Shown here piece after piece: positions 1 through 64,000 of a DNA stretch of 64,000 nucleotides. A model generated the notes under the pieces. It was not told where the DNA came from, made no database searches, and saw only the letters and a list, made by a program, of their open reading frames with translations. Origin of the DNA: a virus; the IMG/VR virus record IMGVR_UViG_3300019889_000007, positions 1 through 64,000 of that record. One strand, given 5' to 3'. The position numbers and the translations under genes are program-made. The first letter of the stretch is position 1. The number at the start of each line of letters is the position of its first letter.

Positions 1-3000
1 GTGGTCGGGAACAGTGACGACGTGCTGGACGGCCCGGTGTCGATCGTCGAACTGGTCGACGCGACCGAGGGGCCGTGTCACGGGTATCACTGGGAGTTTC
101 GGCTAAGGCACATGATCACCGTAGTGTGGCGAGACGACGGCACATCGAACTGGTTGACCGATGAGTCTTACGCCCCGTTCATCGAACCGGCCTACCACCC
201 CTACGACGAACCGGCGCCCGGTTTGTTCGATATCCGGTGGGAAGCGGTCGCTCCGCCGGTGACCGTGGTCATCAGAGCCAACGGGCTGTCACTGGAGACG
301 GCCACTGAGGCGGCACCGCGTGTGGTCAGACAGCTGGCGGCGTGGAAGTATCTGCCGCCGACGTTGGATCAGCGTGCCCGGCATCAGCTGGCGCGCGTCA
401 TGCGGTACCGGGAACTGGCGGCCCGTGCGGGCAAGTCAGCGATCGACCGTGTGGCGACGCACGGCGACGGCATCACGGCCGACACGGTGGCGTTGATCGC
501 GGACGCGTGGCCGAAGTTGACCGGTCCGGTCAATGTGCGGGGCGAGTTCGGTGACACGGTGCCGGAGTTCGGGCGGCGAGTGCTCGGGCTTCCGGCTGAA
601 GGGCCGGTGACTGTCGAGACCGATCCGGCCGTGTGGTCCTAGGAAAGGAGAGACCATTGAATGTCACATTCCAGTTGCGGCACAGTGACCAAGCCACGTA
701 CTTCGCTGGTGACCGCCTGAATGAACAGCTCACCGGTGAACTCGTCTCCCGGTATAACGACAACGGCATCGTGGTGGTGGACGGCTGGCGGTACGCACAC
801 GATGTTCCGTGCCGCCGGTTGAAGCCAGCGCGGCGAGTCCATGTCTTCTACTACCGGCACGACAGTTACGGCGGCCCGAAGTGGACGTGGTGCAAAGAGA
901 TCAGTAACGAGGTTCATGACCATGCCAGTGGGCTGCGAACGTACCCGAACCAGGAGGCGGCGCTTGACGCTGCCCTGGAATGGCTCAGTTCCCCCATTGT
1001 AGACAACCAAGAGGTAGTAGGTGAGTGACACGATTGCTCTTGAAAACATTTCGAACATCACGGCGTACGCGTTTCAATGGCGCACCCCGACCGGGTTCTG
1101 GTACCAGTTGGTGAACCCGATCGGTACCCGCACCATGTGGTTCGGGACGCGCGGACTGGACGGGCGATGGTCCAGCCGGGCCGTGGAAAACCCCGGCCGG
1201 TTCATGGAGACGGCGCCGAAAAAGGCCACCGAATTCCAGACCGCCGTGGCGGCGTACATGAAGGCGGCGATGTCCGATGACTTACACGGTGTTGCAAGTC
1301 CTGGAGAGTGTCCGAAAAGCACACTTCGAGGCCCAGCATTGCGACGGCCTTCGAGCCAGTTACCCCATAGCGTACGAGCTGGGTCCGTTGGACCAGACAG
1401 TCAAGATGTTGTTGCGCGCCTTGGGGTATCGCTACGGTGCCGAGTCGAACATAGCCGAGCTGTTGCGGACGACCGACACCCCGACCGGTGAAATCCTGGA
1501 ACGCTATCTCCTGTGCGACTGGCAGACGGCTACGTACCAACCGATGCCGGTGCGGTGCCACGAACTGGCGGCGCCGGACTCGCCGTGGTGCCCATCCCAT
1601 ATCGCTGACGCGCTCGACAACTGGCCGCACGCCGTGCTGCCCAAGCGGGTACCGAAGGATGCCACGTGAAGTGCTCCCTGGTGGTGGCCCGCGCCTGGTC
1701 GGCGTGCATCGTGGCGACACTGAACTAGGCTCGTGCCTGGTTGTATATTCGATCTACAAAGGAGAACATGTGTCGACGTGTGAGCACTGCGGTGCCGCCT
1801 CGGACGGGCTTGTCAAGCGACAGCTGAAGTACCGGTTCAAGAAGGCGCTCATCCATGCGGTGGTGGCTTTGGTCAGTGCCGGTGTGGGGGCGGGCGGTAT
1901 GGCGTTGTCGGATGACGACGACGGTGATGACCGTGAGTATGAGAACGTCCAGCCGTACGAGGATTAACGTGGATTGATTCGGTGGGTCAGGGGGCTGGTG
2001 TCGCCTGACCACGCCGTGTTCTATCCATAAAGGAGATACCTATGGCAAGTGGATTCACTCTCAAAGAGCTGGCGAATTTCGCTGGGGTCCGTACCCCGGT
2101 GGCCGAGTCGCTGGGTGCGAAGTGGCTGGAGAACGAGGCCGACTCGGTCGTGTCGGTGTACCCGCGCAAGGGCAACCCGGCGCGGGACGAAGGCATGTCC
2201 GGGGATTCCAGTGCCCGCGATGAGGCACGGGATGCGATCACCGCGCCGGGCCACGCGTGGGCATGGACCATAGTGGCGGACCTGGCGATCTGGAAAAGGA
2301 TTGACTGGCATGAGGTGGCCACCCCGGCGAAGCGGTCGTGCAGTGAGGCCCACGACGAGTGCGACGCCAGCGACAACGGCCGGTGCTTCGCCGGTGAACA
2401 TGTCTCGTGTCTGGCGTTGCCGCACGCTCCGGCGGATCTGGCCGGACTGATGGTGGTCAACGTCGGCCGCACAATGGCCGCGTCGATCGCTGAAGCACTC
2501 GACGAACGCGACGACGAGGCCGCTGACGAGGCGTATTACGACGACGCCATGGAGGACGACGAGTGATCATCAAAGCCAACACCCACCTAAGGACCCTCGG
2601 TGAGTGCGCGGCCGTGGTGATGACCAGACCCCAGACGTACAACGAGTCAGGGGCGATCGTGTTCACCATGTCCATAGCAGAACGCATGTACGAGGTGCGT
2701 GACTACGGCTACCAGGTGCGAGTGGAACCACTGCCCGAGTTGGGTAATGGTGTCCGCATTGGGGTGGCGAGCCGTCGTGACCGCGACGTCGATTACGACA
2801 CCGCCGTGGTGTGGGCGCTGTCGATCATGGAAGCCGCCGGGATTCTTCGGCACACCAAAAACGGACGGCACGACAACACCGGGATGGACGGCAGGCATTG
2901 AGTATGCGCGTCCCTAAAGAGATCGAATGCCTGGTACAGGCGCCGCAACTGCATTTCACGATTGAGGTTCCCGCTGGCGGTAACGCTTACGCGGTGGTTG

Positions 3001-6000
3001 ATCGCGGTGCGACGGTGTCGGTGTTCGGGCCGTCCGGGAAGTTGGTGGGAGACACTGCCGGGCGGCTTGAGGCCCCCGGTGGTGGCCCGCGCCGGGCCTC
3101 GTCGATATCGGCCCGGACGTGGGCGTTCAAGATCCTCCGCGCACATGAAATCGTCATTTAAGGAGACCCCCTGTTGAGTACAGACTTTCAGATCCCTGAG
3201 TTCGGGCACTTGGCCGATATGGTCGAGACCGCTACACCCCCGCAAGGGTCGACGGCGGCGTGCTGGTTGATCGACGTGGCCAAGGCGGTCATTGAAGCCG
3301 CACCGGGAACGGCCAGTGCCGCTATCGAGGCCGTTGATGATTTGTCGGTGTTCTCGGCGGAGAGTGAAGCGTGGGAAATCGCGTGCGACCTTCGCGCGTG
3401 GACGGCGATGTTCGATTCCGATGACGATCCGCGCCGGACGGTGATCGATAACGACTTCAGCGATGCTGTCGGGGATTACGCCATCTATCTGTTGCGGGCG
3501 ATCGCTTCGATGCTGGCGCGGCAGTTGTTCACTGCCATGAATTCGACCGAAGAGTAGGAGTGGCGAGTGGTTTCAGTGACGTCACCGCACTGTGGAGTGT
3601 GGTGACGTTGCCGTGTCTACCCGACACACAAAGGAGTACATTATGGACAAACCCGTGGATTACCGGGTGATCAAAGCCGCCGGACAGTTCTGGCGCACAC
3701 CCCGAGATCACGTCAACTGGCAGGTGGAGAAAGCGCGCGAAGAGGGCGCCCCACAGGATGCTTACGACCGGCACGAACTCAGGTCCGCCACCGCGTTGGT
3801 TGAGAAGTATGGCTTCCCGATAACGGATCGCGCCAAGTATTTCGTGACTGATGTCAGTATCTGGCAGAAGTGGCCGGTGCCGTTCGCTGACGCCGAGATC
3901 GCGCCGAAGATCGATGAGATCCTGGCGGGCATGCCGCATATGCGTGGCGTCGACGTGCCGGAGCATGTGACCGCGAGCATCGTGGTCGGCTGCGGTGCGA
4001 TCGGTTGGTGTCCGTGGTGGAGTGGCTACGAACAGAATTGGACCGTTGCCGACGAACACGACTATCAGGCGCCGGACGGGTGGATCGTCCATCTGGAGCA
4101 CACCGACCCCGACGACCCTGACGCCGTGCCGGAGGTCAAAGTGATCACGCACGAGAAGATCATGCGGGCAGTCCGGCTGATCACCGACCCCGACAGTGGT
4201 GTCGGCAACGGCGTCCAACTTCGCGACAAGTGCTACGAGTTGTTGTCCTCACCGGAGGACGCTGATTTCGATGCCGAGGACGCCGACGCGGTACTCCAGA
4301 TCGTGGCGTTCGGTGAAGGCATCTACGGATAACCCCCCAAGGAGAACCATTGGACGCCGAACAGATCATCACCGAAATCTATGCGCACCCCCGTGCCAGT
4401 GACCACGTGATCCTACGAAACATCGTGGCAAAACACGATCGTCCGTCGTACGGACCGTTGACCGAGCATCAAGCCAAAGCGGTGATATATGCGGTCGAAC
4501 AGATCGCGTACACCGCTATCGAGCACCTGGCCGATTCCCGAACACCGAAAGAATCCGATCCGTGGCGGGCAGCGGTAGTGCTGGCGGCGTACGCGGTCCT
4601 CAGGATCGAGGACGAAGATGCATTGTGGGACTCCCACAACACCCATCCCGAGGATGGGTTCGGGATAGACAAGCAGGTCAGAAACGTCATCCGGTATTTG
4701 GCGCACGCTATCAGAGCGTTCATGCTCCACGATTAGACAGCGAGATTCGATGCAGACAAAAAATGTTTCCACTATGGATGTTGCTGAGGCGGTGCTGACG
4801 GCTTGGCGAGTCGCCAAAGCGTATGAACCCGCCCCTGGCAAACGAATCCCCAACACCGCTGAGCACCTGAAAATGGAACTCGTCGACGTCCTGAGCGACA
4901 TGGGATTCGACACGTGGCTGGCCGAGGAAATCGTCGTTAAGGTTAACGACGATCCGGAGCTGACACTGCCCGCAGCCGTGGCTCAGTGCAGTATACCGAT
5001 CACCGTGAAATGGACGGTGGTGACCAAATATGAAGCGGTCATCAACGCCCAACAGCACGGCATAACCCTGGCCGACTTGCAGGCGAACCCGTTCAGTGAA
5101 GAAGCGTTCGCCGTGTACGCCGAACTGGAACGCGACAATGGCGCGCGGTCATCCAACTGGTCCATCACCGACGCTTCTGCCAAGGCTGCCGCTGAGGACG
5201 AGGCAGTACAGCATCTGATCAATCGGTGGTAAGAAGACAACCGGTGGCCGCCCGGTGCGCTAGAGCGGCCACCTCCCCCCACCACAACAGACAAGGCAGC
5301 ACATGACTGAAATCAGGAAAGTCGGCGTCACGACGACGCCGACAAAGTCGCTCGGTCTCGACGGGTACAGCGAATCGGTCGAGGTCATCAAATTCGACGA
5401 CGGAAAACCAGACGTGCCGGGCCAAGGGTTCTACTACCGGGTGATGGTGGACACCGACGACGCACCACACCTGATCAAAACCCCCTCGCACGACACTGAC
5501 GGTGAGCTGCGGATGGTGGCGATCGCCGGGACCCTCGGGCTGGGCGACCTGCTGAAAGTCCACGGCCGCGACTACATTCTGGTGACTGCCCGGACCAGTG
5601 TGCCCGAGCTGATCGCCGCCACAGAACTCAAGCGTGGCCACACCGAGGACATGTGGAACTCATGGGTCAACGACGAACTCGTCGAAGGTGGCCCGGCCAT
5701 CAGCAACGACTCCGCGAGCGAGCTGGGGGAGGCGTGTGACGCCGGGGTGGTAGACGTGATGATCGATCACGCGCCGCCACTGGGGACCGTTGGGCTTCGG
5801 TCCTGGAGCGTGGAGGATTTCCGGCGCGTGGCCATCGCCTGCCATGTTTCGTACCGGCCCAAAACAGGACCGGGCGACGGCGGTAAGGGGTGGGGTTACG
5901 ACATCATCGCGGTCGATTTCCTCGAAAACCAGTATCCGGGCCTGACGAAAGACACGCGGGTGACGCTGGACTTCGCGGTACTGGACGACGTCGGCCGACG

Positions 6001-6780
6001 GGTCGCGGCGGGTGAGAAAGAGCAAGATCAGTCGCTGTGGCTGGAGTGCGGTGCCTGCGGCGATCTGCATCATTTCGATCCGAAATCGGTGCGAAACGAG
6101 CGTTGAGCTGGTGGGTTTTCCGTGGCGCCAGGCACCTGGTGTGGCTGGCGTTCGCGGTGAATCGATCCCCCAACAAAAGGAGTGGCCATAGTGGAGATTC
6201 AGATCAGGGACGAAGCGCTCAACGAGTTCGGTCGCGGGCTGGCCGAAGCGTTGCCCGGCGAGTGGGTATTCCAAGAGGATGAGCACGGCAACATCGCCAG
6301 GCTGTGCGGCCCCGGCGGCGCCATCCTTCTGTTGGACGGCCGCAAACCGCTCGGTAAGGTCACCGTGTCCACTAAGGCGTACATGTATGTCCCGGAGCAC
6401 CTGAAGCGACACGTATCGATACTGAACTTGCCGTCTGCGTCGGCGTCACTGTCGCCGGGACGTTCCTGCGCCTCTCTGGCGCGGGACGTGGCACGCAAAA
6501 TACTTCCCACAGCAGTCGAACTGAACGCGGAGGTAACACAACGCGCCACTGCGGCCCGGACCCACCTCCAGACCGAAGACGCCCTGTGCGCCCGGTTGGC
6601 GACCATAGCCAACCCTTACGTCGACAAGCAATACAACGTGGCTGTCGATGCCGGTGACTGCTCGGTGAGCATGACGTTGCGGGTCACCGGCGGGTCCGTC
6701 AACATCGACTACGGTTTGCTCGACGCCGACACAGCGGTAGCCATGGTGGAATGGCTGAACCAGCGCCGAACGGACCGGGC

Positions 6781-7086
6781 ATGACCGCGATCACCGGGAA
6801 AGAACCCAAACACTGGCACGACGAGAACGGTCGGCATCGGATGCCGGACCCGCGTCAAAGCTTCGGCGATAAGTGGAAGGTCGCCACGGGCGACTACACC
6901 GACGCCGACGAACGGGCCTACGTGCGGCACCTCATAGAGCATGAGCCCGGAGCGGTCGCGGTGCGACTGCCTGGTGACAGCGACCAGATCACGCAGATGT
7001 TCAACTTCATTGACAACTGCGAAAAGCAGATCGCCGTCTTGCACAAATTGATTACGACGATCCGGGAAAGAGACGCCCACAAGTGA
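6781..7086 (+). CDS. Hypothetical protein, N-terminal HDxxGxHRxPxPxQ motif
   Basis: ATG overlaps the stop of 6182-6784; motif shared with 7647-7952. Confidence 0.6.
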   Translation: MTAITGKEPKHWHDENGRHRMPDPRQSFGDKWKVATGDYTDADERAYVRHLIEHEPGAVAVRLPGDSDQITQMFNFIDNCEKQIAVLHKLITTIRERDAHK

Positions 7087-7646
7087 GTACCCGCGAGTTC
7101 TATGCGGCGCGGCGCCGCGCGGCCATTACCAACAGCATTGTGACCGCCGGTGACCGTGCGGTCGTAGCGGTGTGGGAACGGGCGGACGGTATCGAGCTTC
7201 GATCACCGTGCTGCGGCGCACCGACGCGAGTGCTGACCGACGCCATCGCGCCTGCCCTGGTTGTACATTGCGGGCGTGCGATGTCGCGCCGCAAGGGAAC
7301 ATCGAACACCGGTGGTTGCCGCCGGATCTACGCCGTGGTCGTACGTGACCATGATGCGGTATGGACATGGAGCGGCGGGTACGACGGCCAGTGAGCCGGT
7401 TCAACTATTCGCAAGTGGTCATCGATGCGATGTTGTCGACGCCGGATATCTGGGATGTGGTGCAAGTGGCGGCGCGGCGCTGGCAGTTCGAAGCCGATGG
7501 CGCGACCGGCCTGGCCGGGCAGTTGCGGGAGTTCGCGACGGTGGCGGCCGAAGGTGATGCGGTGATGACGGGCAAGTTCGCGGCGGTGGATTGGCCACAC
7601 GTCGCACAGTCCATACTGGACAGAATCGAGTATTGGGACAAAACGA

Positions 7647-7952
7647 ATGACACACATTAAAGGCCAGCACGATGCCAACCTCCACGACACCGACGGGAAC
7701 CACCGGCTACCGCACCCTGGTCAGCGATACCACGACTGGCTCGGCGACTACGCGGTGTCCGGTGCCGGAGTGCAACGGTGGGACACCAGCGCACCGATCT
7801 ACAAAGAACAGATGACGGCGCATTTTCAGGCGCACCTCGACCAGGGCGACATCCTGACGCACGCCGACTGTGCGGCGGCGTCGGGCTGCCACGCCGAACC
7901 TGGTCGGCCGTGCCGGTTCTGCGGTACACAGGTCGGCGGTGACCAGGAATGA
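7647..7952 (+). CDS. Hypothetical protein with C-terminal Cys cluster, related to 6781-7086
   Basis: Shared N-terminal motif; C-terminal CAAASGCHAEPGRPCRFC. Confidence 0.6.
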   Translation: MTHIKGQHDANLHDTDGNHRLPHPGQRYHDWLGDYAVSGAGVQRWDTSAPIYKEQMTAHFQAHLDQGDILTHADCAAASGCHAEPGRPCRFCGTQVGGDQE

Positions 7953-9219
7953 GCGCCAGTGACAGGCCCATGGAGTTGGGGCCGAACTCCGGTCCCCGCC
8001 TGGCCGCGACGGCATGCCCGATGTGCGACACGGCCGGTGGCTTGTCCATTGTGTCGCGCGAAGTATTCGCTCTGAACGACGAGGGCAGCGCGTCGCTGGC
8101 CGGTAGCCGGGAAAAGCGGGTCGGGCATTTTGAGCGCGTCCCGGTGATGCAGTGCAAGGAGTGCGGCCAAGAACTGGTGGGCGGCTGGGACGAAGCCCGC
8201 GAGAACGTGGTTTTCGATGATGCGGTGACGAGATGGAGAGCAGACAATGAACCCGGACAGAATGAGAGTGTGGCACCCTAAGCACGCCGGGCGCCCCTTG
8301 GCCAATCCGTATATTCGGGCGCTGATACCAGACTATGTGGAGCACCTGGCGATCGCCGACTCCAAGAAGGTGTCAACGACGCAGGCCGCGCAAGCCCGGT
8401 ATGTGGCGGCCCTTACCGAAAACGCGTTGGAAACACTGATCGATGCGCACAACCAGGTTCATGGCCTGGACCATGAACCTTCCACGGTGATCAGCGAGAT
8501 GGCCGGGCATTACGTCAAGAATTCCAAGAGTGACCGTGCGCATTGGAATGAGAGCACGCGGAGGATCTTGTCTAGAGGCCCACTCATTTCCGGGGCGCCT
8601 CGGATACGAATCAAGACGGTGCGAGAGCTGATCGATGAGGTTCTGGAGCCCGAGCTGCGGGAACTGGCCGACTTGATTCATCAAGAGGACATTGAGGACG
8701 AATACCGGATTAAGCAGGCCCGGTACCTGGAGCCGGGCGACGAACTGAATTTGCAGTTCGACCTAATCGCCGACCGCGAGGGCGACAACGTCCTGTACGG
8801 GCTGGAGACGGTGACGGTCGCCAAAGTGGCATCTGGCGATGCGTTGTTCTCGGTGAGGGTGACGTTCACCCACGATGAGGTGGTGGTGTTTCCCGGTGAG
8901 CACCGGGTGCGACTGGCTAAGACCGGCGGCAAAAAATAGGGTTGTGCCAAGTGTTTCGTTGCCCACCACCGCTGGTGGTGGGTTTCGTGCCTTTTGGATT
9001 CCCGAGGGGCTGTTCCGGTTAAGGAGGACACCATTCCGAAGTACGACATTTTCACCGAAAGAACCCAGACGGGCCGCGTCATGATCGAGGCCAAGGACGA
9101 GGCGGCAGCGGAAGCGAAGTTCGAGAAGCTGACGGGCACGCAAATCGATGAGCAAATTGAGATCACCGAATACGGTGAGTGGGAATTCGAGTCCGTTGAA
9201 GACGCCGAAGAGTAGCGAC

Positions 9220-10119
9220 ATGATCACGTTCGTGTGGATTGGTGTGGATCGGACGTTCGAAGTGCGCACCGTACCCGCCGATGAACCAGTCGATGCTGTT
9301 GATGACATCGATCGTTGGTGGAATGAAGAGGTGTTCGGGTCGGGTGACCTGGAACCGCTGCCACCGAGCGACCCCGCCAAGGATTCCATTGTGAACAAAT
9401 TGGCGGCGGTCGTGACGGGCACGTGGGACAACCCGCGTCAAGGCGACCAGCTCTTGACCGGCCGCGACCCCGACAGCCCCGAAGCCATCGTGTCGGTGAC
9501 GCCCGATGTGGTGGCCAAGATTCGCCAGGCGGCGGCCATTTTGGGCTGGCGCGAGACAACGAGAGGACAACATATGGATGACACCGTGTACATGGTGATC
9601 GATGTGGAAACCAGCGGCACAGAGACCACGGACTCTGCTCTGCTGGAGGTGGCGTGCTGGGCGGTCGACGAAAACCTGGTGCGGTTGGACGAGAAGGGCT
9701 TCCACGCGGTCATCCATCACAACCGTGAGCTGGCCGATGTCGTGCGGAAGCAGGCCGTACCGGTTGTTCAGGACATGCACGACGCCAACGGCCTGTGGGC
9801 CAAACTGCCCAACGGGGTGCCGTTGGCCGAGGCGGAGGGAGCGCTATTGGCCTACATCAAGCAGTTCGCGCCACGACCGCGTCAAGCCATGATTGTGGGT
9901 AACTCCCCGATACTGGATTCGAACTTCTTGAAAGCGTTCATGCCGAAAGTTCACGGCCACCTGCATTACCGCTTCATCGACGTTTCCACATTGGAACATG
10001 TTTCGGTCAAATGGCTGAAGGAAAAACCGTTCCATAAGGACGCGCAGCACACCGCCGACGGCGACGTCGCGCAGTGCGTGGCACAGCTGCGTCACCTACG
10101 CACAGTGATCAAACCGTAG
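9220..10119 (+). CDS. orn: Oligoribonuclease-like DEDDh exoribonuclease (core from ATG 9574) with an in-frame N-terminal DUF3846-like segment
   Basis: VIDVETSG, VQDMHDANGL, VGNSPILDSNFL, LHYRFIDVSTL, HTADGDV match Orn motifs; RBS GAGAGGA precedes ATG 9574. Confidence 0.85.
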   Translation: MITFVWIGVDRTFEVRTVPADEPVDAVDDIDRWWNEEVFGSGDLEPLPPSDPAKDSIVNKLAAVVTGTWDNPRQGDQLLTGRDPDSPEAIVSVTPDVVAKIRQAAAILGWRETTRGQHMDDTVYMVIDVETSGTETTDSALLEVACWAVDENLVRLDEKGFHAVIHHNRELADVVRKQAVPVVQDMHDANGLWAKLPNGVPLAEAEGALLAYIKQFAPRPRQAMIVGNSPILDSNFLKAFMPKVHGHLHYRFIDVSTLEHVSVKWLKEKPFHKDAQHTADGDVAQCVAQLRHLRTVIKP

Positions 10120-10154
10120 AATAGAGTCCGCGCGGTTACACCGCGCGGACTCTC

Positions 10155-10227
10155 GCGCGCCTAGCTCAATTGGCAGAGCACCGGTCTCCAAAGCCGGGGG
10201 TTGCAGGTTCGAATCCTGCGGCGTGTG
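10155..10227 (+). tRNA. tRNA-Trp(CCA)
   Basis: Acceptor GCGCGCC/GGCGTGT, D arm TAGCTCAATTGGCAGAGC, anticodon arm CCGGT-CTCCAAA-GCCGG, T arm GCAGG-TTCGAAT-CCTGC; no encoded CCA end. Confidence 0.95.
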
Positions 10228-10282
10228 CGTCGGCGACCGAGCCCTCGGGCGCCGGTTCAATCCCCGATTCAAAGGAGCCGAC

Positions 10283-10618
10283 ATGTTCGGTCGCAAGAAG
10301 AAGAAGGCCGCTGCCGCACCGACAAGGACGGCCACAGGCAACTCGGGCCGGTCACGGCAGACCACAACCACGGACCCCATGTACTCCTTGGGGCATCCCC
10401 TGGCATACCTGCCCGATGCCACATCCCCGAGCGGTCCGACTTCCGAACGGGCCTGCGAGCCCCCGGCCGACCCGTACACCGGTGGAGGCTCTTCGGGCGG
10501 TTCATATTCCAGCGACTCTGCGTCGTCTTCATCGTATGGTGGGGGCTGCTCCAGCAACGACTCGTCGTCCTCGGGCGGCGGGTACTCATCCGGCGGCGAT
10601 TCCGGCGGCGGATACTGA
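10283..10618 (+). CDS. Small protein with basic N-terminus and Ser/Gly-rich low-complexity tail
   Basis: RBS AAAGGAG; MFGRKKKK...GGGSSGGSYSSDS...GGGY. Confidence 0.7.
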   Translation: MFGRKKKKAAAAPTRTATGNSGRSRQTTTTDPMYSLGHPLAYLPDATSPSGPTSERACEPPADPYTGGGSSGGSYSSDSASSSSYGGGCSSNDSSSSGGGYSSGGDSGGGY

Positions 10619-11210
10619 TCTTCCCGGCTCACCGAAGGTGTCCGTCTCACCCGAGGCGGGCACCTTTGTCATGAAAGGACAGTGAGGTGCCTTTTCTTCT
10701 CATCGTAGGATTTCTGGTGGTCTATATCCCGGTCCAAGCGTGGACGTTCATGCTGGTCATCGGCGTGACGCACGGTGAATGGCTGCCGATGCTGCCCACG
10801 ATCGGGTACTGGTCGGCGCTGGCGATCACGGCGGTAGCGACGTTGTCGATCAGCGGTGTGGTCGGGGTGAGCAGGGCGCTCAGCGATGGTTGAGACTCAC
10901 GCTGTCCCCGATGATGTGGTGATGCGGCAACCGGTGATGGTGATCCGTCTGCATCCGACGGCTTCTGAGCCGTTCCACGTGCATAAGAAGGGCTGTGCCC
11001 GGCTCCGGTTGTATCAACGGGTGCCGACCAAATCCACCGAGTACGACCCGGAAACGAAACTGTCGACGGTGGTGACGGACATGTGCGCTGACCTGATCAA
11101 CGAAGAAGTGACCGCCGGGGCCGACTGGGCTGAGACGGTCGCTGAGTACTTTGACCAGTTCCGGGTGTGTATGTGTGTGACCACCCGTCGGGTGGTCGGC
11201 AAGTAGTGGG

Positions 11211-11295
11211 CGCGTGCCGCGCCGGGGTCGGCTTGGCGCGGCACGCTTCTGCGGGTGACATGCAGCGTCTCCAGTCTAGAGACGTTGCTTTTTGT
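11211..11295 (+). terminator. Tandem hairpins; the second is an intrinsic terminator
   Basis: GCGTGCCGCGCC..GGCGCGGCACGC, then GCAGCGTCTC-CAGTCTA-GAGACGTTGC followed by a T-tract. Confidence 0.65.
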
Positions 11296-11658
11296 TTAAT
11301 CACGTCGAGAATAGTTGGAGACTATTGTGGACAATATTTTAATTCTGGTGGTGCTGTGCATGATCGCCGGTGCGGGACTACTCGCACTGATCCTGATACC
11401 GATCATGCCGAAGGTCCGCCGCCGCTGGGAACGCCGAGCGGTGGCCCAGGTGACCGAGGCCGAACAGGCCACGGCGTACTTTGAAGACCTCGGTAGTGAT
11501 ATCCAGAACCGCCGGTTGTACTGACCTGTGTGTTTGGCCTGGTTCACGCGGCTTTTAGGGTGCCGCGTGGGCCGGGCGATCCACATAGATCCGCAATGGA
11601 GCGTTGCGTAGTGGGGGTAGGGCGAGCAACAATGTGCCCCTACCTCTAAGGAGCGCTC

Positions 11659-11883
11659 GTGGAGATGCTGACTGGTGTGCCCGGCGATGTCGTGGCAGCG
11701 ATTCCCGATCGGAGATTGCGGCAGATCCGCAAACGGCATGTGCCGTATCGGACTGCACCGGGCCGGTTGCTGACCTGCCAGGGATGTTATGACCATTTCG
11801 GGCTGGGCCGGTGGAAGTGGCCGTGCCCGACGTTCACGACAGCCAACGAGGCATTGCGACACCGAAAGGACGTAACTGATTGA
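11659..11883 (+). CDS. Small H-CxxC-WPC putative zinc-binding protein
   Basis: RBS AAGGAG; RH...CQGC...WPCPT. Confidence 0.65.
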   Translation: MEMLTGVPGDVVAAIPDRRLRQIRKRHVPYRTAPGRLLTCQGCYDHFGLGRWKWPCPTFTTANEALRHRKDVTD

Positions 11884-11969
11884 CAGGTAAAGATGACGGC
11901 GGCGGGAATCTCCTGATGTGGGCGATGTGCCTTTTGGGGTTGTCGCTGTGGTTGCTGTTGTGTTGGTAG
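11880..11969 (+). CDS. 29-aa hydrophobic membrane peptide (not in the ORF track)
   Basis: TTG overlaps the upstream TGA, RBS AAAGGA; MTGKDDGGGNLLMWAMCLLGLSLWLLLCW. Confidence 0.45.
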   Translation: MTGKDDGGGNLLMWAMCLLGLSLWLLLCW

Positions 11970-12024
11970 TAGATATGATGGGACGTACCGCTTCCGCCCT
12001 CACCGGGGCAGTGGTGCGTCTTTA

Positions 12025-12095
12025 GGCGGGTTGGCCGAATGGTGAGGCGACGGATTGCAAATCCGTTAAAACCGGTTCGATTCCGGTACCCGCCT
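12025..12095 (+). tRNA. tRNA-Cys(GCA)
   Basis: Acceptor GGCGGGT/ACCCGCC, U73 discriminator, anticodon arm ACGGA-TTGCAAA-TCCGT, T arm ACCGG-TTCGATT-CCGGT; no encoded CCA end. Confidence 0.95.
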
Positions 12096-13902
12096 CTGGT
12101 CCACAGGAATTGCGTGGCATTTGTTGTGCCCTTTGCACAGCGTGATCCTGATGGACCCGACAAAAGCAACACCCATCTTTAATCCTGAAAGGACACATCG
12201 TGGCCTTGCGCCATCATCTCAAATGGGTCCCGTTCCCTACCACCCCGGCGTCCTGCGTCACCGCGTTGACGCATTGGGCGTGCCACCATCCCGGCGGCCG
12301 GGAGATGTTCGCCCGGACCCTGTCCGAGGACGAGATCGAAGCGGCCATGGTCTGGGCGCTCCAGAGCAACGGCGTCCACGCCCTGCATGAGCAGGTCGTC
12401 ACCCCTGAGGGTGTCGAAGTCACCGACGTCGAAGCCAAAGCGTGTGAACAGATCGTGCGGCACGTACCGGAGTGGAGAGCCGACCTGGCCGACCAACGTC
12501 CGGTGAACGCCGGGATACGCCGGTGATCCCACCGCTTCAGATGCACTCGCTGGAAACCACGACACTGGCGGAGCTGGCCGAAGCAGCGCGTCTGCAAGCC
12601 GAAGCGCTCAAAAAGCGTGCGATGACCACGTTCAACCAGACCGGTGAGGTCGCCGTGCTGCACGGCAGGAAACTGCTTGACCGCAGTGCCGAGCTGGAAG
12701 CACTGGCCGAGATTTTCGCAGACGCGGCCCGCGCGGTCATGTTCGTGGAGAAACTGTGAGACCTGCCTGACTGGCGGGGCACCCGATCCCGGTGACACGG
12801 CTGGTGCCCCGCCTTCCACCCACAACACACCCGAAAAGAAAGGGATGAGCATGGATGCACCCATAGTAGGGGCATATTTCGTGGCCGAGGCGGTTCGATC
12901 CGATGGGGGTTGGAGCGTTCTGGTCAATGAGTATTTCGGGCAGGACCGTGAACCGTTTGAGACGGTGGTGCCGACGTTTGTGACGCCGGTCGCCTCGGAG
13001 CTGTCTGACCTGGTGGCCACGGCGTTCGCGCCGTTGATCGCTGGCGGTTGGCGTCTGGTCAGCGCGGCACGGTTCGAGCCGTTTAAAACCCTGGTCGATA
13101 TCGAACCGCCTGATGACAATCCGCCGGTGGCGCCGATGGCCGGTGACGAGTTGACGTTCGTGCGGCGGTGCCGTGGACGCGGTATGTCGTCGATGGCCGC
13201 GATGCGGGCCTACCGCAGTGGAGAGCGGTCACCGACTGAGGCGGCCGGACAGTGGAAGCACCATCGGAGCCTGACCTCTGTCATGGCGCCGGTCTAGAAA
13301 CAGGAAATGGTGGGCCTGACGTGGTGTCGATGCGTCAGGCCCACCAAATGAGCCACAAGGAGATTACCGTAATGAGTTCCCCTTTCAAGCGTGAACCGTG
13401 GATGTGCCGTCACGGTGTCAACCTCAAAGATGTCAAGGCTGACAAGTGCGACCCGTGCGGGCTGGCGCCCGATCCGATGGTCGAGACGGTGCTGGCAACG
13501 TTGGCGCAGGTCGTCAAGTTGCAGATCGAATCACTGTCCAAAGTGGTCAGGGACTGCGAACTTCCCAAGGACACCCTGTCGCAAATGCTCAACGACGCGC
13601 AGGTGTCGCTCCTGTTCGCTTCTGCCACCGCCAACGCACTCAACGCACCGGACTGCCAGACCGAGTTCCCCATCCGGTACGCCATCGCGGCACTGCATGC
13701 CGAGGCGCCGACGGCGCAGCGAAGTCTGGCGGTGTGTACCCGGCATGTGCGGGAGGCGGAGAAATCGGTGGCCAAGTGGGCTGCCGACGTCAAAGAGTGG
13801 GCGCAGCTTCGTACCCATACCGACTGACCAGGGCAGGTGGGCTCGCGCCCTGACTGGATGGGGGTCCACCTGCAACCTTGACGACCCGACCCCGAAGGTC
13901 AC

Positions 13903-15381
13903 ATGACAATGAATGATCAAAAACATCCAAGAGACCTCGTTCCGTGGAACATCGTGGTGACCGCCGCGACGAACGCTTCTGATCCGAATTTCCAAGTACG
14001 CACCGACGGTTCGGCGTCAATCGACAATGTCCACTCGGTTTGTTACTGGTGTTTGGACGCCGTCAAACTGGTTGAAGGCGCGCAAACTATCTACGACTCG
14101 ACGTTTGAGCATTTCCCTGACCACCGCGACCTGTTGACCCATGAAGCTCAAGTCTTCAACGAATGCCTCATCTGTGAACATGACAAAGCGGACCTGTTGC
14201 TGTCGTTCCGTGATTCGATCACTGTCATAGTCTGCTGTGGATGCGCGGTAGCACTGTCCGCCGCCGACCCGGAACACCTGGTCGGGTACGCGTTCGAATC
14301 AGTCGCCATACGGCGCGTCAAGCGGTGGAAACTTGATGCGGTATCGGTTCCCCGTTCAGTTCAACGACGTTCCGAAATAGTGATCGACACTCTCACCCAG
14401 GGTGGCAACAACACCACGATATGGATGGGTCCGGTCAACTTGTGGGTGTCCTCCGGCCTGAAAGTCACCGACTTTCGCAAGGTCAAACTGTGGCTGGACA
14501 AAAACTGGCAAAGAATGCCCGACGATTTCGGGCCGGGTTCCATGGTGAAATGCCCGCCTCACATGGCAAACGACAACGGGTGGACCGAACTGCCCAAACT
14601 CGCCGAACTTGGCCGCGCTCACACCAAGGCAGCCGAACCGGTGTGGATCAGCGCGGATCTGTCCACGGAGATCGCTTCCCGCGCTGAGACGATGGAACTC
14701 ACCGGTTTCAGCCAGGAACTCGCCGTTGACGCCCTCGATGGAAACCGGGTCGGGTTGTTGGTGTTCGACCGGCCCATCGTCAGCGACCACTTCCTGGCCG
14801 TGATTGTGGGGATTCAGTACGCGCTGGTTCCCGGTGGTGCGTGGGTTGTCCCGTTGACTCACGCGCGAGGGATCAAGAGGGTAGAGAAAGTAGTACCCGA
14901 CCACGCGTTGGCGCAGATATCGGGCGGGTATTTCCTTCGCGCGATCGACCCCGATGCCGAGACCGGCTTGAGCCCGAGGTACAGCCTGGTATCTCGGTTG
15001 TTGGTCGCGTTTTGGGAACTGGCCAACGAACCCGCGACGGTAGCCACGGTCACTGATTCACTGCGGGAGGAAACCCGCCGGGTCGGCAGGAAGAAACGGC
15101 CCTCCACGATCAAGGCATTGTCGTATCGGGTCAGTGAACTGCGTCGGCCGGAACTGCCCGAACGCGAAGAACCCGATACGCCCGAAGAGGCGGCTGAACG
15201 CCGCAAGCGCGGGAAGTTGACTAGGCGTCACCAGGTTCGGAAGCACATTCGACGGGTCTGGAAAAAGGACAAGAACGGAGTCCGATACCAAGAACCGGTC
15301 GAAGTGGAGTCGTTCTGGCAGGGGCCGGAAGGCTCTCCGGAGGCGTTGCCGAAGGAAAGTTTCAGAAAGATGACTCGGTAA
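13903..15381 (+). CDS. Large hypothetical phage protein with basic C-terminal HxVRxHxR...FWxGP motif
   Basis: 492 aa; RRHQVRKHIRRVWK...VESFWQGPEG resembles a C-terminal motif seen in many phage proteins. Confidence 0.7.
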   Translation: MTMNDQKHPRDLVPWNIVVTAATNASDPNFQVRTDGSASIDNVHSVCYWCLDAVKLVEGAQTIYDSTFEHFPDHRDLLTHEAQVFNECLICEHDKADLLLSFRDSITVIVCCGCAVALSAADPEHLVGYAFESVAIRRVKRWKLDAVSVPRSVQRRSEIVIDTLTQGGNNTTIWMGPVNLWVSSGLKVTDFRKVKLWLDKNWQRMPDDFGPGSMVKCPPHMANDNGWTELPKLAELGRAHTKAAEPVWISADLSTEIASRAETMELTGFSQELAVDALDGNRVGLLVFDRPIVSDHFLAVIVGIQYALVPGGAWVVPLTHARGIKRVEKVVPDHALAQISGGYFLRAIDPDAETGLSPRYSLVSRLLVAFWELANEPATVATVTDSLREETRRVGRKKRPSTIKALSYRVSELRRPELPEREEPDTPEEAAERRKRGKLTRRHQVRKHIRRVWKKDKNGVRYQEPVEVESFWQGPEGSPEALPKESFRKMTR

Positions 15382-15423
15382 AACCGTGTCGTCCACAATT
15401 GACAAGCACAGAGAAAGGACATT

Positions 15424-16050
15424 ATGGATAGAACGAACTGGCGGGATGTGCCGATGCCACCGCAGATAGCGGCGCTACCCCGTGAAAAACGGGGCTTCCC
15501 GGTACCGTATGTGGCGAACTGGCTGCCACGCGGCGGTCAACGCGATGAACACATCGACATCCGCACCAACATCGAGTACGGCTTGCACGACGCCTGCTCG
15601 TGCAAGCCCGGCGACCCCGAATGGGAACCCGATCTTGGGCAAATGTGCTCACCGCGTCAACGTCGCTGCATGAAACACAAGCGCTGCCAGATCTGCACGA
15701 TCAAACTGGAACCCCCCTACCTGTTGATCGGCAGCCCCAAAGGCGACACCGACACCTGGTACACCGAACCACCCGTCTGCACCTCATGCGCCGCATACGC
15801 ACTGCGGGTATGCCCCGGCCTGATCACCAACCAGCGGCCGGTCGCGGTGTGGGCCTGCACCGGCTACGACATCACCGACCAGCGGTTGTTCGCGCTGCCC
15901 GATGGTGAACCGATCGTGCTGCGCACCGAAGGCGACAGCCCGGAGGTTAGGAGCGGATGCTTGACGTACTTCATGGCACACCCGCTCGACGGGGAACCGG
16001 TCCTGGCCGACCAGTGGCTCCACACCTTTGAACAAAAAGGACAGACATGA
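15424..16050 (+). CDS. Cys-rich conserved actinophage-type hypothetical protein
   Basis: RGFPVPY, RQRRCMKHKRCQIC, EPPVCTSCAAYALRVCP; RBS GAAAGGA. Confidence 0.7.
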   Translation: MDRTNWRDVPMPPQIAALPREKRGFPVPYVANWLPRGGQRDEHIDIRTNIEYGLHDACSCKPGDPEWEPDLGQMCSPRQRRCMKHKRCQICTIKLEPPYLLIGSPKGDTDTWYTEPPVCTSCAAYALRVCPGLITNQRPVAVWACTGYDITDQRLFALPDGEPIVLRTEGDSPEVRSGCLTYFMAHPLDGEPVLADQWLHTFEQKGQT

Positions 16051-16361
16051 GGAAATTCCTGGCGATCCCCGTAGCGGCAACGCTTCTGCTTCTTGGCGGG
16101 TGCGGTGTCACCTCAGGAACGATCGTCGACAAGGAAGAAGCCGAGTCGGAGTACAAGCAGGTATGCCGTCAGGTGTCTTACGGCGGCGGCAACAAGAACC
16201 GGCCGGTCAAGACCCGGCAGGAATGTTCCAAGGTGCTGGTAACCGAGTGTTTCGAGTTCACGCTGGAAACCAAGGACGGCCAGCGTGGCGACGTGTGCGT
16301 CACTCCCGAAGAGTTCGACCTGTACGAAGAAGGCGACTACTACCCCAAGGACAGTACGTGA
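16047..16361 (+). CDS. Lipoprotein
   Basis: MRKFLAIPVAATLLLLGG-C signal peptide and lipobox. Confidence 0.75.
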   Translation: MRKFLAIPVAATLLLLGGCGVTSGTIVDKEEAESEYKQVCRQVSYGGGNKNRPVKTRQECSKVLVTECFEFTLETKDGQRGDVCVTPEEFDLYEEGDYYPKDST

Positions 16362-17032
16362 GAATCAAGGACGTCAACACCACCGACATCTACGCCGCCC
16401 TCGACGGAGCTCCGGCGCGTATCGCACAGATCGGCCCGCGCGGGGACGGCAGGTTGTGGATCGACCGCAGCCGTCAGCGCGGCGTCGCCGAAGAATTCCC
16501 GATCCGGCCGACGGATGAGAAGGAACAGACCGCCAGCTACTCCACTGGTGCGGTCAGGATCGGCCACCTGGTGGTCATGGGCTCCAGATCGGATTACGTG
16601 CAGGCCATGGACCAGGTAATAAACCTCGGTGTTGTGGCACTGCCCGAGTGGACCGGCGACAACGACACCGATGCCGAACTGGCAGTCAAGTTCAGCGACA
16701 CTCTGGCCGCCGACAACAAGGGGCTGCGTCTGACAGTGGCCAACACTAAAGTTCTACGGCGGTGGGAAGACTACGTCGCCATGATGGCGGCGCTGCGCGA
16801 CGAAGCGGCCGAACAAGCCCAGCGGCGCGAAAATGGCCGCAGGACATTCAACAGGGCTTTCCAACTGATCACCCCGGCGTTGAAGGAGATGGGCCTGTCG
16901 GATGGGTATTTCGCCGGTATCGACCGGATGAGCGAATACATCAAATCCGACGGCCTGGAAACCGAACTGAACGTACCGATCTCAGTGCTATTGAATCTGG
17001 TTGGTGAACTGATAAAGGCACGGGGCCAGTGA
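16358..17032 (+). CDS. Hypothetical protein, tandem paralogue 1
   Basis: GTG start overlaps the upstream stop; similar to 17029-17670 along its length. Confidence 0.75.
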   Translation: MRIKDVNTTDIYAALDGAPARIAQIGPRGDGRLWIDRSRQRGVAEEFPIRPTDEKEQTASYSTGAVRIGHLVVMGSRSDYVQAMDQVINLGVVALPEWTGDNDTDAELAVKFSDTLAADNKGLRLTVANTKVLRRWEDYVAMMAALRDEAAEQAQRRENGRRTFNRAFQLITPALKEMGLSDGYFAGIDRMSEYIKSDGLETELNVPISVLLNLVGELIKARGQ

Positions 17033-17670
17033 GGATTACCGACGTCACCACGACCGACATTTACGCCACCTTCCAAACCGTGCGCCCCATACGGATCATC
17101 CAATTGGGACCTCAATCCGGTGGCCGATTCTGGAAGAACCAACCGTTCACCTCGGATGAATGTCTCCCATCGGAGGCGACCAGGCAGTACTCACAGGCGG
17201 GGTACACCAGCCCTTCCCACGGACACCTGGCCGTCACCCAAGTCGGCATCAACATCGACCGGGATGGGGCTATAGAAGCGCTCAGCGCGCTCGTGCTGCC
17301 CGACTGGACCGGCGACGATGCTCAAGACACCCAACTGGCCAAAACCTTCCAGGAAGGGCTCCCAGCGGACTTGTTGCGGATGGTGGTGGCGTCATCGAAA
17401 CGGTTGACCCTGTGGAGTGACTACCTGGCCGGTATCGAAGCCGACCGCAAGCGCTACCGGGAGGCCGAAGAACGTGCCGTCCGGCGTCAAACCGAGGCAG
17501 CCGCCGTACTGGATGAGGTCACTCCGGTGTTGAGGGCCGCCGGGATGACGGACATGCAAATTGAGGGTTTGCGGATGGCCGGAGCGTACGACCTGAACAA
17601 CAAAGTGCAGGTGCCGTTGGCGGTGCTGCTGTATATGACAAGACAAATCCAGAAAGGACGTCAGTACTGA
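17029..17670 (+). CDS. Hypothetical protein, tandem paralogue 2
   Basis: RITDVTTTDIYA vs RIKDVNTTDIYA; LPDWTGD vs LPEWTGD; VPLAVLL vs VPISVLL. Confidence 0.75.
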   Translation: MRITDVTTTDIYATFQTVRPIRIIQLGPQSGGRFWKNQPFTSDECLPSEATRQYSQAGYTSPSHGHLAVTQVGINIDRDGAIEALSALVLPDWTGDDAQDTQLAKTFQEGLPADLLRMVVASSKRLTLWSDYLAGIEADRKRYREAEERAVRRQTEAAAVLDEVTPVLRAAGMTDMQIEGLRMAGAYDLNNKVQVPLAVLLYMTRQIQKGRQY

Positions 17671-18087
17671 TGCTGCAAATCGAGTGGGCCGACGGCCCCG
17701 GCAACATGTTCTACACCACCGGTATCGAAGCCGAAACCCGCGACGACCTCACCAACAAGCTCGAAGACACCCTGTCGCTGCTGTACAACGCCATCGCCAC
17801 CCACTCCACAGAGGTGAACATCAACTGCGACTGCGGCACCGGCGGCGACGTATGGCCGCAGTGGGAATACGCCCGACACCTGGCCGGACGCACCGAACTG
17901 CCCGCCACACTGAGCTACCGGAAAATCGCCGAGCACATCGTCAGCGACCCCAGCAAAGGCCACAAAGTTCAGCTGGCGAAATTCACGTACATGAAAATGG
18001 TCGAAGTCTAAGCCAGCTTTCTCGTTGCCCCCGACCATGTGTCGGGGGTTTCGTGTTTCCTGGACTAACGTGAGAATGGAGATGACC

Positions 18088-19584
18088 ATGGGTGGGTTTC
18101 CCCCGACCCCAGAGCAGGCCGACATCGTCGATGCGGCCGTGGCAAGACAAAACTTGGTGGTGTCGGCGTGCGCCGGGACTGGTAAGACCGCCACCTTGGA
18201 AATGATCGCTGGCCATATCGCGCCCCGGCAGGGCACGTTCATCGCGTTCGGTCGGGACATCGCCGCCGAAGCACGCAGCCGATTCCCGTCCAATGTGGTG
18301 TGCAAGACGGCGCATGCGTTCGCGTTGGCCGCGACCCCGACACCGCTCAAAGAGCGGTTCTTCGCCAAGCGGGGAGCCCACCACGGCAAAGACGTGGCAC
18401 GGATTCTGGGCATCACCGACGGGTACCGGTCTGAGGCGATCGACCTGTCACCCAATCAACTGGGCATGCTGGCCAGGGAGATGAAGTCCTGGTTCTGCAA
18501 ATCCGACAGTCGGGACATGGTGTGGCAACACCTGCATCCCGAAGCACTTCCGGGCGGATGCGACGCCAAAGAGCGTGAACATCTGGGGCGAATGTTGCTG
18601 CCGTGGGCCAAGAAGATCTGGTCCGACACGCAATCCCCGAACGGAGTCTTCAAGTATTCCTTTGAGGACTATTTGAAGCGGTATCAGTTGTCGAGCCCGC
18701 GCCTGCCCGGTGACATCATCCTGTTCGACGAGGCACAGGACGCCTCACGGGTGATCGCCGACATCGTGCGGCAGCAAACCAACGCACAGAAAATCTTCGT
18801 CGGCGACGAGATGCAGGCCATCATGGGTTTCACCGGCGCCGTCAACGCGATGGCCGGACACGACGGCCGCCGCCTGGCACTGACCCAGAGTTTCCGGTTC
18901 GGTCCGCACGTAGCGGCCGTAGCCAACCTGTTCCTGTCGATGCTCGGCGCCGACCTGCGCGTCAAAGGATTCGAACCCATCAAATCGCGGTTGACCGGGA
19001 TCGCCGCACCCGATGCGATCCTGTGCCGCAGCAACGGCGGCGTCATCGGGGAAGTCATGGAACAGCTCAAGATCGGGCGGCGGGTGGCCACACCCGGCGA
19101 CGGCGCCGAGATCCGCGCGCTGGCGCAGGCGGCCATGCAGTTGCAGGCCGGTCAAGCCACCGAGCATCCCGAACTGTTCATGTTCAAAAAGTGGGAGGAC
19201 GTCAAGGAGCATTGCGACACCGACCCGTCGGCCAAGGGCCTGAAGGTGTTTGTGAAAATCGTCGACGACTTCGGTGCCGGGGCGATAATGTCGATGACCG
19301 AACGGCTGGTCAAGATCGGTGGAAAACGCACTGATCCGTACGACGTCCTGGTGACCACGGCCCACAAGTCCAAGGGCCTGCAATTCCCGAAAGTCCGGAT
19401 CGGGGACGATTTCCCGGCCCCGTCAGAAGACCCCGACGATGAGTTTGACGACGCCGAACTGATGCTGGCCTACGTCGCGGTAACCCGCGCGCAGCACGAA
19501 CTGTCGATCGGGTCCCTAGGGTGGGTGCTTTGCCCACCTCCTACCCCAACACCACAGGAGCGCAATGAAATCCAATTCGCCTAG
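18088..19584 (+). CDS. UvrD/Rep-like superfamily 1 DNA helicase
   Basis: TPEQ, ACAGTGKT (Walker A), FDEAQD (Walker B), VGDEMQAI, LTQSFRF, TAHKSKGLQF, YVAVTRA. Confidence 0.95.
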   Translation: MGGFPPTPEQADIVDAAVARQNLVVSACAGTGKTATLEMIAGHIAPRQGTFIAFGRDIAAEARSRFPSNVVCKTAHAFALAATPTPLKERFFAKRGAHHGKDVARILGITDGYRSEAIDLSPNQLGMLAREMKSWFCKSDSRDMVWQHLHPEALPGGCDAKEREHLGRMLLPWAKKIWSDTQSPNGVFKYSFEDYLKRYQLSSPRLPGDIILFDEAQDASRVIADIVRQQTNAQKIFVGDEMQAIMGFTGAVNAMAGHDGRRLALTQSFRFGPHVAAVANLFLSMLGADLRVKGFEPIKSRLTGIAAPDAILCRSNGGVIGEVMEQLKIGRRVATPGDGAEIRALAQAAMQLQAGQATEHPELFMFKKWEDVKEHCDTDPSAKGLKVFVKIVDDFGAGAIMSMTERLVKIGGKRTDPYDVLVTTAHKSKGLQFPKVRIGDDFPAPSEDPDDEFDDAELMLAYVAVTRAQHELSIGSLGWVLCPPPTPTPQERNEIQFA

Positions 19585-20248
19585 CGACAAAACCAAAACC
19601 GACATCGCGTGGATGCTGTTGAACTCGGCAAATCTCGTGCCCGAAGTGCAAGACATCATGGCTCACGTCATGCACGACCTTCAGCATGCCGGTCAAGCGC
19701 TGGCCCGCCTGAACGTTGTAGCGCCGGTGGCGACCGGTAATTCCGTGCGGGGAGATGACCTGACCGCTGAGCACCGCCGGGCCGTAGGCGGCATGTACAC
19801 CGCCGCCATGATGAGTCTGCGCACGCATCTGGACGACATCGCCACCACCTTGGGCAACGCCGGAGAAAAGTTCGAGTGGATGGGACAGCGGGCTAAGGAT
19901 TTGGAGGGTGCTTTCAAAGCCTCCTGCGATTCCTGCGATGAACTGGCGACCCACCACTTCCGGTACCTGGACGACCTCGGTGACGGCCTCGATCACGAAA
20001 TTCGTCTGGTCTTCGCGTGCAAGGAGCACATCGAATGCCAGGTGCAAACGGCTGACGGCACCAAGTGCAGTCGCCACGTCGACGCTTTCACACTGGGCAA
20101 GGACGGGGTCTGGAAACTGTACTGCCACATGGTGGATCACCAACCGGACGAGACTCTTATCCAGGTAGGTGCCAAGACGGTCGTCACCATCGACGATCTG
20201 GAGGCGTGGAAGGAATACGACCCCGAGAGCGACGAGTTCTTGTACTAA
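19565..20248 (+). CDS. Hypothetical protein
   Basis: 227-aa ORF, RBS CAGGAG, overlaps the helicase 3' end. Confidence 0.6.
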   Translation: MKSNSPSDKTKTDIAWMLLNSANLVPEVQDIMAHVMHDLQHAGQALARLNVVAPVATGNSVRGDDLTAEHRRAVGGMYTAAMMSLRTHLDDIATTLGNAGEKFEWMGQRAKDLEGAFKASCDSCDELATHHFRYLDDLGDGLDHEIRLVFACKEHIECQVQTADGTKCSRHVDAFTLGKDGVWKLYCHMVDHQPDETLIQVGAKTVVTIDDLEAWKEYDPESDEFLY

Positions 20249-20252
20249 GTGG

Positions 20253-20948
20253 TCAATCCAAAACACCGACCACTTTAGACATGCGTGTGGCGTCGCCGGT
20301 TCCACCGGTGACGGTGACCTGCGGCGCCAACGCCTTAAACCCCACGTATTCGTGGGGTTTGACGTACATCATCCCGGCGAGGCTTTTCTTCTGCGCCCAG
20401 TACTGGAGTGTCCAGTCCTGTCGCGGACCGGCGAAAACGTACCCATGTTTTTGGTACCAGGGATTCAATCGGGGGTCGGCCGCGACGAACGTCGTGATGG
20501 TCAACGTGGTGTGCCCGGTGTCGGCCGAGCGTTTCTCCACGTCGGCCAACAACATGCCGCCGATACCGCGACCCTGATACTTCGGTAGGACAGCCAATAG
20601 ATTCAGCTCTGTCAGTGCTCCCGACAGCAGCGGCAGCGTCTCTTTGGACACGTTCGACTCGCACGTTATCCACGTCAGCGGTGGAACCGTGTAAGACATA
20701 CCGACGGGCTGGCCATGGTAGTCGGCAATCCGCATCGATGCCCGGCACGGATACGTCAGATCCTCGCCAGTGGAGACACGTTTCACATCCAAAGTGGACA
20801 TGTCTTCCTTCAGCTCCGGAAGCATCGCACAGATGTTGTCCATCAACGTGGTGTCGACCCGGCCGTGCATGGCCATGGCCGTGAATTTGCGGACGGCCTT
20901 GTGGTCGCCCGGAGTGGGATGGCGCAGAGTCACTGGGGGAGTTGTCAT
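20253..20948 (-). CDS. GNAT family N-acetyltransferase
   Basis: LAVLPKYQGRGIGGMLL acetyl-CoA motif A; WYQKHGY motif B. Confidence 0.9.
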   Translation of the reverse strand: MTTPPVTLRHPTPGDHKAVRKFTAMAMHGRVDTTLMDNICAMLPELKEDMSTLDVKRVSTGEDLTYPCRASMRIADYHGQPVGMSYTVPPLTWITCESNVSKETLPLLSGALTELNLLAVLPKYQGRGIGGMLLADVEKRSADTGHTTLTITTFVAADPRLNPWYQKHGYVFAGPRQDWTLQYWAQKKSLAGMMYVKPHEYVGFKALAPQVTVTGGTGDATRMSKVVGVLD

Positions 20949-21830
20949 CCACGAATTTTCACATACGCCCCGCACGGCCGGATGGTAAACGGGACGGCAG
21001 CTACCTGTCCACCGTCCCGCTCATCTACCCCAGCGCGAAGACTCCGGCCAGTGTACCGCGACAATGTTCGATTAAGGGGGTTGTTGTTGATGAGTGGTCG
21101 AATCCGGAAATCCACGATAGAGCGGGTACTGAATCCGATCACCAAGGCATGGGTATGGCGCGACGACGGCGACGGCCTGGTCCGAGAGATGGACCACGTC
21201 ATGCGGTTCAAGGACCCCGCCACGGTGCCATGGCCCGAAGTGGTCAGCGCTTTCCGGCAGGAAAACCTGGTGTGGCGGTTTCTCTACTGGCCGGAGCACC
21301 CGTTGTGGGGGTCTGCGGTGGCCGTCGCGCGGTCCACGTACGTCCTGGACCGTGATGCAATAAGCGGTGTGAGCAGTGAAGTACCGACCGTGTTCATCGG
21401 TGTCGACATCCCCGAATATCTACAGAACTACTGGGACTCAAGCTATCTGTCGGTGCAGTACTGGCGTAAAGGCGTCGAGGCGGCGCGTGAAGCGGTCTTG
21501 GCGCGGCCTGAGATCATCGAACAATGGACGAAGAACCACAGTACCGAGGCCGTGCCCTCGCCAATGTCATCACCGACGGCGACAGTGACAACGTGAAGGG
21601 GGGCGTGTTCGAGCTGCCCGGTGGCCACGTGTCACCGCCAACAGCCGAGTTCGCCGAGCAAACAGCGTTGTACGAACGGATGCTCCAAGAGTTCCCCCGC
21701 ATCGGCAAGGCGATTTCGTCGATGCCGCCGGAACTTCGCGGCGCCGCGTTCGACTGCCTCCTGGAGGCATTGACCAACTCCATTGTCAAACAGCAGGACA
21801 CGGCCATGGCCCAACGGTCACAATGAGGGT

Positions 21831-22208
21831 ATGAGAATCCTCGTCACCGGCGGCCGGGACTACGACGACTGGGAAGCCATCTACCAGGAGCTTGCCAGGT
21901 ACGACCACCACGATCCGAAGCCGACGCTGGTCCACGGCGACTGCAAGACCGGTGCCGATTTCCTGGCCGCACAGATCGCCCATGATCTGGGATGGACGTT
22001 GGACCCGCACCCGGCCAAATGGCACATCTACGGTGATCCGGCTGGGCCACACCGAAACGAAGAGATGGCTCACGCCGAGTGCGATGTATGCATCGTGTTC
22101 CCCGGCGGGAAAGGCACCGCCGACATGGAGCGGCGGGCACGCCGGGTAGGCATGGCCCTGATCCTGGTCGGCGACGACGAGACAGTCACCCAATCCACCC
22201 TGTTCTAA
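21831..22208 (+). CDS. DUF2493 / YspA-like SLOG family protein
   Basis: ILVTGGRDY, VHGDCKTGAD, AGPHRNEEM, FPGGKGTADM. Confidence 0.85.
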   Translation: MRILVTGGRDYDDWEAIYQELARYDHHDPKPTLVHGDCKTGADFLAAQIAHDLGWTLDPHPAKWHIYGDPAGPHRNEEMAHAECDVCIVFPGGKGTADMERRARRVGMALILVGDDETVTQSTLF

Positions 22209-22287
22209 ACAGGATTTTAGTTCGCCCGGCCGCGCCTCTCCATGACGGAGGGGCGCGTTTCTTTACGCACCAACAGGAAGGACACTC

Positions 22288-23058
22288 ATGATTTCGTACC
22301 GCACTGTCGATTTGGCGAGGCTGAACTCAGCCACCAAGTACCCGTCGATCGACACGTACCACCGGTTGGACCCCAAGACCGGAGACCTCACCGAGGCGCT
22401 GAACCACTCTTTCACCGGCGACGTGTACATGACCGAGAAGATCGACGGCACCAACGGCCGGATCGTGCTGTGCCCGGACGGGTGGATCATCGGATCGCGT
22501 AACGAACTGCTCACCGGTGAGGGCGACCTGATCGTCAACCCCAAGGAATCCATTGTGGAAACCTTGATGTATTCGGCTGAGCGGTTGAGCCATCGCAACG
22601 CCGATGAGAACGTGATCGTGGCGTACTTCGAGGTCTACGGATCTCAAGGACCCAAAGCGAAGCAGTACTCCCACAAGGGTAAAACCAACGGCTGCCGCCT
22701 GTTCGACATCGCGACCATCCCGACAGAGGTTCTCGACTGGGAACCGTCCAAGATTTCCGGTTGGCGTCAAAACAGCGGTCAGGATTTCGTGCCCGCGCAT
22801 CTACTGCCGTCGTGGGCCGACGCGATGGGTGCTGACCTGGTGCCGTGGGTCGGCGGCATCGACGGCAGCCAGTTGCCGACCGGTGTGGATGAGACCGAGG
22901 CTTGGATGCAGGATCTGGTGCCGTTGACTCAGGCCAACCTCGACCGGGCCACACCCGGAGCTGCTGAAGGTCTGGTGATCCGTTCGGAGAATCGTTCGGC
23001 GATCGCCAAGTTGCGGTTCGAGGATTACGGCCGCACCCGCGTCCGCTCCAGGAAGTGA
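22288..23058 (+). CDS. RNA ligase (Rnl2-like nucleotidyltransferase)
   Basis: KYPSI, motif I TEKIDGTN, FEVYG, FDI, motif IV EGLVIR, motif V AKLR. Confidence 0.85.
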   Translation: MISYRTVDLARLNSATKYPSIDTYHRLDPKTGDLTEALNHSFTGDVYMTEKIDGTNGRIVLCPDGWIIGSRNELLTGEGDLIVNPKESIVETLMYSAERLSHRNADENVIVAYFEVYGSQGPKAKQYSHKGKTNGCRLFDIATIPTEVLDWEPSKISGWRQNSGQDFVPAHLLPSWADAMGADLVPWVGGIDGSQLPTGVDETEAWMQDLVPLTQANLDRATPGAAEGLVIRSENRSAIAKLRFEDYGRTRVRSRK

Positions 23059-23103
23059 GAAGTGGTGCCGGGCGTTGGAGGTCGCCCGGCACCGGTCTTG
23101 TTT

Positions 23104-23277
23104 TTACAGCCCCCGCTTGATGGTGAACACCAGGGCTTCCAGGCCGTTCAGCACCGGCGATGCGTCGCCGAGCTTGGAGTCGCGGACCTGCTTGAGGCCG
23201 TTGTTGTCACGGCATTGCACGCAGTTGCCGCTGGGGTTGGAGCGGCGGCTCTTGCGCCATGGTCCGGGCACGGTCAT
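23104..23277 (-). CDS. DUF397 domain protein (orphan)
   Basis: WRKSRRS..GNCVQ..VRDSK; RBS AGGAGG. Confidence 0.9.
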   Translation of the reverse strand: MTVPGPWRKSRRSNPSGNCVQCRDNNGLKQVRDSKLGDASPVLNGLEALVFTIKRGL

Positions 23278-23623
23278 GTGTCCTCCTAAAGGATGCGGGA
23301 TGCGAACCCCCACAGCATAGCCACCTGTCGATGGGCTCGATACGGGAACGGTTTGATCGTCAGGCTCGGCAACGGCGTGAAGCGATGTAATCTGGGCCCA
23401 CAAACAAAAATTGCCCGCCATCAGCTGCAAACCTGATGACGGGCAGAAAAGCTTGGGGGAAACCAAGACCTCTTTCACGTAGGTCTTAGGTTAACCGGGG
23501 CTGCCCGTCACGTCCAACGTGACGTAACGGAAAAGCCCACCCAAAATCGGGCATTCCAGGCAGCTTCAGATGCCGAACGGATCACATTTTGGTCGCGGTT
23601 TCCTCCTCAGAGAGGGAATCGCC

Positions 23624-24670
23624 ATGCCAACCATCCGCAAGACCTCCAAAGTCGGGTCCGGGTACACACAGATCCACAACAGCTGCTTTCGCGGGCTGCT
23701 GTCCGCCGTCGAGGTGGCCATCTTGGGCCACGGCCTGTCCCACATCGACGGCTGGGAATTCCACCGCGAAGATCTCGACACCGTTTTCGAGGACATCGGG
23801 AAAACCCGCCTGGAAAAAGCCCTCAAAGGGCTTCGCCTCAAAGGTTTTCTGGAGATGACCAAACTTCGCGACGATGACGGCTGTTTTGAGTGGGAGTGGG
23901 ACTTCACCGCCGACCCCACCTTCGCCGCCGCACGCGCCACCGACAACCCGGATGGCAACATCGTCGATTTGACGGTAGAGAATGCGAAGGTCACACCACA
24001 ACCCCAAAACGAGGGTGTGGTCCCACCTGCGGAAACTCCCGGAAACGGACAAATTGGGGCAAAACCAGACACCCGTTTTCCAGGGTATGGTGAACGGGGT
24101 TCTGGTGGTAGTAAGGAAGAGAACCCCAGTAGAGAACAACAAACCCCCCCCTACCCCCCCAGCGCACCGAACGCCGGATCATCCGAGACCCCGAACCAGG
24201 GGGGGGAGATTGATCCACCCGAACAAACCCCAGCGGTGAGCGCCTACGACGACGGAGCCATCGCCATCTGGCGCACCGTCCTCGGCGACGACAAAGACCG
24301 GATGAGCATCCGTGAAAAACGCGAACTTGTCGCCCGCCTCGCCGAAGTCCTGGCCTCCGGCTGCGAATCCAAACAAGCCACCGACAGACTGTCCGGCGTC
24401 GACAAAGCCCACCACCCCTTCGCCGCCGCCTGTGCCCGCCTCAGAGGTCTCGAAACCGAATACGGCGACCCACACCCACAAAACGACCCATTCGCCTCTG
24501 AGCCAGCCCCTGACGGCGCTGGCGGCACTGTCCCGCCGCACTGCGGCCAATGCTCTGGCGGTCCCGCGCGCAGTCGAACCTACCGGCACAAGTTCAACCT
24601 GGACGGCAGCATCGGCGCGATCTGCGAATGCAACCCCGCCCACCCCCTGCACATCAACCAACTCGCCTAG
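23624..24670 (+). CDS. Phage replication initiator (N-terminal HTH, C-terminal Zn finger)
   Basis: YTQIHN..LSAVEVAIL..LSHIDGW..ALKGLRLKGFL; Pro-rich linker; HCGQC...CECNP. Confidence 0.75.
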   Translation: MPTIRKTSKVGSGYTQIHNSCFRGLLSAVEVAILGHGLSHIDGWEFHREDLDTVFEDIGKTRLEKALKGLRLKGFLEMTKLRDDDGCFEWEWDFTADPTFAAARATDNPDGNIVDLTVENAKVTPQPQNEGVVPPAETPGNGQIGAKPDTRFPGYGERGSGGSKEENPSREQQTPPYPPSAPNAGSSETPNQGGEIDPPEQTPAVSAYDDGAIAIWRTVLGDDKDRMSIREKRELVARLAEVLASGCESKQATDRLSGVDKAHHPFAAACARLRGLETEYGDPHPQNDPFASEPAPDGAGGTVPPHCGQCSGGPARSRTYRHKFNLDGSIGAICECNPAHPLHINQLA

Positions 24671-25741
24671 GAGGCGACACCGTGCCAGAACCGATCAGTG
24701 ACCCGACCTCGTTGAATGCCACCGATTCTGGTGACATGCCCAAGGCGAAAGTGTGCGATATCGACAAACACCAGTGGATACTGTCTATCGGCGATGGAAC
24801 GGTTTCTATCCATTGCGCGGCAACGGATTGCTGGGATATCCGTACGCGCGCCAAGACCAGTGCCGATGATGTTTTCCTGCTGTCTGAGTTCTGGGATCGG
24901 ATCTACGGTGAATTCCCCGTCGACGTGAAACCGGTGAGCGAACCGGCTGGCCCCGACGGCGACGAAATGTGGCTTGAAGTAATCGTTCGGCGCATACCTG
25001 ACGGAGGACCGGATGGCGTCACGTCCAGGACCGGCCCCTGAGAGATCGGCCGCCGACAAGCTTGCGGCACAACGTGAAGCCGAACTGACCGAACAGAAAC
25101 GGATCGTCGACGCGTTGACCAAGTGGGCGACACCGTGCCAAGACTGCGGTGGGGAAGTGATTTCCTGGCCCGGTTTCCATGGATACCCGTTTGTAATGGA
25201 GTCGCCACCTAATATCAAAGGTCCCCTGATCGGCAGGACTGTCACCTCAGGGGGAGAAGTCTTCATCGGACACCGGAAAGCGAGTAACCGGTCGACGATG
25301 GGTTTCTACCCACACATCTGCCATAGAACCACAAAGGACACAGATGACGTTCGCCGCACCGGGCAAACTGACCTTGACGATACAGGTGGGCCGCATTGAC
25401 CCCCAGATCGACGATCTGATCAACGCGACCCTGGCCGCCGACATAGCCGTCTACGGCCATCCCGACCTCACCGTCGAAGACGACACCGAAGATGTCTTGT
25501 TGACACTGTGGAAATGGCTGAGCCTTTTGATGAGCAAACTCAGCGATCAAATCGCGCTCCGCCAGTCCGCCGCCGACCAAGCGGGAATGTCCGACACCCA
25601 ACTGTCCGATCTGCAATACGCCATCGGCGCCTACGAAGCGACCGAAAAGATCCGCACCATCCTCATCGGCACCCTGTTGTCGTTGGCTCCCGATAACGTG
25701 GACCAAAACCAATCCAAAACAGCTGAAAGCGAGTTACCAAA

Positions 25742-26230
25742 GTGGCCGGTGAAACCGTGATCACGGTAGTCGGGAACCTGACCGAAGATCCCGAACTGCG
25801 TTACACCCCATCAGGTGCGGCCGTCGCGAAGTTCAAAGTCGCCTCCACCCCCCGGACCTTCGACAAGCAAACCGGTCAATGGGTGGATGGAGAGGCATTG
25901 TTCCTGCCGTGCAACGCATGGCGCCAACTCGCAGAGAATGTCGCCGAAAGCCTCAAGCGCGGCAGCCGAGTAGTCGTACAAGGAGCTCTGAAGCAACGCA
26001 CGTATGAAACCCGTGAAGGCGAGAAGCGCACCGTTTTCGAACTGGAAGTCGAAGAAGTTGGCGCCTCGTTGAAGTTCGCCACCGCGACAGTCAGCAAGGT
26101 ATCCCGTTCCAACACCGGCCACGGTGGTGGCCACGCTGCCCGACCAGCGGCAGCAGCCGCAGCCCCGGCCGACGACCCGTGGTCTACCACACCCACAGGA
26201 AAAGGCTTCACCGAAGAACCACCGTTCTAG
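25742..26230 (+). CDS. ssb: Single-stranded DNA-binding protein
   Basis: [29 protein letters not shown] ... C-terminal EEPPF. Confidence 0.97.
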
Positions 26231-26269
26231 TCCACAGTTGTTGACACTCCCCCGAAAGTAAGAGAAGAC

Positions 26270-27319
26270 ATGGCTTCCAAGAAGAAGACACTTTCAATCA
26301 ATCTGGTTGCCGAGCCCGGTCAAAAGCTTCCCAAAGAACTCAGGAACATCAAGATCTCCTGGCAGTTTCTCAACAATGAGTACGGCCGGAAGTTGTTGGA
26401 AAAGAACGAGGGCAACCGGAACATTTCCGAAGCGTCGGTACGTAAGTACAACTCTGACATGAAAGACGGTAAGTGGTGGACCAACGGCGACGCCCTCCGG
26501 ATCGACAACACCGGGAACCTTATGGACGGCCAACAACGTGCCACCTCCGCTGCCCGGCTTGAGGACCCCGCCGTTGGTCACTGGACGTTGCAGGCCGCCG
26601 GGTTGGACCCCAAAGTAAGACCGACAATAGATGTCGGTCGACCGCGATCGTTCGCCGACGAGCTGAAGTTCGAAGGAGAAGAGAACACCACTGTCCTGGC
26701 GGCCGTCATCAAACGGGCTTACGCCTGGGAAGCCATCGGAGAACGATGGGACGTTTTCAGGGTCGCGCCGAGCCATCAAGCCATGATGGAGTATTTCAGG
26801 GGCGACGAAGAATACGGGCTGCCGGATAACCGTGAACTCCTGCGGTGGGCTGCCGGAGAAGCAGCGGCGGCACAAAGCCAGATCATAGGCAAAATGGCAC
26901 AGTCCACATTCGGGTTCCTGCTGTATCTGACCACAATGTACGGCGACAAGGAGAAAGCCCGACAGTTCTGGGTCGACGGGGTCCGCGAACTGGACGGCAT
27001 ACCCAAAAAACACCCGGCGCACCGCCTTCGTAAAAGGCTGGGAGAAATCACCGACAGCGATCTGACAGGTAGGAACCGGCGCCTAGACCAACCCGAGACC
27101 CTGGCCTACTGCATTCAAGCCTGGAATGAGTTCTGGACAGGGGAATGGGAGTCAGCCACCACTATCAGCAGACCGCGCGGAGGATGGTCACGCGAGAACA
27201 TGCCCATCCTGCTTCCCAAGGACAACCGTGGCTACCCGGACGGCCCGAACGCAAAGCCCAAAGATGGGTGGAGCCCCAACCGAGAATTCATCGTCGGTGA
27301 CGAAGAAGGATGGGATTAA
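26270..27319 (+). CDS. ParB/Srx-fold (DGQHR-like) domain protein
   Basis: NRNIS..VRKYNSDMKDGKW..NGDALRIDNTGNLMDGQQR. Confidence 0.7.
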   Translation: MASKKKTLSINLVAEPGQKLPKELRNIKISWQFLNNEYGRKLLEKNEGNRNISEASVRKYNSDMKDGKWWTNGDALRIDNTGNLMDGQQRATSAARLEDPAVGHWTLQAAGLDPKVRPTIDVGRPRSFADELKFEGEENTTVLAAVIKRAYAWEAIGERWDVFRVAPSHQAMMEYFRGDEEYGLPDNRELLRWAAGEAAAAQSQIIGKMAQSTFGFLLYLTTMYGDKEKARQFWVDGVRELDGIPKKHPAHRLRKRLGEITDSDLTGRNRRLDQPETLAYCIQAWNEFWTGEWESATTISRPRGGWSRENMPILLPKDNRGYPDGPNAKPKDGWSPNREFIVGDEEGWD

Positions 27320-27655
27320 CCAGTGAGGTTCTACAAAGTCATCGTCGACTACGGTGACGACGACGAGACGATGGAAGGTTCCTTCTCCGACGTCAACGCG
27401 GCCCTGACCACTGCCGACGACAACATCGCCTGCGACGTTGACGAACTTCTCGACAACGAGAAGGACCCGTATATCTTCGCTCACCAGCATGCCCCTGACC
27501 GGCTCGACCGGCACGGGAAACTCCAGCTGGCATGCCCGGACGGCCGCATAATCACCGTCCTGGCCGAAGACATCGAAAAAAGCCCTACACAGACGGTTCA
27601 AACCGGTGCCGAACCGGCAGAAGAATGGCCGACCATGGGTTAGATAGTGACATTG

Positions 27656-27695
27656 GAAAAGCGCCGAGATTGAATATGGATCTCGGCGCTTTTTC
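27656..27695. terminator. Bidirectional intrinsic terminator
   Basis: GAAAAGCGCCGAGAT-TGAATATGG-ATCTCGGCGCTTTTTC. Confidence 0.75.
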
Positions 27696-27763
27696 GTACA
27701 CTAAAATGTCGTACCTGCCCTGCATGCTCAGAGATAAGCTTCAATTTAGGAAGGATCGATCTG

Positions 27764-28804
27764 GTGACTATCGACACCGAGACAAAAGAATCTGAAGGCA
27801 CACTGAGGTACATCATGCGGGGTTATGACGGACCCCGAGATATCCAGTCGCAAAGAGCACTGGCCACGATGTTGTCCGACTCCGATATGTTGGGCGACAG
27901 GTACCACAGGAAGCCCGCCAACATTGTTCGTATGATGTGGAAAGCCATGGCGATGGATATCCCATTGGATACCACGCTGGAACAGGTCGGTGAGTACAAG
28001 GGCAAAACCTGCGTCACCAACGCGTTGATGCTGGCGTTGATGCGTCGTGGCGGTTTGACGGTTGACGTTCAAAAACGTGATGAAACCGGGACGCTCCTTC
28101 TGATCACCCGGCCCGGTCACAAGCCTGAACAGGTCGGATACACGATGGAGGACGCCGAGAAGGCCGGGCTCGTGGATGACAAGAATGTACGTACCGGCGG
28201 GACCATCAAGTCTCAGTACAAGCTGCGTCCCAAGACGATGCTGTTCTGGCGGGCGGTGGCCGAGGCGTCACGAATGTGCGGGTCCGACATCACCAATGGT
28301 CTGAGCCTGTACACCAGGGAAGAGCTGGAGGCCATCCCCGACGAAGAGGTCATCGCACAGGCCGTCGACACACCCGGTGCGGCGCGATTGGACATCAACA
28401 CCATCTTGGGTGAGGCTGTCACCGCGCAGAGCAAATTCGACAAGGCGATGTGGGAAGACGCCTGGCGTAAAGCAGCGGCGGCCGGGCTGATGGATCTGGC
28501 CGCTGACCTTAAAGACCCCGAGTCGTTGAAGGTCGGGGAAGAGCTGACGATCATCGGTAAGAACATCGTGGAATCGTTGAAGGAACTGGAAGAATTCGGT
28601 TTCAACCACCTCCACACCGGTTCGGACAGTGAACTGTGGAATACCGCGATCACCGGTTGCACCACGCTTCAGCAGATCGATCTGCTGAAGCTGTACTCCA
28701 AAGCCTGCGACATGGGCGACAGGTACAAGGCCGCGATCGGGAAGCAGCGTGAACAGCTCGCATCCGCCGGGATGGTGCCGGAGGCCGATACGGTCGGGGC
28801 ATGA
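27764..28804 (+). CDS. RecT-like single-strand annealing protein
   Basis: YTMEDAEKAGL, YKLRPKTMLFWRAVAEASR..GLSLYTREEL; adjacent to an exonuclease. Confidence 0.75.
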   Translation: MTIDTETKESEGTLRYIMRGYDGPRDIQSQRALATMLSDSDMLGDRYHRKPANIVRMMWKAMAMDIPLDTTLEQVGEYKGKTCVTNALMLALMRRGGLTVDVQKRDETGTLLLITRPGHKPEQVGYTMEDAEKAGLVDDKNVRTGGTIKSQYKLRPKTMLFWRAVAEASRMCGSDITNGLSLYTREELEAIPDEEVIAQAVDTPGAARLDINTILGEAVTAQSKFDKAMWEDAWRKAAAAGLMDLAADLKDPESLKVGEELTIIGKNIVESLKELEEFGFNHLHTGSDSELWNTAITGCTTLQQIDLLKLYSKACDMGDRYKAAIGKQREQLASAGMVPEADTVGA

Positions 28805-29931
28805 ACTCAGTGCAGTCGGTCCACCACGCTTCGCAGGAGGCGTGGCGGGACCTCACCACCGCCCGGACGTTCGATCCGTTCGAGATCCATGTGACGTCTT
28901 TGGAGTCCTGCCTGCGGCAGTTGCATTTTCGCGCCACAGGCGAGGCGATCACCGATCCCGATACCTCAACGCCGTCGATGAAGATCGCCGCACACGAGGG
29001 CACCGCGATCGATGCCCTGTACGTCCCGTATTTCGCCGCCGCGTGGGCCAAAACCGACCCGACATTGGAGGTCGTGCACCCGCACTTCAAGTTGCGGCAC
29101 GCGCGCGACGGCGTGGCGATCATCGGGGAGTCCGATGTGGTGGCGTTCGGTCCGGACAACACCGCGCAGGTGTGGGATCTGAAAACCTGCGAGTACAGCA
29201 AGTGGGACGCGTGCGCGGCCGGGGAAATCCCGGACGCGCACGCGTTGCAGGTCATCTGTTACGCCCGGCTGATCGAACTTCAGACCGGGCGCCGGGTTAC
29301 GGACATGCACCTGTACTACCTCGACCGGTCAGACCCCGAGGCGTACAAGGATTTCCGCAGGTCAGCCCGGTACTTCACGACCAGTCAGACATTCACTGAT
29401 GCGGATCGTCAGATGGCCGATACACTGTTCGACCGAGTGTTTTCCGCTGCCAAGAGCACCGCCGAGGCTCCCCGATGGTTCGGGGACGAACGGGGGAAGA
29501 TCAGCAGCCGGTTCTCGCCCTGCCACAAGTGCCTGTGGCAGACGCGATGCCTGGGAAAACCGGTTCACGGCCAGGACGCCACCCTGGCCGTCGACGTTGA
29601 GGCCGCCGGTCAACTGATCGGTGGCTGGGCCGAGGCACGCACCGACAAAGCGGAGGCGGTCGCCAAGCTCAAGGACTTCATCCGGGCCGAACTGGACAAA
29701 AACAAAAAGTCCAAAGTAGAAGGAAGGTTGAAGGAACTTGTCATAGCCTTGAACCTGGACCGCGATTTCTACGACGCCGGAAACGGCACCGTCTTGGAAC
29801 TGTACGACAAACGCGGCGGCGAGATCAAAGACCAGGAAGCCATCGAAAAGATCCTCAGCGATCTGGGAATCAAAATCCCCACCAAGCCCCGAGCGGACTC
29901 GCCAGCACTGCGCATCCGCAAGGACACATAA
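28801..29931 (+). CDS. PD-(D/E)XK (RecB/Cas4-like) exonuclease
   Basis: SCLRQL, GESD, VWDLKT, QVICYA, PCHKCLWQTRC. Confidence 0.85.
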   Translation: MNSVQSVHHASQEAWRDLTTARTFDPFEIHVTSLESCLRQLHFRATGEAITDPDTSTPSMKIAAHEGTAIDALYVPYFAAAWAKTDPTLEVVHPHFKLRHARDGVAIIGESDVVAFGPDNTAQVWDLKTCEYSKWDACAAGEIPDAHALQVICYARLIELQTGRRVTDMHLYYLDRSDPEAYKDFRRSARYFTTSQTFTDADRQMADTLFDRVFSAAKSTAEAPRWFGDERGKISSRFSPCHKCLWQTRCLGKPVHGQDATLAVDVEAAGQLIGGWAEARTDKAEAVAKLKDFIRAELDKNKKSKVEGRLKELVIALNLDRDFYDAGNGTVLELYDKRGGEIKDQEAIEKILSDLGIKIPTKPRADSPALRIRKDT

Positions 29932-29937
29932 AAACAC

Positions 29938-29973
29938 GCAGCCCACTGTCTGAATCGGACAGTGGGCTGTTTC
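29938..29973 (+). terminator. Intrinsic terminator
   Basis: GCAGCCCACTGTC..GACAGTGGGCTGT followed by T residues. Confidence 0.65.
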
Positions 29974-30610
29974 GTACCGATTCACTTTGATGGGAGTCTC
30001 GATGAATCAACCATATGGTATCAACCACGACGGTGACTTCTACCGATACGAGGCACAGGCCAACTGGGAAGCCGACAACACCGGGACACCGGTGTGGCAC
30101 ATCCGGATCGTCGAGGTCAGCCAAGTCGAAGACGACGACGGCAACAGCACCTACTACGCCAAAGAAGTCACCGAGGTCGTCAGCGACCAGCAGCGCATCA
30201 ACCGGGCCGTCGACATCACCAACTACCGTCCCGGTTTGGGCGCCGCCCTCAAAGACCGGAACTGGGCACGCCTGTCGGGCCGCCCCTGGCTGTACGTCAG
30301 GCGGCGCCAGGCGCACGTAGCGCCCCTGGCGCCGCCGATGGTCCACCAGTGCGGGAACACCACTGACGACGCCCTGATGGCCCGTATGGCGGCCCGCATC
30401 GACCGGTGCCCGGCCTTGAGCATCACCGACCTCCAGGAGGCCCGCAAAGCCGTCAAGCCCGCACACCACCACGACCCCACCGTGCTGGCCGCCGCCATCA
30501 CCGCCAAACACCTCCAGAACGCCACCATCCGCCAAGTAATCTGACCGGTGTGGGGTGCGTCAGTTGTCCAGCGCACCCCACCCACCCCCCTTTTTCCGAA
30601 AGGCACCCCT

Positions 30611-31255
30611 ATGAGCGACATGGGCCAATCCAACTTCACATTCCGTGGAGATCATCTCCAGGCGCTGCGAGACTTCACCGCCACCCGGCCCGGCACCACG
30701 ATGACCGACAACGCACGGGCGGCATTGGATCTGTTCATCGCGGTGCAGACGATCGACCCGGCCGCCGCTATCGGTGCCGCCACCGACGCCGAATACCCGT
30801 TGGCGATAAGCGGTGAGATCGACCCGGCCTGGCGGGAACGTCTGGCCGATCCGAGCTTCCACGGCTTCATCATGGATGAATCCAGCATCGACGAACTGAA
30901 GTACAACCCGAACGCCCGATACATACTGTTCCAAGCGATCAGATCGTTCAAGTCCCCGGTACGAATCGCCACCAGCGGCCCAAAAATGATTGCCGACCTC
31001 GGAATGACCAAAGCACAAGCCGTGATCACCTTGGCCCGGCATTCATTCCGACGCATCAGCCTGGCCGCCATCGACACCGACGCGCTGGCAGCGATCATGG
31101 AACTGTCCACCAAGGACCCGATGCTTCTGTTCTCCTGTGCGCACGCCGCCGTGGAGGCCCGGCGGCAGGACGGCTGGACGGTCTTGACCACCGCTGTTTA
31201 TCTGGACACCTACACCCAATTGGGTGTACGGGCCATCGCCGTGCCGCATGCTTGA
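30611..31255 (+). CDS. Putative RHH plus degenerate PIN-like fusion protein
   Basis: N-terminal NFTFR..MTDNARAALDLF (ribbon-helix-helix-like); C-terminal FIMDESSI ... AHAAVEAR..WTVLTT. Confidence 0.45.
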   Translation: MSDMGQSNFTFRGDHLQALRDFTATRPGTTMTDNARAALDLFIAVQTIDPAAAIGAATDAEYPLAISGEIDPAWRERLADPSFHGFIMDESSIDELKYNPNARYILFQAIRSFKSPVRIATSGPKMIADLGMTKAQAVITLARHSFRRISLAAIDTDALAAIMELSTKDPMLLFSCAHAAVEARRQDGWTVLTTAVYLDTYTQLGVRAIAVPHA

Positions 31256-31961
31256 GGCATGACGATCACCATTCCCGCACCGATCCGTGAAGTCACCGTC
31301 GAGTTTTTGATCAGCTGGCACTACGGCGTCCACATTCTGCCCGGCCAGACCGGGAAACCCTTGTCGACCCGGATGTCGTACACCGCATCGATCGCACCCC
31401 TTGACGGCGTCCGCATCGAATACCGGTGGATCACTCGCGGTGCCGACGCGGTGCTGTGGCTGGCCACCGACGACGGCCACCGGGTACAGATTCCGCTTGC
31501 CGGGCAGGGGCACGTGGTCGAACCCCAGTTCGACGACCTGTTCGACGCATGGATCGGCCTACTTCGTAACTACCCCAAGGAGAACACCACATGCGAACCG
31601 TCCACACCAGACAACTTTGTGTCGGGGATGTCATCGACAGTCCGCTCTATAACCGCCGGGGTGAGCTGACCGGCCGCACTGAGGAAGTCATCATCGAATC
31701 GATCGCCGACTTCCACAACGGCATACAACCAGGCGTTCAGGTCGCCATCGGCGGCGGAGCGATGCTCAACATCCCGCACGGCGACGTCACCGTCTACTCC
31801 CCGATCTGACCGACAAACAAATCAGCGGCCCGCTGCGCGAACAGCGGGCCGCCTCACTCTTGTCATTCAGATTTGGAGAACACACTCATCGTACAACCAG
31901 ACACCATCGCTCCACCGGGAACTGACTCGTCCCGAGCAAGATGTTCTGGCACCGGAAGGTT

Positions 31962-33179
31962 TCAGGCCGCCACCAGGTGCGGCATTTGCGCACCGATCTT
32001 GCGACGCCGGGTCTCACACCGGTCCGACCGCACCTGGTCATACACCTCGATAGCGGCAGCCCACTGCCGTTCGGCCTCGGCCTCTTCCCCGATGGCCAGT
32101 TGGGACTTACCCACCAGGTAGGAATCCATCGACCAGACTCGGGCATGGGTTTCCATGTTCCACAGGTCCCGCGCGGTAAGGAAGTACTGCGCCGCATCAA
32201 TGTGGGCACCCATCGCGGTCAGCGCGTGCGCCGTCTGTGTCAACAGGTTCGCCTTCTGCGGGCACCACGCCGAAACATACGACGGCGTCGAATCATCCGG
32301 GTCGGTGTTCAGGTGCGGCCCGGCCGCCGCGATCGCCTGGCGTGCCGACACCTTATCGCCGGTCTCGGCGTAACAGCGGGCGGCGGCGATCAGCATCAAC
32401 GCCGCCACATGCCCGCCCATGCCCTTGGTGCGCCGCACCGCCTCTTCGGCGGCGGCCACACTGTTGCCCGGTTTCCCGATGTCCAGTCCGTGCAGAGCCT
32501 GCGCCCGCAACAGCCACGCATCGTGCCCCGGTCCTTGAGACTCCTCGGCCAGGGTCTGTGCCCGCCGGAACTGGAGTTGCGCCCGGCCGTCGTCGCCAGT
32601 GTCGTGTGCTTTCCAGCCACGCAGGAACGCCGCCTCGGCCGCCACGGTGAACATGTCGGTCCGTACCTGCGGGGTGTCGAAGTCCCCGGCACAGTATTCG
32701 GCCATGTCGCCGTATAGGAAACCGTCCAGGGCGCGGGTTCCCCGCGCCCCGCCGAACTGTTCGTCGTACTCCTGCAACGCTTCCAGGTGTTTTCGGGCCG
32801 CCACGACATCGTCGGCGGTGACTTTTACGCCCGATCCGGGGGAGATCGGTCGGTTCCCGGCGTCGGCCGGAAGTGCCAGATTGACGGCGGCGGCGCCGGT
32901 CATGAAGACCATTCCCCGCATCACATCTCGTCTGTCCATTTCGAAGCATCCTATCTGGAGTGCCATTTGAGGGGTGTGTACCGGCGTCATCCACAGCTGT
33001 GCCAGATATCGGCCGGTACCAAAGACTTTATCGAGATCTTCGGCCAGGACAAGAGACCCGAATCGGATACCCGATTCGATCTGCGACAGGTTCGACGCCG
33101 TCGTATGCGCCAATTTCGCCAGGCCACGCAAGGTCAAACCACGCTGACCGCGCAACCGTTTCAATTCGATACCAAACAT
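31962..33179 (-). CDS. XRE-family HTH regulator with TPR-like helical C-terminus
   Basis: FGIELKRLR..GLTLRGLA..SNLSQIESG; MDRRDVM; YDEQFGG; GWKAHDTG. Confidence 0.85.
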   Translation of the reverse strand: MFGIELKRLRGQRGLTLRGLAKLAHTTASNLSQIESGIRFGSLVLAEDLDKVFGTGRYLAQLWMTPVHTPQMALQIGCFEMDRRDVMRGMVFMTGAAAVNLALPADAGNRPISPGSGVKVTADDVVAARKHLEALQEYDEQFGGARGTRALDGFLYGDMAEYCAGDFDTPQVRTDMFTVAAEAAFLRGWKAHDTGDDGRAQLQFRRAQTLAEESQGPGHDAWLLRAQALHGLDIGKPGNSVAAAEEAVRRTKGMGGHVAALMLIAAARCYAETGDKVSARQAIAAAGPHLNTDPDDSTPSYVSAWCPQKANLLTQTAHALTAMGAHIDAAQYFLTARDLWNMETHARVWSMDSYLVGKSQLAIGEEAEAERQWAAAIEVYDQVRSDRCETRRRKIGAQMPHLVAA

Positions 33180-33191
33180 CGCCGCTCCAGG

Positions 33192-33217
33192 GAGTGAACA
33201 AGAGTGAACAAGACAAC
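33192..33217. promoter_or_regulatory. Tandem direct repeat, candidate operator between divergent genes
   Basis: GAGTGAACAA x2 followed by GACAAC, 13 bp upstream of the XRE start. Confidence 0.5.
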
Positions 33218-33286
33218 TCTTGTGAGCACGGGGTATGTAGGCAAGGCTATCTGGTGACGGCGAAAACCGCTGATGAGGTGACTGCA

Positions 33287-33499
33287 ATGAGCACAATGGC
33301 GATTGAAGACACTGGATTCGACCTGGACGTTATCTCCGCGAAATTCCAGGAAAGATGGCACATGCACGTCAACGACTGTCCCGACTGTGCCACCGCCTGG
33401 AGCCAGCACAAACGGGTGTGCCCCGAAGCCCAACAGATGTCATACCTCGGCCAGGCAATGCAGTATGCCCAAAAAGCCCTCGCCGGGCCACAAACCTAA
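33287..33499 (+). CDS. Small HxxxCxxC...C protein divergent from the XRE gene
   Basis: RBS GAGGTG; HVNDCPDC...VCPE. Confidence 0.65.
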   Translation: MSTMAIEDTGFDLDVISAKFQERWHMHVNDCPDCATAWSQHKRVCPEAQQMSYLGQAMQYAQKALAGPQT

Positions 33500-33566
33500 C
33501 TATCCCCACCCAGTTGGGGCCGTGAACGTGTCGGGTGAAGACGCACGTTCACGGCCCCACCCCCGT

Positions 33567-33974
33567 TTACCAGTCGGTACTGGTTTTCCTACGCCGCAAC
33601 GACATCACCGTCAACAGCGCCACACCCACCACCAACAGCACCACCGCGCTGATGATCATGCTGGTCGCCGAGAACCCCGTAATCGGCAGACTCGGCACCG
33701 GGTCACTCTGCTGCACCGTGGCGGTATCACCGGCCGAAGCACTCACAGAAGCGCTGGCGCTTCCGGATTGGTCCGGCGACGGGGTGGCGACGTCATCGCT
33801 GGGGGAGATGGTCACCGAGGCGTCATCGGACGGTGAGGCCGTCGCCGAGTCGGACGGGAACGGGCAGGTATCGGGGTTGGTCAACGGATGCGGTGTCGGT
33901 TTGCATTCGGTCACCGGTTCGTCGTCAAACGTCGGGTCCTGCAACCACTGCGGGAAGTAATCAATCACTCGCAT
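33567..33974 (-). CDS. LPXTG cell-wall-anchor domain protein
   Basis: Ser/Pro/Thr-rich linker, LPITG, hydrophobic helix, RRRK tail. Confidence 0.7.
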   Translation of the reverse strand: MRVIDYFPQWLQDPTFDDEPVTECKPTPHPLTNPDTCPFPSDSATASPSDDASVTISPSDDVATPSPDQSGSASASVSASAGDTATVQQSDPVPSLPITGFSATSMIISAVVLLVVGVALLTVMSLRRRKTSTDW

Positions 33975-34350
33975 ACAGTAATCGTTGGTGGGTCCACGGC
34001 AACGTCAGTCCATCTGCCAACCGGCGCGGAACGATATGAACGTGCAGGTGAGAAATCGTCTGCGTCGCCGCTGCCCCCACGCTGGTGATCAGGTTGCACG
34101 GTGGCCGCGCCAACCGGGCTGCCGCCGCCGCTACCATCGCCGTCACATCCGGATCGGCCAGCGCATCGGGCACATGCACCACCGGCGCCACCAGTAGGTG
34201 TCCGTCGCACACCGGTTCCAGCGGGATGAACGCCACCCAGCCGTTCCCGCGACGCATACCGTCGGGGTTGGCCCGGCCCGCGACGATGTCGCAGAAAGCG
34301 CACGGCGTCGACGGAGAACCCACGCCACATTCTAAGCCCCAAATGTCCAT
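33961..34350 (-). CDS. HIT family nucleotide hydrolase
   Basis: CAFCDIV, GHLLVAP, QTISHLHVHIVPR histidine triad. Confidence 0.92.
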   Translation of the reverse strand: MDIWGLECGVGSPSTPCAFCDIVAGRANPDGMRRGNGWVAFIPLEPVCDGHLLVAPVVHVPDALADPDVTAMVAAAAARLARPPCNLITSVGAAATQTISHLHVHIVPRRLADGLTLPWTHQRLLYASD

Positions 34351-35245
34351 ATTTGTACGGTATGGTCGGTTTCGGCGGCGGGTGACGGCGAACCATTCGG
34401 GGGAGAGGGGCGCCCACCCGCGTCAAGCGGTCCCCGCCGCCAACTCACCGAACTGATCCGCACCCGGTCCAGGCGTGTCAAGATGATGGCCTCTTCACCC
34501 ATCCCACGCTAGGTAACCGCATGCATCATCCCGTCATACACGTCCGCTTGATCCGTGCCTCCACGCTGACCTCGGGCACCACGATCATGTGGTACGGCCC
34601 CTACCAGCAGATCCACTGGGGACAATACTTGGGCACCGAGCCCGTCGACGAAGAATCCTGGCCCCGGATGCTCACCATCAAGATCGCCCCCGGATGCGCC
34701 GCATGGCCCAAGAAGGTCCAAATCCTTCTCGGGGCAACGGTGACTCAGGTCGTCAATCCCGACACTCTTCCTCCGGTGTCCACGGTTCAGGTGAGTCGGT
34801 GCTGATCAGCCTGGCCACCAGGCGTCTATTGTCGTCGGCGCCGATGGCCACGTCCCAGCGTTCGCACGGCAGGAAGCATCGGCACGCCAGCAGACATCCG
34901 CTGGGCTGTTGCGCCACGGCGAGGATGTACGTGGCCACACCGCACATCGGGCAGGTGACCACCGGCCGAGAAGAGGTAGAAGAAGACACCCTCACAGCGT
35001 AATATCGCAGGCGATCATGTCTGTCCCGTTTATCGGGGTGAGGCGGTCCGTTCCAGGCGACGGGCCGCCGTTTTCGTGCCGCGACACCATCCGACAAATC
35101 ACCGTAAAAGCCACATACCTCACATATCGTTCGGTGGGGCGTCGGCCGAGAGTGTTCTGTAGTGGTTCCTCATCTCCCTTCCGAGGCGGTTCGACGCCCC
35201 ACCAATAAACCACCCAAATACGGACATTCCACATAAACTAGACAT

Positions 35246-35578
35246 ATGGGAATTTCCGATAAGTTCAAGAAGAAACCGACCACCGCCACCACTGTCGCCA
35301 CCACCGGCGGTGTCGCCGCCCTCGGTGTCGCCGTACTCAACGCCAGTTCGTTCCTCGACCCGGACCTGGTCGCCGAACTGACCGAAAAGATCAGCACCGG
35401 CGGTCTGACCGTCAACTCGATCGTCACCGCCGTCCTGGTCTGGTTCATCGCCAAAAACCGGAAGAAGGCCCACGACCTGCAAAAGCAGCTCGATGAACTC
35501 ATCATCGACGCCGACACACCACCGGAAGACCCCATCGAAGACGACGACATAGCCGGTCCCGACAACAAGACCGTGTAA
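35246..35578 (+). CDS. Small two-TM membrane protein, holin-like
   Basis: Two hydrophobic segments and an acidic C-terminus; followed by a hairpin at about 35594-35625. Confidence 0.45.
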   Translation: MGISDKFKKKPTTATTVATTGGVAALGVAVLNASSFLDPDLVAELTEKISTGGLTVNSIVTAVLVWFIAKNRKKAHDLQKQLDELIIDADTPPEDPIEDDDIAGPDNKTV

Positions 35579-36303
35579 CCGTGGGCAATAAAATGGCGAC
35601 CCGTTGATCGCGGCAACGGGTCGCCGATTCTTCCGAAGGACCGGAACAAACAGAACAAGGCATGTTCAATCTCCGATACTACCTGTCCCACCATGAATGC
35701 GGTCAACACCCGCAAACGTTGCGGCACACCACTTCCCCGACAGGAGCACCATGCCCCCGCACTTCTCGATGCGCGAACGCGCCATCATGTACGTCCTCAA
35801 AGACAGCCCCGAACCCCTGACCACCCAAGAAGTCGGCGACCGCACCGTCACCGGCTCCTTCAACGCGGCAACACTATGGACGCTAGAACGGTGTGGCCTG
35901 ATCACCGGAAAATGCCGGGCCTGCAAACCCCCCCAAGGCGTGTCCACCTTCGACCGGTCACACTTCGAACTCCCCAGTTCACATGTGGGACAAAAGGTTT
36001 GGTCACTGAACCTGCGCGGATCGATGACCGTCGACCAGATCGACCCCGACCCCCAATCGCGCGCCGAACTCGTCGACAAGTGGCGCCACAGGCTCCGCCG
36101 CCGCTACATCCTCTTCGAAGCCGGTCTGTGGGCTTTTCTGATCCTGTTCAGCTACGGGATCATGTGGTTGTTGTTCGGCCGGTTCGACCCCGCATCGTTT
36201 TTTGCCAACCTCGGCGGTGGACTGGCCGGGTTGCTGGGATGCAAGCTGTTCATGAAAATCTGCAAAAATCGACGTAAAGTCGACAAAAAGACAGGATAGG
36301 GAC

Positions 36304-36864
36304 ATGCTGAACGCAGCGACGCTGTACACCATCCGGCGACTCAAGACCGGCACCACGATCACCACCGAGCCCGACGCCATGTGGGTCATCGACGGCGACG
36401 GCCACCCCGGACCCCTGTGGGACGGCCTGAGCGTCCACGTCGACGGCTCCAGCGTGTACGTCGAGCACATGGTCACCCCCGGCGGCAAAGACCCGGCAGG
36501 ATTCAAACCAGTGGTCACAGACGACCGAGGCACATGGGGCTGGCAGAAACTGTCCGACACCGGTATGAAGATCAAAACCGCTGTAGCCGCCGCCATCAAA
36601 AACCACCATGGCCTACCGGTCTCCGGCTTCTACGAACTCATCGGACCGGGCATCGCCCGCAACCCGCACAAACTCACCAAGCATGTCCTCAAAGCACACG
36701 GCATCGACGCGGACGACGCCGACGCATTCCCACAGCCGTTCCCGCGCAACTATTACGCCCTGGCAGACTGGATGGCCACGCACGACCAATACCTTGGCGT
36801 CGCCTGGTTCCACCGGGCAGACCCGTACTCCACCGTGCTGATGCGCAAGAAAGATTTCAAATAG
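36304..36864 (+). CDS. RNA ligase 1 (DUF5565)-like protein, apparently catalytically degenerate
   Basis: WDG, GKDPAGF, GW, GFYELIGPGIARNP, HG, PRNYYAL, GVAWFH, KKDF; the motif I Lys position is Leu. Confidence 0.6.
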   Translation: MLNAATLYTIRRLKTGTTITTEPDAMWVIDGDGHPGPLWDGLSVHVDGSSVYVEHMVTPGGKDPAGFKPVVTDDRGTWGWQKLSDTGMKIKTAVAAAIKNHHGLPVSGFYELIGPGIARNPHKLTKHVLKAHGIDADDADAFPQPFPRNYYALADWMATHDQYLGVAWFHRADPYSTVLMRKKDFK

Positions 36865-39087
36865 ATAGAAGGAGCAGTATCGTGCCCGTCTCCCCCGGCA
36901 CCGTACCCGAACACACCCATCCGGCGGTCATCGACGGATATATGGCGTCCATTGAGGACTTCTCACAGCGAGTCCTGACCGCTGAACCCGGAAGCGTTTA
37001 CCAGTGGGACAAACTCGCCCAGCTCAAACGCACCGTCGAATACCTGTGGAACCACATGACCACCGAAGAAAACCAGTGGAAACCACCGCGCCCACAAGCG
37101 AGCGCCACATGAAAAAATGCCGCAGCCACACCAATGCGGGCCGCCTGGCCACCACCTGGAAGATAGCCTCAGCACTGGGATATCTGTTCGGGATGTGGTT
37201 CATCATCCCGCAGGATGCCGCCCCGATGCCGGTGAAGAACACTGTGGCCATGTGGGTCCTGGTGATCCTGTGCGTGACGTCGACAATTTGCGCGGCGGCC
37301 CACACTGTCCAACTCAAATACGACAGTAGCCAATGCCAATCCTGCCACCCGGAAACCCGGACGCAACGGGATGTCGGATGACTTCAGCGCCAAGACTTCT
37401 CTCAATCTACCATCGTGTACAGTGGAGTAACCTGACCAAGGTTCTGTCCAAAATGGATATTCATCCTGAATCGGCCGGGAAAATTTCCGACGACCCCGAC
37501 GCCGTCTATGAACTCGTCGTCGAAACCGACAGCGCCTGGGAAATCATCACCAAAATCCTCACACTGATGCGGCTGCGCGTATTCCGCGTACCCGTCCCAC
37601 ACCCCACCAAGGACCACCTCATCCTGCCACCGGACCACGAGCCCGACGAAGACGGGTACCGAAACTACATCGTCCAACCCATACCGGAAGAAAACTAATC
37701 AACGATGAAACACCTCGTACATTATGGAGACAAGATTCTCTACGCGATGGTGCCCCTGTTCGTCGTCATAGAGTTCGTGTCCTACTTCACCCTTATATTG
37801 ACACCATTCTATGTACTGGTTGACTGGCTGGTCCCACCCCATTTCCAAAGTCTCGCCTACGCACCCGTAATGACATGGATAATCATCTCGATGTCCCGCT
37901 TCTACCAACTCCAGCCATGGTGCGGCGCGTGCAACGCACACTGGAGCGGCGAAAACGAACTATCCCCACCACGACCATTTGAAGCCGACCGATGGAAATA
38001 GAACAAACCCCACCCACCTGGCGCGGCCTCACCACCCGATACCGCCAAGCACTTCGCACCATGGGCGCCGACCTTCCCAACTGCCTACCCGGCGAACCCG
38101 CCGAATGCGGCGACAACGACATCCAACACCTGACGTTCTACCTCGCCGCCATCACCGCATGGGCCACCATCGACATCGGCCGCACCTACGACACTTTCGG
38201 CGACGACGCCATCACAGACATCAACCGGCACTTCGCCAACCAACACACCTACCTGACCCACTCCGGCGAACGCACCCTGCAAATCGACGACATCCTCGCC
38301 GAACTCTCCATAGCCTGGCAAGAACATAACCGCTGACCAGGCAAAACGCTCCCAAATCCACGCACAGCCCCGAACAGGCATCCCCCCGGACCCGAACAAG
38401 GAGAAACCTCGTGTTCCGACCCGACGATGACCGAAAACTCGCCAACCGAATATCCACCCGCTCCACCAACAAACAAGGCACCACCGGCCCCCTACGCCAA
38501 CTCCTGATCCACCGGCTCCGCCCCGCATACAAAGCCATCTGGCGCGTCGGCCTCAAAGACAGAATCCACCTAGCACCCACCAAAGGCCACATCTACTGCG
38601 AACCATGCAACCAATGGTTCCCCGCCAACTCCGGCACCGACGAATTCACATGCCCTGTCTGCGATCGCATGTACGTCCAAGAACTCACCATCTACACCTG
38701 CTTCGACGACCCGGAAGAAACCGATGACACTGATTAACTGGTGGTACCGCACCTGGCACCGATTCAACACCACCCCTATGCACACGAGCACTTGGGAAGA
38801 CGTCCATCGCTATGCCTGGTGGGCTCTTGGCAACGGCGTCGACGCCATCAACCAGGAATGGCTGATCCTGTCCACCCACTCCGAACAAGCGCGACACCAA
38901 ACCATCAGCGACAACCCGCGACGCGTACTGGAACTGGCCAAAGTCAGGCGCCGCAACGGATACACCGTCACAATCTACCGGCGCTGCAAGATCATCTCAG
39001 ACTGGAAAGAAACCACAGAATAACCACCAGCCCCAAAGCAACCAAGCACTGCTGTAACACCAAACCCACTAAGCTAAAGTAACCACC

Positions 39088-39597
39088 ATGGGAAACCCAA
39101 TTAGCGTCCGCGCCGAAATACCAATCACTGAACAGGAAATGATGACCGTCAAAGAAGTTTCCACCCAGTTGCGAATCTCCAAGATGACCGTCTACCGGCT
39201 CCTCGAACGGGGAGACATCCCCTCAATCCGAGTCGGCCGGGCATACCGAATCCCCAAATTCGGCCTTCAACGCTTCCTCACCCAGACAGCCACAAAGGAC
39301 CCGAAGTTATGCCCAAAATCGTGTGCCCCACCTGCGAGGGAAAAGGCTTCATCGCAGAAGAAAAAGCAGGTAAAAGCCCATTCGACGGGAAAATCGAACC
39401 CGTCCACACCACCAAAACCTGTCCACAGTGCAAGGGAAAAAAAGAAGTCAAGTTCTAATGACTGGCATCATGTGCCCCACCTGCGGTGGTCTAGGCGGAA
39501 CCGCGCGAGAACGCGCAGCACTCGGCCCAATCCGAGACCCATACACCCGCGAACTACTCGTAGCCGCCGGAACCGTCGGAACGCTGCAAGAGTTTGA
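39088..39597 (+). CDS. Excisionase/BldC-like HTH_17 DNA-binding protein (domain about 39139-39285; the tail overlaps downstream genes)
   Basis: MTVKEVSTQLRISKMTVYRLLERGDIPSIRVGRAYRIP. Confidence 0.85.
   Translation: MGNPISVRAEIPITEQEMMTVKEVSTQLRISKMTVYRLLERGDIPSIRVGRAYRIPKFGLQRFLTQTATKDPKLCPKSCAPPAREKASSQKKKQVKAHSTGKSNPSTPPKPVHSAREKKKSSSNDWHHVPHLRWSRRNRARTRSTRPNPRPIHPRTTRSRRNRRNAARV
39309..39458 (+). CDS. 49-aa DnaJ-type zinc-finger protein (not in the ORF track)
   Basis: RBS AAAGGA; MPKIVCPTCEGKG...TCPQCKGKKEVKF; TAATG coupling to the next gene. Confidence 0.7.
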   Translation: MPKIVCPTCEGKGFIAEEKAGKSPFDGKIEPVHTTKTCPQCKGKKEVKF

Positions 39598-39673
39598 CAG
39601 ATGCCGCACCTGCAAAGGCGAGGGCACCATACCATCCAGGTCAGAAGAATCCTTAAAGGACAGCAATGGTTAG
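39458..39673 (+). CDS. DnaJ-type zinc-finger protein
   Basis: MCPTCGGLGG...RCRTCKGEG. Confidence 0.7.
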   Translation: MTGIMCPTCGGLGGTARERAALGPIRDPYTRELLVAAGTVGTLQEFDRCRTCKGEGTIPSRSEESLKDSNG

Positions 39674-40113
39674 GCACATCCAAGCCATACTCGCCTACGG
39701 CCACGCCCTCGGCGACAACTACGGATTCGGACACGACAACAAGGATGTACCGGCATGGATGATCCACACACTCGGCCCAGAAATAGGTGCTGAACAGGCA
39801 CTTCGTTCCGCAGTCGGCTTCACTGAAACCGACTGGCGCGTTGAAGGCTACAACGACCGGCTCCAAGCCGCCGACGAACGCGTCGGCATGGAACTTGTCA
39901 TCCATGGCGACCTGCTCGGCGGCGACCCGAACTACATCTTGGCCGCCACCCACACCGTCGCAGACCTCGGTGCCCCCGCCAGCATCACCGACCTCGACCC
40001 ATCGGACAACTCCGACCGCCGCCTGGCATGGGCGCTGAAGGTCTTGGGCATCACACCGGTGTCCCTGAAACCACAGTGGTATCTCGCAGCATTGACCGGT
40101 TGACCAGCATAGA

Positions 40114-40146
40114 TATGGCGCCGACTTTCGCACAGTCGGCGCCATG
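40114..40146. terminator. Hairpin ending the plus-strand gene run
   Basis: ATGGCGCCGACT-TTCGCAC-AGTCGGCGCCAT. Confidence 0.6.
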
Positions 40147-40455
40147 AACTTCCTATCCAACGATCATCACCGAAGCAGACACAACGAGGATGAGCCTTGA
40201 TACTAACTAGTGAAACACCACTCAGCAACTCACGCAAATCCCCACGAACACCCCGAAACGGGCATAAAGTACAGGGTGTGACGGACCAACGCCTCGACAC
40301 CACAAACGGTGACGGCGACCCCACCCACTGGTCATACTGGACCAGCATCGAAGCTCCATCCAGCTGCGATTTTCCCACCAAACCAGCAGACAGCTTCATC
40401 ACCAACGACAACCCCCCTGCATTCCCCCACACGCCGAACCCGTGACCAGCACAGA

Positions 40456-40487
40456 AACTCTTTGATAAGCATCCTTATCCAAGTGTT
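40456..40487. other. Candidate tyrosine-recombinase (lox/dif-like) site
   Basis: AACTCTTTGATAA-GCATCC-TTATCCAAGTGTT: 13-bp arms (11/13 inverted match) around an asymmetric 6-bp spacer, about 670 bp upstream of the recombinase. Confidence 0.55.
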
Positions 40488-41153
40488 ACCCTTGGGGGAT
40501 GAGCCTGTTCAAAAAATCCCCACAAACCCGCACCGAGACCGAGATCGGGAAAGCAGCCGTCGATCTGGTCGCCTCGTATCTGGCTGTCGAAGATCGGGAA
40601 GAAGTTTCAACCGTCGACTTCTGGAAGTCGCATCTGAAACCCAAAACCGAAGCGCAGCGCCGCGAACAACTCAGCGTTCTCGCGCTCATCCTCGCTGAAG
40701 CCTTGCAGGGATACGAAGTGTTGAACGACTACTCGGATGAATCCGAACATCTGTGTGATCTGATGGATATCCTCTTTCACTCGATCGACGGTGTCGAAAA
40801 CCAGGACAGTGCCCGATGCGATGCATGTGGCAGTGAGTTCATCGAGCGGGGTGACAGATGACGGTCAACCAGCCGTGTGCGTGTGGTTGTCATCCGGTTC
40901 AGGTCCAGCGACGGCTGTTCCCGTCGTTCGCGAATTTTCCAGTCCTTCACGCGGCGACACAGCAATCGATGCTGGCGGCCAGGAAGGTGGCGATGGAAAC
41001 GTATGACCATCGGAACCTGGTGTTGGCGTATCGGTTCGCCTGCTATTCGTTGACCTACCTGCGGCAGCATGGTGAAGGCAGTGAGGCGGCTGTTAAGGAG
41101 TTGGTCTCGGTCAAGGAACGGCTGGCGACGTTGATTGTTCGCGACTATCTGGA

Positions 41154-42305
41154 ATGGCTTTTCGCATGACGACGGCAGAGGATGGTCTGCCCGAGTTGCC
41201 CGATCTTGACGTGGGTGGCGGTGAGGTTCTTTCGGGCGAGATCGTTGTCAGCTCGGTCGGGAAGGTGGTTGCTCGACGAAGGGTGTCGGATCGTCCTGAG
41301 CCGCCGAATGCGCTTAAGGCGTTGACGGCGGCGGGGTATGACCTTGTTGTGTCGGGGGTCTCGGCCAACACACTGCGGGCGTATGAGCGGTGTTGGGGTC
41401 AGTTCAATGAGTATCTGGATTCGCGGAAGCTGGGTCGGTTGGATATTGCGCCGACACCGGCGACGGTGATCATTGACTGGATGGCGTTGATGCTTCGTAC
41501 GCCGACCAAGCAAACGAAGATTCCGATGGCGCCATCGTCGGTGTCGCAGATGTTGGCTGCGATCCGGTACAAGCATCGTGAGATTCAAGGTTCGGATAAG
41601 ACGTGGACGGTGCCGCAGTCGTTGTTGCTGACTCAGGCGTATCGGGGGTATTGCCATCAGTGGCTCGATATGGGGCATCGGGTGCAACAGGCGGAACCGA
41701 CGTCGTGGGAGGATCTTGAGGTTTATGCGGCGGGGATTGATACGTCGTCCCCTCGGGGTAAGCGTGATCTTGCGTTGATCTTGTTGTCGTTTTGGATGGC
41801 GGCGCGCGCTTCCGACATCAGTGCTTTGTGGACTTCTCCGGGTGTGGACAACATCCGGTTGAATGCGACAACGATGCAGTTGTTCCTGCCGTATTCCAAG
41901 ACGGACCAGGCGGCTGCCGGGCAGTGGGTGACAATACCGAAGTTTGACAAGAATCCTCCATTGTGTCCTGTCAGATCGGTGCAGGCGTGGCGAGCGGAAC
42001 TGCTGCAAGTTCGGCCCGAGGCCGGTAAATTGTTCGTGGAGATGCCTGCCGGTTTGCGTTCGGACTTCTACGCTAAAGGATTTCCTGGCCTTCAGCCGAT
42101 GGCCGTCAGCGACGTGACGAAACGCTGGGCGAGACGGTTGGGGTTGGGTCAAAGATCGGCGCACTCTCACCGTCGAGGTGCTGCGACGCGGGCTCACGAA
42201 GCTGGGGCGGATATTCCGCAGATCAAAAAGCTCGGTCGTTGGAAATCTTCTGACACGGTCATGAAGTACATCGACGACCAGGCGTTTGAACACCCGTTGG
42301 CTTAG
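41154..42305 (+). CDS. Cre-like tyrosine recombinase
   Basis: SANTLRAY..W..F; RDLALILL..ARASD (R); SKTDQ (K); CPV; SAHSHRRG (HxxR); GRWKS..VMKY (W, Y). Confidence 0.92.
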   Translation: MAFRMTTAEDGLPELPDLDVGGGEVLSGEIVVSSVGKVVARRRVSDRPEPPNALKALTAAGYDLVVSGVSANTLRAYERCWGQFNEYLDSRKLGRLDIAPTPATVIIDWMALMLRTPTKQTKIPMAPSSVSQMLAAIRYKHREIQGSDKTWTVPQSLLLTQAYRGYCHQWLDMGHRVQQAEPTSWEDLEVYAAGIDTSSPRGKRDLALILLSFWMAARASDISALWTSPGVDNIRLNATTMQLFLPYSKTDQAAAGQWVTIPKFDKNPPLCPVRSVQAWRAELLQVRPEAGKLFVEMPAGLRSDFYAKGFPGLQPMAVSDVTKRWARRLGLGQRSAHSHRRGAATRAHEAGADIPQIKKLGRWKSSDTVMKYIDDQAFEHPLA

Positions 42306-43018
42306 GAAGAAAGCAGGGGTCATGCCCGAGGATGTCAAAACGTGTGTCCAGCAGTTTGTGCTGTCGATGCGTGGCCGTATCGGTGATGTGTCGCACATGG
42401 CTGCCTTGAATTTGTCGTGCGCCGGGGATCTTGATGGCGCGATGGATGCCGTGGTTTCGGAGATTGTGGCAGGGAAAGTGCTGCTGTCTGATGAAGAACG
42501 TCGGGAATTGTTGCAGTTGTGGGGCGAGACCGGCGGCAACGAACGTTTCGGGCGGCTGCCGGAGTTGGCTGGAGCTGAGTCAGTAACACCGGTTGAAGAG
42601 AAGACCTGGCGTGCCGAGGCTCAGGACTTGATTCTGTTGGTCAGCCGAGGGTTCATCTGCGTTTGTGATCATGAATCGTGTTTTCTTGGGCGGGGTGTCG
42701 TGGGGCATCGACGGATCTGCGAGTGCCCGAAGGATGACGATTACTTGCAGATCACCGCGACGGATGACTGGGGCGATTCCGAGTACGACAAGACCGCGTT
42801 TTTGAGACCAGTTGATGCACAGGAGTTCGCGGCCGATCTGGTTAAGGCTGTGCAGGCTGCCTGTGAAGTAGTCGATGAAGGAGAGGGCGAGTCGAGTGTC
42901 GAAGCGTCGTAGGCGGGATACACCGATGGAACGGTCGCGGGCGGCCATCGCGGCGAAGTACGTTAGTGATGGCCGTGGGGGGTTGCGGAAGGCGTCGCCG
43001 GGTGAGGTCGGTGGCACC

Positions 43019-43501
43019 ATGGCTGAGCGGATGGAGTATTACTGCCGGGAGTTTGTGCGCCCTGATATTCAGAAGAAGGGGTTCGGGGTTCAACACGTTG
43101 GTGGTGGCGGTGACGGGTTCCAGTACACGATTGGTTTGAGTCGGCAGGCTCCCGGCGGTCGAGAAATCCTGATCAAAGGTTTTCACGCCGATCTAGGTGC
43201 GGGGATTCTGTCGTTCCTGGGGGATCAACTTGTGGCTGGCCGGACTCGGGCGGCCGAGGGGCGGGTGATCCGGATCGGCCTGTTCGACGCCGATTTCACG
43301 TTCGTGGAGCCCACGGCAGAAGAGCATCAGGCCACGCCTGCGGGCATCGCTTCGGCGTACTACAAGCAGCCGATTGTGCCGTTGCATGTGATGACGGCGG
43401 GGTGGCCGTGCGCGAGGTGCCAGCCGGGCGACTTCGACCAGGCGTGTACGTGCGGTTTCCAGTGCACATTTCCCGGGTGCGGTCTCAATGAAGGACAGTG
43501 A
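43019..43501 (+). CDS. DUF4262-like protein
   Basis: GFGVQHV..FQYTIGLS..EILIKG. Confidence 0.65.
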   Translation: MAERMEYYCREFVRPDIQKKGFGVQHVGGGGDGFQYTIGLSRQAPGGREILIKGFHADLGAGILSFLGDQLVAGRTRAAEGRVIRIGLFDADFTFVEPTAEEHQATPAGIASAYYKQPIVPLHVMTAGWPCARCQPGDFDQACTCGFQCTFPGCGLNEGQ

Positions 43502-43921
43502 CATGGAAGAGGCATGGGGTCGACTACAGGCTTTCTGTGCCCGCCAGGCGTTCCGGCGAGACGGGGTGGCGTTCCGCAGTGTGCTGGATTCCAGCCAGGT
43601 CGCTTTTGTTATTCGGCGTCGGTTTCCCGCTACGGCCATGATCAACGTATTTCAACAATTTGACGGGAACAGCAGTGTCCTGATCGAAAAAATGTACTCG
43701 CTGTCGATGAAGGCACCGATCGTGATGTGTCATATCGATGGGCACAACATGGACGTCGAGGAAACCGCGATGGCGTTGGCTGGGTGGCGGAAAGCCGTCA
43801 GTGTCGCGGCTCGCGTTTGGACCAGGATGGGTCGGGATTTCATGACACCGTGCGTGGCGGACCTTGATGCGCTGGCGGCGTGGCTGGAGTCGGCCGATGA
43901 GGTTGAGGAAGACTCGGCTGC

Positions 43922-44326
43922 ATGGTGAACCGGGATTCGTCGATAACTCAACGGCGAGTGGAGGAGCTGCGTAAAGAGCGGGTCCTGATCGACGGGGTGT
44001 GGGTGCATCCTAGGGCTAAACACGGTACAACCTATGGGTACAACCGGTTCTCGTGCCACTGCGATCCCTGCCGGGAGGCCAACAACGAGTACCAACGGCA
44101 GCGCCAACGAAGGCGACGTATAACGTCGGTTTCGGTTGCGGCACCGGTGATTCACCGGCTGAGTGATCCGGTCACGCGCGACAACGGCGTCACGGTGGAC
44201 CTGTGTTGCCATTGTTTCGAGAACTTCCCGTTGGACGAGATGGAACCAGACAGCGGCGGTGGCTCTCCGTGGGATGTGTGCAAACCGTGCGCGGCCAAAG
44301 ACAAGACCTATGGTGGGCAATACTAA
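43922..44326 (+). CDS. Cys/His-rich phage protein
   Basis: HGTTYGYNRFSCHCDPCREAN plus a second CxxC..CxxC pair. Confidence 0.65.
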   Translation: MVNRDSSITQRRVEELRKERVLIDGVWVHPRAKHGTTYGYNRFSCHCDPCREANNEYQRQRQRRRRITSVSVAAPVIHRLSDPVTRDNGVTVDLCCHCFENFPLDEMEPDSGGGSPWDVCKPCAAKDKTYGGQY

Positions 44327-44339
44327 AAGGATGGAATCG

Positions 44340-44669
44340 ATGAATATAGATGAAAGATGGTTCGGTATGCGGATCAAAGGCCAGGCCGAACCGGTCGAGC
44401 AAGACTCCATGACTCTCCCCAATGGAGACGTCTTGAGGTTTCACCCCCAGAAACAGTGCGCAGGCGGGACATGTTGCCTGCACAACCCGTCGGATCACCA
44501 CATGAAAGAGTGGCCGCTGAACTGGCGTGACGACCGGGGCCTGATGGAACGCATCTGCGAGCACGGCGTCGGCCACCCCGACCCGGACGGCCTAGCGCAC
44601 ATCGTGGCCGTACACGGCCAGAAAGCCGCCGACGTCGAAGCCGTTCACGGCTGTGACCTGTGCTGCTGA
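44340..44669 (+). CDS. His/Cys-rich conserved phage hypothetical protein
   Basis: CCLHNPSDHHM..WRDDRGLMERICEHGVGHPDPD..HGCDLCC. Confidence 0.65.
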   Translation: MNIDERWFGMRIKGQAEPVEQDSMTLPNGDVLRFHPQKQCAGGTCCLHNPSDHHMKEWPLNWRDDRGLMERICEHGVGHPDPDGLAHIVAVHGQKAADVEAVHGCDLCC

Positions 44670-45032
44670 TCGGAAATCGAATGAACACTAGATCTGAGTT
44701 CCACATCGGAGACATTCTGACGGTGCTGCACGGCTTCATGGTGTGCCCCGGCGGGATGCATGCTGTACAGGCTTTTGCCGAGTTCATGGCTGGTGAGGAA
44801 GTATGGACTCACCAAATGACTCGGGTTCACCGTGAAGCGGCCGAACCGCTGCGCCAACAGTTTCCCGACCTGGCAGCAGTGAAGATACCTCTTGGTTTGA
44901 ACACCGAACAGGCCGTTCTTGAGTGGTTGACTTCCCTGGAACCGCAGTTCGGGGTCACCAGAATGGTGGCACCGCTGTCGCCTGACCAGCACGAACAACG
45001 CGACCCGATTCTGGAACTGTTCGAAATGCTCA

Positions 45033-45608
45033 GTGACCGGTAAGGAGCGGTACGTGGCGTTGACGTTTGAAGAGGCGTATTCGATGGGCAAGGCGTCTCG
45101 ACTGGCCATGGATCAGCATGGTTTGGGCCGGAACGAGTGCATCATCGGTACTCGTGTGGGGTTGGCCGTGGCGAAGTACTTCGGTACGACGGCGGTACCG
45201 GTGGCCGGGGAGGTGGTGGCACAGAACGCCGTCACCGGACGCCGGATCAGCGGCGGCGACATCGAGTTCACCCCCGACGGAAACGGCGAATTCGATTCCA
45301 CATGGGCGTTGCATCTGTGGATGATCTTGGACAAGCAGTGGCTGGTCGATGTCACCGCCGACCAGTTGGATATCCCGGAGAAAAACTTCCACATCGGTGG
45401 ACCACTGGTGGTAGACACGATGGGTCAAGCTCCTCGGGCGGGTACCAAGTTCGCAGCGATCCGGGAAGACCCCAAAGACCCGGATGCGACGGTCGGCGTG
45501 GAATACACGGTCGTCGGGGACGGCGTGTGGCGCCACTTCCGGCCGTGGAAGGAAACGCATCTGTGGAAACCTATCGCGGCGACCGCCATCAAAATGCTGA
45601 CGGACTAA
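45033..45608 (+). CDS. Transglutaminase/papain-like fold protein (putative)
   Basis: Cys (ECIIG), HLW and VDVTADQ suggest a C-H-D triad. Confidence 0.45.
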   Translation: MTGKERYVALTFEEAYSMGKASRLAMDQHGLGRNECIIGTRVGLAVAKYFGTTAVPVAGEVVAQNAVTGRRISGGDIEFTPDGNGEFDSTWALHLWMILDKQWLVDVTADQLDIPEKNFHIGGPLVVDTMGQAPRAGTKFAAIREDPKDPDATVGVEYTVVGDGVWRHFRPWKETHLWKPIAATAIKMLTD

Positions 45609-45884
45609 ATCACCGGTCACATCGCGGTGCGGATGCGTTGCAGGATGGCCGAGAAGTCCCCGGTGACGGCCAGTTCGGCGTGCTCGGTGCACACCATGTG
45701 TCCGTTGACGATCGTCAACGGTAGACGGTCGGCCAGGGTTTTCCGGGTAACCGGTGGATCGTCGAACAGGCACAGGTAGCAGACGAAGTCTTCGGATTTC
45801 ATCCGTTCATTGTGGCGCGCGGGCGGCCTGGACGCGCCCCGCTATCGCCAGAGCCACCCGCATGTCCGATTCGTACCATAATAT

Positions 45885-46595
45885 GTGGGTATGGGGGAGA
45901 ATGCACCGAAAGAGCTCGTTGATCTCGGCAAGACCATCGCCAAAACCTTCCCCGGCGGGCAATTCTCCGGCGTCATCGGCGACCAAGCCCACGTCTACGG
46001 CTACCACCGGTCCCGCAACGCCCTCAAAGCCGCAGGTAAAACCGGTGACTACTCCCTCCAGTTCGCATTCGACAAATCCGGCAACGGCGACGACGCCGCA
46101 GGCGTCGACACCAACCTCAAACCGGCCGACATGCGGACCGCCACGTCCCGGCTCCTGGCCGCCGCCAAAGCCAAAGACCCACGCCTGGTCGCGCTACGAG
46201 AATTCTTCGGCACCCTCGACGGCAAGAACGTACGCGGCTTCGACCTGGCCAAACACCAAGACTCCAACGGCGCCGACAACTCACACCTGTGGCACCTGCA
46301 CCTGTCGATCAAACGCCGCTACACCCGCAACAAGACCGCACTGAACCTGATACTCGCAGTAATCCGGGGGGACGACCTGATGAGCGCCAAAGACCTGTGG
46401 GCATTCAAAATCCCGCACACCGACACCACGCACCGCGTCACGTACTGGGCCGACCAGAAAGACATGACCGCACAGTCATGGCTAAGGTCCGGCGCCTACC
46501 ACGCCGCGCTCGGGCGGCAGGACATCCTGGCCGAACTCAAAGAAGTGCGGGCCGAAATCGCGGCACTTCGCGCCGAAATCGCCGCCAAGAAATAG
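45885..46595 (+). CDS. Endolysin-like Zn peptidase
   Basis: GVIGDQAH..YH, AAGVD, SHLWHLHLS metal-binding motifs as in actinophage lysin peptidase domains; coiled-coil C-terminus. Confidence 0.7.
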   Translation: MGMGENAPKELVDLGKTIAKTFPGGQFSGVIGDQAHVYGYHRSRNALKAAGKTGDYSLQFAFDKSGNGDDAAGVDTNLKPADMRTATSRLLAAAKAKDPRLVALREFFGTLDGKNVRGFDLAKHQDSNGADNSHLWHLHLSIKRRYTRNKTALNLILAVIRGDDLMSAKDLWAFKIPHTDTTHRVTYWADQKDMTAQSWLRSGAYHAALGRQDILAELKEVRAEIAALRAEIAAKK

Positions 46596-46921
46596 CGCCA
46601 ACGCGAGCGCAGACAGTTCACCACTGGGCTTTCGACATCGTCATGGCCCAGCCTGACGCAGCATCTGGGCGTACGTGTACTGCCCGATGCTGGCGGTACC
46701 TGAGGGACTGACGATCGTGATCCGGTAGGTGCTGTTCTCCACGCTGCCAGTCGAGTAGATGTCTTTGCGGATTACCCACGGGGGCGTATCGAGGTGGCAC
46801 CCGCATTCCAGGACGTACCCGGTGATGACATCACCGGCCACCGTTTGCAGGCGCGTCGTGGTGGCCTGCGGAAACCAGTGCTGGTTCCCGCAGGCCACAC
46901 ACAACTGGCCACTGGAGCAGG

Positions 46922-48577
46922 TCAGAACGGCCACACGGCGTCCTTACCACTCTCCAGGGCCGGGATCATTCCGAAGGCCGCATCGGAAAGTCCACCGAAA
47001 ACGTACCGGTTGGGCGTATCGGGTAGATGCCCGAACTTGTATCCGCCCAAGTTCCACGTGTAAATCGGGATGTTCGCGGGCACGACGTCGTCGATCTTCT
47101 TCGGGACGTCCATGACGACCCGGCCCATGTGGTCGAAACGTCGCCGCGTCTCGGCCCAGTACCGGCTGGCCACACTCAACGCCTGAGTCCACCCCGGATT
47201 GGTCTGCTCATCGGTGATGATGACGACCCGGTCATGCTTGTCATAGGTCATGACCACCGCCAGCTGCGTATCGGTACCGCCCATGTTGCTGAACTTGCCC
47301 ATCGTGCGCAGCACCGAGTCGCCACGGGTGAACGGGATACGTTGATGGGCCGTGCCGTACTGGTACAGGTCAGCCGCCTCGGCACGCAACGCGATCACCG
47401 ACCCGAACAGGCTGGCTTTCTCGTTCAGACCGAGCTGCTTATGGTTGCCGCCGTAGCCGTACGGGAACATCGAGCTGGACTGGTCCACAAGCACCAGGGT
47501 CCGGCCATCGAAAGCTGGCACGCTCGACACTGACACCGCCAGGGCTTTCTCCAGGTACTCGCCCCATCGCAGCGACCCGACGTTCTTGTGCGCCGAGTAG
47601 AACCGGAACGGCAGCTGCCGGGACCGTTTGATCTGATCGGCGCTGGCCAGGCGGTCCTGCACCTGCCGGATCGCGGCATCGGGGAGTCCGGCCTTGTCGA
47701 AGTTCGCGAGGTTACGGATGAGCGCCATGATCCCCATCGACGGGATCGTGGCTTCCCACATTTTCTTTTGGCTCGCACCGATTTGCCCGGCCATGGAAAT
47801 GGAGTCTTCCCACGTCAATCCGGCGTCTGCCAGTTTCGTCGACAGGGTTTGCACGGTGACGTTGTCGATGCCTTCGGCCAGGATCGCTTTACGGACGGCC
47901 CGGTTGGTCCACACCTGCCCCAGGATGCCCAACGGCACGGGAGTGTCAGGGTTGGACCGGTGCTTGGCAATGTACCGGAACAGGGACGACTGCTCTGCTG
48001 AGGCGGGTTTTGGGTGGACCAACGCGATGACGTCGGCGAACCGGAACGTGTTGTTCCGGGAGTCCCACTTCAAGAAGTTGAACTGCGTGTACAAGCGCCG
48101 GACGGCATCGGCGATACCGCGTTTGATCGGCTGCGGGATCTTGCGGCCGTACTTCGTTGTCCAGTACGCCAGGGCTTCAGCGGGCTCGTCAGCGCGCACT
48201 ATCACCGAATCGATGAGCTTTCGGCCGCCCGGCAGGCCCGCGATCCGCATCGCGTCGGCCGCCTCCACCGCACCCACCAACGACGCCGAACGCATGTTGG
48301 CCTTATTGCGTAGCCACGGTAGGAACCGGGCGATCCACTCCGGGTCCACCACGGCCACGGCCTGAATCAGATGCCGGTACCGGTTGTCACGATGATCGGC
48401 CGCCTCATAGAACGCTTCGGTGGACACCATGTTCGACACGGCCAACAGAAACAGTTCAGATCGGGGGTCCCGCGAATAGGCGGGCGCGTTGTGGAAGTTA
48501 CGGCCGTCGGCGACCGCCGATCCCCTGATCGGTGACTTCTGCCGGACGGCAGCGCTGGCGGTGTTGAACTTACCCAT
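46922..48577 (-). CDS. rsr: Ro60/Rsr TROVE-domain RNA-binding protein with vWA domain
   Basis: SELFLLAVSNMV..FYE, NMRS, RADEPAE, KRGIADAV, MALIRNL, RQLPFRFYSA; vWA MIDAS LVDQSSSM, GGTD, ITDEQ. Confidence 0.95.
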   Translation of the reverse strand: MGKFNTASAAVRQKSPIRGSAVADGRNFHNAPAYSRDPRSELFLLAVSNMVSTEAFYEAADHRDNRYRHLIQAVAVVDPEWIARFLPWLRNKANMRSASLVGAVEAADAMRIAGLPGGRKLIDSVIVRADEPAEALAYWTTKYGRKIPQPIKRGIADAVRRLYTQFNFLKWDSRNNTFRFADVIALVHPKPASAEQSSLFRYIAKHRSNPDTPVPLGILGQVWTNRAVRKAILAEGIDNVTVQTLSTKLADAGLTWEDSISMAGQIGASQKKMWEATIPSMGIMALIRNLANFDKAGLPDAAIRQVQDRLASADQIKRSRQLPFRFYSAHKNVGSLRWGEYLEKALAVSVSSVPAFDGRTLVLVDQSSSMFPYGYGGNHKQLGLNEKASLFGSVIALRAEAADLYQYGTAHQRIPFTRGDSVLRTMGKFSNMGGTDTQLAVVMTYDKHDRVVIITDEQTNPGWTQALSVASRYWAETRRRFDHMGRVVMDVPKKIDDVVPANIPIYTWNLGGYKFGHLPDTPNRYVFGGLSDAAFGMIPALESGKDAVWPF

Positions 48578-48606
48578 CGTGAGTCCTTTGTGGCGTACAC
48601 GGGGAG

Positions 48607-48780
48607 GTGCGGCATGAGCCGTCAGGGATCTGAGAAAAAATTGACCGGAGACACGAACCGCTCTGCCGCTGAGCTAACTGACGCTTACACGAAAGTCTTG
48701 GATTCGAACCAAGGACCTGTCTCTTGAAAGGAGAAGTAGCTCCGGTCGTCGCACCAGTGCCCTGACGGCACAAGCCGCAC
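48607..48780 (-). ncRNA. YrlA-like Y RNA copy 3 (class I tRNA mimic with a UUC anticodon-like loop)
   Basis: Minus strand: closing stems; GGTGCGA..GACCGGAG-CTACTTC; hairpin TCTC-CTTTCAA-GAGA; AGGTC; T arm CTTGG-TTCGAAT-CCAAG; imperfect closed acceptor hairpin; D arm TAGCTCAGCGGCAGAGC; CTCCGGTC-AATTTTTTCT. Confidence 0.85.
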
Positions 48781-48935
48781 ATCCCGAGAAAAAAGTTGCC
48801 GGAGAACACGGTGGCTTTGGCCGCTCGCCCACACCGGCCTGTTACGGACCGGCGGCAGGATTCGAACCTACGAGACCTTTAGGGTCACCCATTTGTCAAG
48901 AATGAAGTAACTCCAGCTATCGCACCGGGATGTGC
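48777..48935 (-). ncRNA. YrlA-like Y RNA copy 2 (class II, Ser-like mimic)
   Basis: Stem GCACATCCCG/CGGGATGTGC; GGTGCGA..AGCTGGAG-TTACTTC; TCATT-CTTGACA-AATGG; variable arm GACC-CTAAA-GGTC; T arm GTAGG-TTCGAAT-CCTGC; acceptor hairpin CGCCGGTC/GGCCGGTG; D arm TGGGCGAGCGGCCAAAGCC. Confidence 0.85.
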
Positions 48936-48994
48936 AACACCGAACACCATACCCACACGGTTACGTCTACGCCACGCATTTGCGTGAAGTGGAT

Positions 48995-49150
48995 GTCGCG
49001 CCCACCGAGAAAAGAGAATCGACCGGAGTTGAGAAACTTGCTAGCGGCCTGCCAATTAACCGACAGTAGACTCGCGAAGGGTCTACCGGCAGGACTCGAA
49101 CCTGCACAACCAACGGAAGTAACCCCAGCCTTCACACCGGCGAACACGAC
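48995..49150 (-). ncRNA. YrlA-like Y RNA copy 1 (Gln-like mimic)
   Basis: Stem GTCGTGTTCGCCG/CGGTGGGCGCGAC; GGTGTGA..GGCTGGGGTT-ACTTC; T arm GCAGG-TTCGAGT-CCTGC; acceptor hairpin CGGTAGAC/GTCTACTG; D arm TCGGTTAATTGGCAGGCC; AACTCCGGTC..TCTTTTCT. Confidence 0.85.
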
Positions 49151-49157
49151 AACACTC

Positions 49158-49186
49158 ATAGTAGCCATGTCGTGTCTGCCTGTCAG
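49158..49186 (-). promoter_or_regulatory. Sigma70/HrdB-type promoter for the Y RNA-Ro60 unit
   Basis: CTGACA-N17-TACTAT on the minus strand; the predicted start falls at about the 5' end of the first Y RNA. Confidence 0.7.
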
Positions 49187-49234
49187 CTAGCGGTCCGTTG
49201 CCACCCCAAGAACCGTTGATACGAAAGAGAACCC

Positions 49235-49752
49235 ATGAAACCTCGTCTGGCCGTGACCATATCGTCCTGACCGCGTTCCTGATCGCCTGTGGCGCACCCA
49301 ACCGCGACGTCAGAAACGAAGGCCCCCAAGCCACCGACCCTGCCGACACCTCCAGTGCCACCACGGCCGCCGCCGATACTGACGCGGCCCTCGGCGAAAC
49401 CCTCAACATCGACGAGGAAGCCCGCGTCACCGTCACCGAAGTCGACACGTCAGTGGAGTCGGACAACCAGTTCGATGAGCCTCGCTACGGTGGCTACGCC
49501 TCCGCCGCCGTCGAAGTCGAAGCACTCGAATCGATGCTGGTCACCGTGACCGACTTTAAACTGATCGCCAAAGACGGCACTGCCTACAAATCCATGCTGT
49601 TCGTATACGGGTTCGACGGAGTGCTCGAACATCAGACCATCAAAGCCGGGCAGAAAGCCTCGGGCCTGGTCATATTCGATGTCGACCCGAAAAACCTCGG
49701 CGACGGCGGCCAAATTGAATACGACGGCTCCGCGTACTGGAGCTTCAAATAA
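49235..49752 (+). pseudogene. DUF4352-like lipoprotein with a frameshifted signal peptide
   Basis: RBS and ATG at 49235 give MKPRLAVT; an extra AT at about 49259 separates it from IVLTAFLIAC; Ig-like body with AGQKASGLVIFDV. Confidence 0.6.
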
Positions 49753-49941
49753 CTTACGCCGTATGTCGGCGACGGCGACCCTCCGTGCGTTATCGTCGAT
49801 GTCAGAAGACCCCGGATGACCTCTGCTTGCATGTCACCGGGGTTATTGCATTCTCGCCGCCCGGCCAGCCATCGGGATACTGCGGCACCTGCACCCCGCA
49901 TGCCCCGCCACCTGTCCATCTACCAAGGAGAACACCACAAA

Positions 49942-50394
49942 GTGATACCCAAACGGGTAGTCGTACGTGAAGGAATTTCGTACGGATTCATCGCTGCGGT
50001 CACCATGGCCATCATCGCAATCCTGGCCATCGGATGGTGGGGCTTTAGCGTCCTGATCGCCGAACCCAAAGGCATCGGCGACGAACACAAAGCCGTCAAC
50101 GACGTCGACAACCGCATCCAATCCCAAGAGTGGTTCTTCGACACCTACAACGACATCCTGGCCGCCGACATCAACCTGCAACAGGCCGCCGAAGACAAAG
50201 CCGACAACCCCGGCGACGACTTCCACGCCACCAACTACACCGGCCTGAAATCCCACTGCCAAGGACTCGTCAGCGACTACAACGCCGAAGTCCACAAAGT
50301 AACGTCACGGGACTACCTGGACGAGCAACTGCCCGACAAGATCCTCGACACCAACCCGGCCACAGACTGCAAGGAAGACAACCCGATCCAATGA
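49942..50394 (+). CDS. Single-TM membrane protein
   Basis: RBS AAGGAG; TM helix; NRIQSQEWF..YNA; coupled to the downstream lipoprotein. Confidence 0.7.
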   Translation: MIPKRVVVREGISYGFIAAVTMAIIAILAIGWWGFSVLIAEPKGIGDEHKAVNDVDNRIQSQEWFFDTYNDILAADINLQQAAEDKADNPGDDFHATNYTGLKSHCQGLVSDYNAEVHKVTSRDYLDEQLPDKILDTNPATDCKEDNPIQ

Positions 50395-50999
50395 AAATCA
50401 GCATCGACATCACCAAACGCAGTCTCATCCGCGCCACCGCTTTGATCACCGTTGGCGCCGTATTGACTGTCGCCATCACCGCGTGCACCTCGGCCAGCCC
50501 TGTGCAAGAGAAAAACCAGCAGATCACCGAAGAAGCGTTCGCCCAGCAAGAAGAAGCTGTTGGGTACCCGCTGGACGAGATGACGAACTCGCTGGAACGT
50601 CAGAACCTTCGCGAGCGTCTCCTGCGGTACAACAACCCGAACAAAATTTCCTACATCTACCTGCTGTCCGAAATGGGCGGCATCTACGCCTACTACACAG
50701 TCGAAGGCAAGGTCACGGCCAACGGCTCGCAAATGCTGGCCCAAGACCTGCTGACCAGGAAATGCGACGGCGGCGGCGGTACATGCAGCGAACCCATGGT
50801 CACCACCGGTCCCGGTGACGACGGCTCCTACGGCCCCAGCGAACCCGGCATCTTCTTCTTCACCACCGACGGTGTCATGGTGACCTGGTCAGGCCCATAC
50901 CTGATGACCGACGCGCCCATGAAAATCGACGAAGGATCAGTCACCCTGGAATACCAAGACGGCTCCAAACCCTCTTCCACCAGCGGCGAACAAGACTAA
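50391..50999 (+). CDS. Lipoprotein
   Basis: VLTVAITA-C lipobox; SLERQNL, YIYLLS, GKVT, DDGSYG, GIFFFT. Confidence 0.75.
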   Translation: MKISIDITKRSLIRATALITVGAVLTVAITACTSASPVQEKNQQITEEAFAQQEEAVGYPLDEMTNSLERQNLRERLLRYNNPNKISYIYLLSEMGGIYAYYTVEGKVTANGSQMLAQDLLTRKCDGGGGTCSEPMVTTGPGDDGSYGPSEPGIFFFTTDGVMVTWSGPYLMTDAPMKIDEGSVTLEYQDGSKPSSTSGEQD

Positions 51000-51086
51000 A
51001 GATCCACAAAGGGGCCGGGCGTCGCGCGACGCCCGGCCCTTCTCCTGCCATACCCTCACCCTAACAACCACTACCAAGGGGCACCC

Positions 51087-51404
51087 ATGGCACAAGAGAC
51101 AGATCCACACAGGATCACCCACCAGGAGATACAGCGGCGAGTGCTGCTGCACGACGTCAACGACGAAACCGGCAAGGTCATGACCGGCGTCAGGTACCAC
51201 TTCCTGTCGCTCATGACCACCCTGGCCGACGTCCTGCCAGTGTGCAAAGAGACATCGCGGGCGATCAACAGCCTCGACGACGCCCTGCGTGAATCCATCT
51301 CCGCGCTGGCTCGTCACCAGGACGGCCTCGACCTGGATGCCAGCCACAAACGGCTGATGGACATGGTCAACGCCACCAACACGGACACGGCGACCAATAA
51401 GTAA
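51087..51404 (+). CDS. Acb2/Tad1-like helical hairpin protein (putative anti-defence sponge)
   Basis: EIQRRVLLH..VR..LPVCKETSRAINSLDDA...SALARH fits the H...R...P.sRE.slA.t.LeEa...aaiAr pattern. Confidence 0.5.
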   Translation: MAQETDPHRITHQEIQRRVLLHDVNDETGKVMTGVRYHFLSLMTTLADVLPVCKETSRAINSLDDALRESISALARHQDGLDLDASHKRLMDMVNATNTDTATNK

Positions 51405-51952
51405 AATCCCGAGTCGTAGCCGCTGCGGCGCCATTGGAAGTGTGCCAACCCCAATTGGCCGGGACGCCTGGCCCCGCAGCGGCTACCCCCAGACACAGAA
51501 AAAGCGGCCCGCTTGGGGCCGCCGCGTACCACCGGTCTTACGCGGTTCGCAACTCCGCGTACCTGTCCATTCGGGCAGCCGCCTCAATCACCGCCGAATG
51601 ATCCCCCTCGTGTTCGCTCTTACGCAGACACCAGGCGTCGAAAGCAACGGCGGTAGAGGCCCCACATTCGCCGCAGGCGGCCTGGCGGTGCTTGAACCTA
51701 GGTACGACCGCCGAGAACTCGTGCAGCTCTACGTTGGCCAACCAGGGCGGTGTCATGAGGTCCCCTTCTTTCGGATCGCGACGGCCGCGTTCATCGCCGC
51801 GCAGAACTGTGCGGCAACTTCGCCACTGAACATGACACCCATGAACTCACCCTCGGTGTCGCCATTGCGGTGCCGGTAGATGTTGCGGTCCTGGCTGCGG
51901 CCGACCCGCCACCATTCGTCGGGGTCAAGGATGTCGACAGCCGGTTTCTCAG

Positions 51953-52912
51953 TCATGTTTTCTTCTCCTGCTTTGGGCAGCTGAACGCCGGGTGCGAGAC
52001 GAATGCCTTGTACGCGGCCATCTTCTCAGGAAACGGGTCACCGGCGTCGTCGTATCCCAGCCGTAGACCAGGATCAGCGTGAGTGCCCGGTGAGTCGAAC
52101 ACCATCCACGCTTTTATCTGCGGAAACTTGTCAAAGTTCAGGACCTCGGTGGCCTGGTTGACGTATGACACCGCCGTATTGGAATCCACTTTAGAGATTC
52201 CCCATTCGATGACTCCCAACGGTTTTCCGCTCATCTCGTACTTGTCGAGTTGGGCCAAGAATCCGTTGATGTTCACCGTCAAGTACGGCCGGGCGTTCGA
52301 ACCATAGGCGTTGAACATGATCCAGTCGACCAGGCCATCGCCGGGATACAGCTTGGGGATCAGATGATCCCACTTCGGATAGTTCATGTAGTCGATGAAC
52401 CACACCACGTTGTCGACACCGAGGTTGTCAAACCGAGCGCGAACGTTGGCCCACATCCCCCGGTACTGCGCCGCCGTCCCACACGAACCGCTGCTCTGAT
52501 GACTGACGTCAGGATCTTCACCGACATCGTTCTCCGCCTCGTGGTGCAGCGTCAAGAACACCTTCTTCGGTGCCAACTGCTTGATCTTCTGGGCTGCTGC
52601 GTCGATACGGGTGTTGATCTCGGCGACGTCACCACCGGCGTCGCGCCACAACCGCACCGGCTTCCAATTGTGCACCACAATGGAATCTTGCGTGGTGGCC
52701 CAATCGACCACGTGCGAATCGGAGAACGGCAGCTCCCGACGCGATGCGAACGCGTGCACCATATCGAGCCGACGACCAATCCGCTCCTGGTGGTACTCGT
52801 GCTGGGCCTTGAAGTCTTTACCGACCTGCGGATACCCGGCGGCACGAGCGCCCAACCAGGGACGACAGGAGTTGACCAGGATTTCGTTGACGTCGCAGAC
52901 ATGCTCGACCAT
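51953..52912 (-). CDS. GH26-like glycoside hydrolase
   Basis: HHEAEN (acid/base), NVVWF, YPGDGLVDWIMFNAY, KPLGVIEWG (nucleophile). Confidence 0.8.
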   Translation of the reverse strand: MVEHVCDVNEILVNSCRPWLGARAAGYPQVGKDFKAQHEYHQERIGRRLDMVHAFASRRELPFSDSHVVDWATTQDSIVVHNWKPVRLWRDAGGDVAEINTRIDAAAQKIKQLAPKKVFLTLHHEAENDVGEDPDVSHQSSGSCGTAAQYRGMWANVRARFDNLGVDNVVWFIDYMNYPKWDHLIPKLYPGDGLVDWIMFNAYGSNARPYLTVNINGFLAQLDKYEMSGKPLGVIEWGISKVDSNTAVSYVNQATEVLNFDKFPQIKAWMVFDSPGTHADPGLRLGYDDAGDPFPEKMAAYKAFVSHPAFSCPKQEKKT

Positions 52913-52921
52913 CAGGACACC

Positions 52922-53215
52922 CTACAGTTCGGGAGCCTTTTTCTCGGTGATCGGCTTCTGGTTTCTCCGGGCTTCAGTCTCAGCGATCGCCCTGATCAGC
53001 TCATCCAGCTTCTTGACGCTCTCGGGGTCATCGATCCGGACTTTCATCTCCAGATCTGCCGGGCCGGGCTTACACATGTCGTACACGCGATCGTTGAAAT
53101 CCGAGAGCCTGTTACCGGTGAAATCCAGTGAGTTCCTTATGGACAACAAAATCAACATGACACCGATCAAAGCGACACACACACCGACGAACCCAAGGCC
53201 GACAACGATTTCCAT
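52922..53215 (-). CDS. Small membrane protein
   Basis: N-terminal TM helix; RBS GAGAGG. Confidence 0.6.
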   Translation of the reverse strand: MEIVVGLGFVGVCVALIGVMLILLSIRNSLDFTGNRLSDFNDRVYDMCKPGPADLEMKVRIDDPESVKKLDELIRAIAETEARRNQKPITEKKAPEL

Positions 53216-53465
53216 GCCGTCAAACCTCTCATGAGCACAGGGCGAGGGGCCAGGCTGGTGTGGACCTGGCCCCTCGTTTGGGTGTGTGCAGGCAATACAT
53301 TGACGATGACAGTCACGGGGATGGAACCGGAACCGCCAGAGCGCAGTCTATCGTCATCACCCGTTCGCGCACGGTAGTTGCGTAACAAAATGTCACACAA
53401 CCGTGGCAAACTTGATAAACCCTAAAAACCGTTGGGGCGTCTCTGAGCCGGGACGCCTCAACGAC

Positions 53466-53648
53466 CTAGCAGCCCAGCTCGGTACGAGCAGCCTGCTTCA
53501 GGGCCTCGAAATCGCCAGCGGTCAAGGTCATGACCTGCGAAGTGTGCTTGCTGTCCCGCACGCGCGGAACACCATCGAGAAACCCGATCTCGACACAGTT
53601 GTTTGAAGGCTGGCTGCTCCGGCTTGCTTTCTTCCATTCAGTGTTCAT
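53466..53648 (-). CDS. DUF397 domain protein
   Basis: WKKASRS..NNCVEI..VRDSK. Confidence 0.92.
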   Translation of the reverse strand: MNTEWKKASRSSQPSNNCVEIGFLDGVPRVRDSKHTSQVMTLTAGDFEALKQAARTELGC

Positions 53649-54510
53649 TCAGATACTCCTTGAGTGTTATGCAGTGTTCAGCAGTTCCATCGAACATTCG
53701 TTGGAATTGATCTGCTGCGATCGGATGAAGGCTGGCGTCAATATATCGAGCCGACCTGCCACCTTCTTCGTACACTGTCGTCGGATCATCGGGGTTGTCA
53801 AACTCCAAGATAATGAACCGGCGTTGAATGCATGGATGCGCCCCGAGCCACGGGGGGATCACCGATATTGTGACATTTGGGTGCTCAGATTTTTCGATCA
53901 AGTGGTCGATCTGTTCCTTCATGACCTCTGGTCCACCGACCAGGTTCTCCACAGACGCGAAACTCATCAAGTAGTTGATGACCAGGCCATCATCGACCCG
54001 TTTCATTATCTTCTGAGTGCGTCCCATCCGAGATTCCACGAACGTCGTGATGTCGGGCCTTGGGAGGTTGTTGGCCAACATCGTGTTTCGGACGCTACGA
54101 AACACCGCCTCTGTGTAGGATTTTGTTTGAAAGTATCCTGAAATGAGGGATTCCGAGTGCTCATGCATCGTTGATGCAATCTGTTCAAGTTCCAAAAGCG
54201 TGAACATCCCCTGTGTGAACGCCCCGTCGATGAGCCGTTCATACGATGGTTTGATACCCGTCTGGACCGCCTGATTCTTCAGTTCGTCGCGTAGTGTGCC
54301 CGAGCCGATTCCGTAGAGATCCAACAGTGCCGAGACAGTGCCGACTTTGACTTTGGCTTTGCCGATACCGTTTTCGATGGTGTTCAGCGTGGATGTGCAG
54401 CACACTCCGGACTCTGCGACATCTTCTTGTGTTTTGCCAGCTTCTTTGCGCAATCGCTGCAACGTGCGTCCGAGCTGGCGCTTATGCATTCGTGGTTGTG
54501 GCGCGGTCAT
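53638..54510 (-). CDS. XRE-family HTH regulator with DUF5753 domain
   Basis: RQLGRTLQRLRKEAG, IENG, GYFQTKSY, VGGPEVMKEQ, FIILEF, VYEE; overlaps the DUF397 gene. Confidence 0.92.
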   Translation of the reverse strand: MTAPQPRMHKRQLGRTLQRLRKEAGKTQEDVAESGVCCTSTLNTIENGIGKAKVKVGTVSALLDLYGIGSGTLRDELKNQAVQTGIKPSYERLIDGAFTQGMFTLLELEQIASTMHEHSESLISGYFQTKSYTEAVFRSVRNTMLANNLPRPDITTFVESRMGRTQKIMKRVDDGLVINYLMSFASVENLVGGPEVMKEQIDHLIEKSEHPNVTISVIPPWLGAHPCIQRRFIILEFDNPDDPTTVYEEGGRSARYIDASLHPIAADQFQRMFDGTAEHCITLKEYLNEH

Positions 54511-54744
54511 GCATCCACCGTACCTCCAATTTTTACCTCCAGAAACTGGAGCTTGGCATTACGGTTGCGTCACGTTTAGCTTTAAGGGTGGCACCGCCTG
54601 TCGTGACAGGGTGAAGAGACATCTCCTGTGTGAAGACACGACAGACGGTGAGTCGGATGACTGGGAGTTCTCCGGCTCTATGTACCGAGGTTGCTAAGAG
54701 GTGCCTGGTACTGGGGTTCTCCTCCATTTTCGAAAGGAGAGCGC

Positions 54745-55020
54745 ATGCCTGTTTCTGTTTCTGAGCGGTATGTGAATCGTGATCTTGCGACGATGGAGCG
54801 ATTCCTCGCTCACGGTGTCGCCGCCGATGGTTTCTGCCGGATGCAGAGCTGCGGTGAACGGTGGCCGTGTTCCACGCATCGTCATGATGAGCAGTACATC
54901 GGCACCCACATCATCGATTTCGTACAACCGTACCAGAGTCCTAATCCGGTGAATGTCGAGTTCCGACACTCACCGGATCGCAGACCAACACCTTTTCGAC
55001 GGGACTACCGGACCGGGTAG
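54745..55020 (+). CDS. Small H-C-C-WPC putative zinc-binding protein divergent from the XRE gene
   Basis: RBS GAAAGGAG; HG..GFCRMQSCGERWPC. Confidence 0.7.
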   Translation: MPVSVSERYVNRDLATMERFLAHGVAADGFCRMQSCGERWPCSTHRHDEQYIGTHIIDFVQPYQSPNPVNVEFRHSPDRRPTPFRRDYRTG

Positions 55021-56406
55021 CCCTTCTCACAAAGGCGCGGCACGACACCCAGTGGCCGTATCCGCACCGCTGTTTGAATTGAGATCACTCATGAGTGTGA
55101 CACTGGCGCCCATCAGGCGCAAGAGCCGAACGACCGATGCAACACACATCACGCTCGGCGCCGTACCTCTGTTCCATACCGTCACCGACAGCAACACCGA
55201 CACCAACATCCAGTTCGGTGTCCCGCACCGCAACCAGATCGGATCGCGAAAGTCCGACCCGATCGATCTGCTGTGGGACGCCGGAGCGACCTTCATCAAG
55301 GTCGGCATCCTCAACGAGGTCAAAGTGACCGCCACGCACGTGGAGGTCGAAGGCTATATCGAGCCGGGCTCGTTTTCACAGGTCGCTTTGGGGAGCCTGC
55401 GCAGTAACACACCGGTGTGGGCGTGCCCGAAGCTGACATGGGAGCCATCCGACATCACTAAGGTCTACGGCGCCGCCAGCATCATCTCCGGGTGGCGTTT
55501 CGACCGACAGATCATGCTGACCACCAACGAGCGACACCAGGCGTGGCCGTACCGGTTGACACCGATCATGATGCAGGTCGGCGCCGGTGGCGCCCCACTG
55601 ACTCAGTGACGGCACGGGGGGCATACTGATCGGGACGTGCCACGAGTTCTGTCACAAGTCCCCATGGCGCGCAACTGGGGACCGCATGTATCGCATGCGG
55701 TCCCCGACAACGTTCTCTCCCCTTTTTTTCAGGAAGTACTTTTACCCCCCGTGAATACCCACCCTCGTCCTGTCAACGCGTTCTCCTTCTGGGAACAGCG
55801 CCTCTGGTTGGCGCTCAACACCGATGACCCCAACCCCACGATCAGGCATCTGGTGCAACGCCTTGAAACCGTCGCTGTGGCCACCGGAACGCCGGTGCGG
55901 TGGCTCGTCCCCAGAACCGCCACATACCTGGCCACCGGTGAGTCGGACAGGCTGGTGGGATTCATGACCGGAAGGACACATGACCTCTGCCTCGCCGGGC
56001 ATGGACCTGGCTAGCCTGGGATGCGCCGCCCTGATGGGCGGCATCATAATTTTCCTGCTCCTGGTAGTGGCCGGGAAGCACTACGGCATCACCGCGCGGT
56101 TCAGCGTCGCGATGTCCCGGTTGTTCGGATGGCTGGCTGCCGTCGCGGTGCTGATCGTGGTGCTGCTGGCACTGGTTCAGGAAGTGACCGGCATACCAGT
56201 CCTGAACGACACGATGAGCAATTTGTCCGATAAGTAAAAATTGTGTCAAGTAAGCGACATAGATCCCTTTGACCGCTACAGTTGGTTACACCTCGTTGCC
56301 AACCGTTTACACCACGGGGGGTAGCGATCTTCAAAGGGGATCAAGATGCGGCCGGACGGGGCCAAACAATAATCCGGCCGCATCGACACTTCATCGGACC
56401 GGGACT

Positions 56407-56808
56407 ATGACCAAAAAGATCATCGCCGTACTCGTAGCTATCGCGGCCGTCACCGCGTTGGTCGCGTCACCAGCCCAAGCCCACGCCACCGCCGAAGCCA
56501 CATCAGCACTGTTCCTGGCCGTGCAAAGCCACGACCGTACCGACACCGCAACATTGACCTGCCAGCCACCAGGCGGTACGCATCCGCGAGCAGCGGCATC
56601 GTGCCGGGCCATCACCCAGGCGGGTGGCGACTTGACGCAGCTGTCGGGATTGCCCGACCAGGTATGCACCGACCAGTACGAACCGGTCACGGCCATGGCC
56701 GTCGGTTCCTGGAAGGGGCGACCGATCTTCTACCTTCGCACGTTCGGCAACGACTGCGAAATGGACCGCGCTACCTTCCCGGTCTTCGCGCTTACCAGGG
56801 GCGTGTAA
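56407..56808 (+). CDS. Secreted subtilisin inhibitor (SSI family)
   Basis: Signal peptide ending PAQA; LTCQPPGGTHPRAAASC; CTDQYEPVT; GSWKGR; FGNDC; VFAL. Confidence 0.92.
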   Translation: MTKKIIAVLVAIAAVTALVASPAQAHATAEATSALFLAVQSHDRTDTATLTCQPPGGTHPRAAASCRAITQAGGDLTQLSGLPDQVCTDQYEPVTAMAVGSWKGRPIFYLRTFGNDCEMDRATFPVFALTRGV

Positions 56809-57493
56809 TGACCGAGCAGCAGCAACAGGGCAAAAAAGGAAACCAGTTTCTGGCAGTGTTCCTGTTGCTGCTGCTTTTCGCGGGACTAGCCGCCATCTGT
56901 GTCGGCGCTGCCGCCGCGCTAGCTGCCCTCGGCATAATCAGCTAGCCCCGCTTCAAGACCAAAATCCATGTCCATGTCGGAGTGATCAAGTAGGACGTAC
57001 CCGACCTCGGCGCCGTCCGTTCGGACTATCACCTCAGTGCCGGTCGGACGAATCTCGATAGTCGTACGGCCATCATCTGCGTCAATACCAAGCTCAGCCA
57101 TGACTCCTGTGGTATTGATTCCCAGGGCCAGCGGAACCCACCGCTCACGGCCGCAACCGTCATCGATGCGGAAAATCCCCTCGCCGGTGACGGCGATCGC
57201 ATCCCACTGACTGGCCATGGTCACCCCGGCGCGCGACAGCGCGGGGTGCACGTGTCCAGTCAGCTCAAGTACCGCCGGATAGGTGATCATCACTGGCGTG
57301 TCCTTCCGTATGCAGGGGCAAACATTTGTTCCAGCATGTCCGATTAGATACGGATATGCAAGCGGCAAAGTGCTGTTGCATGCGGATTCAGCCTAATGAT
57401 CACCATTCTCTGACTTGCAAGCCATAAAAGGAGAAAAGCCATCTAACGGACAAAACAAACAATTCACCCGTTCATCCCTATTTAAGGATTTAC

Positions 57494-58228
57494 ATGTACA
57501 CACGACCAAAACCCTTCATCGTTGCTGGCTTCTCCAGCAAGGCCAACGTCGGTAAAACCAGCTGGATCATCATCATGGCCTGGTACCTCAGCGCCAAATA
57601 CAACGTCCAGGTCCACGACGCCGACCCCGAACACGAGTCACTGACCCGGTGGCTCAACACCATCAAAGAGCTGCCCGGAATGCCGCCCGTGCCATTCGAG
57701 TGGAAAAGCGCCATCGGCGAAAGCCAGATCGAACAGATCCCCGCGACAGCCGAGGCCGCCAAAGCGGACATCGTGTTCGTCGACATCGGTGGAGGTAGAA
57801 GCAAGCTGGCCACGGCCGCCGCTAAGTTCGCTGACCTGATGGTCGTGGTCACCGGCGAATCAGTCCTGGAAAGCATCACCGTCGACGACGCATTCGATGC
57901 CATCGCCCTCGGTGAGAAGAAGCGCACCGACAAGCTGGCCAAGGCGGTTCTGCTGACCAAGACACCACCCAACGCCACCAACATTGTCCGGACGCTCCAG
58001 GACGACTACCTCGAAGCGCAGGAACTGGACAACGTTCCCGAGGAAGACCGCATCGGCGTGTTCGATTACCCGTTCCCCGGCCGCAAGGCATACATGCTCT
58101 TGGGAATGCGCCACCCCGTCGAGGTGGGTATCGACCTGTCCGACGGCACCGACATCAAAACCATCGAGATCGCCAACATGGCCAGGGAGATCGAAGAAGC
58201 CATGGAAATGGAGACGCCCAGTGCGTAA
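57494..58228 (+). CDS. parA: ParA-family partition ATPase (short, type Ib-like)
   Basis: Deviant Walker A SKANVGKTS, DADPE, VFVDIGG, ADLMVV, LLTK. Confidence 0.85.
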   Translation: MYTRPKPFIVAGFSSKANVGKTSWIIIMAWYLSAKYNVQVHDADPEHESLTRWLNTIKELPGMPPVPFEWKSAIGESQIEQIPATAEAAKADIVFVDIGGGRSKLATAAAKFADLMVVVTGESVLESITVDDAFDAIALGEKKRTDKLAKAVLLTKTPPNATNIVRTLQDDYLEAQELDNVPEEDRIGVFDYPFPGRKAYMLLGMRHPVEVGIDLSDGTDIKTIEIANMAREIEEAMEMETPSA

Positions 58229-58901
58229 GACGACGTCGGCGGCGGCGGCCAAGGACCGGGTCGCCCCACGCACCCGGAAACCCGCGCCACGAGATGAGGA
58301 GCAGGGCACGCCGGAAACCGGCTCAGCGGCCACGCTCGCGCCCGAACAGGCGCCCTCGCAGGAACGGCCCACCCCCAAGGGGGAACAGCCCGCACAGGAC
58401 GGCACAGGGGCGCCTGCGTCCGCTGTTGCCGAAGAGCCCACCGAAGCAGGCCGGAACCCGGTCACCCGGCAGAACGCAGAGGCGGCTCCGCCCGTAGGTG
58501 AACGGGTGCCTGCGCCACAGGGCGAAGACGCGGCCACACAACTGAGCGCGTTCCTCAGCAGGATCGAACCCGACCAGCTGGCTCAGCTGGTAGCCGCACA
58601 GACGGGCACGGCGCCGCGAACCAACACCGGCACCGATGTACCGGCGCCACCGGCTGCGTCTGCTCCTACGACCGCATCGGCGGTCATGGATAAGGCCACC
58701 CGAAACCGGCTGCGTCACCACGTGCGTTCGGCGGCGGGCAAGTTCGCCCAAGCCAAGGCGGATATGGAGATGGCCCGGCAGGAGTGGACGCAGGAATGCG
58801 CCACTGCCCGGAACCAGGGATTCCCCTACCTGCTCATTCAGGCACAGGCGGTCGATGCTGGCCTGGAAGAGACCGACATCCCCGCTGACCCGGCAACCTA
58901 G
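58221..58901 (+). CDS. ParA partner protein with disordered N-terminus and helical C-terminus
   Basis: Overlaps the parA stop; Pro/Ala/Glu-rich N-terminal two thirds. Confidence 0.6.
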   Translation: MRKTTSAAAAKDRVAPRTRKPAPRDEEQGTPETGSAATLAPEQAPSQERPTPKGEQPAQDGTGAPASAVAEEPTEAGRNPVTRQNAEAAPPVGERVPAPQGEDAATQLSAFLSRIEPDQLAQLVAAQTGTAPRTNTGTDVPAPPAASAPTTASAVMDKATRNRLRHHVRSAAGKFAQAKADMEMARQEWTQECATARNQGFPYLLIQAQAVDAGLEETDIPADPAT

Positions 58902-58905
58902 AACC

Positions 58906-59005
58906 GTGGGTGCCCGTACCGGTAAGTCGGTACGGGCACCCACCGGGTCGCGCGCAGGTACGCGGGTAGGCGCGCAGGTAGGCGCGTACCCGCGCGCGCC
59001 CGCGC
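58906..59005. repeat. 16-bp perfect inverted repeat plus GCGCGCAGGTA repeats; candidate partition site or terminator
   Basis: GTGGGTGCCCGTACCG-GTAAGT-CGGTACGGGCACCCAC; GCGCGCAGGTA at 58950 and 58970. Confidence 0.5.
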
Positions 59006-59159
59006 ATAGAGAGGTACGAAACCGGGTGGGCCGTCGGTTATGATGGCCGTTCGAGGACTGGATTCCAACGTCAGCCGTTGCTAGGCTCGGAACGTCTCTT
59101 CACCCACCGGCGACCGGTCACCTTCAGGACCGGGCGCCATCCACCCTCGTGAGGTTTTC

Positions 59160-59531
59160 ATGGATCTCTCCATAGACTTTTCGAACCGTAAACCGGATCG
59201 AATGGCACGCCAGGAACCACCATCCGAATCGACAATCGTGCCGCCCCCGGTACAAACTCGTCAGCCCGAGCCGACCAAGACCAGACCCAAACCCGGATCG
59301 GTCATGAACCGGTCAAGGCCGCAAGTACGCCAAGCACCCGTGCAGCATGAGCAGCGTGATCCGAATCCGATCGTCGATGAAATCGTTCGCCGGTTTCCCG
59401 CAGACTGCTACGCCTGGCTGCACCGGCAGTGCGTGACACAGAACGTGACTCAGGCCGAGTTGGTCGAGTCGATGGTGCGCCGGGCGATGGCCAAGACCAC
59501 CCAGCGGTTACCTACGGCACGAAAGCGGTGA
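59160..59531 (+). CDS. Putative ParG-like RHH DNA-binding protein
   Basis: Flexible N-terminus, then IVRRFPADCYAWLHRQC..TQAELVESMVRRAM. Confidence 0.45.
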   Translation: MDLSIDFSNRKPDRMARQEPPSESTIVPPPVQTRQPEPTKTRPKPGSVMNRSRPQVRQAPVQHEQRDPNPIVDEIVRRFPADCYAWLHRQCVTQNVTQAELVESMVRRAMAKTTQRLPTARKR

Positions 59532-59913
59532 TCCCGAAGACGACCCAGAACACGTCGTACTGGGTCGTGGAGTTCGCGCGGTAGGTGTACAGATCGAACT
59601 GTGTAGCACTGGCATTGACTGCCGTCGATCCGGTGACGCTGTCTGGACGGGTTGTGCCCTCACGCAAGAAGCAGGTGAATACCTCACCGATCATGGTGGG
59701 ATAGGTGACGACGTAGTGCTTGACGGCTGTCTCGCCTGTCCCGCCGGTGGGGATCGCACGGGTTACACCGAACCTGACGCTGCGGATGGGTCCGGCGATC
59801 TGAGACAGGGTCGTGTCGATCTGCTGGACGTGCGCGAAGTTGGCCGGTCCGGATACTGGGTCGGCACCGGAGTTGACGAAATCCCAACCAAAGTTGGTGG
59901 TTTGACCAGCCAT
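59512..59913 (-). CDS. Small tail-associated protein
   Basis: Last gene of the minus-strand tail run; beta-rich, ends VFWVVFG. Confidence 0.6.
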   Translation of the reverse strand: MAGQTTNFGWDFVNSGADPVSGPANFAHVQQIDTTLSQIAGPIRSVRFGVTRAIPTGGTGETAVKHYVVTYPTMIGEVFTCFLREGTTRPDSVTGSTAVNASATQFDLYTYRANSTTQYDVFWVVFGITAFVP

Positions 59914-61761
59914 TTAAAACTCCTGGATCTCGTTGAATTGGCCCAGCCCCTCGGCCAGTTCAGCCCACGTTGGTTTAGAGGTGGCCATCTCTTCCCAGTC
60001 GGCGTACAGCTGCGCGAGCTGGTCCCACACGACTGCCCCGGTTCCGGCGTCGATGAACCGGTTGTTGCGGTAGCCGTGAACGAATGGAGCACCGGTGGTG
60101 GCGTTCTGGTCTTCCCACAGGTGGAACACGTACGGTCCGCGCCATATGGTGTCGTTGACCGTGACTTCGCCGATGGTGCCGTTGGTGCGCCGCAATGTGA
60201 TGGATGTGTCGTCGACGACGACTTCCAGTTCGATCCACTCGTTCGGTGTGACGGGGCCGGTCGCGGCGACGGCAAGTTCGGTGAAAGCACCAGTGGGTTC
60301 GTATCGGCCGATGACCAGTTGCCCGGTTGATCCTGTGCCGACTCGGATGAAGCATCCGTAGCCATGGCGGGTGGCTTTGGCTGGTGTCCCAATGACCTGT
60401 GATGGGTCGAGGTCGTTGTCGGAGCCGATGATCCAACCGAGTTTGGGTACGGTCCCGGCCGGGAGGGTCCCTTGGTCGACCTGGCATTCCATGCTGATGG
60501 TGTACGCGGTGGGGTTGGGGATCGGACAGAACTTGCCGAGTAGCTGGTTGTTGCTGTTCCGTGGGAGTCCACCGGTCCAACCGAAGCGCAGGTTGAAGAA
60601 CCTTCCGGCTTCAGCGAGTTTGGGGTAGCCGCGTGCGGCGACCAGGGCCAGAGTGTCCGTGGGCTGGGTCAGCATCCCGGTTTCGGTCATCCGGGTTTGG
60701 AAGCTGAGAACGTCGGTCCGGTACTGCTGCCAGTCGGGGCCGAATGCGCCGCGATGATAGACCGGGTCGGCCGAGATGAGTCCGCGTGCTCCCATGCCGA
60801 GGAGGGTTTGACCGGTGGTTTGCCGCGCGGTGTACCCGGACAGGACTTGCAACCCCGCGTCGATGAACTCTTGGACGCGGGCCATGCCTTGGGCTTCGTT
60901 GATCTTGACCCACGTCGCGCCGGAGTCGAAGACGGCGGCCGGGGTGATGGTGGTGTTGTTGTTGACGTTGACGCACACCCATTGGATTCCGCGATCCAGG
61001 AATTCGGTGGCCGTTCCGAGCGACTGGGTGCCGATGGACGGCATGACCCAGTCTTGGGCCTGAATCGACAGGATGGCGTTGATGTTGGCCTGGACGTCGG
61101 CCATGCCTTCGGTGGTCTGTTGCAAGATGACGCAGGTCCGGGCCGCGATGGTCTTGAGAGCTTCAGCGGTGGTCATCAGCCGGTATGGCTGCTGGAGAAA
61201 GCCGTACCAGCCGCCGTCTGGTTCCAGTTGGGCTGCTGGGGCACCGGAACCACGCCCGGTTGGGTTACCACCGGGTGAACCACAGTCGGCGACAAGGTTG
61301 ACCCATATGTCACTGGTGAGTTCACGGGCCGGTGTACTGGCTGGGTTGTTGGTAAAGGTGTCAACTGGTTGGGTCGCGGTGAAGGGTCCCCATGCGGCGA
61401 CATCGTCTTGAAGTGAGAAAGAAAACGAGTCGATGAAGTCGAGGCGGTTGGCCACGGCGTAGTCGATGGCCTGCGGTGAGGCATAGGACTGGACGAGTCC
61501 GGCGCCGCCGTAGGTTCCGGCTTGCACGGGTGTGGGGAGCCCTGCAATGGTTTTGCCGCCTTCGCCGGGCGGTGTGTCGCCACATTCGGCGTAGAGGCCG
61601 TCGTCGGAGCCGAAGCGTATGCAGTTGCCGCCGTCGCGTGACAGGCGTACTTGGAGGCGGCCGTTGGTGAACATGAGTCCGGGGCCGAGGTTGAGCGCGA
61701 CGCATCGGACGATCGCTTCGCACGTGGTTGAGCCCGCGCCTTGGCAGCCACACCGTGCCAT
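59914..61761 (-). CDS. Minor tail protein with GDPD-like (glycerophosphodiester phosphodiesterase) domain and C-terminal beta-sandwich
   Basis: MARCGC N-terminus, DGGNCIRFGSDDGLY; AGLQVLSGYT..GARGLISADPVY. Confidence 0.65.
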   Translation of the reverse strand: MARCGCQGAGSTTCEAIVRCVALNLGPGLMFTNGRLQVRLSRDGGNCIRFGSDDGLYAECGDTPPGEGGKTIAGLPTPVQAGTYGGAGLVQSYASPQAIDYAVANRLDFIDSFSFSLQDDVAAWGPFTATQPVDTFTNNPASTPARELTSDIWVNLVADCGSPGGNPTGRGSGAPAAQLEPDGGWYGFLQQPYRLMTTAEALKTIAARTCVILQQTTEGMADVQANINAILSIQAQDWVMPSIGTQSLGTATEFLDRGIQWVCVNVNNNTTITPAAVFDSGATWVKINEAQGMARVQEFIDAGLQVLSGYTARQTTGQTLLGMGARGLISADPVYHRGAFGPDWQQYRTDVLSFQTRMTETGMLTQPTDTLALVAARGYPKLAEAGRFFNLRFGWTGGLPRNSNNQLLGKFCPIPNPTAYTISMECQVDQGTLPAGTVPKLGWIIGSDNDLDPSQVIGTPAKATRHGYGCFIRVGTGSTGQLVIGRYEPTGAFTELAVAATGPVTPNEWIELEVVVDDTSITLRRTNGTIGEVTVNDTIWRGPYVFHLWEDQNATTGAPFVHGYRNNRFIDAGTGAVVWDQLAQLYADWEEMATSKPTWAELAEGLGQFNEIQEF

Positions 61762-61982
61762 GCGCGTCCCCCCAAATGCGTTAAATGTCTAGTTTGTCAG
61801 CTTTCGTCTCTATCATGACACCATCTTTCCCCCATTTGCGGACAATTCGGTCACCGTGTTTGTTGGTGTACCCGATCCGCGACGTCACACGCCCCGTCAC
61901 CCGCCCCGCCCGACCGATATGCCGACCCAACATGTCGGCCTGCCCGTTCTCGGTAGCCACCGACCAAATCTCACTGCTCATG

Positions 61983-63173
61983 TCACGCTCCTGTCACATC
62001 CGACAGCGTCGACAAACCGACACTGACCGTCTCGGTTCCCCGCGACTGCCACTCCACTTCCAACGTCACCAACCGCATGCCCTGCCTGATCGGGACACAC
62101 AAACCTTCGATGATGTAAACGTCCAACCGGATACCCGGAATCAGGTCCTCCATCGACAACGGCGCCGACGCGGTCAACGTCGCCTGCGACGGCATCCGCA
62201 CAATCGTCGGTGGCGGGTTGCGGTTCCACACCGCGTTCTTGGCCGCGCGCCGCACATCGGCGGCATCAGCGTTGGAATCCTCCATATGCCGCAGCACGTC
62301 AATCCGGCCGTACCGGTAGATCTTCAGCTGAGAATCGGGTTCCTCATCCGGTGACGGCAGGAACGTCTCAGTGATCCCCGGCCAATCCTCATCACCTTCG
62401 GAGTCACCCTCGCGCTGGGTGGTGGCCCAGCCGCGCACACCGGCTTCCAGACCGTTGACCACGACATCGACATCACCGTCGAAGTGTTCGGTCGTCAACC
62501 GGGCCTGTGTCTGGTCCCTGGTGGTGACACGGCGCTGCAACCGCAACGACCGGTTGATGACGGTGAAGTCCAGGGCGTAGGACTGCGCCATCTGTCTCAA
62601 AATCGACCCGAGAGTGTCGACCACGGTGCCGCGCCGGTACCGGGTGATCTCTTCTGACGGGACAACGACGATTTGGTCCATGATCAGGCTGGAGTCGACC
62701 GGGTCGTCGAACGCCGGGTCGAGCAGGTTGATGCTGATCATGTCGTAGGCGATCTCGGTGATCGCGGTGGGAACGTCGAACCACAGGCGGTGAGCATTGA
62801 CGCATTCGTCGAGGCGCTGCACGATGTCGCGGCACACCAGGGTTTTGATCGGGGAGCCGAACGTTTCGATGCGTTGCATCACTTCGCCCTCCCAGACTTG
62901 AATGTTGTCGCGGAAGATCCGGATCTGCGCGACCCGCACCTCGATTTTGTTCCACAGTCGACAGCATTCGGGTGAGGCGTTGACGAAGTCGATTTCGATT
63001 TCGGCTTCGGAGAAGTCCCGCAGGACACGACCCCACCGAAGCCGGTTGACGCCGTCGATGGCTCCGATGTAGAACATTTGTGCGCGGGGGGCCGGGGTGT
63101 CGTCGCCGACAACGCGTTTCATGGCGTGGACTTCGACGGTGTACTGCTCGGCGCATCCCAGAAGCGACGGCAT
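61983..63173 (-). CDS. Minor tail / baseplate hub-like protein
   Basis: LRWGRVLRDFSEAEI, IFRDNIQVWEGEV, LDFTVINR, DLIPGIR. Confidence 0.75.
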   Translation of the reverse strand: MPSLLGCAEQYTVEVHAMKRVVGDDTPAPRAQMFYIGAIDGVNRLRWGRVLRDFSEAEIEIDFVNASPECCRLWNKIEVRVAQIRIFRDNIQVWEGEVMQRIETFGSPIKTLVCRDIVQRLDECVNAHRLWFDVPTAITEIAYDMISINLLDPAFDDPVDSSLIMDQIVVVPSEEITRYRRGTVVDTLGSILRQMAQSYALDFTVINRSLRLQRRVTTRDQTQARLTTEHFDGDVDVVVNGLEAGVRGWATTQREGDSEGDEDWPGITETFLPSPDEEPDSQLKIYRYGRIDVLRHMEDSNADAADVRRAAKNAVWNRNPPPTIVRMPSQATLTASAPLSMEDLIPGIRLDVYIIEGLCVPIRQGMRLVTLEVEWQSRGTETVSVGLSTLSDVTGA

Positions 63174-64000
63174 TAAGCGGCCTCCTGCCGCGTGTACAGG
63201 GCGATCTCGACGGTCGCGTCAGGGGAGATGTTTTCGAACGCCGTCACTTCGATGCACAGTCCATAGGCACAGGAGAAATCTGGCCACACGAACATTTGGC
63301 CGCCCGGCCCGTACAACGGTGGAACGTCAACGTCCTCACCGGTAGGCGATAGACACCTGGTCAATGCGCGTTTGATCCGGCCGTCGATCTCGGTGACAGA
63401 GTTCGGCGGCAGGTACGACACGGTGATGTCCGCGCACGCCGAACACGGGTCGAGTTGCAGTACGTCGTCGCACGGGAAACCGAGCGCATTGACGTAGAAC
63501 CTGACTGTCAGGTTCCGGACGGCCATGTCGCCGGTGGTCACGGTGATGACCGGGACCATGTCAAGCCATTGCGACATGTTGGCCGCGTCGATGGAGCCGA
63601 TCACTCGGCGGCCGGGGAACGGCTCAGACGGGTAGCAAGCGTCCACCGGTGGTTGCGGTACGACCGGGACGTCCGGGCGTGGACAGTCCGGGTCCTGGCC
63701 ACATGGCGTGGGTGGCAGGCACCGTTCGAACGCGGCGGGCAAGTCGATGAAACGTTGGACACCGGTGGCCGGGTAGACGATCATCTGGTTGCCGGACTTG
63801 GGGTCCTGATACAGGTTGGGGTTGCGGGCGCGCAGCGTGAACTCGACCTCCCACAGGACGTACCCGGTCATGCGGATAACCCGTGTGACCTCGGGTTTAT
63901 CGACCAGTTGAATGTCGAACATGGACCGGACGGGGTCGGGTGCCCACGGTGTCGGGCATGAAATCGCGACACACGCTTGAGAGCCGGTGCAGCTGCCCGA
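63173..64000 (-). CDS. Cys/Pro-rich minor tail protein (5' part outside the window)
   Basis: Frame is open to the window edge; VEFTLRARNP, VSYLPPNSVTEIDG. Confidence 0.65.
   Translation of the reverse strand, partial: SGSCTGSQACVAISCPTPWAPDPVRSMFDIQLVDKPEVTRVIRMTGYVLWEVEFTLRARNPNLYQDPKSGNQMIVYPATGVQRFIDLPAAFERCLPPTPCGQDPDCPRPDVPVVPQPPVDACYPSEPFPGRRVIGSIDAANMSQWLDMVPVITVTTGDMAVRNLTVRFYVNALGFPCDDVLQLDPCSACADITVSYLPPNSVTEIDGRIKRALTRCLSPTGEDVDVPPLYGPGGQMFVWPDFSCAYGLCIEVTAFENISPDATVEIALYTRQEAA

What the first reader, a model, noticed from the sequence alone, without database searches (positions are those of the whole stretch)
46922..49186. Phage Ro60 unit with an array of three Y RNAs, each mimicking a different tRNA type
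Seen: one predicted promoter (CTGACA-N17-TACTAT, 49186-49158) precedes three 155-175 nt units and then Ro60. All units share a scaffold: closing stem, GGTG(C/T)GA, a CYGGRG stem, TACTTC, and at the 3' side CTCCGG plus a pyrimidine tract ending TTTTCT. Each carries a different circularly permuted tRNA module in the order anticodon-like hairpin, variable region, T arm, loop-closed acceptor stem, D arm. Copy 1 has U1-A72, C9 and D loop AATTGGCA (Gln-like) with no clear anticodon hairpin. Copy 2 has a long variable arm, D loop GAGCGGCCAAA and loop CT-TGA-CA (Ser-UGA-like). Copy 3 has a class I body with AGGTC and loop CT-TTC-AA (Glu anticodon, one base from Lys UUU). Established: Ro60/Rsr binds YrlA RNAs, which are tRNA mimics, and some mycobacteriophages encode the pair. 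Inference: a constant Ro60 handle with swappable tRNA cassettes could be a modular decoy system. It might sequester host anticodon nucleases or other tRNA-targeting defence toxins, or tether Ro60 to different tRNA-binding enzymes. I cannot tell from the sequence whether such isotype-diverse arrays are already described.
Basis: partly seen in the sequence, partly recalled or inferred. Interest (0 to 1): 0.92.

Follow-up and report, generated by a model that had tools for sequence, protein, structure and literature searches.

The report
Phage Ro60 with three tRNA-like Y RNAs
A soil actinophage carries a Ro60 RNA-binding protein gene preceded by three small Y RNAs, each a rearranged tRNA look-alike on a shared handle; the kind of element is known, but two copies display a complete anticodon arm, which published descriptions say these RNAs lack.

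Summary
Three co-oriented units (49150-48995, 48938-48774, 48769-48618, minus strand) lie between a promoter-like site and a Ro60/TROVE gene (48577-46922). A covariance model built only from units at other viral Ro60 loci hits all three (E 2e-8 to 5e-16). They are actinobacterial-type YrlA Y RNAs: a constant Ro60-binding scaffold plus a circularly permuted tRNA module.

- Unit 1 is the classical form, with no anticodon loop and a Gln-like body.
- Unit 2 is a class II, Ser(UGA)-like module with a long variable arm.
- Unit 3 carries an exact Glu(UUC) anticodon loop on a generic class I body.

The array is not unique. Of 160 related Ro60 loci examined (80 viral, 80 bacterial chromosomal), most hold 2-6 such units. 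About half of the long units carry a hairpin with a 5-bp stem and a 7-nt loop. In 37 of 51 testable cases that loop matches a genuine tRNA anticodon loop at all seven positions.

The papers I could read call this hairpin a "variable" stem-loop and state that YrlA lacks an anticodon loop. The decoy idea is untested, and it is weakened because chromosomal loci share the feature. Verdict: real, a new variant of a known kind, moderately interesting.

The parts
49158..49186 (-). Sigma-70-like promoter (CTGACA-17-TACTAT). The expected transcription start falls about 7 nt downstream, at the first base of unit 1's closing stem.
   Evidence: Consensus scan. It is the only such site upstream of the array. 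Not shown to be active.
48995..49150 (-). Y RNA unit 1 (156 nt), classical YrlA architecture. It has a 13-bp closing stem, GGUGUGA, and the scaffold stem CUGGGG/CUCCGG. An 'anticodon-stem' helix is formed by the 5' and 3' strands, so there is no anticodon loop. T arm 49105-49089; loop-closed 8-bp acceptor stem 49088-49064 (U1-A72); D arm 49061-49046 (loop AAUUGGCA; A15:U48 Levitt pair).
   Evidence: R1 46.6 bits, E 1.8e-8. Rfam YrlA 18.1 bits. MFE fold. Body nearest tRNA-Gln(CUG).
48774..48938 (-). Y RNA unit 2 (165 nt). Same scaffold plus a complete, circularly permuted class II tRNA. Anticodon-arm-like hairpin 48905-48889 (5 bp, loop CUUGACA); long variable arm (GACC-CUAAA-GGUC); T arm 48871-48855; loop-closed 7-8 bp acceptor stem 48854-48832; D arm 48829-48813 (3-bp stem, loop GAGCGGCCAAA).
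   Evidence: R1 62.8 bits, E 4.9e-12. ARAGORN miscalls 48846-48929 as tRNA-Ser(tga). The permuted form is called tRNA-Ser(tga) in 9 of 9 variants. Body nearest Tyr/Ser(UGA). The loop matches the Kitasatospora tRNA-Ser(UGA) loop at 6 of 7 positions (C37 instead of A37).
48618..48769 (-). Y RNA unit 3 (152 nt). Same scaffold plus a permuted class I tRNA. Anticodon-arm-like hairpin 48735-48719 (loop CUUUCAA); 5-nt variable region AGGUC; T arm 48713-48697; imperfect loop-closed acceptor stem (5 of 7 pairs); D arm 48674-48660.
   Evidence: R1 81.2 bits, E 4.7e-16. Rfam YrlA 24.2 bits, E 0.014. The loop is identical to the genuine tRNA-Glu(UUC) loop. Body nearest Val/Thr, with Glu ranked 19th. The permuted form is called tRNA-Glu(ttc) in 6 of 9 variants.
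46922..48577 (-). Ro60/Rsr homologue (551 aa), with a TROVE ring and a vWA domain carrying a DxSxS metal-site motif (D365, S367, S369). It starts 41 nt after unit 3, and no terminator-like site intervenes.
   Evidence: Pfam TROVE 2.6e-15. PDB 9KOP/9L5Y phiLo Ro60, E 4e-28. 2506 homologues at E<=1e-30, the closest 54% identical, mostly actinobacterial. Invariant columns.

Best explanation
The locus is an actinobacterial-type rsr-Y RNA module carried by a temperate soil actinophage, or possibly a phage-plasmid.

One transcript probably starts near 49151 and runs through three Y RNAs into the Ro60 gene. Each Y RNA is set off by its own 10-13 bp closing stem. Each RNA has two parts.

1. A constant handle: closing stem, GGUG(C/U)GA internal loop, CYGGRG/CUCCGG stem and a U-rich 3' strand. 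It corresponds to the Ro60-binding module of YrlA RNAs.
2. A tRNA-shaped head in permuted order (T arm, loop-closed acceptor stem, D arm).

Unit 1 joins handle and head through the anticodon stem, as in published YrlA. Units 2 and 3 join them at the D-arm/anticodon-stem junction, so they also display a whole anticodon stem-loop.

The most likely function is an adaptor. The handle sits on phage Ro60. The tRNA-like head recruits or occupies host proteins that recognise tRNA shape: PNPase as in RYPER complexes, RNase P, the CCA-adding enzyme, modification enzymes. Different heads would then give one Ro60 several partners.

Shown here: the anatomy, family membership, covariation and comparative distribution. 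Inferred: transcription, Ro60 binding and the adaptor role.
For: - Family: the independent clade-specific model hits all three units. The same model gives 192 hits in 80 viral Ro60 loci, every one on the Ro60 strand, and 97 hits at E<=1e-9 in 80 bacterial loci.
- Structure: on 30 units from other loci, 94.9% of cells are paired against 75.4% in shuffles. 26 of 39 pairs show changes on both sides, and the slid controls fall to 41-50% paired.
- Tertiary signature: unit 1 has A15:U48, while units 2 and 3 have G15:C48. This is the same compensatory Levitt-pair pattern reported for YrlA (sequence).
- Published experiments on relatives: M. smegmatis YrlA is bound by Rsr, cut by RNase P and given CCA (PMC4201824). 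Thermus phage phiLo Ro60 binds two upstream phage Y RNA-like molecules and forms a ternary complex with host PNPase (PMC12135203). The S. Typhimurium YrlA head folds like tRNA in a crystal (bioRxiv 10.1101/312249).
- Protein: Ro60 identity is supported.
- Layout: a single promoter-like site and no terminator-like site between the units and the gene.
Against: - No expression or binding data exist for this phage. No RNA sequencing run holding this DNA was listed.
- Rfam's YrlA model stays far below its gathering score.
- The 5' motif is GGUGCGA rather than the published GNCGAA.
- Single-sequence folds are only modestly better than shuffles (z -2.0 to -2.8). They do not recover unit 2's A/U-rich hairpin.
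- Unit 3's acceptor stem has two mismatches.
- The effector bound by any YrlA head is unknown even in model bacteria.
- No PNPase or RNA-repair gene was found near Ro60 in the window.
Confidence: 0.6

Rival explanations
1. Isotype-specific decoys or sensors. The displayed anticodon stem-loops soak up, or report on, tRNA-targeting nucleases (VapC-, PrrC- or colicin-like) or anticodon-loop modification enzymes. They would thereby protect real tRNAs or couple damage to Ro60-directed RNA decay.
For: - 58 of 112 long units have strict tRNA geometry: 5 bp, a 7-nt loop with U33, 5 bp, then a 3-5 nt variable region. Shuffles give a mean of 3.1 and a maximum of 12.
- 37 of 51 loops equal a genuine anticodon loop at all seven positions. 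These include the non-consensus Pro UUUGGGA, Gln UUCUGGU and Arg CUACGGA loops. Shuffling the flanks gives a mean of 24.5 and a maximum of 32 in 5000 trials.
- At least 14 specificities are seen.
- Arrays of three or more long units are more frequent in viral than in bacterial loci: 7 of 58 against 1 of 68, p 0.024.
- Cultured phages place Ro60 inside tRNA gene clusters.
Against: - The same hairpins occur at chromosomal Ro60 loci of Streptomyces, Actinomadura and other genera (55 of 97 units, 32 with exact loops). The feature is therefore not a phage counter-defence invention.
- Unit 1 and about half of all units have no loop at all.
- Unit 2 has C37, which is unusual for a tRNA.
- Exact loops could simply reflect recent descent from, or recombination with, tRNA genes.
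- There is no experimental link between any Y RNA and a tRNase.
Confidence: 0.17
2. Permuted tRNA genes that mature into working tRNAs, either split or re-ligated. RNase P and 3' processing would open the acceptor loop, CCA would be added, and the result would be charged and used in translation.
For: - Permuted units 2 and 3 pass ARAGORN as tRNAs.
- Unit 2 has a 7-8 bp acceptor stem, like M. smegmatis YrlA, which is cut by RNase P and receives CCA in vivo (PMC4201824).
- In unit 2 the body and the anticodon agree (class II, Ser).
Against: - The break at positions 26/27 stays attached to a roughly 60-nt Ro60 handle, and no excision or ligation signals are evident.
- Unit 3's acceptor stem is mismatched and its body is not Glu-like.
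- Body and loop are discordant in most family members.
- Unit 1 and about half of the family lack an anticodon loop.
- No RNA ligase gene was found nearby.
Confidence: 0.05
3. Decayed tRNA genes or chance tRNA-like debris next to Ro60, with no function of their own.
For: - ARAGORN and GenBank annotators call pieces of such units tRNAs.
- Rfam YrlA scores are sub-threshold.
Against: - Strong covariation in all helices.
- Strict strand and position linkage to Ro60 in 160 loci.
- A conserved non-tRNA scaffold.
- Identical sequence in a second soil sample from another study.
Confidence: 0.03

Closest known systems
YrlA Y RNAs of S. Typhimurium and M. smegmatis (Chen et al. 2014, PMC4201824; Rfam RF02553; crystal structure 6CU1, bioRxiv 10.1101/312249)
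   Same: - Encoded beside Ro60 on the same strand.
- The 5' and 3' ends pair into a handle with a G-rich 5' motif, and the YUAY motif is present.
- The order T arm, loop-closed acceptor stem, D arm is the same.
- The conserved tRNA elbow nucleotides and the Levitt-pair covariation are present.
- A 7-bp acceptor stem as in M. smegmatis.
- Unit 1 has exactly this architecture.
   Different: - Units 2 and 3 carry a full stem-loop of 5 bp and 7 nt with a genuine anticodon-loop sequence, where the papers describe a poorly conserved 'V' stem-loop and state that YrlA lacks the anticodon loop.
- Unit 2 has a class II body with a long variable arm.
- The Ro60 motif is GGUGCGA, not GNCGAA.
- Rfam scores are far below the gathering score.
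Thermus phage phiLo Ro60 with Yrl1 and Yrl2 (PMC12135203, 2025; PDB 9KOP, 9L5Y)
   Same: - A phage-encoded Ro60 with several Y RNA-like genes directly upstream.
- It is the closest solved protein relative (E 4e-28).
- It provides experimental precedent for a phage Ro60/Y RNA/host PNPase complex.
   Different: - The phiLo Yrls are described as stem-bulge-stem RNAs with a CGAA motif. No tRNA-like head is reported in the passages I read.
- There are two RNAs, not three.
- Protein identity is only about 27%.
D. radiodurans Yrn1/Rsr/PNPase (the RYPER complex)
   Same: A Y RNA tethers Ro60 to an effector through a tRNA-like distal module. This is the working model adopted here.
   Different: Yrn1 has the opposite arm order, a 6-nt 'anticodon' loop and no clear D arm. 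The papers treat it as a separate lineage.
Circularly permuted tRNA genes of red algae and some archaea (from my own knowledge; also alluded to in bioRxiv 10.1101/312249)
   Same: The 3' half of the tRNA is encoded before the 5' half, and the acceptor ends are joined by a short linker.
   Different: Those genes are processed into functional linear tRNAs. Here the break stays fused to a Ro60 handle, and nothing indicates ligation or decoding.

Membership tests
YrlA-type Y RNA (sensu Chen et al. 2014) | Encoded within a few kb of a Ro60/TROVE gene, on the same strand | tested here: met
   The units end 41-418 nt upstream of the Ro60 start, on the same strand.
YrlA-type Y RNA (sensu Chen et al. 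2014) | T arm, then loop-closed acceptor stem, then D arm, with conserved tRNA elbow nucleotides and a 15:48 pair | tested here: met
   Present in all three units. The helices covary in relatives. Unit 1 has A15:U48; units 2 and 3 have G15:C48.
YrlA-type Y RNA (sensu Chen et al. 2014) | 5' GNCGAAN0-1G motif in a helix formed by the 5' and 3' ends | tested here: inconclusive
   The helix is present. The motif is GGUG(C/U)GA(A/U/C), and GGUGCG(C/A)AG in relatives. It is similar to the published motif at the same place, but not identical.
YrlA-type Y RNA (sensu Chen et al. 2014) | Reaches the Rfam RF02553 gathering score (69 bits) | tested here: not met
   24.2, 18.1 and 14.8 bits. A clade-specific model gives 81.2, 62.8 and 46.6 bits. 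For this reason I file the units as an actinobacterial-type variant, not as Rfam-defined YrlA.
YrlA-type Y RNA (sensu Chen et al. 2014) | Bound by the cognate Ro60 protein | not testable with these tools
   Shown only for relatives (M. smegmatis, S. Typhimurium, phage phiLo).
Ro60 / Rsr (TROVE + vWA) | TROVE domain above the Pfam cut-off and full-length homology to Ro60 proteins | tested here: met
   57 bits against a cut-off of 23. Homologues cover 100% of the length. PDB phiLo Ro60 E 4e-28.
Ro60 / Rsr (TROVE + vWA) | C-terminal vWA domain with a DxSxS metal-site motif | tested here: met
   D365, S367 and S369 are invariant in an 18-sequence alignment.
Canonical tRNA (RF00005) | Cloverleaf in the normal order, scoring above the tRNA gathering score | tested here: not met
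   The only Rfam tRNA hits in the window are the genuine Trp and Cys genes. The ARAGORN Ser(tga) call at 48846-48929 uses the scaffold as its acceptor and D arm.
Canonical tRNA (RF00005) | Recognised as a tRNA after re-permutation, with body and anticodon of one isotype | tested here: inconclusive
   Unit 2: Ser(tga) in 9 of 9 variants, with a class II body. Unit 3: Glu(ttc) in 6 of 9, but a Val/Thr-like body. Unit 1: no loop. tRNAscan-SE isotype models were not available.

The most novel reading that the evidence does not exclude
The so-called V stem-loop of actinobacterial and actinophage YrlA RNAs is an authentic anticodon stem-loop. Ro60 loci would then encode arrays that display different real anticodon loops (at least 14 specificities) on one Ro60 handle. 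These would act as isotype-specific baits, decoys or damage sensors for enzymes that read or cut anticodon loops. Phages would expand such arrays to manipulate or shield the host tRNA pool.
Probability: 0.2. Interest if true: 0.85.

Novelty: new variant of a known kind. Interest (0 to 1): 0.6.

Why it matters
What the tRNA-like head of bacterial Y RNAs binds has been open since 2014. The published view is that the conserved elbow is the interaction site and that no anticodon loop exists.

In this large actinobacterial and actinophage branch, about half of the long units carry a hairpin with exact tRNA geometry. Its seven loop bases track those of real tRNAs of many specificities. This points to anticodon-loop readers (modification enzymes, synthetases, anticodon nucleases) as candidate partners.

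It also gives a direct experimental handle through loop swaps in cultured phages such as Gordonia phages VanLee and Neville, Arthrobacter phage Atuin and Streptomyces phage GiJojo.

The layout also fits the proposed origin of YrlA from dimeric tRNA transcripts.

On the practical side, these units are being annotated as tRNA genes or small ORFs in phage genomes.

Tried and rejected
I therefore could not inspect the contigs of the closest Ro60 relatives (54% identity).
- Near and distant BLAST of the locus against the phage collection gave no match, and a single-protein scan of viral contigs found no relative. Relatives were reached only through a protein alignment.
- Rfam at gathering threshold found no Y RNA.
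- blastn of the three units against all fetched loci found only T-arm-sized matches. No donor tRNA and no orthologous unit could be named.
- I rejected the idea that each module is a faithful copy of one isotype across the family. Top-1 concordance of body and loop is 7 of 55 against 3.5 by chance, p about 0.04.
- Neighbouring ORFs on both strands were screened with PHROGs and Pfam. They include a tyrosine recombinase, HTH/excisionase-like proteins, a ParA-like protein and a PHROG family of unknown function. There is no RNA ligase, kinase/phosphatase, PNPase or CCA enzyme.
- Expression: no RNA holder was listed for this DNA. Laying contigs from two soil studies showed only identical DNA, with one C>A difference inside the Ro60 gene in a low-depth contig.
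- The reviews by Sim and Wolin (2018) and Sim et al. (2020) and the supplementary tables of Chen et al. 2014 are not held. I could not check whether multi-unit arrays or anticodon-like V loops are mentioned there.
It would leave 6 nt between the D stem and that helix and would compete with the conserved scaffold stem. I did not test it by covariation.
Full report
**What is there.** On the minus strand, a sigma-70-like site (CTGACA-17-TACTAT, 49186-49158) is followed by three units. After them comes a 551-aa ORF (48577-46922) that is a Ro60/TROVE protein. Pfam TROVE scores 57 bits against a cut-off of 23. There are 2506 homologues at E<=1e-30, the best only 54% identical and mostly actinobacterial. 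The closest solved structure is Thermus phage phiLo Ro60, E 4e-28. A DxSxS vWA motif is invariant.

The record is an 88.8-kb IMG/VR virus contig. It encodes a helicase, a RecT-like protein, a minor tail protein, a tyrosine recombinase and a ParA-like protein. It is therefore a temperate actinophage or a phage-plasmid from soil.

**The three units.** I place the units at 49150-48995, 48938-48774 and 48769-48618. Each is closed by a 10-13 bp stem.

**Are they more than chance, and what family?** Rfam's YrlA model gives only weak hits of 24.2, 18.1 and 14.8 bits against a gathering score of 69. I therefore collected 80 viral and 80 bacterial loci encoding relatives of the protein. I aligned 30 units from other viral loci and checked the structure by covariation. 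94.9% of cells are paired against 75.4% in shuffles. 26 of 39 pairs change on both sides. Controls with slid partners fall to 41-50% paired.

From this alignment I built model R1, which contains no window sequence. It hits unit 3 at 81.2 bits (E 4.7e-16), unit 2 at 62.8 bits (E 4.9e-12) and unit 1 at 46.6 bits (E 1.8e-8). The next hits in 64 kb are the anticodon-to-T-arm parts of the phage's genuine tRNA-Trp and tRNA-Cys, matched by model positions 27-65 (E 0.003 and 0.08). That side result shows that the hairpin, variable region and T arm of the model are collinear with a real tRNA.

**Anatomy.** All three heads have the YrlA order: T arm, loop-closed acceptor stem, D arm.

- *Unit 1* is the classical form. 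A helix made from the 5' strand (GUUGGU, ACUU) and the 3' strand (GCUAGC, AAGU) takes the place of the anticodon stem and runs on into the handle, so there is no anticodon loop. Its acceptor stem begins U1-A72 and its D loop is AAUUGGCA. Its body is nearest tRNA-Gln(CUG) among the tRNAs of a Kitasatospora genome, scoring 41.5 against 28.5 for the best non-Gln.
- *Units 2 and 3* are joined to the handle one helix earlier, at the D-arm/anticodon-stem junction. They therefore carry an entire hairpin with a 5-bp stem and a 7-nt loop, followed by a variable region and the T arm.
- *Unit 2* has loop CUUGACA, which matches the genuine Ser(UGA) loop at 6 of 7 positions (C37 for A37). It also has a 17-nt variable arm with its own hairpin and a 3-bp D stem with loop GAGCGGCCAAA. 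That D loop is identical to the D loops of the reference tRNA-Ser(CGA) and tRNA-Tyr. Its body is nearest Tyr (42) and Ser(UGA) (41).
- *Unit 3* has loop CUUUCAA, identical to the genuine Glu(UUC) loop. Its body is a Val/Thr-like class I type (Glu ranks 19th), and its acceptor stem has two mismatches.

When the acceptor loop is opened and the D arm is joined to the hairpin in a script, ARAGORN calls unit 2 tRNA-Ser(tga) in 9 of 9 join variants and unit 3 tRNA-Glu(ttc) in 6 of 9. The 15:48 pair covaries inside the window: A:U in unit 1, and G:C in units 2 and 3.

**How special is the array?** It is not special. R1 gives 192 hits in the 80 viral loci, all on the Ro60 strand. Many loci hold 3-6 units, including short scaffold-only units of about 70 nt that resemble YrlB. 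Bacterial chromosomal loci (Streptomyces, Kitasatospora, Actinomadura, Nonomuraea, Micromonospora, Rhodococcus and others) hold one to three long units.

Under strict criteria (E<=1e-9 and at least 120 nt), three or more long units occur in 7 of 58 viral and 1 of 68 bacterial loci (Fisher p 0.024). The window therefore sits in the upper tail, but it is one of many.

Cultured phages show the same layout: Gordonia phages VanLee and Neville, Arthrobacter phage Atuin (three units downstream of Ro60) and Streptomyces phage GiJojo. In those records the units are unannotated, lie under small hypothetical ORFs, or are annotated as tRNA-Arg.

**The hairpin across the family.** Of 112 long viral units, 58 have strict tRNA geometry: a 5-bp stem, a 7-nt loop with U33, a 5-bp stem, then 3-5 nt before the T stem. 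Shuffling the same segments gives a mean of 3.1 and a maximum of 12. The two inner stem pairs covary in 11 and 16 of 30 sequences. I note that those 30 sequences were chosen for having the hairpin.

Loop positions 32, 33, 37 and 38 are conserved (C 42, U 50, A 37 and A 47 of 55), while positions 34-36 vary. Of 51 loops whose triplet exists in the reference genome, 37 match the real anticodon loop at all seven positions. These include the non-consensus Pro (UUUGGGA), Gln (UUCUGGU) and Arg-ACG (CUACGGA) loops. Shuffling the flanks among units gives 24.5 +/- 2.1 and a maximum of 32 in 5000 trials.

At least 14 specificities occur. Bacterial loci show the same pattern: 55 of 97 units have the hairpin and 32 have exact loops, with Lys CUCUUAA and Met CUCAUAA the commonest.

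The body usually does not match the loop's isotype (7 of 55 top-1, against 3.5 by chance). A few units are coherent, for example L005:2151 (Gln), L051:2161 (Glu) and window unit 2.

**What is known.**

- Chen et al. 2014 (PMC4201824) found YrlA next to Ro60 in 254 bacteria and 22 phages. [quoted passage not shown]
- They also showed that M. smegmatis YrlA binds Rsr, is cut by RNase P and receives CCA. Their published 5' probe for that RNA is complementary to a stretch containing a CUUCUAA loop, so the validated RNA has this kind of hairpin.
- The structure paper (bioRxiv 10.1101/312249) states that YrlA lacks the anticodon loop. It cites a model in which YrlA arose from a dimeric tRNA transcript. 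A retained anticodon arm upstream of the T arm is what that model predicts.
- A 2025 paper shows that a Thermus phage Ro60 binds two upstream Y RNA-like molecules and host PNPase (PMC12135203).
- I found no paper in the searchable library that describes anticodon-loop mimicry, class II heads or multi-head arrays in YrlA. Two key reviews and the 2014 supplements could not be read.

**Mechanism.** The best-supported reading is that these are Ro60 adaptor RNAs. The handle binds phage Ro60. The tRNA-shaped heads engage host factors that recognise tRNA, with PNPase tethering as the experimentally grounded precedent.

The exact anticodon loops suggest that loop-reading proteins are among the partners. 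It remains possible, at roughly one in six. It is not specific to phages, because chromosomal loci share the feature. Maturation into working tRNAs and functionless debris are both unlikely, for the reasons given under the rival explanations.

**Limits.**

- There are no expression or binding data.
- The isotype assignment used one reference genome and a simple alignment score, not tRNAscan-SE isotype models.
- E-values from the shortened model calibration are rough.
- Hairpin statistics partly rest on units selected by geometry.
- IMG/VR 'viral' contigs may include prophage-flanking host DNA.

Noticed in passing
L223:1703-1840 (Gordonia phage VanLee); L220:1765-1909 (Streptomyces phage GiJojo); L221:1507-1876 (Gordonia phage Neville): GenBank annotates the 5' halves of Y RNA units as tRNA-Arg(tct) in VanLee and tRNA-Arg(cct) in GiJojo. 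In Neville the units lie under small hypothetical CDSs (gp88-90). ARAGORN makes the same mistake in the window, calling tRNA-Ser(tga) at 48846-48929.
   Followed up: partly
L222:3900-4330 (Arthrobacter phage Atuin): Three Y RNA units lie downstream of the Ro-like gene rather than upstream, inside a large tRNA gene cluster. Several metagenomic viral loci (L007, L034, L076, L080) show the same downstream placement.
   Followed up: no
L055:2023-2164: One unit holds a tRNA-like insert in the normal order (D arm, anticodon arm, T arm) inside the Ro60 handle. This suggests that whole tRNAs can be grafted onto the scaffold.
   Followed up: no
L070:2147-2300: This unit has a class II-type D arm followed by a 7-bp hairpin after the D arm, where an anticodon arm would sit. 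That is a third way of joining head and handle.
   Followed up: no
Viral and bacterial Ro60 loci generally (e.g. L012:2238-2307, L005:2057-2131): Short scaffold-only units of about 70 nt, resembling YrlB, usually head the arrays. The window has none.
   Followed up: partly
Family-wide loop statistics: Loops with U36-A37, the signature of tRNAs that decode ANN codons and receive t6A37, make up 29 of 55 viral hairpins. Pro-type UUUGGGA loops (G37, the m1G site) recur in 5 units.
   Followed up: no
window 41154-42305(+), 57494-58228(+), 61983-63173(-): A tyrosine recombinase, a ParA-like partition protein and a minor tail protein lie in one window. The Ro60 locus sits in this accessory region, convergent with the plus-strand genes that end near 46711.
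   Followed up: partly
window 48939-48994 (-): The 56-nt spacer between units 1 and 2 holds a small inverted repeat (CACGCA..UGCGUG) but no scaffold motif. By contrast, units 2 and 3 are only 4 nt apart.
   Followed up: no
window 46922-49250: Contigs from a second soil sample in a different study carry the same Y RNA region with no differences. The phage is therefore not a one-off assembly product.
   Followed up: yes

What the first reader, a model, noticed from the sequence alone, without database searches (positions are those of the whole stretch)
48777..48935. Y RNA copy with a class II long variable arm
A GACC-CTAAA-GGTC hairpin sits between the anticodon-like hairpin and the T arm, alongside a Ser/Tyr-type D loop. 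This suggests capture of a real class II tRNA gene into the Y RNA scaffold rather than drift from a sister copy. SerRS recognises the long variable arm (established), but the acceptor is closed by a loop, so the intact RNA could bind yet not be charged. Position 37 is C where tRNAs have a purine, which may reduce cleavage or modification. Alternatively, cutting the acceptor loop might yield a permuted tRNA.
Basis: partly seen in the sequence, partly recalled or inferred. Interest (0 to 1): 0.7.

Follow-up and report, generated by a model that had tools for sequence, protein, structure and literature searches.

The report
Phage Y RNA mimicking class-II tRNA
One of three small Ro60-partner RNAs (Y RNAs) encoded just upstream of a soil phage's Ro60 gene has a tRNA-shaped head carrying the extra arm and D-loop typical of tyrosine/serine tRNAs; it is a rare variant of a known RNA family, and I found no evidence that it is a freshly captured tRNA gene.

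Summary
On the minus strand, 48777-48935 is the middle of three tandem YrlA-type Y RNAs, 200 nt upstream of rsr (TROVE). It holds, in order:
- a Ro-binding-type scaffold;
- a 5-bp/7-nt-loop hairpin (CUUGACA);
- a GACC-CUAAA-GGUC hairpin;
- a T arm;
- an acceptor stem closed by CGUAACA;
- U8 and a 3-bp D arm whose loop is identical to Streptomyces tRNA-Tyr and one base from tRNA-Ser(UGA).

A covariance model built from 44 related YrlAs finds all three copies and nothing else significant. In copy 2 the extra hairpin aligns as a 14-nt insertion.

Among about 230 modules from 160 rsr loci, no other has both hairpins. However, tRNA-Leu-like YrlAs with covarying long variable arms recur in Streptomyces, and long class-II-like variable regions in YrlAs are already published.

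"Capture of a real tRNA" is not shown:
- No donor was found in 50,697 phages or 301 actinobacterial genomes.
- Overall identity is highest to tRNA-Tyr (70%).
- Across the family, anticodon-like triplets do not match D-arm type.

An alternative fold without the anticodon-like hairpin is equally stable. The scan has noted anticodon-arm-retaining YrlA-like RNAs before, on other DNA. Verdict: a new variant of a known kind.

The parts
48777..48935 (-). Y RNA copy 2 (YrlA-type), the finding
   Evidence: Model R1, built from 44 YrlAs of other genomes, hits 48778-48933 at 42.4 bits, E 3e-8, model positions 1-143. Sequence read.
48917..48935 (-). 5' scaffold strand: basal stem strand GCACAUCCCG (48926-48935) and Ro-binding-type motif GGUGCGAUAG (48917-48926)
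   Evidence: Aligns to the nearly invariant CCCGGUGCG block of the family. The basal helix pairs with 48777-48786.
48799..48804 (-). 3' strand CUCCGG of the upper scaffold helix, pairing with CUGGAG at 48911-48916
   Evidence: Present in the MFE and centroid folds. The corresponding family helix covaries (helices 2-3).
48889..48905 (-). Anticodon-arm-like hairpin UCAUU-CUUGACA-AAUGG (triplet UGA at 48896-48898, C37 at 48895)
   Evidence: Pair probability is only 0.15-0.25. An alternative pairing of AUGG with CCGU (48808-48811) is equally stable.
48874..48886 (-). Extra hairpin GACC-CUAAA-GGUC, a class-II-style variable arm
   Evidence: Pair probability 0.81-0.85. It is a 14-nt insertion relative to the family model. 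The variable region is 17 nt.
48855..48871 (-). T arm GUAGG-UUCGAAU-CCUGC
48832..48854 (-). Acceptor stem (7-8 bp) closed by loop CGUAACA (48840-48846)
   Evidence: Pair probability up to 1.0. The family acceptor helix has compensatory changes at 7 of 7 pairs.
48813..48831 (-). U8-G9 and D arm GGC-GAGCGGCCAAA-GCC (3-bp stem, Ser/Tyr/Cys-type loop)
   Evidence: The loop is identical to Streptomyces tRNA-Tyr and 10 of 11 to tRNA-Ser(tga). The 5' half is 22 of 27 identical to tRNA-Tyr.
48624..48762 (-). Y RNA copy 3 (class-I head; loop CUUUCAA)
   Evidence: R1 72.8 bits, E 2.4e-15. Rfam YrlA 24.2 bits.
48999..49145 (-). Y RNA copy 1 (no anticodon-like hairpin; 10-nt variable region)
   Evidence: R1 56.1 bits, E 1.9e-11. 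Rfam YrlA 18.1 bits.
46922..48577 (-). rsr (Ro60 ortholog, 551 aa)
   Evidence: Pfam TROVE, E 2.6e-15. 2506 homologues at E <= 1e-30, best 54% identity.
49158..49186 (-). Promoter-like site CTGACA-17-TACTAT just upstream of copy 1
   Evidence: The only hit in the 1.1-kb scan; shuffles give a mean of 0.2. This is a consensus match only.

Best explanation
Copy 2 is a member of the actinobacterial/actinophage YrlA family of Y RNAs, the non-coding partners of the Ro60 protein Rsr. It is probably transcribed together with two sister Y RNAs and rsr.

Its 5'/3' scaffold carries the Rsr-binding-type strand. Its distal end folds into a circularly permuted tRNA: T arm, then loop-closed acceptor, then D arm. 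Here that head has the shape of a class II tRNA of the Tyr/Ser type, with a 3-bp D stem, a GAGCGGCCAAA D loop and a 4-bp/5-nt-loop variable arm.

The head most likely serves, as proposed for YrlAs in general, as a handle that brings a tRNA-binding protein to Rsr. The class-II shape would bias that handle toward proteins that read the long variable arm or the elbow of Tyr/Ser/Leu tRNAs.

By analogy with M. smegmatis YrlA, the 7-8-bp acceptor stem makes it a likely RNase P substrate. Cleavage would be at the CGUAACA loop, followed by CCA completion, giving a two-piece RNA.

What is shown: family membership, anatomy and genomic context. What is inferred: Rsr binding, processing and the partner protein.

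The class-II features most likely arose inside the YrlA lineage, by a 13-14-nt insertion plus D-arm remodelling or by exchange with another YrlA or tRNA. A recent, traceable tRNA capture is less likely.
For: - Context: the three copies lie 45-570 nt upstream of rsr on the same strand, with one promoter-like site upstream of copy 1.
- Membership: model R1, built from 44 YrlAs of other genomes, gives only three significant hits in the 64-kb window, namely the three copies. Copy 2 scores 42.4 bits, E 3e-8, over the full length.
- The family structure is strongly covarying: 94% of cells paired, 24 of 38 pairs with double-sided changes, 0 of 500 shuffles as good.
- The tRNA core nucleotides are present in the permuted reading: U8, A14, G15 with C48, G18 G19, G53:C61 and the UUCGAAU T loop.
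- Class-II character: the D loop is identical to tRNA-Tyr. The extra hairpin has pair probability 0.81-0.85. The de-permuted RNA is called tRNA-Ser(tga) by ARAGORN. By alignment score its best matches are class II: Tyr, then Ser(tga), then Leu.
- Class-II mimicry by YrlAs is real elsewhere. Streptomyces-type YrlAs with a tRNA-Leu D arm carry variable-arm hairpins with at least five different compensating stems.
- Literature: YrlAs mimic tRNA and are modified by tRNA enzymes. M. smegmatis YrlA is cut by RNase P and gets CCA in vivo (PMC4201824). Many YrlAs have long class-II-like variable regions (10.1101/312249).
Against: - Rfam's YrlA model (RF02553) does not detect copy 2 at all, and scores copies 1 and 3 far below its gathering score.
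- No close relative exists (best Rsr identity 54%). The extra hairpin therefore has no covariation support, and copy 2 could be a one-off.
- Plain thermodynamics does not favour the cloverleaf: -50.0 against an MFE of -63.2 kcal/mol, with D-arm pair probability 0. This is common for tRNAs, which depend on tertiary contacts.
- There is no RNA data: only soil-metagenome DNA holds the sequence.
- The partner protein of any YrlA head is unknown in the literature.
Confidence: 0.7

Rival explanations
1. Recent capture: a real class II tRNA gene (Ser or Tyr), or a tandem pair of them, recombined into a pre-existing Y RNA scaffold and replaced the head of a sister copy.
For: - The scaffolds of the three copies are more alike (63-78%) than their acceptor+D parts (47-56%). 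They also share a lineage-specific 3' strand, CUCCGG..UUUUUCUC.
- The D loop is identical to tRNA-Tyr.
- The de-permuted body is 70% identical to Streptomyces tRNA-Tyr. That equals the mean for same-isotype tRNA pairs (0.70) and exceeds every pair of different class II isotypes (maximum 0.69).
- Related actinophage rsr genes sit inside tRNA gene arrays, which gives opportunity for exchange.
Against: - No donor was found. BLASTN against phages gave a best E of 4. In 301 actinobacterial genomes the best hit was E 2e-5, and the six of the best twelve matches that I opened were coding sequence or a tRNA-Arg.
- The triplet (Ser) and the body (Tyr-like) disagree.
- The acceptor strand GCCGGUG is the commonest YrlA acceptor (31 of 175 modules), not a Ser or Tyr signature.
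- The same D-arm type occurs in seven other YrlA modules without a long arm.
- Scaffold conservation can be explained by Rsr-binding constraint.
Confidence: 0.2
2. A working tRNA-Ser(UGA) gene in normal gene order, as ARAGORN calls it at 48846-48929, with the Y-RNA resemblance incidental.
For: ARAGORN predicts a full cloverleaf in native order, using CCCGGUG of the scaffold as the acceptor 5' strand: 6 of 7 pairs, a 5-bp anticodon stem, a variable arm and a T arm.
Against: - The native-order form has C instead of U8, a 4-nt D loop, a C1-U72 mismatch and C37.
- In Rfam's tRNA clan the best match at this place is tRNA-Sec, at 20.9 bits against a gathering score of 47. The phage's real tRNAs score 64-65 bits on the tRNA model.
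- ARAGORN makes the same kind of call inside 37 related Y RNA modules, so it is a family artefact or relic.
- That fold alone is worth only -19.2 kcal/mol.
Confidence: 0.03
3. The extra hairpin is a neutral or degenerative insertion in a redundant third Y RNA copy, with no class-II-specific role.
For: - It is a single instance among about 230 modules.
- It has no covariation support.
- The stem is only 4 bp.
- C37 and the Ser-versus-Tyr mismatch argue against precise mimicry.
- The triplet/D-arm concordance test across the family is negative.
Against: - The insertion is a perfect hairpin placed exactly where class II tRNAs carry theirs. It is coupled with a D arm of the type that accompanies long arms in Tyr/Ser, and the Levitt partners G15/C48 are kept.
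- In Leu-type YrlAs the same coupling of a class-II D arm with a long arm is recurrent and covarying.
- The rest of copy 2 is intact.
Confidence: 0.2
4. Isotype-specific decoy or two-piece chargeable mimic. After RNase P opens the acceptor loop, the Ro-tethered RNA presents a class II tRNA with an anticodon arm. It then titrates a synthetase or a host anticodon nuclease, or is itself aminoacylated.
For: - There is a precedent for cleavage plus CCA addition in M. smegmatis YrlA.
- Position 74 is C in copy 2 and in 93 of 175 modules, the same layout as the M. smegmatis case where only CA is added.
- The three copies display three different heads.
Against: - All of it is inference.
- The anticodon-like hairpin is not the only possible fold.
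- Anticodon-like triplets do not match head type across the family.
- By my own knowledge of E. coli tRNA-Ser identity elements, which was not tested here, the acceptor pairs (G1-U72, C2-G71) and C73 do not look like tRNA-Ser.
- No RtcB or CCA-adding enzyme is found in the record.
Confidence: 0.1

Closest known systems
Mycobacterium smegmatis YrlA (Chen et al. 2014, PMC4201824)
   Same: - An actinobacterial-type Y RNA upstream of rsr.
- Same order of scaffold, hairpin, T arm, closed ~7-bp acceptor and D arm.
- Several Y RNAs made from one precursor.
- Cut by RNase P in the acceptor loop and CCA-completed in vivo.
   Different: - Copy 2 has a second hairpin (13 nt) before the T arm.
- Copy 2 has a 3-bp Ser/Tyr-type D arm instead of the near-invariant GCUC/GAGC class-I D arm.
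- Processing of copy 2 is untested.
Salmonella Typhimurium YrlA, Rfam RF02553, crystal structure 6CU1 (Wang et al. 2018, 10.1101/312249)
   Same: A tRNA-like L-shape built from T arm, closed acceptor and D arm, with the scaffold continuing from the anticodon-stem position. The authors note that many YrlAs have long variable regions like class II tRNAs.
   Different: - The Rfam model does not detect copy 2.
- The Salmonella RNA has a short variable loop and a 6-bp acceptor that is not cut by RNase P.
- The class-II-type D arm is not described there.
Streptomyces-type YrlAs with a tRNA-Leu-like head
   Same: They are rsr-proximal YrlAs whose D arm copies a class II tRNA (GCG-GAAnGGnAGAC-GCG). 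They carry a long variable-arm hairpin directly before the T stem, and the arm covaries.
   Different: - They are Leu-type, not Tyr/Ser-type.
- They have no anticodon-like hairpin. The strand before the arm pairs with the strand after the D arm (5-6 bp).
- They are recurrent in many genomes, whereas copy 2 is a single case.
Bacterial class II tRNAs (tRNA-Tyr, tRNA-Ser) of Streptomyces
   Same: - D loop GAGCGGCCAAA (Tyr) or GAGCGGCCUAA (Ser-tga).
- A 3-bp D stem, a long variable arm and the canonical T loop.
- 70% overall identity to tRNA-Tyr after de-permutation.
   Different: - Circularly permuted gene order.
- Acceptor closed by a loop.
- C at position 37.
- The triplet UGA does not fit the Tyr-like body.
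- Embedded in a Ro-binding scaffold.
Thermus phage phiLo Yrl1/Yrl2 with phage Ro60 (PMC12135203)
   Same: A phage-encoded Ro60 with tandem Y-like RNAs immediately upstream. The RNAs bind the phage Ro60 and host PNPase in vitro.
   Different: Neither 'tRNA-like' nor 'anticodon' occurs in that paper's text. Its Ro60 is only 27% identical to this one.

Membership tests
YrlA-type bacterial/phage Y RNA | Encoded within a few kb of rsr/Ro60 on the same strand | tested here: met
   Copy 2 ends 200 nt upstream of the rsr start, on the same strand. rsr is a TROVE protein.
YrlA-type bacterial/phage Y RNA | Reaches the Rfam RF02553 gathering score (69 bits) | tested here: not met
   No RF02553 match for copy 2 at E <= 10. 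Copies 3 and 1 score 24.2 and 18.1 bits.
YrlA-type bacterial/phage Y RNA | Matches a covariance model of rsr-linked YrlAs of related actinobacteria and phages | tested here: met
   R1 (44 sequences, none from this genome): 42.4 bits, E 3e-8, model positions 1-143. Only the three copies are significant in 64 kb. The model's helices covary.
YrlA-type bacterial/phage Y RNA | Order: 5' scaffold strand, variable region, T arm, loop-closed acceptor stem, D arm, 3' scaffold strand | tested here: met
   Read directly from the sequence and from the alignment to the model.
YrlA-type bacterial/phage Y RNA | GNCGAA-type Ro60-binding motif on the 5' strand | tested here: inconclusive
   Copy 2 has GGUGCGAUAG (CGAU rather than CGAA). 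Relatives mostly have GGUGCGCAGG or GGUGCGAAGG. Binding was not tested.
YrlA-type bacterial/phage Y RNA | Bound by Rsr and modified or processed by tRNA enzymes | not testable with these tools
   No RNA-holding run was listed.
Class II tRNA (Tyr/Ser/Leu) | Stem-loop variable arm between the anticodon stem and the T stem | tested here: met
   GACC-CUAAA-GGUC in a 17-nt variable region, pair probability 0.81-0.85. No covariation test is possible.
Class II tRNA (Tyr/Ser/Leu) | 3-bp D stem with a Ser/Tyr-type D loop | tested here: met
   The loop is identical to Streptomyces tRNA-Tyr and 10 of 11 to tRNA-Ser(tga). A similar type also occurs in tRNA-Cys.
Class II tRNA (Tyr/Ser/Leu) | Free acceptor ends in normal 5'-to-3' order, detectable by a tRNA covariance model | tested here: not met
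   The acceptor is closed by CGUAACA. The only match in Rfam's tRNA clan is tRNA-Sec at 20.9 bits, against a gathering score of 47.
Class II tRNA (Tyr/Ser/Leu) | Anticodon loop with U33 and a purine at 37, and an anticodon that fits the body | tested here: not met
   The loop is CUUGACA: U33 is present but position 37 is C. The triplet UGA means Ser, whereas the body is closest to Tyr.
Class II tRNA (Tyr/Ser/Leu) | Closer in sequence to Ser/Tyr tRNAs than to other tRNAs | tested here: inconclusive
   Tyr is clearly first (score 76; 58 of 78). Ser(tga) at 64 is barely above the best class-I tRNA at 60. Normalised identity to Tyr is 0.70, with tRNA-Pro and tRNA-Leu next at 0.66.

The most novel reading that the evidence does not exclude
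The three-copy array is a set of differently shaped tRNA baits on one Ro60 platform. Copy 2, once RNase P opens its acceptor loop and CCA is completed as in M. smegmatis YrlA, becomes a two-piece class II tRNA look-alike with an anticodon arm. It would then be bound, or even charged, by TyrRS or SerRS, or it would soak up a host tRNA-cleaving defence nuclease during infection.
Probability: 0.1. Interest if true: 0.75.

Novelty: new variant of a known kind. Interest (0 to 1): 0.4.

Why it matters
The partner proteins of the tRNA-like heads of bacterial and phage Y RNAs are still unknown. Heads that copy particular tRNA classes narrow the candidates to proteins that read the long variable arm. 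The cases here are Tyr/Ser-like in this phage and Leu-like, recurrently, in Streptomyces. That makes pull-down and aminoacylation experiments straightforward to design.

The family-wide patterns seen on the way also bear on the published idea that YrlAs arose from tRNA dimers. These patterns are anticodon-arm-like hairpins, native-order cloverleaf remnants, and repetition of the acceptor strand in the scaffold. They also show that tRNA finders mis-call Y RNA halves as tRNA genes in phage annotations.

As a single, unconserved instance, the finding itself is of moderate interest.

Tried and rejected
The contig of the closest Rsr homologue (54% identity, P0001) could therefore not be fetched.
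- The search for related loci with the single Rsr protein found nothing in viral contigs.
- BLASTN of the 700-nt locus against phages gave no match. BLASTN of the 118-nt head gave a best E of 4.
- A search of 301 actinobacterial genomes gave only weak hits. The six of the best twelve that I opened were coding DNA or a tRNA-Arg. That sample included eight genomes flagged unpublished: G007, G015, G024, G030, G032, G036, G043 and G263. Only the negative statement 'no close match in those searched' rests partly on them.
- Pattern scans for T loop plus Ser/Tyr-type D arm, and for scaffold plus long variable region in viral and metagenome contigs, gave no second RNA with both hairpins. These patterns need exact motifs, so sensitivity is limited.
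They were not run and I stopped that step.
- The genome search 'relatives' is not available for a virus record.
- No RNA holder was listed for the locus. Contigs of four soil-metagenome DNA runs show no variants.
- The hypothesis that anticodon-like triplets match D-arm isotype across the family was rejected: 14 concordant of 140 against 10.8 +/- 3.1 expected, P = 0.18.
- Neighbouring ORFs gave no informative Pfam or PHROG hits.
- No RtcB or CCA-adding enzyme domain was found in the 88.8-kb record.
- The Annual Review by Sim et al. 2020 and the supplements of Chen et al. 2014 are not held.
Full report
**What is there**

The window is the first 64 kb of an 88.8-kb IMG/VR virus record. The only public runs that hold the locus are soil-metagenome DNA. 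On the minus strand, ORF 46922-48577 encodes a 551-aa TROVE-domain protein, an Rsr/Ro60 ortholog. Its nearest homologues are at most 54% identical and mostly actinobacterial.

Immediately upstream, on the same strand, lie three tandem elements of about 140-160 nt:
- copy 1 at 48999-49145;
- copy 2 at 48777-48935, which is the finding;
- copy 3 at 48624-48762.

A single sigma-70-like site (CTGACA-17-TACTAT, 49186-49158) precedes copy 1.

**Checking the observation**

Reading 5' to 3', copy 2 has:
- a basal stem;
- the strand GGUGCGAUAG;
- helix CUGGAG/CUCCGG;
- the family-typical UUACUUC;
- hairpin UCAUU-CUUGACA-AAUGG;
- GU;
- hairpin GACC-CUAAA-GGUC;
- UC;
- T arm GUAGG-UUCGAAU-CCUGC;
- an 8-pair stem closed by CGUAACA;
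- UG;
- D arm GGC-GAGCGGCCAAA-GCC;
- the 3' scaffold strand.

In the permuted reading the tRNA core nucleotides are all there: U8, A14, G15 with C48, G18 G19, G53:C61.

ARAGORN calls tRNA-Ser(tga) at 48846-48929 in native order. When I rejoined the acceptor 5' strand and D arm in front of the rest, it called Ser(tga) in 21 variants.

The GACC/GGUC helix has pair probability 0.81-0.85 without constraints. The whole RNA folds better than all 200 shuffles.

**Is it a Y RNA?**

Rfam's YrlA model gives only sub-threshold hits to copies 3 and 1 (24.2 and 18.1 bits against a gathering score of 69) and none to copy 2.

I therefore collected 160 rsr loci: 80 actinobacterial genomes and 80 viral contigs. 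I parsed 231 scaffolded T-arm/closed-acceptor/D-arm modules upstream of rsr. I then aligned 44 diverse ones and built covariance model R1.

The modelled structure is strongly supported: 94% of cells are paired, 24 of 38 pairs show double-sided changes, and 0 of 500 shuffles do as well. All seven acceptor pairs are compensatory.

In the 64-kb window R1 has exactly three significant hits:

| Copy | Bits | E-value |
|---|---|---|
| 3 | 72.8 | 2.4e-15 |
| 1 | 56.1 | 1.9e-11 |
| 2 | 42.4 | 3e-8 |

Copy 2 matches end to end, and the GACC hairpin aligns as a 14-nt insertion just before the T arm.

R1 also finds two or three tandem YrlAs next to the Ro-like genes of cultured actinophages GiJojo, BRock, Atuin and Neville. 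Membership in the actinobacterial/actinophage YrlA family is therefore established by sequence and structure, although Rfam's threshold is not met.

**How unusual is the head?**

In the 231 modules the region between UACUUC and the T stem is 15-24 nt in 185 cases. Copy 2, at 33 nt, is the only one with two hairpins.

Further scans found no second example:
- viral contigs, for a T loop followed by a Ser/Tyr-type D arm;
- viral and metagenome contigs, for scaffold plus a long variable region.

These scans require exact motifs.

Class-II mimicry as such is not unique. Ten modules in the first set, plus several metagenome ones, have a D arm nearly identical to Streptomyces tRNA-Leu. Most of these carry a 24-29-nt region ending in a hairpin right at the T stem.

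The stems of those hairpins differ by compensating changes: CCUCU/AGGGG, GAGGG/CCCUC, GGGGG/CCCUC, CCCC/GGGG, CCGUA/UACGG and UACCU/AGGUG.

Wang et al. already remarked that many YrlAs have long variable regions like class II tRNAs (10.1101/312249).

**Ser, Tyr or neither?**

As a reference I fetched the places of all 75 tRNA-model matches in one Streptomyces genome; ARAGORN called 70 tRNA genes there and 46 in four actinophage loci, giving 116 reference tRNAs.

The D loop of copy 2 is identical to tRNA-Tyr and one base from tRNA-Ser(tga). tRNA-Cys has a similar type.

The 5' half, meaning the acceptor strand plus D arm, is 22 of 27 identical to tRNA-Tyr.

The whole de-permuted RNA is 70% identical to tRNA-Tyr. 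For comparison:
- same-isotype tRNA pairs average 0.70;
- different class II isotypes average 0.56, with a maximum of 0.69;
- tRNA-Pro and a phage tRNA-Leu come next for copy 2, at 0.66.

By alignment score the order is Tyr 76, Ser(tga) 64, Leu 63, and the best class-I tRNA 60.

The head is therefore class-II-like and closest to Tyr, while the loop triplet UGA would read Ser.

Seven other YrlA modules have the same D-arm type but no long arm. Three of them have loop CUGCAAA or CUCGCAA, which contain the Cys triplet GCA.

Across 140 modules with a 7-nt-loop hairpin, the triplet does not track the D-arm isotype: 14 concordant against 10.8 +/- 3.1 expected (P = 0.18). The Ser triplet on a class-II body could therefore be chance. 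By my arithmetic, 6 of 64 triplets read Ser and 14 of 64 read any class II isotype.

**Capture or in-family change?**

No donor was found:
- BLASTN of the head against 50,697 phage genomes gave a best E of 4.
- In 301 actinobacterial genomes the best match had E 2e-5. Six of the best twelve matches, when opened, were coding DNA or a tRNA-Arg.

The acceptor strand GCCGGUG is the commonest one among YrlAs (31 of 175).

The three copies share lineage-specific scaffold strands at 63-78% identity, while their acceptor+D parts are 47-56% identical. This is compatible with head exchange, but also with stronger constraint on the Rsr-binding scaffold. I rate capture as possible but unproven (0.2).

**The anticodon-like hairpin**

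Hairpins with a 7-nt loop are common in this family: 140 of 219 unique modules. In those loops C32 occurs in 56%, U33 in 58%, a purine at 37 in 85% and A38 in 62%. C37, as in copy 2, occurs in 12%.

ARAGORN calls a native-order tRNA inside 37 related modules, and in 150 of 231 after de-permutation.

In copy 2, however, AUGG of that hairpin can pair instead with CCGU after the D arm. This gives the canonical YrlA/Leu-type topology at the same energy (-50.4 vs -50.0 kcal/mol). The extra hairpin is a class-II variable arm in either fold. Whether an anticodon arm is displayed remains open.

**Mechanism**

Shown:
- family membership;
- position next to rsr;
- an intact tRNA core;
- the class-II shape.

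Inferred from the literature:
- Rsr binds the scaffold.
- The head recruits a tRNA-binding protein; the partner is unknown for all YrlAs (PMC4201824; 10.1101/312249).
- RNase P can open a 7-bp closed acceptor, with CCA completed afterwards, as in M. smegmatis YrlA in vivo.

In copy 2 the acceptor 3' strand is followed by C-C, so CA addition would complete CCA. C at that position occurs in 93 of 175 modules.

Binding or charging by TyrRS or SerRS, or a decoy role, is speculation. No RNA data exist.

**Verdict**

Copy 2 is a rare class-II (Tyr/Ser-like) variant of the known YrlA family. It is a single instance with no conservation evidence for the extra arm.

Earlier notes of this scan on the sister copies (e1-6107623, e1-6107624) agree with what I see. 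A YrlA-like RNA retaining an anticodon arm was noted before on other DNA (e1-5725019).

Noticed in passing
window 48624-48762 (-): The hairpin loop of Y RNA copy 3, CUUUCAA, is identical to the anticodon loop of Streptomyces tRNA-Glu(ttc), but its D arm is a generic class-I type. Its closed acceptor has two internal mismatches.
   Followed up: partly
window 48999-49145 (-): Y RNA copy 1 has only 10 nt between UUACUUC and the T arm, so it has no anticodon-like hairpin. Its acceptor hairpin is longer.
   Followed up: partly
L028:1319-1418, L063:1320-1418, L073:1318-1418, L076:1319-1418, L078:1323-1419, L332, L333, L336, L348: The rsr-proximal YrlAs of Streptomyces-type genomes have a tRNA-Leu-like D arm and a covarying long variable arm. 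This is a recurrent class-II (Leu) tRNA mimic that I did not find described as such.
   Followed up: partly
L002:2263-2412 (Streptomyces phage GiJojo PP725410.1); L005:2006-2137 and 2228-2378 (Gordonia phage Neville): The annotated tRNA-Arg(cct) of GiJojo (record 9796-9870) lies inside a full-length YrlA hit (59.7 bits), so it is probably half of a Y RNA. In Neville the YrlA hits overlap three small annotated hypothetical CDSs (genes 88-90).
   Followed up: partly
L003:4399-4832 (Arthrobacter phage Atuin): Three tandem YrlAs lie downstream of the Ro-like gene, inside a large tRNA gene array. In GiJojo and BRock the Ro-like gene also sits within a tRNA array.
   Followed up: no
175 modules of L006-L165 and the window: The scaffold 5' heptamer (mostly CCCGGUG) nearly repeats the commonest acceptor 5' strand (GCCGGUG). 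It can pair with the acceptor 3' strand at 5 or more of 7 positions in 82 of 175 modules, against about 23 expected. This fits a tRNA-dimer origin or an alternative fold. The scaffold strand itself does not covary with the acceptor.
   Followed up: partly
L002:4359-4562: Two adjacent ordinary tRNA genes (Ala, Lys) score 36 bits on the YrlA model. The T arm of one tRNA plus the D arm of the next imitates the permuted layout.
   Followed up: no
window 49198-49752 (+): A divergently oriented ORF next to the Y RNA array has DUF4352/DUF1942 domains (Pfam E about 1e-6) and matches phrog_806, of unknown function.
   Followed up: no
L041:1-1000 (Catelliglobosispora koreensis) and L066: Long arrays of ordinary tRNA genes (7-12) lie directly upstream of the rsr/YrlA locus on bacterial contigs. 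These may be prophage tRNA islands.
   Followed up: no
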